Positions 1 through 35,760 of a stretch of 35,760 nucleotides of DNA are shown piece after piece. Origin of the DNA: Sulfurimonadaceae bacterium (GTDB lineage Bacteria > Campylobacterota > Campylobacteria > Campylobacterales > Sulfurimonadaceae). The first letter of the stretch is position 1. The number at the start of each line of letters is the position of its first letter. A program made the position numbers and the translations under genes. The stretch is from assembly GCA_041571435.1 (NCBI GenBank), contig JBFFUI010000021.1:1-35760 (forward strand), read 5' to 3'. Under the pieces are notes generated by a model that searched no databases, was not told the origin of the DNA, and saw only the letters and a program-made list of their open reading frames with translations.

Positions 1-49
1 CAATAAACATCCTTTCCCCACACCAAACTTTTGAAAAAGCGGCAAGCTG

Positions 50-1066
50 ATGTTGTTGCACGGTCCATCGCCTATGCAGGTCGCTATTGATTCCGCCTGG
101 GAGTTCCAGGGGCTCACTTTTCCCAATCCGGCCGTTGGATGCGCGGTTGTCGATGGTGCCGGTAAAATCGTCTCTGTCGGTGTACACGAAAGAGCCGGCG
201 AACCGCATGCCGAGGTGCATGCGCTGCAGATGGCCTATTCTGTTATAAAAGAAGACAGCGCCATATTGGCCCTTACGGATTCGTCTGAAATCCATGACTT
301 TCTGATCGAAAACCATGATAATATCTTCGCATCCTGTACGCTTTATGTTACCTTGGAACCATGCTCACATCACGGTAAAACGCCTTCATGTGCCCAGCTT
401 GTCAAAGCACTGGGCGTTTCGAAAGTGGTGATCGCGCAAAAGGATCCCAATGCAGAAGCTGCCGGCGGAGAAGATATCCTGCAGCAGAGCGGGTGCGAAG
501 TCGAGATTTCTGAAGCGTGTACACAAAGAGCCGCCGATCTTTTAAAACCGTTTATTATGTGGCAGAAGAAACCCTATGTTACATTCAAATGGGCGCAACG
601 TCTTGATGGAAGCATTGACGGCGGTACGATCTCTTCACACATCTCCAGAGTACATGTACATGCGATGCGTGATGTCAGCGATCTTATCGTTATCGGCGGT
701 GAGACCGTCCGTCAAGACCGCCCGACGCTCGATTCACGTTTGGTGGGTGGAAAAGTGTGCGACGTCCTTATCTACTCTCGACAAAAAGAGTTTGACAAAA
801 CCATTGCACTGTTCAATGTAGAGGGACGCAAAGTCTATATCGAACCTTCGTTGGAGCGGATCAAGGAGTATAGAAATATCTTGATCGAGGGCGGTCCGGC
901 TATGTTCGAAGCAACGAAAAATATTGTGGACAGCTACCTCTGTTTTGTTGCACCAAAAAGCGGTGGTACAATACGTTTCACAAACAGCAAAGATGATTTT
1001 AGGATATTACATTCACAGACAAGCGGCAGTGACTTGATGATGTGGATGGAATTAAATAAACAATAA
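50..1066 (+). CDS. ribD: Riboflavin biosynthesis bifunctional deaminase/reductase RibD
   Basis: PNPAVGC, HAEV and TLEPCSHHGKTPSC zinc-deaminase motifs; C-terminal reductase motifs KWAQRLDG and ILIEGG. Confidence 0.95.
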   Translation: MLLHGPSPMQVAIDSAWEFQGLTFPNPAVGCAVVDGAGKIVSVGVHERAGEPHAEVHALQMAYSVIKEDSAILALTDSSEIHDFLIENHDNIFASCTLYVTLEPCSHHGKTPSCAQLVKALGVSKVVIAQKDPNAEAAGGEDILQQSGCEVEISEACTQRAADLLKPFIMWQKKPYVTFKWAQRLDGSIDGGTISSHISRVHVHAMRDVSDLIVIGGETVRQDRPTLDSRLVGGKVCDVLIYSRQKEFDKTIALFNVEGRKVYIEPSLERIKEYRNILIEGGPAMFEATKNIVDSYLCFVAPKSGGTIRFTNSKDDFRILHSQTSGSDLMMWMELNKQ

Positions 1067-1074
1067 GAGTAGAG

Positions 1075-1785
1075 ATGGAAAAGCAGACGAAAATTGTAGA
1101 GATGTTCAACGACATCGCACCGACATATGACAAAGCCAACCGTGTTATGAGCATGGGTGTCGATCGCAGCTGGCGTAAAAAAGGGTGTGACAAAGCCTTT
1201 GGCTTTTACGGCCAGAAAGAGATCGATCTTGTTGTCGACGTAGCATGCGGTACCGGCGATATGATGGACTACTGGCGTCGTCAGGCAGAGAAAAACAGTA
1301 TCAAGGTACAGAAGCTTCTAGGGGTTGACCCGTCGGAAGGTATGGTGGGTGTCGGCCGTAAGAAGTTCCCCGATTTTGATTTTGTTATCGCGCCTGCGAC
1401 AGCGATCCCTCTGGAAGATGCCAAAGCTGACATGCTCTCCATCTCATACGGAATCCGCAATGTCGTCGAACGTCAAAAAGGGCTCGAAGAGTTTAACCGT
1501 GTGCTTAAACCGGGCGGTATGATCGTTATTCTGGAGTTTATGAAAAACGAGCATCCATCACTGCTAGGCAAGATACGTGATTTTTATATGAACCGCATCC
1601 TGCCGAAGGTGGGCGGTTTTATCTCCAAAAACCTGGAAGCCTACGAGTATCTTCCAAACTCTATCGAGGGCTTTTTGACGGTTGCCAACATGGAGAGCGA
1701 GCTTGAAGAGGCCGGCTTTGAGGTCATGTACACCGAGAGCTTCTCGATGGATATCTCGACACTGATCATCGCACGCAAGAGATAG
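1075..1785 (+). CDS. ubiE: Demethylmenaquinone/ubiquinone methyltransferase UbiE/MenG
   Basis: MFNDIAPTYDKANRVMSMG, SAM-binding DVACGTGD, ISYGIRNV, RVLKPGG, AYEYLPNSI. Confidence 0.95.
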   Translation: MEKQTKIVEMFNDIAPTYDKANRVMSMGVDRSWRKKGCDKAFGFYGQKEIDLVVDVACGTGDMMDYWRRQAEKNSIKVQKLLGVDPSEGMVGVGRKKFPDFDFVIAPATAIPLEDAKADMLSISYGIRNVVERQKGLEEFNRVLKPGGMIVILEFMKNEHPSLLGKIRDFYMNRILPKVGGFISKNLEAYEYLPNSIEGFLTVANMESELEEAGFEVMYTESFSMDISTLIIARKR

Positions 1786-1795
1786 CTACTTAGTT

Positions 1796-3049
1796 ATGCA
1801 GCAGACCATCACCGTTTCGGCACTCAATGAGCAGATAAAAGGTCTTCTTGAGACGACGTTTGTCCGTGTCTTTGTCGAAGGGGAACTCTCCCGCATCACC
1901 CATCACAACAGCGGCCACATCTACTTTACGCTTAAAGATGCCAACTCTGCCATCAGCGGGGTGATGTTCCGCGGTAATGCATCAAAGCTTAAGTTTCGTC
2001 TTGAAGAGGGGCTGAAAGTGGTCGTGGAAGGTGCCATTACGCTCTATGCCCCTCGTGGAAGCTACCAGATCAATGCCTTCAATATTGAGCCGGCAGGCCA
2101 TGGTGCCTTGGCGCTTGCCTTTGAGCAGTTAAAGTCAAAGCTCAGCGAACAGGGCTATTTTGCCCCCGAACGAAAAAAAACGATGCCGAAATTCCCTAAA
2201 CGAGTCGCACTGGTCACATCGGCTACTGGTGCCGCTTTGCAGGATATGCAGCGTGTCGCCGTCCAACGCTATCCTCTTGTGAAACTCTATGTTTATGATA
2301 CGGTTGTTCAGGGCGAGTATGCTGCCCCTTCGATCGTCAATGCCATTACAGCAGCTGATGCACAAGCCTTTGATATCATTGTGGTGGGACGCGGTGGTGG
2401 CAGTATGGAAGACCTTTGGGGCTTTAACGAAGAGATCGTCGCCAATGCCATCTACCAGGCAAAGACACCTGTCGTCTCGGCTGTCGGTCATGAGATCGAC
2501 TGGCTGATCAGTGATTTTGTCGCGGACCTCCGTGCACCGACACCAAGTGCAGCCATGCAGATGATCCTGCCGGATCAAAACGAGCTCCTGCAAACCGTTG
2601 ATATGCTTTCCCAGCAGATGAGTCAGACGATGCAGCAAAAGCTTTACAATGCGAGTGAAAAGTTGGGACATCTGAAAAGTTCGTATGAACGCAACTCCAT
2701 TGAGCAGCGTATCAAGAACCGTCTAGAAGAGATCGCACAGCTCAAAAACCGTTTTGAACAGAGTGTGCGCTACATACTTGAAAATAGAACACGTCAACTG
2801 ACACCTGTCGCAGAAAGCCTGACCCGCCAGACCAACAGCAACCTCATACAGCGGCAGAACAGTGTCACCGCACTGATGCAGGCTCTTCAAGCCCAAGATC
2901 CCAAACTCAAGAGTAAAAAAGGGTTTGCCCAGATCGCAAAAGAGGGCAAGGTGCTTGAGCTTGCGGAGTTGGAAGTAGGCGACAGCTTCGAAGCAATGGA
3001 TGCATCACGAAGCGTTACTGCCGTTGTCAAACAAATAACGGAATATTGA
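1796..3049 (+). CDS. xseA: Exodeoxyribonuclease VII large subunit
   Basis: VEGELS...SGHIYFTLKD OB-fold, RGGGSMEDLWGFN, SAVGHEID, ADLRAPTPSAA. Confidence 0.96.
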   Translation: MQQTITVSALNEQIKGLLETTFVRVFVEGELSRITHHNSGHIYFTLKDANSAISGVMFRGNASKLKFRLEEGLKVVVEGAITLYAPRGSYQINAFNIEPAGHGALALAFEQLKSKLSEQGYFAPERKKTMPKFPKRVALVTSATGAALQDMQRVAVQRYPLVKLYVYDTVVQGEYAAPSIVNAITAADAQAFDIIVVGRGGGSMEDLWGFNEEIVANAIYQAKTPVVSAVGHEIDWLISDFVADLRAPTPSAAMQMILPDQNELLQTVDMLSQQMSQTMQQKLYNASEKLGHLKSSYERNSIEQRIKNRLEEIAQLKNRFEQSVRYILENRTRQLTPVAESLTRQTNSNLIQRQNSVTALMQALQAQDPKLKSKKGFAQIAKEGKVLELAELEVGDSFEAMDASRSVTAVVKQITEY

Positions 3050-3216
3050 CTTCTACTACACAGCACCCCTTCGCATGGGCCGAAAGTGTTGCCATGTACT
3101 TTTGCACTTTTTCTTTCTATTTATAGGCTCTCCTTTTTTAACAATATTAAATATAATGTAATTGTAAGTATTGCAGTGTACTATAGTTTAGTTTCATTTA
3201 GTAAAAAGGAGAACAG

Positions 3217-3717
3217 ATGAAAGAAAGAACACGTTATCTTTTCCTTGCGACATTTTTTCTGAGCCTGACTGTGCAGCCGCTTTCAGCTGCATCGTATGAG
3301 AACATTATCACCGAATCATTTCTTCGAAATACATTTGACTTCAAGTCGGGTGAAGCAATCAAATATGCCGAATGTAAAAAAAAGAGTTACCCGACCTGTA
3401 CCTATGTCTGGGGAAAAGTGTCAAAAAAAGATGCAAAGCGAAAACAATACGGCTTGGCTCCCATGGGGAATAAATTGATGGTGATCTATGCACAGGCCAA
3501 AAAACAAACGGATTTTGAGCGGGTCTTTAAGGTCTATAAAGATGCCGTTGCGCTTGAAGGTTTTGGTGAAAAAGCCGTTTGGTCGAAGCAGCGTGGCCAG
3601 CTTTCACTTATAACCAAAAAGCATTTGATCATTCATGTCAATGTTGAAGGCATAGCTTGCAATGACCCCTTGCTTAAAGCAAAGACTGTTGCCAAGAGTG
3701 TTTTGAACAACCTTTAG
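3217..3717 (+). CDS. Hypothetical exported, Lys-rich protein
   Basis: AAGGAG RBS upstream; Sec-type signal peptide (MKERTRYLFLATFFLSLTVQPLSA); no family recognised. Confidence 0.75.
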   Translation: MKERTRYLFLATFFLSLTVQPLSAASYENIITESFLRNTFDFKSGEAIKYAECKKKSYPTCTYVWGKVSKKDAKRKQYGLAPMGNKLMVIYAQAKKQTDFERVFKVYKDAVALEGFGEKAVWSKQRGQLSLITKKHLIIHVNVEGIACNDPLLKAKTVAKSVLNNL

Positions 3718-3724
3718 GCGGTGT

Positions 3725-3994
3725 TCATACCTTCTTACCGATATCGCTGTCGGCATAGTAACTGTGGTTACCGCTGCAAAAAGGGAGGTTGTCGGAACTT
3801 TTGCAGCGGCAGAGCAGATAGGCCTTGCTTTTCTCCACACTGAAGGTCTTGGGCTCGCAGGAGGTACCTTCATGGCTTCCGTCGCAGAATAGGCCATCTT
3901 TGCTTCGGCCGCACATACAAAAGTCGTAGGTCTCGCCGGCAATGAGCTCGACACCTTCGGGCTTATTGAAAAAGACGATTGCATCTTTACACAT
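3725..3994 (-). CDS. Tandem CDGSH [2Fe-2S] (NEET/MiNT-like) protein
   Basis: CMCGRSKDGLFCDGSH motif and second CRCKSSDNLPFCSGNH motif; AAAGGAG RBS on minus strand. Confidence 0.9.
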   Translation of the reverse strand: MCKDAIVFFNKPEGVELIAGETYDFCMCGRSKDGLFCDGSHEGTSCEPKTFSVEKSKAYLLCRCKSSDNLPFCSGNHSYYADSDIGKKV

Positions 3995-4004
3995 GAGAAC
4001 TCCT

Positions 4005-4032
4005 TTGTTGTAATACGTTTAGTATACAACAA
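4005..4032. promoter_or_regulatory. Inverted repeat in CDGSH/dbpA divergent intergenic region, candidate operator
   Basis: TTGTTGTA(A)TAC-GTTTA-GTA-TACAACAA; overlaps a minus-strand TATACT -10-like hexamer and abuts the CDGSH RBS. Confidence 0.4.
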
Positions 4033-4131
4033 CTTCCTATCCGCTTGGAATTCAAGATAGATAGTATAATGTCATATCTATAACCCAATGTCGATCTCTT
4101 ATCGAAGACCTGGACACACAAAGAAGCAATT

Positions 4132-5508
4132 ATGAGCACTAAACTATTTTCAAATCTCCCTTTAGAACAGGCGATGATCGACAATCTGGACGCACTCGGT
4201 TATGCCGAGATGACAGCTATTCAGGCAGCTAGCCTTCCGCTGACGCTGGTCGGCGCGGATGTTATCGCCAAGGCGAAGACGGGCAGCGGCAAGACGGCGG
4301 CCTTCGGCCTTGGGATGCTGCACAAACTGGATGTCAAGAAGTGGAAGATACAGGGGCTTATCATGTGCCCGACGCGTGAACTTGCGGACCAGGTTGCCAA
4401 TGAGCTTAGAAAACTTGCCCGTTTCAAACACAATATCAAGATTCTGACCCTCTGCGGCGGGATGCCTTTGACGCCGCAGCGCATCTCCCTGGAGCATGGT
4501 GCGCACATCATCGTCGGGACACCGGGCCGGATACAGGACCATATCGGCAAGAACACTCTTGACCTTTCCCATGTCCATACGCTGATCCTCGATGAGGCGG
4601 ACCGCATGCTGGACATGGGTTTTCTCGACGACATCAAACAGATCATCTCACACATGCCAAGTGAACGCCAGACTATGCTCTTTTCTGCGACCTATCCGGA
4701 AGAGATCAACGCGTTGAGCCGCAGTATCATGAAAGATCCCAAAACGGTCAGTGTCGAACACCATGAGGAGAAGCCGGATATCGTACAGACCTTCTACAAA
4801 ACGAGCGAGTCCGAGAAAGATGCGGCACTTCTGAAACTGCTACTGCACCATCAGGCCAATGCAACGATCATCTTCTGCAACATGAAGGTTACCTGTGATG
4901 AAGTCGCGGATTTTCTTTACGATGCCGGACTGCATGCGGTGGCCCTGCACGGTGATCTTGACCAGAAAGAGCGTACCGAGATGCTGACTCTTTTCAGCAA
5001 CGGCAGTGTCTCCATTCTGGTCGCCACCGATGTGGCGGCTCGCGGGCTGGATATCAAAGACCTCGATCTGGTCATTAACTATGAGATACCCAACCAGAGT
5101 GAGGTCTATGTACACCGTGTGGGCCGAACGGGTCGTGCGGGTAAAAGCGGTATCGCCGACACACTTTACACCCCAAGAGAAGCCTCTAAGATAGAGGGTA
5201 TAGAAGAGGAGATGGGTGAAAGCGTCAGTTACGGCAGTATTGAGAACCTGGCGCATAATGATCTCTATACACCTAAATACGTGACGCTTAGGATCGACGG
5301 CGGTAAAAAAGACAAGCTGCGCCCCGGTGACATTGTCGGGGCGATCACCTCCGACAAGAGTATCAAGGGCGATGAGATCGGCAACATCACGGTGACGGCG
5401 ATTCGCTCGTATGTTGCCGTGACGCGTGACAAAGCTAAAAAGGCGTTTCATCTTATCCGTGACGGGAAGATGAAAAACCGTAAGTTCAGGGTCCATCTTT
5501 TAGAGTAG
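4132..5508 (+). CDS. dbpA: ATP-dependent DEAD-box RNA helicase DbpA
   Basis: AKTGSGKTAAF, PTRELADQV, DEADRMLDMGF, FSAT, HRVGRTGRAG; C-terminal GGKKDKLRPGDIVGA RNA-binding domain typical of DbpA. Confidence 0.95.
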   Translation: MSTKLFSNLPLEQAMIDNLDALGYAEMTAIQAASLPLTLVGADVIAKAKTGSGKTAAFGLGMLHKLDVKKWKIQGLIMCPTRELADQVANELRKLARFKHNIKILTLCGGMPLTPQRISLEHGAHIIVGTPGRIQDHIGKNTLDLSHVHTLILDEADRMLDMGFLDDIKQIISHMPSERQTMLFSATYPEEINALSRSIMKDPKTVSVEHHEEKPDIVQTFYKTSESEKDAALLKLLLHHQANATIIFCNMKVTCDEVADFLYDAGLHAVALHGDLDQKERTEMLTLFSNGSVSILVATDVAARGLDIKDLDLVINYEIPNQSEVYVHRVGRTGRAGKSGIADTLYTPREASKIEGIEEEMGESVSYGSIENLAHNDLYTPKYVTLRIDGGKKDKLRPGDIVGAITSDKSIKGDEIGNITVTAIRSYVAVTRDKAKKAFHLIRDGKMKNRKFRVHLLE

Positions 5509-5585
5509 TCTTAAGGGGGATTTTGTCAGGTAAACATTATCATATGCCAATATGGGGCGTTTGTCTGTAAAGAAACGGCAAAAAC

Positions 5586-6629
5586 TTAGAGTGCTTTTTC
5601 CGCAGCAATAAGGGCAACAACACCGTCATACATCTCCTGGACACATTCGACTTCCGTTACCCCAAGTCGGCGGCGGTTCGAGATGTCGTAAACACCCCCT
5701 TCGCTTGCTGAATGTTCACCGTGAATCCCTCTGATCTGCAGATGGTGCTGGTCTGCTATCTTCTCAAAGTCCGTTATCTTTTCTGAGAGTTTCGGCAGCT
5801 TGATGTGGACACTGGCGCGCATGGCCGTTCCGAGGTTTGTCGGACAGCTTGTCAGGTAACCGAGATGATCGGAATAGGCGAAGCTGATCTTTTTGCCGAT
5901 CGTTTCGATCGCCGTTGCGAGACGGGTGAATACGGCTTTGATATCGCCACCCATCTGCATCGAGATGATGCGCAGCTGATCCTCTTCATTGACCCATACC
6001 AGAAAGCTCTTTTCGTCATTATGATAGATGCCTCTGCCTTCCGGCCAGTCACGGTTAAGTCCTGCCGATTCGAGAAAACGGTCACCGGCTTTGAAAAGAA
6101 AGTGGTCCGCTACCAGTTGTGCACGCTGTGCTTCACTCATCCCTTCCAGCGGATAGTAGGTGCCAGAAAGCTTGCCTTTGAGTGCATTGAGTGCAGCAAA
6201 GACCTGACGTTCGACATCATTGCGCTGTTCTCTTGAGATCGCCGGTCCGAGAGGCATGTCGGCAATATTGCGCCCGACACGGATCCGCGTTGAGATGATG
6301 TAATGACTGTCCGGGTCAGGGTTTGAAGCATTCAGATCATCAGGATTGAAGTTACTTTCATGCTGCTGCTCTTTTGAAAAACCGTGATACTCTTGAATAA
6401 TCGGATCAAAGATCGGGGCGAATATAGCATAGGACTCTTCGTCGCCGGCATAGACACCGATGCTGCTGTCGGGGTTCTCTACTCCAGATCGGATCGCCTT
6501 CTGCAGGGTAAAACCGTTACTGGTTACTTTCCCTTTGAGCGCGTTAAAAACGTCCTTGCTCAAATATTTGCACAGTAGTGATCTGCAATCTTCGGGAAAA
6601 GTTGGAAACGGATCGGTGTTCTTCATCAT
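5586..6629 (-). CDS. Arginine kinase (eukaryote-type ATP:guanido phosphotransferase)
   Basis: N-terminal phosphagen-binding domain (SLLCKYL...SGVENPDSSIGVYAGDEESY), STRIRVGRN, WVNEEDQLRIISMQ, CPTNLGT, GEHS...YDISNRRRLG. Confidence 0.93.
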   Translation of the reverse strand: MMKNTDPFPTFPEDCRSLLCKYLSKDVFNALKGKVTSNGFTLQKAIRSGVENPDSSIGVYAGDEESYAIFAPIFDPIIQEYHGFSKEQQHESNFNPDDLNASNPDPDSHYIISTRIRVGRNIADMPLGPAISREQRNDVERQVFAALNALKGKLSGTYYPLEGMSEAQRAQLVADHFLFKAGDRFLESAGLNRDWPEGRGIYHNDEKSFLVWVNEEDQLRIISMQMGGDIKAVFTRLATAIETIGKKISFAYSDHLGYLTSCPTNLGTAMRASVHIKLPKLSEKITDFEKIADQHHLQIRGIHGEHSASEGGVYDISNRRRLGVTEVECVQEMYDGVVALIAAEKAL

Positions 6630-6648
6630 GGGCCTTGAAAAATAGATT

Positions 6649-6674
6649 GGAAAAGAGCACTGCCGGGCAGTGCT
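6649..6674 (-). terminator. Probable intrinsic terminator after sppA
   Basis: Minus strand AGCACTGC-CCG-GCAGTGCT 8-bp stem followed by CTTTTCC. Confidence 0.55.
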
Positions 6675-6682
6675 GACATTGA

Positions 6683-7552
6683 CTAGCGGAGTGAAATCGC
6701 CGGAAAATAGGTGTGGACCATCAAGGCGGTCTGAGCCCCAAGGCGTTTCATCAACTTGTCAAACTTGTCCTCTTTGTTCCAGCGTGCCTCTTTGATATTG
6801 CTCAGCTTCTCTACCCGTTTTTTGGCATCGTAGTTGACACCAAGCGCGTCGATAAGACCGACCTCTTTTGCCTGTTCCGCCGTGAAGATATGGGCATCTG
6901 CATAGATGTGGGACGCCTTCTCATCAAGACCTCGTGCTGTTGCAACATCGTGTACAAACATCTTGTAGGTTCCCTGGATGACCTTGTCGAGTTCCTCTCG
7001 TTCTGCCTTGCTCCACTCTCTGTCCGCTGTGCCGACCTGCTTGTATTTACCGGCTTGGATGACCTGCGATTTTACACCGATCTTTTCCATCAGTCCGCTG
7101 ACGTCGGCGCCGTGTAAGATCACACCGATGGAGCCGACCATTGACCCGGGATTGGCGATGATCTCATCGGCATAGACCGAAGCATAGTAGGAACCGCTGG
7201 CCAGTGTCCCAGCTGCGTAGACAACGACGGGTTTGACCTCTTTAAGTCTTTTGATCGCATACATCACTTCGATAGAGGGCGGTACTGTCCCGCCCGGAGA
7301 GTCGATAGTAAAGAGAACCCCTTTGACCCTACTGTTTGTGCGGGCATTGTCAATCTCTTCGACGACCTCTGTCGTATCAAAGATAGGGCCGATTAGTTTG
7401 ATCTCCTGCAGGTTGTTGGGTACCAGGTTCTGTTCATCTGCCGGTGCAAACAGGATAACAAGCAGCAGTAAAAAGAGCATTGATTTAAAATATTTTTGAA
7501 TGAACCCCAGTGTTGCGGTGATAGGGAGAAAAAGTTTTTTAAGACCTTCCAT
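6683..7552 (-). CDS. sppA: Signal peptide peptidase SppA (protease IV, S49)
   Basis: IDSPGG, ASGSYY, GSIGVI, AGKYKQVG, FTAEQAKEVGLID; N-terminal TM segment. Confidence 0.95.
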   Translation of the reverse strand: MEGLKKLFLPITATLGFIQKYFKSMLFLLLLVILFAPADEQNLVPNNLQEIKLIGPIFDTTEVVEEIDNARTNSRVKGVLFTIDSPGGTVPPSIEVMYAIKRLKEVKPVVVYAAGTLASGSYYASVYADEIIANPGSMVGSIGVILHGADVSGLMEKIGVKSQVIQAGKYKQVGTADREWSKAEREELDKVIQGTYKMFVHDVATARGLDEKASHIYADAHIFTAEQAKEVGLIDALGVNYDAKKRVEKLSNIKEARWNKEDKFDKLMKRLGAQTALMVHTYFPAISLR

Positions 7553-8766
7553 TATGAAACCTCATTTCCGTTGATATAGATGTGTTTCATATTATAGCCA
7601 TGCAGAAGTAAATGCAGCGGCAACTGTTCGTTCGGTGTTGCTTTAAGGTCGATAACAAGCAGGTCGGCCTCTCTGCCGACAGCGATCTCTCCCGTGTTAA
7701 GACCCAGCGCTTTTGCGCTGTTTTGTGTCGCATTGGTCAGCAACTCTTTGGCTAATGGGATGAGGTCGGCATCCGCGTGCATAAAGAGGGCGATTTTCAT
7801 CTCTTCTATCAGATCCAGCGCATAGTTTGAACTGAGCCCGTCTGTTCCCATGATCCAGGGCACACTGTTTTTGTCCAGCTGTTCGAGGTCGATCGCTCCG
7901 TTGCCGAGCAGACGATTGGAGATAGGGCAGTGAATGACGGTATGTCCGTCTTTGGAGAGCTGTTTGAGCTCTTTGTCGTTGGCTTGAACGACATGGGTCA
8001 TCAGTGTCGGTTTTGCTTTGAAAAGATTTAAAAATTCTTCGGAAGTGTTGACCGCGTACTCCTGTTTGAGGAACTCTTTGAAAAAGGGCTGGAAATCTCC
8101 GCTGTTACTCTCCAGCCACTCTCTTTCTGCCGGACTCTCCATGTAGTGGGCAGAAGTGATAAGGTCATGTTGTGAAGCATAGGCCAGGGCACGTTTAATA
8201 AGAGCGGGATGAACAGAGTACGGTGAGTGAATGGCAATAGCTGGATAAAAGCCTTCTCTCTCAACTGTCCGGGATGCTTCTAAACGTGACAAAAAGTCAT
8301 CATAGAGCGTATCGGCCATTATGGCCTGAGAGCCGATCACCTCATTAAAAAAAACCACCTTCTGTTTCGCATTGGCGGCAGCCTCCAGATCCATCGCATA
8401 GGAGCTTACGGCACCGAATGTGGTGATACCGTTTTGAAGCATGTCATTACAGGCTTTGGCCATACACTGCTCGTCACACCCCTGGATCAGGTCTTCACGG
8501 TGTTCAATGACCGAGTAGAGCCACTCCAGAAATGAGCCATACTTCAGGGTGCTTTTGTTGCCTGAAAATTCAAGGTGGACATGGGGATTGATAAGCCCCG
8601 GCATCACCATAGAGTGCAGCGGGGTCTCGATAAACTCAGCGTCAGGGAACTGCTCTAACAGCTCGTGCAGCTGACCGATCGCACGGATGTGTGTATCAAA
8701 AGCGATGCTCATACCACTGAGCTGTTCGGTCGGAGAGAGAATGGTTTCGGGGGATATTATTTTCAT
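7552..8766 (-). CDS. mqnF: Metal-dependent amidohydrolase, probable aminodeoxyfutalosine deaminase (futalosine menaquinone pathway)
   Basis: PGLINPHVHLEFS, HSPYSVHP, HCPISNRLL, GTDGLSSN; same position between aroQ and sppA as in Campylobacter; start moved to ATG 8766 (8769 possible); TAATG coupling to sppA. Confidence 0.8.
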   Translation of the reverse strand: MKIISPETILSPTEQLSGMSIAFDTHIRAIGQLHELLEQFPDAEFIETPLHSMVMPGLINPHVHLEFSGNKSTLKYGSFLEWLYSVIEHREDLIQGCDEQCMAKACNDMLQNGITTFGAVSSYAMDLEAAANAKQKVVFFNEVIGSQAIMADTLYDDFLSRLEASRTVEREGFYPAIAIHSPYSVHPALIKRALAYASQHDLITSAHYMESPAEREWLESNSGDFQPFFKEFLKQEYAVNTSEEFLNLFKAKPTLMTHVVQANDKELKQLSKDGHTVIHCPISNRLLGNGAIDLEQLDKNSVPWIMGTDGLSSNYALDLIEEMKIALFMHADADLIPLAKELLTNATQNSAKALGLNTGEIAVGREADLLVIDLKATPNEQLPLHLLLHGYNMKHIYINGNEVS

Positions 8767-8912
8767 CATTACTCGTTTACAAAATTTAGTAAAACAATTA
8801 TATCGCTTTCGATGTTGCAGGTCATTAAAGAATGTAGAGGATTTCAAGGGATTAAAATAATTCTTTACCTATAATGCACGAAGAAAATTATTATACAAAA
8901 CAAAGGTTATCA

Positions 8913-9395
8913 ATGAAAGTAGTTGTTATACAAGGTCCAAATCTTAATATGTTAGGTGTTCGTGAACAGTCGATCTACGGACCGATGAAGTTAGAGCAGA
9001 TTCATGCCCAGATGAAAGACTTTGCAGACAAAAACAACATGGAAATCGAGTTTTTCCAGTCAAACCTTGAGGGTGAGATCGTTGACAAGATACAGGAGTG
9101 CTACGGAGACGCGCAGGGTATCATCATCAATGCAGCGGCCTATACACATACATCGATCGCGATCCGCGATGCGATCTCTGCTGTTTCTATCCCGACTATC
9201 GAGGTTCACATCTCCAACATTCACCGCCGTGAAGAGTTCAGAAAAGAGAACATGATCGCACCGGTATGTGCTTCATCGATTGTCGGCTTCGGCCCATTCG
9301 GTTATCACCTTGCAATGCTTGGTATGAGCCAGATCATGCAGGAAGTCCAGGCAATGCAGGCACAACAAGCAGCGGCACAACAGCAACAAGCGTAA
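8913..9395 (+). CDS. aroQ: Type II 3-dehydroquinate dehydratase
   Basis: [51 protein letters not shown]; start moved to ATG 8913 after AAAGG. Confidence 0.96.
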
Positions 9396-9400
9396 CCGCC

Positions 9401-9892
9401 GTGGGGATTGTGCGAAAACTCTCGGATAAGCTTACGCTTTACATAGAGCCAGGTTTCCCTGCATCGTACAAAACCACTACACACTTTCGCCACCGTGCCA
9501 TTATCGGTATCGGCGGCAATGTCGGCGATGTCAAACGCCGTTTTTACCATCTTCTGGTCTTTCTCAAGCGTCAAAAAAACATGACCGTTTTGCACACCGG
9601 ACCGATTTTACAAAATCCTCCTTTCGGGTACACTGAACAGGATGATTTTTTTAACTCGGTCATTGAAGTGTCGACATCTATGGGGGCGCGTGAGCTGTTG
9701 GCATTCCTGCTAAGGGTCGAAAAACGTTTCGGCCGCAAACGCAGCTTTGCCAATGCACCCCGTACCCTCGATCTTGATCTGATATTTTTTGACAGGGTCA
9801 AAATGAATACCCCAAAATTGACCCTCCCGCATCCGCACTGGTCAGAGCGAGAGAGTGTTGTCATTCCTCTTCAGATGCTGGGAACAGTATGA
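9401..9892 (+). CDS. folK: 2-amino-4-hydroxy-6-hydroxymethyldihydropteridine diphosphokinase
   Basis: IGIGGNVGD, QDDFFNSV, EKRFGRKR...PRTLDLDLI, LPHPHW; probable GTG start at 9401. Confidence 0.92.
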   Translation: MGIVRKLSDKLTLYIEPGFPASYKTTTHFRHRAIIGIGGNVGDVKRRFYHLLVFLKRQKNMTVLHTGPILQNPPFGYTEQDDFFNSVIEVSTSMGARELLAFLLRVEKRFGRKRSFANAPRTLDLDLIFFDRVKMNTPKLTLPHPHWSERESVVIPLQMLGTV

Positions 9893-10725
9893 TGCAGCCA
9901 AACAACCGCGCAAAAAAAACCCGTTTCATTGCCATCACCAGCGGTAAAGGCGGTGTCGGTAAAAGTACGATCAGCTCGAATCTGGCATACATACTGGCAA
10001 GAGCCGGGGTCAACGTCGGGATCTTTGATGCCGACATCGGTCTGGCAAATCTTGATGTCATGTTCAATGTCTCCGTTAAGAAAAACATCTTGCATCTGCT
10101 CAAAGGTGAAGCCAATCTTGAAGAGATCCTGATCAGGGTGATGGATAACCTGATCCTGATCCCGGGTGAGAGCGGAGAAGAGATACTGCAATACTCCGAT
10201 TCAGAGATTTTTGAACAGTTTATCAAAGAGGCTGAGGCCTTAAATGACCTTGATGTCCTCATCATCGACACGGGTGCCGGTATCAACAAATACACTCAGC
10301 TCTTCTTACAGGCCGCAGATGATGTGGTCGTTGTGACGGTGCCTGACCCAGCTGCGATCACGGATGCCTATGCGACAGTGAAAGTGGTCGCACGTGAACG
10401 AAGTGACATGTACATGCTCATCAACCAGGTGGCAAATGAGCAGGAAGCACGTTCGATCTTTGACCGCATCCATAAAGTCGCTGTGGGCAATATCCGCAAC
10501 GACCTGGACCTTAGGTGTTTAGGCAAGATCAACGCTGATCCAAAGGTCTCCGGTTCAGTTAAACGGCGGACTCTTTTTTCAAAGGCATTTCCGTCATCCG
10601 TGCCAAGCCGGGATATTCGTGCTGTTGCCAAAGAACTGGTCAAAAATTTTGAGCGCCGTGTCTATGTCAAACCAAAGGAGAGTGGTCTGGCGGGACTGTT
10701 TAAGCGCTTGCGGGAGCAGTTCTGA
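9889..10725 (+). CDS. flhG: MinD-like ATPase FlhG (N-terminally shortened)
   Basis: Deviant Walker A SGKGGVGKST, DADIGLANLDV, IPGESG, IDTGAG, PDPAAITDAYA; C-terminal amphipathic helix GLAGLFKRLREQF; follows folK. Confidence 0.9.
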   Translation: MMQPNNRAKKTRFIAITSGKGGVGKSTISSNLAYILARAGVNVGIFDADIGLANLDVMFNVSVKKNILHLLKGEANLEEILIRVMDNLILIPGESGEEILQYSDSEIFEQFIKEAEALNDLDVLIIDTGAGINKYTQLFLQAADDVVVVTVPDPAAITDAYATVKVVARERSDMYMLINQVANEQEARSIFDRIHKVAVGNIRNDLDLRCLGKINADPKVSGSVKRRTLFSKAFPSSVPSRDIRAVAKELVKNFERRVYVKPKESGLAGLFKRLREQF

Positions 10726-11720
10726 TGCAGACGAAGGAGTTGCTTTCCCAGCATGAAATCGATGCACTTCTGGATGTATTTAATGCATCCGATGAAGAGC
10801 GGGGCACGGATATCCTGTTTGAAGTCGGCATGTCGAAAGTGGCAAATGGCCTGGAACTTTTTTTTGAAAGCCTGGCACTACCGTTTGAGAGCCTCAAAGT
10901 GCGCAAAAGTACCGTTCGAGAGGAGAGCAGTTACACCTATTTCCCGCAATATCCCTACCTTGATAAAATCGCTATTGACAATGTACTTGCGTTACGTATC
11001 TTAGCCATGGAATACGGTGCAAAAGCAGACAATAGCGCACTTGACAGAGAACTCACCCTATTGGAAAAAGAGCTCCTGGAGGATCAGTGCGGAGAGATCG
11101 CCTATCTTGTCGAAAAAGAGCTTGGGAACTATCTGGAAAAAGATGCACACTCAGAGCCGACGGCAGACCACAGTGTACTTGTCGTGTGTGGGGATGAAGA
11201 GCGTGCCATACGTTTCTCTTTTGCTCAAGGACCTGCTGAGCCTGAGAAAGTGGTATTGTCTGAGAGACAAGCGTCTGTCGAGAGCAATGAAGAAGCAAAG
11301 ACCAAGGTAGTTGCGGTCATTGGTACAGTTGCAGCCGACAGGCTTGAAGTGGGCAGTACGTATGCACTTCAGCCCTTCAGCAGAAACAGAACGGTATTGC
11401 TACTGGATGAGAAGCTGCCCTTTATGGCAACGCGTCATTCTCAAAAAGGCGCGACACTTGCGTATATACTGCAAGAGGCAGTTCCAGACAAAAATATGCT
11501 GTGCGGGCATTACGTCACGATAGCAGACACAACGATCGATGATGCATCTCTCTTGGAACTGGACAGGGGCTCGCAGCTGGAGCTGGAGCTGTATGGCAAC
11601 GTGCAGATCCATAAAGATGCTAAAATGGTTGCAAAGGCACAGCTCACCCGCTCAGAGGGCCAGCCCGTTGTAAAAGTAGTGGGCCTAGACACCAAGGAGA
11701 TAACAAATGTCGAACAGTAA
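10725..11720 (+). CDS. Diverged FliM-like protein fused to a FliN/FliY-type SPOA domain
   Basis: N-terminal LLSQHEIDALL; IAIDNVLALRILAMEYGA...DRELTLLEKELL resembles the FliM middle domain; two C-terminal SPOA-like segments; sits where fliM-fliY normally lie. Confidence 0.7.
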   Translation: MQTKELLSQHEIDALLDVFNASDEERGTDILFEVGMSKVANGLELFFESLALPFESLKVRKSTVREESSYTYFPQYPYLDKIAIDNVLALRILAMEYGAKADNSALDRELTLLEKELLEDQCGEIAYLVEKELGNYLEKDAHSEPTADHSVLVVCGDEERAIRFSFAQGPAEPEKVVLSERQASVESNEEAKTKVVAVIGTVAADRLEVGSTYALQPFSRNRTVLLLDEKLPFMATRHSQKGATLAYILQEAVPDKNMLCGHYVTIADTTIDDASLLELDRGSQLELELYGNVQIHKDAKMVAKAQLTRSEGQPVVKVVGLDTKEITNVEQ

Positions 11721-12489
11721 ACACGTCCCAAAAGAGGTCGTAAAACGTTATGTGCGTGACATCAAGTCCGCCGATGCCTGGAGTATGTTTAAGATCATGG
11801 CCGATTTTGTCAAGGGGTTTGACGAGCTGGGTGATCTGGGTCCGGCGGTCACGGTCTTCGGCAGTGCAAGGTTGAAAGAAGAGAGCAAGTACTATCGGAT
11901 GGCGCATCTGCTCGGTGAAAAACTGGCGGCCAAAAAGTTCAATGTCCTGACCGGCGGGGGACCGGGTATTATGGAGGCGGCGAACCGCGGTGCCTTCGAC
12001 AGAGGCGGGGTCGAGTCCATCGGTCTGAACATCGATCTTCCTTTCGAGCAGGAACCTAACCCCTACACCACAAAAGAGGAAAACTTCGACTACTTCTTTT
12101 CGCGCAAAGTGATGTTGGTCAAATATTCTCTGGCCTATGTCATCTTTCCCGGCGGTTTCGGTACGCTGGACGAACTTTTTGAAGCGTTGACCCTGGTACA
12201 GACACGCAAAGTCGAAGGGGTACGGATATTTCTTGTCGGAGAGGAGTTCTATAATCCGCTGATCGATTTTATCGAAGAGTGTCTGATCTCGCATGATATG
12301 ATCGATGCCGAGGACTTTGAACTGATCACCATCAGTGATGATCTTGACTATATTGTCCGTGAGATTGAAAAGTCGCTTGAAGTGCAGATCTCAGGACTTG
12401 CCAAAGAGGGACTTTCCAACACGAAATATTTCAAGAACCTCTCCAAATTCTTTGATGAACGCCAGATCAGGTCGGGCAGAGATTCGTAG
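11707..12489 (+). CDS. LOG family nucleotide phosphoribohydrolase (TIGR00730-type)
   Basis: VTVFGSAR, TGGGPGIMEAANRGA, RKVMLVKYS, PGGFGTLDELFE. Confidence 0.92.
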   Translation: MSNSKHVPKEVVKRYVRDIKSADAWSMFKIMADFVKGFDELGDLGPAVTVFGSARLKEESKYYRMAHLLGEKLAAKKFNVLTGGGPGIMEAANRGAFDRGGVESIGLNIDLPFEQEPNPYTTKEENFDYFFSRKVMLVKYSLAYVIFPGGFGTLDELFEALTLVQTRKVEGVRIFLVGEEFYNPLIDFIEECLISHDMIDAEDFELITISDDLDYIVREIEKSLEVQISGLAKEGLSNTKYFKNLSKFFDERQIRSGRDS

Positions 12490-12617
12490 GCTTTTTTAAA
12501 GTAAAGGCTGATACCTTAACTAAATTGTAAGGATAGTCTCGCGATTAATCACTTTTTGTTATTATTCCGGCATTAGAAACCAAGAAAGACGTCTGCACGG
12601 CGTCGAGAGTAGACAAT

Positions 12618-13637
12618 ATGGCAAAAAAAGTTTTGATCGGAATGAGCGGCGGGGTCGATTCGACCGTCTCAACGATGTTGTTACAAGAAGAGGGGTATGA
12701 GGTAGAAGGGCTCTATATGCGCCTGCACTCCAAGCCGGGCTACCATGAGATCCATCAGGCACGTGCACAAAAAGCGGCCGACTTTGCGGGTATCAAACTG
12801 CATGTTCTGGATCTGGAAGAGACCTTCAAAGAGAAGGTTGTAAACCCGTTTATCGAAACCTACAAAGAGGGTAAAACACCGAACCCCTGTGCCTTGTGCA
12901 ACCGTAACCTGAAGTTCGGCGAGATGATGAAATTTGCGGACAAGATCGGTGCGGACCTCTTGGCAACCGGTCACTACATCCAGCATGACGGTACCTACCT
13001 GCTTCAGGCTGAAGATGACACCAAAGACCAGTCGTACTTTCTCTTTTACATTGACAAAGCGATTGTCCCCCGTCTTATCTTTCCGCTTGGAACACGCCAT
13101 AAAAAAGATATCAAAGCGATGGCGGCCAAGATCAAAGGACTGGAGTCATTTGCATCTCAGGCGGAATCGAGCGAGATCTGTTTTGTCGAGACGACCTACA
13201 CTGACGTCCTGAAAGATTACGTCCAGGTCGATCAGCCGGGCGAGGTCCTTGATGCAGAGGGGAATGTGGTCGGAGAGCATAAAGGGTACATGCACTACAC
13301 CATCGGCAAACGCAAAGGCTTCACGGTCAAAGGGGCGCATGATCCGCACTATGTGACCAAGATCATTCCCGAAAAAAACCAGATCGTTGTGGGGCTGAAA
13401 GAGGAGCTTGAATGCTACGACGTGAAACTCAAAGATATCAACATGTTTGACGATCGCACAAGTTTTGATACGACCGTAAAGCTGCGCTACAGAACCCACG
13501 CCGTACCGTGCCATGTCGAGATCAGCGGCAATACGGCGACCATAAAACTGCAAGAGCCTGTACTGGGTGTCGCTTCAGGCCAGGCTGCCGTCTTTTATGA
13601 TGACAACAAACTGATCGGCGGTGGGTGGATTGAATAG
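12618..13637 (+). CDS. mnmA: tRNA-specific 2-thiouridylase MnmA
   Basis: MSGGVDST, TPNPCALCN, ATGHY, KDQSYFL, ESSEICF, YTIGKRKG, GQAAVFY. Confidence 0.97.
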   Translation: MAKKVLIGMSGGVDSTVSTMLLQEEGYEVEGLYMRLHSKPGYHEIHQARAQKAADFAGIKLHVLDLEETFKEKVVNPFIETYKEGKTPNPCALCNRNLKFGEMMKFADKIGADLLATGHYIQHDGTYLLQAEDDTKDQSYFLFYIDKAIVPRLIFPLGTRHKKDIKAMAAKIKGLESFASQAESSEICFVETTYTDVLKDYVQVDQPGEVLDAEGNVVGEHKGYMHYTIGKRKGFTVKGAHDPHYVTKIIPEKNQIVVGLKEELECYDVKLKDINMFDDRTSFDTTVKLRYRTHAVPCHVEISGNTATIKLQEPVLGVASGQAAVFYDDNKLIGGGWIE

Positions 13638-14011
13638 ACCGTAAATATAACGTTTTTACGATAGACAGGACATTACGTCGAACAGATGCCGAATACTCTG
13701 GCATTATTCAAGAAAACGCATTTTTATCCTGAGTTAACTCTTCAGAGGACTCATCATCTGCATCAATTTTTTAAAAAAAACATGCTGTGGGATATGATCC
13801 CCCTTTCGCCAGACAATACACCATCGGATTCTTTTCTCTAACCCCTTGTCTACATCCGGAAATGCAATCCATGCATCATTATCGAAACGCAAAGTACAAT
13901 CGGTTAAATATTACAGAAAGTAATATTAAGCACCACGTTTATATAAAATAATTTATTGATTTGAGTGACATTTCGCACTATCCTATATACAGATTCGTAA
14001 ATTAGGAGTAT

Positions 14012-17000
14012 GTGATGCGTCTGTATATATATGTATTGACCGCTATGCTTATCCTGTCCGGATGTAGCAGTAGTGATGGTAGCAGCAGTAACGGTGGTGC
14101 GACGGCCACATCCGCAGTGAGCGGTGTGGGTGTGGACGGTTATATCGCCGGGAGTTATGTGTATGCCGATCTGGACGGCAGTGGTGATGAAAACGGTGGC
14201 GACATCAACACCACGACGAATGCAGAGGGCAATTTTACGTTCGGTTCAACGAAAGTTGCTCACGACACCTACCTATATCTGACAGGTGGAATTGATATTG
14301 CTACGAATATACCGTTTGCAGGGACACTGAGCGCCAGTTTCCAAGGTAATACAACGGTAATTTCTCCACTGTCGACGATGGTAGCTTCCTTGATGCAAAA
14401 TGAAGGTCTTGGTTATGCTGCTGCAGTAGCAAGCGTCGCTGCAATGACGGGGCTTACTGAAGAACAGGTTGTTGCTGACCCTTTTGCAGAGCCGGTTGAC
14501 ACGGATGTCTTCGTCGCTTCACAGCGTATTGTCTCCGCAGCAACAATGCTGGGCGGTGATTTTACTGCAGCAGTCGATGCCCTGGCCGCTTCGGACATGA
14601 ATATTACGGCAGCCGCAGCAGCTATGATCCCTCCTGTTGACCCTACAGATGCGCTTGCGGTCGATGCTTTTATACTCGACCTTCAAGCGCAGATGCCGGC
14701 AGTTGCCACTGTGGATGATTTGGTAGCATATCAGCTGCTTATCGCAAATGCTCTGAATAATCCTGGGGGTATTCCTGATGTTGCTGATGCTGTTGCTGTT
14801 GCCAATGCTTTGGCCTGTGTGACATTTGATGCTATCAAGGGCAGTAACCTGGTTGAGAACAACATTACGACAGACCTTGTTTTAGGCGGCTGTGAAAATC
14901 CTGATGATAACGTGACTTTTGCATGGAACAGTGACAATACGGTGATTTTAGGACATGATGGTGTTGTCATTCGACCCGATTACACTGGCGGTGACGTCAA
15001 TCTGACAGTAACGGTCACATCGGATAATAACATTTCGGTTTCGGCCGATAAAGTGTTCGCTTTGACGATTCCGCGTCTGGATAACCATGTACCTGTAGCT
15101 AACCCGGACTCCAATTCGACATTGGAAGATACGCCGATCTCGTTTAATGTTCTTGCCAATGATACGGATGCCGATAATGATGCATTGACAGTGACCGCAG
15201 TAGGCAGCGGTGTCGGTTTCAGTGCAGATGGAACGATCACCTATACACCGGCATTAAACTTCAATGGTGATTTTGTTTTTGACTATACGGTGAAAGACAG
15301 CTGGGGTGATGAAGCCAACGGTACGGTGACGATCACTGTCACGCCGGTCAACGACGCACCGGTGCTTGATGCGATCGCCGATGTCAATCTGAGTGAGGAC
15401 TTCATCACGCACTCTTTCGTGGTGAATGCGACCGATGTCGACAGTGGTTCGTTGACATACAATGTTGAAAGTATCGTACCGTCGACAATCCTTAATGCAT
15501 CATTTACGGGCAATCAGCTTGATTTGACATCGATCGCTGATCAAAATGGCGATGCAAACATTACTGTGTCTGTCACTGATGGTGATAAAAACGACACAGC
15601 GAGTTTTATCGTCCATGTCGCAGCTGTCAATGACGCGCCGCAGTTCACTTTTGTGCCGTCGTCACCGTTGATCCTGGATGAGACATCAAGTGATCGTATT
15701 ATCCGTATCGACCTTGATATCATCGATATTGATACGGATCTTTCTTTGATATCGATCCATGATGCCGTCGTCAATTCCGGTTCTGCAGGGGTATATTCAA
15801 CGAATGATGTGGGGCACTACTTTGAAATCATAGTCCCGGCTGACTCAAATGGTGAGACCAACATCACCATTACATTGGATGATGGTCAAAACCTAGTGTC
15901 AAATGATTACATCGTGCAGGTCACACCATCGCAAAGTGCAGCTACGATTACGACTGAAAGCATTTCCGTAGATATCCAAGGCGGCAGTGGACAGCATTTT
16001 GCACTTGATGTTCAACCGAGCGATGAGACCTATACCCTCTCGATAGACAATGGGGGAGATATAAACATTGCCATAGTCAGTATCTCGGGGTACGATCTGG
16101 TGGTAGATCCGCAAGGTACCGGTACTTCGACCATCACAGTCATGGCTGTCAACGACGCGAACGCCTCGCTGGTCTCCTATACAGACATCAATGTTACCGT
16201 CTACGACTCGTTGAATCAGGCGCCTACCGCCTCTGCGAGCGTAATCACCGTCCAAGTGGATAGTGCCATTGATGCGAATCTGAGTATAAGCGATCCGGAC
16301 GGTGATGCAATGACGATAGTGATGGTCACGCCGCCGGCACACGGCAGTATCATCAGCCATGATGGTTATGGTCATATTAACTATCTTGCCACTGGCAGCT
16401 ATATCGGCGATGACAGTTTTACGTACAAAGCTTATGACGACCAGAACTATTCGAATGCAGCGACGGTGACGGTGCATGTCACGGCCGCGCCATATTCAGA
16501 CAGCGGCAGTCTGACAGAAAAACCGATCACATTGGAGGAGTTCAATAGCTATCCTGGAACAACAAACTATGGCGTACCGATGTACAGTGTCTGGGAAGAC
16601 GGCTGGGCGTCAGAATCGAAGTTGACTGTCGAAAGTATCACCATCAACGAATCACCGCAGGAACTGTATATTTTCCATTATGATACGAATGCGACGGATG
16701 TCTTGCCATATACGCTTGATCCCGATGGTGTGAGCATCCTCCTCGATTTTGACCAGAATGGTACGGATGACTTGAAGGGCAAATATGTCGGTCCAGCGTA
16801 CAGTGCGGAACTGCAACTGGAATTGAACCTGACCTTGCCGGATAGTGCCGTGGGATATAAACTGGCGACGTTAAACCTTCATGAAGAGTATGAGTTATGG
16901 AGTGGTACTGAACCGTATACCACATTGGGTGATTTTATGGCCGACAAGACCTATATTCCTGCCACGCCAGGTTTCAACGATTTCAATATCGACGGCTATA

Positions 17001-18643
17001 GTTTCAAATTCGACGAAAACAGCAGCCTGGGTGATGGCAGCGGTACGATTATCCGTACAACACATTATTGGGATGGAACTGATCATGAAATCGTAACCGT
17101 AGCCGATGCCGGTACCTGGGAGTTCACGCAAACGCCTGGCGGTGACGATGTACTTATCGTCACACCGACGGTATACGGTATAACAACGGTCCGAATTTTC
17201 ATGGTCAGTACCAATGATAATTATGTCCATCAAGGTGAATACCGTCCGGCCAACAGTGCTTACTTGGAGTATAGATTCGATGAAAATACGATGCATCATC
17301 TCGCAAACAGCATTATGAATGTAACTGTAAATATACCGGAACAGAACCTGAGCAATCCGCAAGGCGAATTCATCAGTTTCAACGCTTTGGCCACGGATAT
17401 ATTGGCCTCTTATATCAATGTCAATATGTACGGTATCCGGGCGCAGGATGATTATGGAAACTATATCATCGAAACGGACCAAATCCGTTTCGACAGCAAC
17501 GGCTCTGTCATTATCACGGGAACGGGTGGTACGGAAGTTTATCCATACGTTGTTAACAATGACATCGCAACCCTCTACAATGGCGGCCAGCCTTTTGTCG
17601 ATGCGAAGATGGTCGAAACAATAACGGATGCAGCAACGATCAGTGCCATGATCGGTATACCAGAGGGTAACTTGGGTACGCCGGTGGCTTACCGTTTGGC
17701 GCATTTAGATCTGAATGAGTCGGTGGATATCTGGGACAGTAATATAACCGCAATAGACTTTATAACGACGTATTCTGATTTCGCAACCTTCCAGACGGCA
17801 TTTATGAATAAACAAGTGCCACTTGACTATACGATACCTGGTACCCAGTACATAGGATATGCAACAGGTACAGCCGGTGTCGGCGGTACCCTTGCGGAAT
17901 ATGATTTGTCCCAAAATGTTATTACAGCGTATGCCGGCACATGGGAAGTCAAAACGGTTGAGGGCAAGCAGATTATCGTCTATGACGATAGTATTCTGGT
18001 AAATCATTCAGATAGATATCCTGCTGTTGCTAAGTCAGATGTTACGGGGGTTATGAGTGAAGCGCATTATACCCCGGCTGATTCGGGTAGTGTAGAGCTC
18101 CGTTATGATCTGGCGACAAGCGAAGCGATCGCAACGTACCTGCAAGATCAGAATACCAGTGGCAATCCAATCAATTTCGGGGTCGAGACGTGGATCGACC
18201 GTGATGTCGAAGCCGTGCCGTTTATCAATGATCCGCTTTATAATGCGCATATTGAAGTCGATCCGCTGACCTGTGACACCAATGTAACACGGAGCTATAT
18301 CTGGCTTGACGGTGACAGCAGCAGCGGTAATTTTGTGATCAGCGATGATCCGACAAACTATACATACACCAGTAATGACGGAAAAGTGGTTACGATTTCC
18401 ATTTCCGGCGGTGATCCTGTCATGTACGGCAAGCTCAGCAGAGAAGTGAATGCGACCGAGTTGTCAGCGGTAACCGGGCTGTTCCTGCCGCCGTGGGCAT
18501 TAGGTTACGAAGTATCGCATGCGGATATCGCCGGTACCCAGGGTGCCAAAGAGCTCAGACTGGATGCGACGACAGTCGAATACCTTGAAAGTTATCTTTA
18601 CAACAATCCTCTAGCCAAAGGTGTTTGTATACCTGCACCGTAA
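14012..18643 (+). CDS. Giant acidic surface lipoprotein/adhesin with Ig- and cadherin-like repeats
   Basis: AGGAG RBS (GTG 14012 or ATG 14015); lipobox LSGC followed by Ser/Gly linker; repeated NDAP/N(H/Q)xP-delimited Big_9/cadherin-like units with DxDxD Ca-binding-like motifs. Confidence 0.85.
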   Translation: MMRLYIYVLTAMLILSGCSSSDGSSSNGGATATSAVSGVGVDGYIAGSYVYADLDGSGDENGGDINTTTNAEGNFTFGSTKVAHDTYLYLTGGIDIATNIPFAGTLSASFQGNTTVISPLSTMVASLMQNEGLGYAAAVASVAAMTGLTEEQVVADPFAEPVDTDVFVASQRIVSAATMLGGDFTAAVDALAASDMNITAAAAAMIPPVDPTDALAVDAFILDLQAQMPAVATVDDLVAYQLLIANALNNPGGIPDVADAVAVANALACVTFDAIKGSNLVENNITTDLVLGGCENPDDNVTFAWNSDNTVILGHDGVVIRPDYTGGDVNLTVTVTSDNNISVSADKVFALTIPRLDNHVPVANPDSNSTLEDTPISFNVLANDTDADNDALTVTAVGSGVGFSADGTITYTPALNFNGDFVFDYTVKDSWGDEANGTVTITVTPVNDAPVLDAIADVNLSEDFITHSFVVNATDVDSGSLTYNVESIVPSTILNASFTGNQLDLTSIADQNGDANITVSVTDGDKNDTASFIVHVAAVNDAPQFTFVPSSPLILDETSSDRIIRIDLDIIDIDTDLSLISIHDAVVNSGSAGVYSTNDVGHYFEIIVPADSNGETNITITLDDGQNLVSNDYIVQVTPSQSAATITTESISVDIQGGSGQHFALDVQPSDETYTLSIDNGGDINIAIVSISGYDLVVDPQGTGTSTITVMAVNDANASLVSYTDINVTVYDSLNQAPTASASVITVQVDSAIDANLSISDPDGDAMTIVMVTPPAHGSIISHDGYGHINYLATGSYIGDDSFTYKAYDDQNYSNAATVTVHVTAAPYSDSGSLTEKPITLEEFNSYPGTTNYGVPMYSVWEDGWASESKLTVESITINESPQELYIFHYDTNATDVLPYTLDPDGVSILLDFDQNGTDDLKGKYVGPAYSAELQLELNLTLPDSAVGYKLATLNLHEEYELWSGTEPYTTLGDFMADKTYIPATPGFNDFNIDGYSFKFDENSSLGDGSGTIIRTTHYWDGTDHEIVTVADAGTWEFTQTPGGDDVLIVTPTVYGITTVRIFMVSTNDNYVHQGEYRPANSAYLEYRFDENTMHHLANSIMNVTVNIPEQNLSNPQGEFISFNALATDILASYINVNMYGIRAQDDYGNYIIETDQIRFDSNGSVIITGTGGTEVYPYVVNNDIATLYNGGQPFVDAKMVETITDAATISAMIGIPEGNLGTPVAYRLAHLDLNESVDIWDSNITAIDFITTYSDFATFQTAFMNKQVPLDYTIPGTQYIGYATGTAGVGGTLAEYDLSQNVITAYAGTWEVKTVEGKQIIVYDDSILVNHSDRYPAVAKSDVTGVMSEAHYTPADSGSVELRYDLATSEAIATYLQDQNTSGNPINFGVETWIDRDVEAVPFINDPLYNAHIEVDPLTCDTNVTRSYIWLDGDSSSGNFVISDDPTNYTYTSNDGKVVTISISGGDPVMYGKLSREVNATELSAVTGLFLPPWALGYEVSHADIAGTQGAKELRLDATTVEYLESYLYNNPLAKGVCIPAP
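16496..18640 (+). repeat. Three diverged protein-level repeats in the adhesin C-terminal half
   Basis: Recurring motifs: LPDSAVGYKLA / TPVAYRLA / LPPWALGYEVS; LEYRFDENT / VELRYDLAT / KELRLDATT; AGTWE in units 1 and 2. Confidence 0.65.
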
Positions 18644-18648
18644 GCTTG

Positions 18649-18673
18649 GCCTTTGCAGCAACGCTGCAAAGGC
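18649..18673 (+). terminator. Hairpin after adhesin gene, terminator-like
   Basis: Perfect 11-bp stem GCCTTTGCAGC-AAC-GCTGCAAAGGC 5 nt after the stop; no clear U-tract. Confidence 0.5.
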
Positions 18674-18784
18674 GCTGGCGCGTTGATTCTTTCGACTTAA
18701 TGTAAGTATGTGGGAGATACTTTACCCACTTCTTAGACTCACACGATATAATTGCACTATTATTACAAACCTAAAAGGTGACCC

Positions 18785-19711
18785 ATGCGCGGATATAAAA
18801 TTTTTGCCGGTAGTTCTTCTGTCGATTTTGCCCAGGAGATCTGTAAGACACTCGATGTTCCTCTAGCTAAAGCTGACGTAAAACGTTTCTCAGATGGTGA
18901 GATCTCTGTACAGATCGCTGAAAGTGTTCGTGGACGTGATGTCTTTATCGTTCAGTCTACAGGAGCACCGTCCAACGACAACCTGATGGAACTGCTTATT
19001 ATGACCGATGCCCTTCGCCGTTCATCAGCAAGCTCCATTACTGCAGTTGTCCCTTATTACGGGTATGCACGTCAAGATCGTAAAGCGGCGCCTCGTGTAC
19101 CTATCACGGCAAAACTTGTTGCCGACCTTTATGAGACTGCAGGGATCGACCGTGTTGTCACGATCGACCTGCATGCCGGTCAGATCCAGGGCTTTTTCAA
19201 CATTCCGGTAGACAACCTTTACGGTTCTATCGTCTTTAAAGAGTACGTCCAGTCCAAAAAACTTCCAAATCCTATCGTTGCTTCACCGGATATCGGCGGT
19301 GTTGCCCGTGCACGCTACTTTGCCAAGCAGCTTGGACTTGAGATGGTCATCGTTGACAAGCGTCGTGAAAAGGCAAACGAGTCTGAAGTGATGAACATCA
19401 TCGGTGATGTCGAAGGCAAAGATGTCATTATTGTTGATGACATGGTCGATACTGCCGGAACGATGGTAAAAGCGGCAGCGGCACTTAAAGCCAAAGGGGC
19501 AACATCGGTTATGGCGATCGCAACGCACGGTGTGTTGAGCGGAAAAGCCTACAGCAATCTCGACAGTGACGGCCTGGATGAACTCTGTATCTCCAATACG
19601 CTTGTCACAAAACCGCATGAAAGTATCACGGTACTGAGCGTCGCACCTCTTTTTGCCGAGGTTATCCGCCGTGTTTACCACAACGAAAGCGTCAACTCAC
19701 TGTTTGCGTAA
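18785..19711 (+). CDS. prs: Ribose-phosphate pyrophosphokinase
   Basis: FSDGEI, PYYGYARQDRK, DLHAGQIQGFF, SPDIGGVARAR, VDDMVDTAGT. Confidence 0.98.
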   Translation: MRGYKIFAGSSSVDFAQEICKTLDVPLAKADVKRFSDGEISVQIAESVRGRDVFIVQSTGAPSNDNLMELLIMTDALRRSSASSITAVVPYYGYARQDRKAAPRVPITAKLVADLYETAGIDRVVTIDLHAGQIQGFFNIPVDNLYGSIVFKEYVQSKKLPNPIVASPDIGGVARARYFAKQLGLEMVIVDKRREKANESEVMNIIGDVEGKDVIIVDDMVDTAGTMVKAAAALKAKGATSVMAIATHGVLSGKAYSNLDSDGLDELCISNTLVTKPHESITVLSVAPLFAEVIRRVYHNESVNSLFA

Positions 19712-19804
19712 GGGTTTGGGAAGCAATGCTTCTTGACAGTGCACCGCACTTTAAACAAATTATTGATGAAATAGAGAAGGCATCAGCCCTCTCTTCGGAA
19801 ACAT

Positions 19805-21601
19805 ATGAAAATAGAACATATAAGAAACTTCTCGATCATTGCCCACATTGACCACGGTAAATCAACGTTGGCCGACCGTATCATTCAAGAGTGTGGTGCC
19901 GTAAGTGAACGGGAAATGACCTCGCAGATGATGGACACGATGGACATCGAGCAGGAACGCGGTATTACGATCAAGGCACAATCTGTGCGTCTTGACTATG
20001 TCAAAGACGGCAAGCACTACAACCTAAACCTTATCGACACCCCGGGCCACGTCGATTTCTCGTATGAGGTGAGCAAATCACTGGCCTCATCTGACGGTGC
20101 ACTGCTGATCGTTGATGCTGCCCAGGGCGTTGAAGCGCAGACGATCGCCAATGTCTATCTGGCACTGGACAATGACCTTGAGCTATTGCCTGTCATCAAC
20201 AAGATCGATCTTCCGGCCGCTGAACCGGAGCGTGTTGCCGAAGAGATCGAAGCGAGTATCGGTATCGATGCAACAGACGCGTTGATGGTCTCTGCAAAGT
20301 CGGGACTTGGTATCCGTGATCTGATCGATGCCATCGTTGAACGTATCCCGGCACCGGAGGGCGATCCTGAAGCGCCGACCAAGGCGATCATCTATGACTC
20401 GTGGTTCGATCCGTATCTGGGTGCTTTGGCACTGGTGCGTGTCTTTGACGGCGAGATCAAAAAAAACCAGAACGTACTTCTGATGAGTACGAAAGAGCAT
20501 CATCAGGTACTTGACCTGATGTATCCGCACCCGCTCAAGCGTCAAAAGACGCAGGCGATCAAGACCGGTGAGATCGGGATCGTTGTACTGGGTCTGAAAG
20601 ATGTCGGTTCTGTCAATGTCGGTGACACCATTACGGACATGAAAAATCCGACGGCCGAGCCGGTCGGAAACTATGAACCTGCCAAACCGTTCGTCTTTGC
20701 CGGACTCTACCCGATAGACACGGACAAGTTTGAAGACCTGCGTGATGCCCTCGACAAACTTAAGCTCAATGACTCGTCGCTCTCGTATGAGCCGGAGACT
20801 TCGGTCGCGCTCGGTTTCGGTTTCCGTGTCGGTTTCCTTGGCATGCTGCATATGGAAGTTATCAAAGAGCGTCTGGAGCGGGAGTTCAACCTCGACCTGA
20901 TCGCAACGGCACCGTCGGTCGTCTATCATGTGACCATGACGGATGGTGAGCTCATAGAAGTGCAGAACCCGTCGGAACTGCCGCCGGTTAACCATATCGA
21001 GCGCATCGAAGAGCCATATGTACGGGCAACGGTCATTACACCGACGGAGTACCTCGGCAATGTCATGAACCTGCTTGTCTCGAAACGCGGGATGCAGGAC
21101 AAGATGGACTATCTCAATGAAGAGCGTGTTCTTCTGGAGTATTCGATCCCGATGAACGAGATCGTTGTCGATTTCTACGATCAGCTCAAATCGATCTCAA
21201 AAGGGTACGCCTCTTTTGACTATGAACCGATCGGGTTCCGTGAAGGTGACCTGGTCAAGCTCGATGTCAAGGTGGCCGGTGATGTGGTCGATGCCCTTTC
21301 GATCATTGTTCCCCGAACGGCAGCAGAGTCACGCGGCCGTGCGCTGGTCAAGAACATGAAAGAGATCGTGCCCCGTCAGCTTTTTGAAGTGGCGATCCAG
21401 GCGTCGCTGGGTAACAAGGTCATCGCCCGTGAGACGGTCAAGTCGATGGGTAAAAATGTTACCGCCAAATGTTACGGCGGTGACATCACGCGTAAACGTA
21501 AACTGCTTGAAAAACAGAAAGCGGGTAAAAAACGCATGAAGTCCATCGGCAAGGTCAACCTGCCGCAAGAGGCCTTCATGTCCGTCTTGAAAATGGACTA
21601 A
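19805..21601 (+). CDS. lepA: Elongation factor 4 (LepA)
   Basis: [67 protein letters not shown]. Confidence 0.98.
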
Positions 21602-21610
21602 GGCGTTGCC

Positions 21611-22183
21611 ATGAAGTGCCTTCTCTGCTCTTCATGGTCACTGACCCACATCTGTAAAGCGTGCCAGAACGAAAACCTCCAACCCTCACTCTACAAACGC
21701 AAGATCCGCGGCAACATCGATGTCTACTCTTTTTACAAGTACAGAGAGATCGAAAAACTGCTCCATACCAAACACACGGACCTTGGTTTTTACATCTACT
21801 CTCTCTTGGCGAAGATCGCTTTTCGCCGTTTCAGCAGGAGCTTCAGTTTTGAAGGTGCCGTGGCCTCTTTAGGTATAGACGAGCACGTCAGACACGGTTA
21901 CTCGCACACTGCCGTTTTGAACAAGAGCCTGCACTCGGAGCAGATCCGTCCCTATTTCGGCAAAATAACGGCGACGAGCAAGGAAAGCTACTCTGGAAAG
22001 AGTTTTCAATACCGCCTTTTGCACCCCCGCCGTTTTGTTGTCAGCGCGTTCAAAGAGCAGTATGTGATCCTTGTCGACGATATCATCACAACAGGGATGA
22101 CACTCACCCAGGCCGTAGAAGCCCTGGAGAAAGAGGGCAAAGAGGTGCTCTTCTGCCTGACGCTGGCGGATGCGGAGAAGTAG
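21611..22183 (+). CDS. comF: ComF family competence protein (zinc ribbon + PRTase-like)
   Basis: N-terminal CxxC...CxxC; ILVDDIITTGMT PRPP-binding loop. Confidence 0.85.
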   Translation: MKCLLCSSWSLTHICKACQNENLQPSLYKRKIRGNIDVYSFYKYREIEKLLHTKHTDLGFYIYSLLAKIAFRRFSRSFSFEGAVASLGIDEHVRHGYSHTAVLNKSLHSEQIRPYFGKITATSKESYSGKSFQYRLLHPRRFVVSAFKEQYVILVDDIITTGMTLTQAVEALEKEGKEVLFCLTLADAEK

Positions 22184-23269
22184 TTACCTCTTCAAAAAGG
22201 CGAGGACCTCTTTTTCGGTGCCTCGAAAGATCACAGGGATAGGGCTCTTCTCGATCTGATAGTAGTACATGGGGTCATAGTACTCTTCGAGGAGTATCTG
22301 TACCCACTCTTTGTGTGCCTCAGTTCTGCCGCTGATCTGTTGGACCTTGTAGGCATTTTCCAGTATGGATGTCAGGTGAATGAAACGTTCACTGCCCAGA
22401 CGTTTTCGGATGCGCTGGAGGTTTGCGTTCATCGCCTCGAACCATCTCTCGGCACCCTCTTCGCCGTACTGGTTCTCGTACTCGGCCAGTGATGCCGTGA
22501 CGTATTCGTCAAAGGTGATCTGCACACGTGTTTCGATAGGCGCTTCCAGGATGACCAGGCTCGCCTGCTGGAGGTTGTCAAAGACGGGTTTGGGGATGAA
22601 GACCCTGCCGATATTGTGGCTCTCATGCTCGATGATGAGTCTGTCGTGCGATTCGTTTTCATGACGGATAAGGGCGTAGGCCAGCCGGTCTTCAAAGTCG
22701 ATCTGGCTGGGCTGCGGTGTCGTATAGCGGCCGAACGACGAACCCCTGTGGTTAGCCAGTGCTTCGAGGTCGATCGCGTTGTCAAGTTTCTGGATAAGGA
22801 GCGTCTTTCCGCTGCCGGTCGTCCCGCCGATGATGATGGTCTCCGCCGCATCGCTGATGCGTTCGGACTCTTCCATCAGGAAACGGCGGAAGGCTTTATA
22901 GCCGCCTTTGAGACGGGGCACGGTGATGCCGGCTTCGGAGAGCCACTCTTGCGATATTTTGGAACGCTGCCCGCCGCGAAAGCAGTAGAGATAGGCATCG
23001 GAGTGTTGGCGCATAAAGTCTTTCCATGCTTGAACACGCTGCGCTTTTACTTCGCCCCGGATCAGCTCATGGCCGAGCTTGACCGCTTCGCTGTTGCCCG
23101 CCTCTTTGTAGCGTATACCGACGAGACGGCGCTCCTCGTCGTTCATGAGGGGGAGGTTGGTGGAGGTGGGAAACGCCCCTTTCTCAAACTCGACAGGAGC
23201 CCTCACGTCGATGAGAGGTCGCCCCTCCAGGACAATGGAGCGAAAATCGTCTGTCAACGGCAAGGCCAC
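22184..23269 (-). CDS. mnmH: tRNA 2-selenouridine synthase MnmH (SelU/YbbB)
   Basis: Rhodanese domain IDVRAPVEF...YCFRGGQRS, GGYKAFR; P-loop GTTGSGKT; LANHRGSSFG; YYDPMY; probable GTG start 1 nt after the selD stop. Confidence 0.94.
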   Translation of the reverse strand: MALPLTDDFRSIVLEGRPLIDVRAPVEFEKGAFPTSTNLPLMNDEERRLVGIRYKEAGNSEAVKLGHELIRGEVKAQRVQAWKDFMRQHSDAYLYCFRGGQRSKISQEWLSEAGITVPRLKGGYKAFRRFLMEESERISDAAETIIIGGTTGSGKTLLIQKLDNAIDLEALANHRGSSFGRYTTPQPSQIDFEDRLAYALIRHENESHDRLIIEHESHNIGRVFIPKPVFDNLQQASLVILEAPIETRVQITFDEYVTASLAEYENQYGEEGAERWFEAMNANLQRIRKRLGSERFIHLTSILENAYKVQQISGRTEAHKEWVQILLEEYYDPMYYYQIEKSPIPVIFRGTEKEVLAFLKR

Positions 23270-23270
23270 C

Positions 23271-24302
23271 CTAGACGACCTCGACGCTGTAGTCACCGCG
23301 CTCGTATGTCTCGCCGATAGATGTAAGCTCAAGACCGGCAGATCGGGTGATCTCCAGGAACGCCTCGACGCTCTCTTTATGGACAGCACACAGCAGTCCG
23401 CCAGAGGTCTGGGCGTCACAGAGAATGTCCTGCTGTTCAGCTGTCATCGGCGCGATCTTATGGCCGTAACTTTCAAAGTTACGGCGCGTGCCGCCGGGGA
23501 CACACTCCATCGCCAGGTACTTTTTGACATTGTTCAATACCGGGACATCATCAAAACGGATCACCGCACTGATGTCGCTCCCTTCACAGATCTCGGTAAG
23601 GTGACCGAGCAGTCCGAACCCCGTCACATCGGTCAGTGCAGTGACCCCTTCGAGTTCTGCGACTTGTGCACCGATCTTGTTGAGCGTACACATGGCGTCA
23701 ATAGCGACCTGGATGTCGCCTTCGGAGATCTTGCCCTGTTTTTGCGCTGTCGTCAAGATGCCGATACCGAGCGGTTTGGTCAAAAAGAGTTCGCAGTCGG
23801 CCTCTGCCGTGTCGTTGCGTTTGATGTTTTTGTTCTCCGCGATGCCCGTTACGGCGAGACCGAAGATAGGCTCCGGCGAGTCGATGCTGTGTCCTCCGGC
23901 AAGAGGGATACCGGCCTCTTCGCAGACGGAACGGCCGCCGTCAATGACCTTCTGGGCGACATCCGCATCGAGTTTGTTGATCGGCCAGCCGAAGATAGAG
24001 ATCGCCATAAGCGGTTTGCCGCCCATCGCGTAGATGTCGCTGATGGCATTGGTCGCAGCGATACGTCCGAAGGTAAAGGGGTCATCCACGATCGGCATAA
24101 AGAAGTCGGTGGTGCTCAGGACGGATGTTCCGTTGCCGAGATCGAAAGCGGCTGCATCATCGTTTGTGGCGTTTCCGACCAGCAGTTCGGGATGTTCTAT
24201 GGTCTCTCTGGAGGTCTCAAGTATCTGTTTCAGCAGTTTAGGTGATATCTTGCAGCCACAACCGGCGCCATGGCTGTATTGTGTCAGTTTTATTTCATTC
24301 AT
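23271..24302 (-). CDS. selD: Selenide, water dikinase SelD (Cys form)
   Basis: [34 protein letters not shown]-like motif, [25 protein letters not shown]. Confidence 0.97.
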
Positions 24303-24439
24303 TGGGTCTCTTTCTTCTCATAAAGGCACCTGTAAATCTACAGGCTTTCAGTAGCCTCATGATAGTCCCGTTTGACTAAAAACGCACTTTAGCAGTTAGA
24401 AAATGGTATGATTTTTAAAAATATTTTTGAGAGCTGCCA

Positions 24440-24916
24440 ATGAAAGAGATCACTATTACTATTCCGCACTTTAAAACGCTGATTTTGCGTCATGTTGTCT
24501 TGGACTACAATGGAACATTGGCAGAAGACGGTGAACTTAAAGAAGAGGCAAAACGACTGCTTGATGATCTTGCTCTGCAGTACAGTGTCCATGTCATCAC
24601 ATCCGACACGTTTGGCAGTGTTAGGGAGCAGTTAGAACACTTTGATGTCACGATAAAGGTGCTTAAAAGTGATGATCACACCGCGGAGAAAGCAGCCTAT
24701 ATCAATGAACTCGGCAGTGGCCATTGTGCAGCAGTCGGTAATGGGAACAATGATGCAGCGATGTTGAAAAAAGCAGCACTGGGTATCGCCTTGATAGGGG
24801 ATGAGGGGTGCAGTACGCAGACGATGGTCAATAGCGATATTGTCTGCCGTTCTATAAAAGATGCGATGAAACTGTTGCTGAGCGAAAAACGGCTTGTCGC
24901 AACACTGCGAAAATAG
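24440..24916 (+). CDS. HAD-superfamily hydrolase (soluble P-type ATPase-like)
   Basis: VLDYNGTLA motif I, ITSDTFG motif II, K, VGNGNND motif IV. Confidence 0.85.
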   Translation: MKEITITIPHFKTLILRHVVLDYNGTLAEDGELKEEAKRLLDDLALQYSVHVITSDTFGSVREQLEHFDVTIKVLKSDDHTAEKAAYINELGSGHCAAVGNGNNDAAMLKKAALGIALIGDEGCSTQTMVNSDIVCRSIKDAMKLLLSEKRLVATLRK

Positions 24917-24917
24917 G

Positions 24918-26489
24918 TCAGGTCCGGTTCGGATAAGGCTCCCGCATGCTCATCCTGGTATCGACGATAGCGCGCCCTACGGTGAAGTGGTACATGGTCT
25001 GAAAGGTCTCATCTTCGAGTCCCAGCATGCGGTGCATAACATCGTCAAGATAGCAGCCGATACCGGTAGCACTCAGACCGAGTGCCGTCGCTTCCAAATA
25101 GAGCTGTTGACCGATCTCGCCGCACTCCCAATATAGCTCTCTGTATTCATGTGTGCCGTAGCGCTCGATCGGTTCTTTGAACTGGGTGATCATCCCCAAT
25201 GAAAAAGCACTGTCACCGGCGATATCCTGCGAGCAGGAGATGAACTTGGCCTGCGAACGGAAGTCGCCATTTTCCAGAAGGTACAGCCCGGGCAGTTTCT
25301 CTTCCCAGAGAAAGTCCTTTCGTGTGAGGCGTTTAAGAGCACTTGTATGTTCCGGGTTGCGAATGTAGCAATAGAGCCCTTTCTCCAGCTCTTCAACATC
25401 ATGGATAAAGAGTGCAAAATTGACACGGCTACGAAAAGCATCGACCGGCGCGGTGACGGCGTGCAGCATCTGTCTGAACTGTTCGAGGTTGATATGTGTT
25501 CGGGCAAAGTCCATCGCCTGGGCACTGCGGCGTTTCAAGATCACCTCTTTGACGCTGACGTTGTTAGGCCTGCGTTCGGGTGGAGTTTTCTGGAGCTTAT
25601 GTTGTTCAATCGGTTCTGTGTCCACTTGCGATGCCTGCATGGCCAGCTCGACGGCTTCCCAGGGATAGTGGGAACGGCTCAGGAGGTTTGCATGGCCCTG
25701 AAACTGTGAAGGAAGGTCATTGAGAAGTTGTGTGAGGTCATACTGGCTTTGAGCGGTTTCGTCAATATGCAAGAGGGTCTGACCGATCTCCGGTTCACTG
25801 ACCTCGTATCGCGATTTTTGGTCAAGGCCGATCAGTTTTTCCAGCTCAGATAAGGGCAGATTTTCGACTTTCACACCCTGTAGACCCAAAGCCCTTGCAC
25901 TTACTTTGACCGCTTTCATTGCATGGCCGAGGTCCATATTGACATAACGAAAACAGCGTTCGCCGTATTTCCACATCTCACGCCAGGTTATGGAACTGAG
26001 CGCGACAAAGTAGCCGCGCTGTCTCTTTTCTCTCCAGTAATCGGTGTCAAATTCGGCCAGGATCTCAAGCGCATGTTCTTTGACGGCATAGTGGGCGATG
26101 ACACTTTTATCCGAGATGCCATGTACCGGCGGCAAGATAATGGTCGCTTCGGTAGGCTGCAGATTGCCGCTCGAGGCGTTACAGCGCAGCGCCCAGCAGT
26201 CGGTCCCGATGCATTTCCAGGCAGCGATACCGAGTGAGAACTGGAAAAGCTGTGCTATGGAGTAGAGGGAGATAGGTGCAGCGGGCAGATGGGCATCGCT
26301 CATGACAGTGTTGTAGCTCATAGTCGGGTTTTCAAAAGAGAGCGGAAGCTTGACAAGACGCGCGCCGCGATAGCTGCGAAACGGATCGGGTTGTGTTGCC
26401 CAGTCCATGTAGCCCAATGAAGCGGCGTAACGGTTAGGATGGTGCTTTGTTCGTTGATGATAGTCGAAGATAACGGCGGAATGATTCAT
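24918..26489 (-). CDS. SagB/ThcOx-family tandem nitroreductase-fold flavoprotein
   Basis: YHQRTKH, DWATQPDPFR, LRCNASSGNLQPTE, WKYGERCFRY, KRRSA, GQQLYLEATALGLSATGIGCYLDD, YHFTVG. Confidence 0.88.
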   Translation of the reverse strand: MNHSAVIFDYHQRTKHHPNRYAASLGYMDWATQPDPFRSYRGARLVKLPLSFENPTMSYNTVMSDAHLPAAPISLYSIAQLFQFSLGIAAWKCIGTDCWALRCNASSGNLQPTEATIILPPVHGISDKSVIAHYAVKEHALEILAEFDTDYWREKRQRGYFVALSSITWREMWKYGERCFRYVNMDLGHAMKAVKVSARALGLQGVKVENLPLSELEKLIGLDQKSRYEVSEPEIGQTLLHIDETAQSQYDLTQLLNDLPSQFQGHANLLSRSHYPWEAVELAMQASQVDTEPIEQHKLQKTPPERRPNNVSVKEVILKRRSAQAMDFARTHINLEQFRQMLHAVTAPVDAFRSRVNFALFIHDVEELEKGLYCYIRNPEHTSALKRLTRKDFLWEEKLPGLYLLENGDFRSQAKFISCSQDIAGDSAFSLGMITQFKEPIERYGTHEYRELYWECGEIGQQLYLEATALGLSATGIGCYLDDVMHRMLGLEDETFQTMYHFTVGRAIVDTRMSMREPYPNRT

Positions 26490-26760
26490 AAGAGGCCTGG
26501 TTAATAAAGGGGATGTGTCAAAAGATTATAGATAGCATTGTGTAAAAGAGGACTTGTATCCAAGGACTAGATTATTGTTTAAGAAAAGTCGTTGACGTAC
26601 AGATGCTCTCTATCCGTGCCCGGCTTTGAATGTGTAAAAGTAAACCGATAGAAACTGTTGTAATATCAATATAGGTCAGAATTCTCTTTTTTCTTTCAAT
26701 TTTTTTTTACTGACATTAGTACTGCTGTTCTCTTAGCCCCGTAATATAGGGGTTTTTAGA

Positions 26761-26781
26761 TATGAGTCTAATAGACTAAAT
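26761..26781. promoter_or_regulatory. HAIR-like (HspR) operator 1
   Basis: TATGAGT-N7-ACTAAAT, 10/14 to CTTGAGT-N7-ACTCAAG, upstream of grpE-dnaK. Confidence 0.6.
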
Positions 26782-26810
26782 TATGATTAGTCAATATCTA
26801 TCATAGATTA

Positions 26811-26831
26811 CTTGACAGTAAATGACTCATG
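26811..26831. promoter_or_regulatory. HAIR-like (HspR) operator 2 overlapping the -35 box
   Basis: CTTGACA-N7-ACTCATG, 11/14 to CTTGAGT-N7-ACTCAAG. Confidence 0.6.
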
Positions 26832-26840
26832 TGTTATAAT
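26812..26840 (+). promoter_or_regulatory. Housekeeping-sigma promoter of grpE-dnaK
   Basis: Exact TTGACA-17 nt-TATAAT with extended TG-n -10. Confidence 0.85.
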
Positions 26841-26876
26841 TTGTCCAGAATTCAAGAAAGGAGTCACTTATACATT

Positions 26877-27431
26877 ATGTCTGAAGATAAAAAAAATGAA
26901 GAGATACAATCGGTTGAAGAGGAACTCGAAGAGCAGTTAGAAGCGCACGAGGAATCTGAAGTCGAAGAGGTCGAAGATGAATTGGTTACTCTGAAAAACG
27001 AGGTAGCTGCGCTACAAGATAAATATGCACGTGTTCATGCGGACTTTGACAACATCAAAAAACGTCTTGAACGTGAGAAATATCAGGCGCTTGAATATGC
27101 AAACGAAAAGTTTGCAAAAGACCTTATCCCTGTTTTGGACGCTCTTGACGGTGCGATCAAAGCAAAGGATATGGAAGCAGATCCGGAGACCTTGCTTGAG
27201 AAGGTGAGCGAAGGGGTCGAATTAACACTTAAACAATTTTTGAGCGCAATGGAAAAGCACGGGGTGACACCGGTGAATGAAGATGAACCGTTTGATCCGA
27301 ATGTGCACCATGCGGTCCAGCAAATCGACAGTCCTGACCACGAAAGCGGTCAGATCGTCAGTACCTTTCAAAAAGGGTACAAATATAAAGAACGAACATT
27401 GCGTGATGCAATGGTCGTTATAGCAAACTAA
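26877..27431 (+). CDS. grpE: Nucleotide exchange factor GrpE
   Basis: [27 protein letters not shown]...[10 protein letters not shown]; start moved to ATG 26877 after AAGGAG. Confidence 0.96.
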
Positions 27432-27457
27432 TAAAACATCAATTTAAAGGAAATAAA

Positions 27458-29338
27458 ATGAGCAAAGTAATCGGAATCGATCTAGGTACAACAAATTCAT
27501 GTGTCGCTGTTTACGAGGGTGGTGAAGCGAAAGTTATCCCGAACAGCGAGGGTAAGAACACTACGCCATCTGTTGTTGCCTTTACAGACAAAGGTGAGGT
27601 ACTTGTTGGTGACCCTGCAAAACGTCAAGCGATCACTAACCCTGAAAAGACAATCTCTTCTATTAAGAGAATTATGGGTCTGATGATGGACGAAGAGACT
27701 GCTAAAGAGGCACACGACAAAGTAACCTATAAGATCGTCAATAAAGACGGTATGGCTGCTGTTGATGTTGCGGGCAAGATCTATACACCGCAAGAGATCT
27801 CTGCGAAGATCCTTTCAAAATTGAAAGAAGATGCTGAATCTTACATCGGGTCTACTGTAACTGACGCCGTTATTACGGTTCCTGCATACTTCAATGATGC
27901 GCAGCGTAAAGCGACTAAGGATGCCGGTACGATCGCAGGTCTTAATGTCCTACGTATTATCAATGAGCCGACTGCTTCTGCTCTTGCTTACGGTCTTGAG
28001 TCTAAAGCAGAAGAGAACGTCCTTGTCTACGACCTTGGTGGTGGTACATTCGACGTTACGGTACTTGAGATCTCTGACGGTACATTTGAAGTTCTTTCAA
28101 CAGACGGTAATGCATTCCTGGGCGGTGACGACTTTGATAACAAGATCGTTGATTACCTGAATGATGAGTTTAAAAGTTCTCACGGTATCGAGCTTAAAAA
28201 CGACAAGATGGCACTTCAGCGTCTTAAAGATGCAGCAGAAAATGCTAAAAAAGAGCTCTCTAGTTCAACTGAGACAGAGATCAACCTGCCGTTTATCACC
28301 ATGACGGATGCCGGGCCACAGCACCTTGTTGTTAAACTGACACGTGCGAAGTTTGAAGGGATGATCCAGTCACTTATCGCTGAGACGATCGATCACATCA
28401 AAGTGGCGATGAAAGATGCTGATCTAGACAACAATGAGATCAACGAGATCATCATGGTCGGCGGTTCGACACGTGTTCCTGCTGCACAGGAAGCGGTTAG
28501 CAAGTACTTCGGCGGTAAAAACCTTAACAAAGGTGTTAATCCGGATGAAGTTGTTGCAGCCGGTGCAGCGATCCAGGGTGGGGTACTCCGTGGAGACGTT
28601 AAAGACGTTCTTCTTCTTGACGTTACACCACTTTCACTTGGTATCGAGACACTTGGCGGTGTTGCGACTAAGATCATTGAAAAAGGGACAACGATCCCGG
28701 TTAAGAAATCTCAGGTCTTCTCGACAGCAGAAGATAACCAGCCTGCGGTTTCAATCAGCGTTGTCCAGGGTGAGCGCGAGTTCGCAAAAGACAACAAGTC
28801 ATTGGGTCTGTTCGAACTGTCTGACATCCCGGCAGCACCACGCGGTGTGCCACAGATCGAAGTAACATTCGATATTGATGCGAACGGTATCTTGACGGTT
28901 AGCTCAACAGACAAGGGAACAGGTAAGTCCCAGTCTATCACGATCTCAGGTTCATCAGGACTGAGTGAAGAAGAGATCAACAAAATGGTTCAGGATGCTG
29001 AAAACCATAAAGCGGAAGATGCAAAACGTAAAGAACTTGTTGACCTTCGTAACCAGGCTGATGCGCTTGTCGCTCAGACTGAGAAAACGCTAGGCGAAGC
29101 AGGCGACGATGTCGATGCTGAGGAAAAAGCGGCTATTGAAGCGGCGATCGCTGATCTGAAAGAGACGCTTAAAGATGAGTCTGCATCGAAAGAGACGATC
29201 GAAGAGAAAGTCAAAGTGTTGACAGAAGCGAGCCACAAAATGGCTGAGCGTATGTATCAAAAAGAGCAGGGCGGCGAAGCGGCAGATCAAGGGGCTAAAA
29301 AAGCCGATGATGATGTCATCGACGCTGAAATCGACTAA
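27458..29338 (+). CDS. dnaK: Chaperone DnaK (Hsp70)
   Basis: [57 protein letters not shown]. Confidence 0.99.
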
Positions 29339-29345
29339 ATATATT

Positions 29346-29370
29346 GAGACAGCTCTGCTGTCTCTTCTTT
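29346..29370 (+). terminator. Intrinsic terminator after dnaK
   Basis: GAGACAGC-TCT-GCTGTCTC stem followed by TTCTTT. Confidence 0.75.
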
Positions 29371-29468
29371 CAAAAACTACACTTCGACTACATAACAGAT
29401 TTACCCTCCTCTCAGTTTAAAATGCTATTATCATCCATCATTTCAATATAAGACAGGTTTATAATCAT

Positions 29469-30086
29469 ATGCAAAAAATAATATTTGTTCTTCTTATCTT
29501 AATTTCTGGTGCATTAGCAGCACCGATTCACAAAGCGGCAGTCGATGGTAATATAAAGGCGATGCAGTTCGAGCTTACGGACGGTATTGATATCAATCTT
29601 GTCAACAAGCATGGTCAGACACCGCTGGTGCTTGCCGTCTACAATGAACATCCTGATATGGTTGAACTGCTTCTTAGAAAAGGGGCCGACACCAATGTAG
29701 AGATGCAAAATGGACAGACTGCCATTTTTATTGCCGCTTATCTGGGAAAGAACAAGATGATCATCAGTCTACTGGAAAAGGGTGCGCAACTCAACATTCA
29801 TGATAAGAAAGGGGACACGCCTTTGCATAAAGCAGCAGAAGGCGGCCATGCAAGTGCTGTAAGAATACTGCTTGAACACGGTGCCAAAATAGACGCGCTG
29901 AACAATGAAAAATCGTCTCCCCTTCATATTGCTGCGAAACTGGGCAATGAAGATGCCATCTGGGCACTCGTCAAAGCCGGTGCAAGCAACAAGTTTGTGA
30001 ATGATGAAGGGATGACCGCCTCTGAAGTCGCAGATGAAGAAGATTACGGCAGGATCGTAAAGATCATCCTGAAATACGCTAAATAA
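29469..30086 (+). CDS. Exported ankyrin-repeat protein
   Basis: Signal peptide MQKIIFVLLILISGALA; about 5-6 ankyrin repeats (GQTPLVLAV, GQTAIFIAA, GDTPLHKAA, SSPLHIAA). Confidence 0.9.
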   Translation: MQKIIFVLLILISGALAAPIHKAAVDGNIKAMQFELTDGIDINLVNKHGQTPLVLAVYNEHPDMVELLLRKGADTNVEMQNGQTAIFIAAYLGKNKMIISLLEKGAQLNIHDKKGDTPLHKAAEGGHASAVRILLEHGAKIDALNNEKSSPLHIAAKLGNEDAIWALVKAGASNKFVNDEGMTASEVADEEDYGRIVKIILKYAK

Positions 30087-30282
30087 TTTAAGTTTCGCTA
30101 CAGCACCTGCCGCACAAACAATAGTGCTTTACCACCGCACACTATCAGAATGCATCATACAGTTGTTCGCTCTAGGAAGCTGCAACCCATCCTAACCTAT
30201 GGATTTGCATCCGCTGCAAACTACACCGAAATCAGAAACTTAGTACCTCAGATCAGCCTTGATGGGCTTCGTCATCTTTCTT

Positions 30283-30291
30283 TGTTATAAT
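30283..30291 (+). promoter_or_regulatory. Extended -10 promoter element upstream of proA
   Basis: TG-T-TATAAT, 47 nt before the proA ATG. Confidence 0.55.
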
Positions 30292-30338
30292 AGTGGCTAC
30301 TAACAACAAGGTATTTATACCTGACAGAACGGATAATT

Positions 30339-31571
30339 ATGGAAAAATTTTTACAAAAGGCAAAAGAGAGTTCTCGTATCCTGGCAACATTGAGCGGACA
30401 CGACAAAAATCGCATTTTACGCGAGATGGCCGAAGCGCTCCGTGCCAACACGATGAACATTATGGAAGAAAACGCAAAAGATATGCGTGCGGCCGATGAG
30501 AACGATCTTGCGGCCTCTCTAAAAGACCGTCTCTACCTTGATGAAAAGCGTATTGACGCGATGGCGGTCGCGATCGAAGAGATCGCTGCGCTTAAAGAGC
30601 CTGTCGGACGTGTGCTTGACGGATGGGTCACGGAAGACGGTTTAAAGATCGAGAAAGTGACCATCCCTATCGGTGTTATCGGGATCATCTACGAATCACG
30701 CCCGAATGTGACCTCTGACACGGCTGCACTCTGTTTCAAGTCAGCAAATGTCTGTGTTTTGAAAGGCGGAAAAGAGGCGGAGCATTCGAATGTCGCCATT
30801 GCTGATGTGCTGCGCTCGACACTGCGTAAAAATGATCTTCCCGAAGCGATGATCTCACTTCTGCCGGACGCCTCGCGCGAAGGGGTTGCAAAGCTGATCA
30901 AGATGGACAAATACGTTGACCTGATCGTCCCTCGAGGCGGTGCAGGGCTTATCCGTTATGTCAGCGAGAATGCGACAGTCCCGGTGGTCAAACACGACAA
31001 AGGGCAGTGCCATACCTACATCGACAAAGATGCTGATACGGGCAAAGCGATCACCATCGCGATCAATGCCAAAGTCGATCGTCCCGGTGTCTGCAATGCC
31101 ATGGAAACGCTGCTGGTTGACCATGCCATTGCCAAGGATATACTGCCTAAGCTGAAGATGGCATTTGACGAAGCCAATACGGAACTTAAAGGGTGCGATG
31201 AGACGCAATCCATCATAGAAGTCGCGCATGCGACCGACGCCGATTACGATACAGAATACCTTGCTAATATCCTGAACATTAAAGTGGTCGATGGAGTAAA
31301 CGGTGCTGTTGAACACATCGTCCGTTTTGGTTCAGGACACTCAGAAGCGATTATTACCGAGAACTATACTTCGGCCGAGCGGTTCTTGAATGCCGTTGAT
31401 GCTGCAGCAGTTTATGTCAATGCCTCGACCCGTTTTACCGATGGAGGTGCCTTTGGTTTTGGTGCCGAAGTGGGGATATCGACCAACAAACTGCATGCAC
31501 GCGGTCCGATGGGAATAGAGGGATTGACCACCTATAAGTTCAAGATTTACGGCAACGGTCAGATACGTTGA
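30339..31571 (+). CDS. proA: Glutamate-5-semialdehyde dehydrogenase
   Basis: IIYESRPNVT, LKGGKEA, PRGGAGLI, CNAMETLL, NASTRFTDGGAFGFGAEVGIST. Confidence 0.98.
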   Translation: MEKFLQKAKESSRILATLSGHDKNRILREMAEALRANTMNIMEENAKDMRAADENDLAASLKDRLYLDEKRIDAMAVAIEEIAALKEPVGRVLDGWVTEDGLKIEKVTIPIGVIGIIYESRPNVTSDTAALCFKSANVCVLKGGKEAEHSNVAIADVLRSTLRKNDLPEAMISLLPDASREGVAKLIKMDKYVDLIVPRGGAGLIRYVSENATVPVVKHDKGQCHTYIDKDADTGKAITIAINAKVDRPGVCNAMETLLVDHAIAKDILPKLKMAFDEANTELKGCDETQSIIEVAHATDADYDTEYLANILNIKVVDGVNGAVEHIVRFGSGHSEAIITENYTSAERFLNAVDAAAVYVNASTRFTDGGAFGFGAEVGISTNKLHARGPMGIEGLTTYKFKIYGNGQIR

Positions 31572-32149
31572 AACCGGTCCTCGAAGTAGAACAGCTTAGT
31601 TTTGGTTACACAAAAGAGAAGCTGCTCTATGATGATTTTTCATTAACACTTCAGCAAGGGGAGATTAAAGCCGTTGTCGGTGCAAGCGGTTCCGGAAAGT
31701 CAACACTGTTTGAACTTATTTTGGGCAACCTCAAACCCCTTAAGGGAGGAGTGCAGTCCAGCCCCGTTTCCCAGGTCTTCCAAGACCCATATACCTCTTT
31801 TCACCCCTCCTATACTATTATCAATCAGATCAAAGATGTCGCACCTTTGGATCGTTTGCAAGAGTACCTGCATGAGATGAATCTTGACGCTTCCTTGTTG
31901 CAGAAAAAACCGCACGAGCTCTCCGGCGGTCAACTGCAACGCTGTTCAATCGTCAGGGCGCTGCTTATGAAACCGCAACTGCTTCTGCTGGATGAGCCGA
32001 CATCGGCACTAGACAATGTGATCCAGCTCGATGTAATGAAACTGCTCTTGAAACATCTGGACAAGACAGCCATGCTGCTAATCACCCATGAACTGGACCT
32101 TGCCCGCTGGTGCGCCGACGAGATCATAGAGATAGGAGGTGTAGTTTGA
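31568..32149 (+). CDS. Stand-alone ABC ATP-binding protein
   Basis: GASGSGKS, VFQDP, LSGGQLQR, LLLDEPTSALD, ITH; TTG start overlapping the proA stop. Confidence 0.9.
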   Translation: MKPVLEVEQLSFGYTKEKLLYDDFSLTLQQGEIKAVVGASGSGKSTLFELILGNLKPLKGGVQSSPVSQVFQDPYTSFHPSYTIINQIKDVAPLDRLQEYLHEMNLDASLLQKKPHELSGGQLQRCSIVRALLMKPQLLLLDEPTSALDNVIQLDVMKLLLKHLDKTAMLLITHELDLARWCADEIIEIGGVV

Positions 32150-32700
32150 TTTTGTACCTTCATGGTTTCGCGTCCTGCGGTGATTCGAACAAAACAAAGT
32201 TGCTCAAAGAGTATTTTGGCGAAGATAATGTCGTCGCACCTGATCTGCCGGTCGATCCTGTTGAAGCAATCAGCTTTATCAAACAACAGATATTCGCACA
32301 TGATATCGATCTGCTGATAGGCTCTTCACTGGGTGGTTTTTATGCGACCTATTTTACCGAACTCTACGGCATCAAAACGGTGCTGATCAATCCGTCGACC
32401 CAGCCTTTTATTTCCTTGGCACCCTATGTCGGAACAAACCACTTTTGGTGCAGCGGCGAACCGTTCGAATTCACGCGTGAACATCTTAACAGTCTGTTTG
32501 AATTTGCCGTCGGAAAGCTGAAAAGTCCAAAACGCTATTTCGTATTGCTGCAGACAGGTGACGAAGTGCTCGATTATACCAAAGCGGAGGCAAAGTACGC
32601 AGGGGCGAACTTTTTCGTAGAAGAGGGCGGTAATCACCGTTTTGAAAACCTGGATGCCTATTTGGAAACGATCAAGAAGTTTAGAGAAACGAACGGGTAG
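32146..32700 (+). CDS. YqiA/YcfP-family alpha/beta esterase
   Basis: LYLHGFAS, GSSLGGFYA nucleophile elbow, LINP, GDEVLDY, EGGNHRF; TTG start after GGAGG. Confidence 0.9.
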   Translation: MILYLHGFASCGDSNKTKLLKEYFGEDNVVAPDLPVDPVEAISFIKQQIFAHDIDLLIGSSLGGFYATYFTELYGIKTVLINPSTQPFISLAPYVGTNHFWCSGEPFEFTREHLNSLFEFAVGKLKSPKRYFVLLQTGDEVLDYTKAEAKYAGANFFVEEGGNHRFENLDAYLETIKKFRETNG

Positions 32701-32705
32701 GCAAT

Positions 32706-33242
32706 GTGATGACAGGTCAGCAGTTGGCAGCAAAGATCGCGGCAAAAGTTGGTGATATCACAGAAGAAGAAGCCTGCGCGATCGTCAATGCAGCTAACAG
32801 CTCTCTTCTCGGCGGCGGCGGTGTTGACGGTGCGATCCACCGTGCAGGTGGCAGTGCGATTTTAGCAGCGTGCAGGAAACTCCGTGCCAGCCATTATCCT
32901 GACGGACTGCCTACAGGTGAAGCTGCAGCGACTACGGCAGGTGAGATGCCTGCAGAGTATGTCATACATACTGTCGGCCCCATCTATAGCCGCTGCGATG
33001 GTCAATGTGCCGAACTTTTAAAACGTTGTTATGTCAACAGTATCGAAGAGGCCTTGAGAGTAGGGTGTGACAGTATCGTCTTTCCCGCGATATCAACAGG
33101 AATATACGGTTATCCCAAGAGAGCAGCAGCAAAAGTGGCATTTGATGCAGTTCAAGAGGCACTGTCGGATCGCGAGATGAAGGTGACCTTTATCTTCCAT
33201 TCACAAAGTGGCCTTGAAACGTTTATAAAAGCGATTACTTAA
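32706..33242 (+). CDS. ymdB: Macrodomain protein, O-acetyl-ADP-ribose deacetylase (YmdB/MacroD type)
   Basis: GDIT, IVNAANSSLLGGGGVDGAIHRAGG, VIHTVGP, FPAISTGIYGYP. Confidence 0.92.
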   Translation: MMTGQQLAAKIAAKVGDITEEEACAIVNAANSSLLGGGGVDGAIHRAGGSAILAACRKLRASHYPDGLPTGEAAATTAGEMPAEYVIHTVGPIYSRCDGQCAELLKRCYVNSIEEALRVGCDSIVFPAISTGIYGYPKRAAAKVAFDAVQEALSDREMKVTFIFHSQSGLETFIKAIT

Positions 33243-33630
33243 AAAAGGTCGAGGTGAGTGTAAAGCCGGCACCGGCCATCAAAATGGTGCCAAAGACGTT
33301 GAGTGCCATATTGGCCGCCGCCAGCAGATAACTGCCGCCTTGCAGCAGGAAAAAACTCTCCATAGCAAAGGTAGAGTAGGTGGTCAGGGCGCCAAGAAGA
33401 CCGGTCGTTAAAAAAGATTTCATCTCGACGGAGAGAAGGGTGTCCTGTGTTGTATTGGCAAAGATCGCAAACAACACACCGATTGCCAATGAACCAATGA
33501 GATTGACACCAAGTGTTCCGAGCGGAAGCACATGCGGAAAATGGTGGTTGACAACACCGTTAAGATAGGCGCGCATAACAGCGCCGATAAATCCGCCTAA
33601 GCCGATAGCAAGAAACGTATAGACGTTCAT
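33235..33630 (-). CDS. crcB: Fluoride channel Fluc/CrcB
   Basis: GGFIGAVMR, PLGTLGVNLIGS, TGLLGALTTYSTF. Confidence 0.95.
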   Translation of the reverse strand: MNVYTFLAIGLGGFIGAVMRAYLNGVVNHHFPHVLPLGTLGVNLIGSLAIGVLFAIFANTTQDTLLSVEMKSFLTTGLLGALTTYSTFAMESFFLLQGGSYLLAAANMALNVFGTILMAGAGFTLTSTFFK

Positions 33631-34329
33631 CTATTTTGCATCCAGTTTGGCCACATACTCATCATAGGTCTTTTGCATCGTGGTTTGAAGTTCGCTCAGC
33701 CATTTTTCATTCTCTTTGGACGCGATGAAGGAATCAAGGTAGACGATAGTTATACTGCCCGTCCGGCCGCTTTTGTTCTTGAGATCGAAATAGCGCGATG
33801 TGTTGATGAGAACGACAGGCTGAACACGCAGTTCATATTTGTCCGCAACCATTTTTGCACCGGGTTTGAAGTCGCGCATTTTCGGGCCGCTTGAGCGTGT
33901 TCCCTCCGGAAACATTACGATGCAGCGGCCCTGGTCAAGACGCTTTTTACTCTCTCTGACCAAAGAGACCATGGCTGCTTTACTGCCGCGATCGACAGCG
34001 ATATCATCCGAGACACGAATGGCCAGACCGAAAAAAGGGACGCTGAAAAGCTCTTTTTTCGCAACCCAGACAAGGTCGCGATTGGTGGTGCACTCCAATG
34101 CCGAGATGTCAATATCGCTTTGATGGTTGGCGATAAGCATCTGTGCCTCAGGATCGATCTTCCCGACTATCTTGACCGGGTTGAACATAAAGAGGTGAAT
34201 GAAATGTGAAGCGATCTTGGAGCCGTATGGCTTGGGTACGAATTTCCAGACGATGATCTTAATAGCAAGACCGATAAGGATGATGACAAGGTCATAAAAC
34301 CAGTTAATTCGAGCAAATATCGTCTTCAC
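33631..34329 (-). CDS. plsC: 1-acyl-sn-glycerol-3-phosphate acyltransferase
   Basis: NHQSDID, AKKELF, FPEGTRS; probable GTG start at 34329. Confidence 0.92.
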   Translation of the reverse strand: MKTIFARINWFYDLVIILIGLAIKIIVWKFVPKPYGSKIASHFIHLFMFNPVKIVGKIDPEAQMLIANHQSDIDISALECTTNRDLVWVAKKELFSVPFFGLAIRVSDDIAVDRGSKAAMVSLVRESKKRLDQGRCIVMFPEGTRSSGPKMRDFKPGAKMVADKYELRVQPVVLINTSRYFDLKNKSGRTGSITIVYLDSFIASKENEKWLSELQTTMQKTYDEYVAKLDAK

Positions 34330-35374
34330 TGACCCATCCAATCTTCTCGTTATGTGTGATCTGTTTATACCCTTTGACACTGTTCTTGACCTCAAAATTG
34401 CCTTGAGCAGTTAGCTTGTCAAATACGGTTGCATTTTCGATCGGTAAAAGGTAGAGCGGAGCATCAGCATTGACGCAGATGTTTTCTGCAGGTGTTGCCT
34501 GAAGTGCGATGTAGATGCCGGGCGCAATGACAAAGAGAATGATCCACCATTTACGGTACACGATCAATAGTATGAGCGCAATAACAATGACAACGCCCGC
34601 GATAGCGATCTTGATCATATAGTTCTTGTTCTCTGTTGGTTTGAGGTCACTCTGCGTGGAGACGGAGTCATCGATCACCTCGATCGGGATCGTTACCTTC
34701 ATATAACGCTCTTTAGTAAGATCGAAGTAGGTGAACTCTAGTTTCTCAAACTTTTTAGGGATGACAGTGTAATAGGTCATGCTGGCTCTGTCGATGCCTG
34801 TTTTTGTGCTTTCAAAACCCTGCTCTTTGACACCGTTAAGCTTAAAGGCTTTGATATTACAGTGTGTCGCTTCAGCGTCAAAGGTCAAGATGTTGTATTT
34901 GTTGTCATACTTTTTGGCATCGATCGTAGTGACCTTAAAGCTGTCAGCCAGAATCCCGGCAAATTTTTGGTCGGGGTTGAGTGTTACCCCTTCAATCTTC
35001 TCACCTTTGAGCGTTGTCTTCTCGTCACCGATCGAAGCCGTGATATCCGGCAGTATAATAGTGCTGGAAGTGGCTAGAAAGTAGAAGGTGTCTAAGACAT
35101 AGGTACCTTTGTCCTTGCGTTGCGGAGACCGGCTTTGCAGGGTTGCACCGCGGGCACCTTTAAAACTGTATTTCAGTTTGTTGTGCTGTCTGATCGTGGA
35201 GAGTGTCTTAAGTGTAATAGAGAAGTATTGGCCGTTGAAAACACGCTCCGGAATATTCTCTTTATAGGTGTCATCATGGTAGGAGAGATAGATAACCTGC
35301 TGTTTTGCCTGCAGTACTGACGGCATTAAAAAAGCAGTAAAGAACAGGGTTAAAACAAGTAGCAGCTGTCTCAA
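34304..35374 (-). CDS. Conserved exported/membrane protein with SH3-like C-terminus (Campylobacterota purQ-plsC intervening gene)
   Basis: Signal peptide, two TM helices near the C-terminus, terminal KIGWV motif; position between purQ and plsC. Confidence 0.75.
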
Positions 35375-35376
35375 AA

Positions 35377-35760
35377 CTACATCAACCCTTCAAGCATCTT
35401 GATGCCATCAGAAGAGCCCAGCACCTCTTCCATTGCACGTTCAGGGTGCGGCATAAGCCCAAAGACGTTTTTCGCTTTGTTGCAGATACCGGCAATTGAG
35501 TCCACTGAACCGTTCGGGTTGGAGATGTTGCCGTCTTTGTCACAATAGTGAAGAAGGACCTGCTCATTTGCATAGAGCTCTTTTAGACCCTCTTCATCAA
35601 TGAAAAAGTTTCCGTCATGATGGGCAATAGGGATGTTGACAACGTCACCGTTATTGAACTTTTGCAAAAAGTCATTGCTGTTGTTCACCACTTTAAGGTG
35701 ATGGTGTTTAGAGATAAAGTGCAGGTGCTCGTTGCGTTTGAGTGCGCCTGGAAGCATATG
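35377..35760 (-). CDS. purQ: Phosphoribosylformylglycinamidine synthase glutaminase subunit PurQ (5' end outside window)
   Basis: [31 protein letters not shown]. Confidence 0.95.

Follow-up and report, generated by a model that had tools for sequence, protein, structure and literature searches.

What does a bacterial lineage keep of its flagellum when the organelle itself is gone, and what for? This question is raised by a run of overlapping genes in the window (that is, the whole 35,760-nucleotide stretch of DNA analysed here, from a draft genome of a Sulfurimonadaceae bacterium), in which the original prediction saw a flagellar gene cluster collapsed to two genes, one for the ATPase FlhG and one for a fused switch protein. 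The genes concerned are as follows.

9266..9892, plus strand: folK (HPPK; PF01288, 92 bits, residues 79-204), the upstream neighbour of flhG
9889..10725, plus strand: flhG relic, a MinD/ParA-family ATPase of 278 aa (ParA and minD_bact matches, position beside folK)
10725..11720, plus strand: gene of a relic switch protein of 331 aa, read as a FliM-FliY fusion from profiles and a structure model
11707..12489, plus strand: LOG/TIGR00730-family gene (Pfam/NCBIfam match), with a 14-nt overlap with the 3' end of the 331-aa gene

Pfam identifies the neighbours as aroQ, folK (HPPK), LOG (Lysine_decarbox/TIGR00730) and mnmA, and as the listed folK ORF overlaps aroQ, the true folK start is probably downstream of 9395. 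On re-reading, all junctions were as first described: ATGA at 9889-9892 contains both the folK stop and the flhG start, TGATG at 10723-10727 is common to the end of flhG and the start of the 331-aa ORF, and the LOG start at 11707 lies 14 nt ahead of the end of that ORF, whose TAA stop is at 11718-11720. Both the flhG and the 331-aa ORFs are open throughout, with no pseudogene scars at 9889-11720; a scan of 8500-14100 for promoters and terminators gave nothing decisive.

The gene order presumed to be ancestral is borne out by genome G016, a flagellated member of another genus of the same family, in which the locus reads aroQ-folK-flhF-flhG-hyp(111 aa)-fliA-fliM(364)-fliY(290)-mnmA. The LOG gene had been counted as part of this canonical locus and has to be removed from it: the loci of G016, of G003 (a congener of the window's genome) and of G036 (a member of another family) run directly to mnmA without an intervening LOG. 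Only within this genus does it follow the 331-aa gene, at 10 of 12 loci (a contig end cuts off the remaining two), and it is absent where the fusion is absent.

A genus without a flagellum

The genome, a draft of 66 contigs, is estimated to be 100% complete with 0.81% contamination. Across it, the FliMN_C, FliM, FHIPEP (that is, FlhA) and Flagellin_N profiles had no match, and neither did the CheW and MCPsignal profiles for chemotaxis. Searches by tblastn with the G016 FlhF, FliA, FliM, FliY and 111-aa hypothetical proteins returned nothing orthologous genome-wide, in agreement with the reported loss of flhF, fliA and a separate fliY, and those with G016 FliF, FliG and FliH returned no match. 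The weak tblastn leftovers comprise flhF matches of ~30% on contigs C31 and C2, which we take to be other SRP-type GTPases, and one fliA match of 26%. The three proteins by which we would recognize the organelle (FlhA, flagellin and FliF) are thus all without a match. The same pattern holds for relatives: FHIPEP is present in 91 of 121 genomes of the family and in none of the 15 congeners, which include a single-contig genome and others that are 99-100% complete. This genome and its whole genus are without a flagellum.

The alternative that a flagellum is present after all, with its genes relocated or hidden in unassembled parts, draws on the draft state of the assembly. The estimated completeness and contamination, the ten flagellar or chemotaxis families or proteins that went unmatched and the absence of FHIPEP from all congeners, single-contig genome included, speak against it; moreover, both ancestral loci (the one in the window and the fliF-fliG-fliH locus described below) have contracted in situ, and between their overlapping genes there is no room for the missing ones. 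We consider it highly improbable, and a complete system with its genes simply moved elsewhere, as had initially been considered, was not what the search returned. Of the flagellar and Min genes first suggested for a genome-wide search, those looked for here left FlhF, FliA, FliF, flagellin, MinC and MinE unmatched and brought to light a protein derived from FliG. A true MinD was likewise not found in the genome; MinE occurs in 1 of 10 sampled genomes of the family.

Three remodelled flagellar relics

The relic FlhG matches PF10609 (ParA) at 92 bits and keeps the deviant Walker A motif SGKGGVGKS, which is invariant across the FlhG alignment. It scores 106 bits with minD_bact (TIGR01968), under the 212.9 cut-off and hence outside the MinD equivalog; it is nevertheless the top match of the MinD model in the genome (105.7 bits) and the only close MinD-like ATPase found there. 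FlhG is widespread in the order (125 of 151 genomes at E <= 1e-50), and the relic is 57-65% identical to the FlhG of flagellated relatives (64% to that of G016), to which it is also orthologous by position, with folK as its neighbour in both. Its C terminus, GLAGLFKRLREQF, is an amphipathic helix conserved in the FlhG alignment and a putative membrane-targeting helix of the MinD type; one study describes C. jejuni FlhG as having such a C-terminal amphipathic membrane-targeting helix (PMC6946799). At the other end, an extension of ~16 residues bearing QAxxLxxL is present in the FlhG of G016 and G027 and missing in those of the non-flagellate G000 (the window's genome), G003 and G024. A preprint identifies DQAxxLR as the FlhF-activating motif of FlhG (bioRxiv 10.1101/2022.03.19.484964).

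The second relic is the 331-aa protein. The window's copy had no Pfam or NCBIfam match at default thresholds when searched as a single sequence, and for this reason its reading as a FliM/FliN fusion rests on profile and structure evidence, which bears the original prediction out. Profiles, an AlphaFold model (pLDDT 74.5) and Foldseek divide it into four parts.

10734..10781, plus strand: N-terminal peptide KELLSQHEIDALLDVF with a FliM-type LSQxEIDALL motif, residues 4-19 (conservation across 21 sequences)
10803..11222, plus strand: FliM-middle-like alpha/beta domain, residues 27-166 (model, Foldseek, hhalign)
11298..11480, plus strand: SPOA-like beta domain 1, residues 192-252 (model, Foldseek, profile comparison)
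11508..11687, plus strand: SPOA-like domain 2, residues 262-321 (profile scans, PDB sequence search)

The N-terminal peptide reads LSQHEIDALL in the window's protein and is of the FliM type (canonical consensus MADILSQEEIDALLEVV); comparison with FliY revealed no N terminus of the LSQxEIDALL type there. Among the 21 sequences of the family, L6, L7, E11, L15 and L16 are invariant and T3, K4, S8, Q9, I12 and F19 are conserved in >=90%, which makes the EIDAL motif the best-conserved stretch of a fast-evolving protein. The middle of the protein adopts, in the model, the CheC/FliM-type alpha/beta/alpha fold: Foldseek pairs the domain with 4gc8, 4fhr_A and 2hp7 (E 1e-3 to 1e-2) and the protein with the full-length FliM chains 8wiw_7 (4.5e-6) and 8umd_C. 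By hhalign, residues 81-129 align with FliM 118-166 (E 1.6e-5), PF02154 (FliM) having no match above its cut-off in the window's protein. The R-x-L-T-x-L-E core of the domain is retained; the GGxG motif for FliG binding is replaced at the aligned site by YGAK/FGAK, of which G98 alone is invariant.

Residues ~190-322 match the engineered FliM(SPOA)::FliN protein 4yxb (E 1.3e-6, 163 aligned columns, target TM 0.59). Like the present protein, that construct (PDB 4YXB/4YXC) carries two SPOA domains per chain; the fusion found here differs in being natural and in being joined to a FliM N terminus and middle domain. FliMN_C (PF01052) scores the window's copy at 13.3 bits against a cut-off of 23.8, and 19 of the 21 family members match it at E <= 1 (best 2.2e-5). 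The top three matches of a PDB sequence search, which bear on the second domain, are FliN/FliY proteins (E 0.15-0.34). The first SPOA domain gives the higher score with the FliM C terminus (18.0, versus 10.8 with that of FliY) and the second with the FliY C terminus (24.6, versus 15.5 with that of FliM), in a comparison that was confined to FliM and FliY and that yielded weak scores (E 3e-4 to 0.24); the similarity of the two domains to each other was not significant by hhalign (E 0.08). The most likely origin of the protein is the joining of fliM to a 3' portion of the neighbouring fliY.

The third relic lies on another contig and turns the two-gene module that was first proposed into a set of three genes.

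G000:C3:72980-73918, minus strand: TM-FliG, 312 aa, a two-helix membrane hairpin followed by FliG middle and C-terminal domains (Pfam, hhalign, Foldseek)

This protein matches FliG_M at 37.5 bits (cut-off 25) and FliG_C at 57.8 bits (cut-off 23.3), aligns with FliG by hhalign with a probability of 98.4% (E 4.3e-15), and all 13 of its Foldseek matches at E <= 1e-3 are FliG. It thus shares with canonical FliG the two domains, the fold and the locus, and differs in having two TM helices and a disordered linker in place of FliG_N, the domain that binds the FliF C terminus: FliG_N had no match in the protein, residues 1-76 forming the TM hairpin and residues 76-114 being disordered. Where canonical FliG has EHPQ(T/R), it reads QHPQI, and the QHPQ motif is invariant or nearly so. 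The gene occupies the X position of HAD-pheA-hisC-X-dxs, which corresponds to hisC-fliF-fliG-fliH-dxs in G016 (that is, to the ancestral fliF-fliG-fliH site), and co-occurs with the fusion gene. A derivation of the hairpin from FliF was tried by hhalign against G016 FliF and FliG_N and set aside as not significant (best E 0.06, to the second TM helix of FliF); a FliF origin of the anchor is a guess, as position is its sole ground. On the reading that we prefer, the genus has deleted its flagellar genes except for these three, each remodelled and each at its ancestral chromosomal position.

Modelled as a complex, TM-FliG and the fusion protein scored 0.71 (runs of 0.71, 0.69 and 0.72) and the best of three controls 0.00; in calibration, 58 of 80 solved complexes attained this mark, compared with 2 of 110 mismatched pairs. 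At least 91% of contacts are common to the runs, partner pLDDT is at least 80, and FliG residues 158-166 (QQHPQ) and 194-216 are placed against fusion residues 90-100 and 106-120, so that the degenerate GGxG stretch (YGAK/FGAK) lies within the predicted interface. The relic FliG and FliM domains are accordingly predicted to meet at the canonical interface; this pass may reflect memory of the solved FliG-FliM complexes 4FHR, 4FQ0 and 4QRM.

Selection and loss within the genus

Purifying selection acts on each of the three genes. By NG86, dN/dS is 0.008-0.098 for flhG, 0.10-0.43 for the fusion gene (0.18 at dS 0.41 for the pair G000-G002) and 0.16-0.44 for TM-fliG. The pair of flhG and fusion gene recurs, as anticipated, in non-flagellated relatives (13 of 15 congeners) at dN/dS well below 1, with the fusion gene directly 3' of flhG in all 12 loci and its start/stop coupling with flhG preserved. 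Full-length TM-FliG is present in 12 of the 15 congeners, and fusion and TM-FliG occur together in 13 of 16 genomes of the genus, this one counted. The claim that selection has kept the pair stands for most of the genus, with exceptions: G003 retains flhG alone, its fusion gone and its FliG reduced to a remnant of FliG_C of 91 aa; G010 lacks flhG, fusion and TM-FliG alike; and the fusion copy of G006 carries a frameshift near residue 198, which could be an assembly indel. Some members at least can therefore do without the fusion and TM-FliG. A further claim, that selection singled out the interaction of FlhG with EIDAL, agrees with the motif being the best-conserved part of the fusion and with the absence of CheW and MCP matches; the FliG relic was kept as well.

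These losses invite the explanation that the fusion gene and TM-fliG are functionless, decaying leftovers of a recent flagellum loss and that flhG alone is truly maintained. Both switch relics diverge fast (32-86% identity within the genus for the fusion, 33-78% for TM-FliG) while FlhG remains 81-95% identical; the GGxG motif is degenerate; the fusion family is tiny, with 21 matches among 1.84 billion representatives; and G003, G010 and G006 could be taken as further stages of decay. Neutral decay, however, predicts dN/dS of ~1 plus stop codons, whereas the values for the two genes are 0.10-0.44 at dS 0.17 to >2 and all 11 full-length copies used for the estimates are open (the frameshifted G006 copy being one further). 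The EIDAL and QHPQ motifs and the RxLTxLE core vary little or not at all, the coupling to flhG persists, and both relics have been remodelled (by fusion and by a membrane hairpin) rather than just truncated. We regard decay as improbable. Purifying selection and co-occurrence together imply that a function exists, without specifying which.

A proposed role in division-site control

A precedent comes from C. jejuni, in which, according to two studies, control of the division site needs FlhG together with MS-ring and C-ring proteins and does not need FliH, FliI or the export apparatus (PMC3228812, PMC6946799); the latter reports that a stable interaction between FlhG and the C ring was not detected, and leaves open how the ring acts on FlhG (PMC6946799). 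The two systems belong to the same order, and synteny marks the flhG, fliM-fliY and fliF-fliG loci of both as orthologous. The proteins required in C. jejuni (FlhG, FliF, FliG, FliM and FliY/FliN) correspond to the survivors in the genus, and the dispensable ones (FliH, FliI and the export apparatus) are among those deleted. In C. jejuni, however, the proteins work within a functioning flagellum and FlhF is required. Here both flagellum and FlhF are missing, the switch proteins have shrunk and been fused, FliG has exchanged its FliG_N domain for a direct membrane anchor, and the division role is a prediction.

We propose that the three genes are the relic of a lost flagellum and that their most likely role is FlhG-dependent control of the division site, a reading to which we assign a probability of roughly 0.5. 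Under this proposal, flhG would no longer encode the N-terminal stretch in which relatives have the FlhF-activating motif, and the membrane-anchored FliG relic would bind the FliM-like middle domain through a canonical interface of the EHPQR/GGxG type. The tandem SPOA domains would substitute for the FliM-FliN pair, and the exposed EIDAL peptide might recruit or regulate FlhG. Together, the three relics could scaffold FlhG activity in the absence of a flagellum, and their likeliest job would be polar suppression of the Z ring (that is, placement of the division site). The analysis itself establishes gene content, homology and fold, synteny, co-occurrence, purifying selection and a predicted FliG-FliM interface; that the proteins assemble in the cell, that FlhG binds the EIDAL peptide and that they act in division is what we infer. 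The minimal MinD-like module for pole or division site that had been suggested for the window fits the genome in its lack of a flagellum and of MinC and MinE matches, and its division role is drawn from C. jejuni genetics.

Compared with MinCDE, this genome has in FlhG its nearest relative of MinD, with the same proposed job; it differs in being without MinC and MinE, in having an FlhG under the MinD equivalog cut-off and in having partners derived from the flagellar switch. Compared with the FlhF/FlhG (FleN, YlxH) switch for flagellar number and placement, the relic FlhG is orthologous and keeps the Walker A motif and the C-terminal amphipathic helix, whereas FlhF is missing, there are no flagella to count and the FlhF-activating N-terminal extension has been deleted. 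A bolder version of our proposal is that the proteins form a free-standing, membrane-anchored, C-ring-like scaffold without export apparatus, rod or filament, a new organelle devoted solely to localizing and controlling FlhG for division-site selection; this we advance tentatively, at somewhat less than even odds. If true, the division role of the C ring would be old, and strong enough to outlive motility.

The three-protein relic might instead be functional and position or regulate something else (for example, a polar structure, the chromosome or a cargo, or transcription through master regulators in the manner of FlhG/FleN of other polar flagellates). The evidence from selection and co-occurrence establishes that there is a function and is silent on its kind, G003 and G010 manage with neither the fusion nor TM-FliG, which would be odd for an essential division function, and the LOG gene, which accompanies the fusion at 10 of 12 loci but is absent where the fusion is absent, hints at another link. 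Genome G036 (which lacks FHIPEP) points the same way: it combines folK-flhF*-flhG-FliM-like(297 aa)-mnmA with a second locus, hisC-fliG(396 aa)-dxs, and carries MinE despite this comparable relic set, so the lack of Min is not the sole reason for retention. On the other side, division-site control is the sole experimentally documented non-motility role of this protein set in the order, the genome is without MinC and MinE, and the analysis identified no candidate cargo or regulator. We judge a different function to be rather unlikely and retain division-site control as the preferred reading.

No description of such relics was found in the literature searched, including a paper on the evolution of Campylobacterota flagella (PMC9321776), whose supplementary gene tables may list some, and a 2025 review of FlhF and FlhG (PMC12826062). 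In C. jejuni, the question of how the ring controls division is tangled with flagellar assembly, gene regulation and motility, and the genus would offer a natural, minimal three-protein version of it, in which the FlhG-EIDAL and FliG-FliM interactions and ring-like assembly are separately testable. The parts of a machine, it would seem, can persist after the machine is lost if they serve a secondary function, and the route to simplification here is fusion, of FliM with FliY and of a membrane anchor with FliG.

Two non-flagellate lineages beyond this genus keep similar sets, and it is possible, although we would not quite give it even odds, that Campylobacterales return to the same solution at each loss of the flagellum, the three lineages representing different stages of reduction. 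Two further candidates, G040 and G155, with FliM-like ORFs of 24-25%, were rejected because both have FHIPEP. Besides G036, the other lineage is genus g10, where FHIPEP occurs in a single genome out of 10 and flhG is followed, in eight of the 10, by a 182-aa relic of the FliM N terminus; its similarity to the fusion family is weak for the single sequence (probability 13%) and becomes informative with the g10 alignment.

The flhG locus and the flagellar content of the genome

The locus under study lies on the plus strand and comprises the following genes, each named by Pfam/NCBIfam except the 331-aa ORF.

Genes of the flhG locus (window positions)
8874-9395, plus strand: aroQ
end at 9892, plus strand: folK
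9889-10725, plus strand: flhG, a 278-aa ParA/MinD-family gene
10725-11720, plus strand: 331-aa ORF with no Pfam and no NCBIfam match
11707-12489, plus strand: LOG/TIGR00730 gene
12618-13637, plus strand: mnmA

The ancestral order can be read directly in G016, a flagellated genome from another genus of the same family, as aroQ-folK-flhF-flhG-hyp111-fliA-fliM (364 aa)-fliY (290 aa)-mnmA, and the window therefore holds the same locus minus flhF, hyp111 and fliA, a single gene of 331 aa standing in for fliM and fliY (hereafter the fusion, as it is read below). The original prediction of an intact, scar-free pair of flhG and the 331-aa ORF is borne out by the ORF list and the junction reads: folK and flhG share ATGA (9889-9892), flhG and the fusion share TGATG (10723-10727), and the start of the LOG gene overlaps the end of the fusion by 14 nt, so that no space is left for pseudogene scars at the overlapping junctions of flhG, fusion and LOG. 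The 278-aa protein matches ParA/MinD at 106 bits, far under the MinD equivalog cut-off of 212.9. LOG had also been assigned to the canonical locus, which the relatives compared do not bear out: it is not at this position in G016, in the congener G003 or in G036 (a genome from another family); it lies directly 3' of the fusion only within the genus of the window (10 of 12 loci, the remaining two reaching contig ends). The LOG gene is gone from G003, from which the fusion is also gone, which may hint at a functional link.

The genome (completeness 100%, contamination 0.81%) gave no match in family-model searches to FliMN_C, FliM, FHIPEP (the FlhA marker family) or Flagellin_N, none to CheW or MCP, and none to MinC or MinE, with no MinD over the cut-off; the sole flagellar family with a match was FliG_C. 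No orthologue was returned by tblastn of FlhF, FliA, FliM, FliY, hyp111, FliF, FliG and FliH from G016. The whole-genome search proposed with the original prediction thus yields no flhF, fliA, fliF, flagellin, minC or minE, and the flagellum is gone. Across the family, 91 of the 121 genomes carry FHIPEP, versus 0 of 15 congeners, 1 of 10 genomes of genus g10 and 0 of 2 of genus g30.

The 331-aa gene and a membrane-anchored FliG

Homologues of the fusion are confined to the genus of the window (13 of 15 congeners versus none in a sample of one genome from each of 25 other genera). A family-profile search again found it in 13 of 15 congeners and, beyond the genus, gave just two weak matches (E ~0.007), both to the N-terminal motif in ORFs with the length of canonical FliM; against 1.84 billion representative proteins, the profile gave 21 matches at E ≤ 1e-3, 16 of them at ≤ 1e-30 (fifteen of 306-331 aa and one 184-aa fragment). 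The representative library also holds P0046, a 355-aa protein from beyond the family with a weak FliM match and two FliMN_C stretches, a possible further case of a FliM carrying SPOA domains in tandem.

In the alignment of 21 fusion members (A1; mean column identity 63%), the most conserved block is the N-terminal K-E-L-L-S-Q-x-E-I-D-A-L-L, which agrees with the canonical FliM N terminus (MADILSQEEIDALL) and not with FliY. Pfam FliMN_C matches the C terminus of 19 of the 21 (best E 2.2e-5), the window copy scoring 13.3 bits, under the cut-off, and the top three PDB sequences found with the profile are FliN/FliY (E 0.15-0.34). When an AlphaFold2 model (pLDDT 74.5) was searched with Foldseek, the top match was the engineered FliM(SPOA)::FliN fusion 4yxb (E 1.3e-6), followed by full-length FliM chains from C-ring cryo-EM (8wiw_7, 4.5e-6); the FliM middle domains 4gc8, 4fhr and 2hp7 were matched at 1e-3 to 1e-2. 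Profile-profile comparison aligned residues 81-129 with FliM core 118-166 (E 1.6e-5, probability 79%). By profile score, the middle domain is closer to FliM (FliM-middle 28.4 versus FliY-N 9.3), as is SPOA1 (FliM-C 18.0 versus FliY-C 10.8), and SPOA2 is closer to FliY (FliY-C 24.6 versus FliM-C 15.5). These scores, which are weak and come from a comparison with FliM and FliY alone, are consistent with fliM having been joined in place to the 3' end of its neighbour fliY.

The FliG_C match belongs to a gene outside the window.

72980-73918 of contig C3 (L066:5981-6919), minus strand: 312-aa membrane-anchored FliG (TM-FliG) with FliG_M and FliG_C matches

TM-FliG consists of two transmembrane helices (about residues 18-41 and 47-76), a disordered linker, FliG_M (37.5 bits) and FliG_C (57.8 bits), with no match to FliG_N. 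It aligns with the FliG of G016 (hhalign probability 98.4%, E 4.3e-15), and 13 of 13 Foldseek matches at E ≤ 1e-3 are FliG. Its position is ancestral, hisC and dxs flanking it where fliF-fliG-fliH once stood: G016 reads HAD-pheA-hisC-fliF-fliG-fliH-dxs, the window genome HAD-pheA-hisC-(312-aa gene)-dxs and G003 hisC-(91-aa FliG_C remnant)-dxs. A full-length homologue was found in 12 of 15 congeners and in none of the 10 g10 or 2 g30 genomes, and flagellated genera match through canonical FliG only. The evolutionary interpretation of a flagellar relic is thus supported, but the module comprises three genes rather than the two first proposed.

Selection, remodelling and a predicted complex

The fusion and TM-FliG occur together in 13 of 16 genomes of the genus (window genome counted), counts that are not independent because the genomes are kin. 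In G011 (93% complete) all that is seen is a partial fusion gene at the end of a contig, G003 retains flhG by itself apart from the FliG_C remnant, and G010 has none of the three; the fusion is directly 3' of flhG in 12 of 12 loci. By the Nei-Gojobori method (pairs with dS < 2.5), dN/dS is 0.008-0.098 for flhG, 0.10-0.43 for the fusion (0.18 at dS 0.41 between the window genome and G002; 0.10 at dS 0.17 between G012 and G015) and 0.16-0.44 for TM-fliG, so that none of these genes has the value near 1 against which the original prediction had been set. Counting against selection, a frameshift near residue 198 interrupts the fusion copy of the congener G006 (L069:2402-3335). This reflects either pseudogene formation or an erroneous indel, an assembly indel being possible because the frameshift sits on a 1.18-Mb contig. 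We put at roughly 0.9 the probability that flhG, the fusion and TM-fliG are relics of the flagellum kept under selection in a lineage without flagella.

FlhG of three non-flagellate genomes (the window genome, G003 and G024 of g10) is without an N-terminal extension of ~16 residues found in the flagellated G016 and G027 (…QAEKLEELV… and …QARGLEALV…), which is where the DQAxxLR-type, FlhF-activating motif is located; Walker A and the C-terminal amphipathic helix are retained. The missing extension fits the loss of FlhF.

TM-FliG 140-312 and fusion 25-175, both given as alignments, were modelled as a complex with a score of 0.71 (three runs 0.71, 0.69 and 0.72; best of three controls 0.00), passing a mark that 58 of 80 solved complexes reached in calibration, as did 2 of 110 mismatched pairs; these counts are only rough here because custom alignments were used. 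The runs had at least 91% of contacts in common, with partner pLDDT of at least 80. The predicted interface joins FliG 158-166 (the QQHPQ stretch, counterpart of EHPQ) and 194-216 to the fusion at 90-100, where the degenerate GGxG lies, and at 106-120, and in the model is the canonical FliG_M-FliM_M interface. As FliG-FliM complexes have been solved (4FHR, 4FQ0 and 4QRM), the pass speaks for a likeness that has been kept, not for binding of this pair. That the three proteins act together seems to us reasonably probable.

Recurrence in other lineages and a candidate function

In g10, of the same family and largely non-flagellate, flhG is followed, with a start-stop overlap, by a 182-aa ORF beginning G-V-L-N-Q-A-E-V-D-A-L-M (G024, L020:5197-6572), in which LNQAEVDALM is EIDAL-like. 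It is kept in 8 of 10 genomes and adjoins flhG in 7 of 8 loci. This ORF family can be aligned to residues 7-124 of A1 (E 1.7e-5) and to the N terminus of FliM (E 9.4e-4), and is related to the FliM N terminus and the start of the FliM middle domain; no SPOA domain was found in the ORF and no FliG in g10. In G036, in which FHIPEP was not found, one locus (L078:2695-5500) reads folK-flhF-like (347 aa)-flhG (286 aa)-FliM-like (297 aa)-mnmA, the FliM-like protein matching PF02154 at 38 bits with the N terminus IVSQDELNALL, and another (L079:1489-2679) reads hisC-FliG (396 aa)-dxs, this FliG having N, M and C domains and an N-terminal extension. G036 may show this reduction at an earlier point. In contrast, family f6 has FHIPEP in 0 of 2 genomes tested, FlhG in 0 of 10 and MinE in 6 of 10. 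MinE occurs in 1 of 10 genomes of the window's family, and G036 also has it, so the absence of Min is not a full explanation of relic retention.

Non-flagellate Campylobacterota in the passages available from PMC9321776 are Sulfurovum/Nitratifractor and a Campylobacter subclade, with no mention of flagellar relics in those passages, and excerpts of a 2025 FlhF/FlhG review (PMC12826062) contain no passage on non-flagellate carriers. Our literature search, which covered main texts, found no paper describing such a relic system. According to sections of PMC6946799, the C ring of C. jejuni localises FlhG, and a stable FlhG-C-ring interaction was not detected. Division-site control in C. jejuni requires FlhG with MS-ring and C-ring proteins, and the retained relic set maps onto this requirement, minus FlhF. 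By this analogy, division-site control is the best-supported candidate for the job of the relics, which we propose tentatively, at slightly short of even odds.

Elsewhere in the window, 5586-6629 (minus strand) encodes a phosphagen (arginine-kinase-type) kinase (ATP-gua_PtransN 265 bits, ATP-gua_Ptrans 103 bits), a type uncommon in bacteria. A predicted lipoprotein of 1543 aa with Big_9 and cadherin-like repeats (14012-18643) lies between mnmA and prs, where G003 reads mnmA-prs-lepA without it, and an ankyrin-repeat protein of 205 aa (29469-30086; Ank_2 at 118 bits) is encoded 3' of grpE-dnaK.
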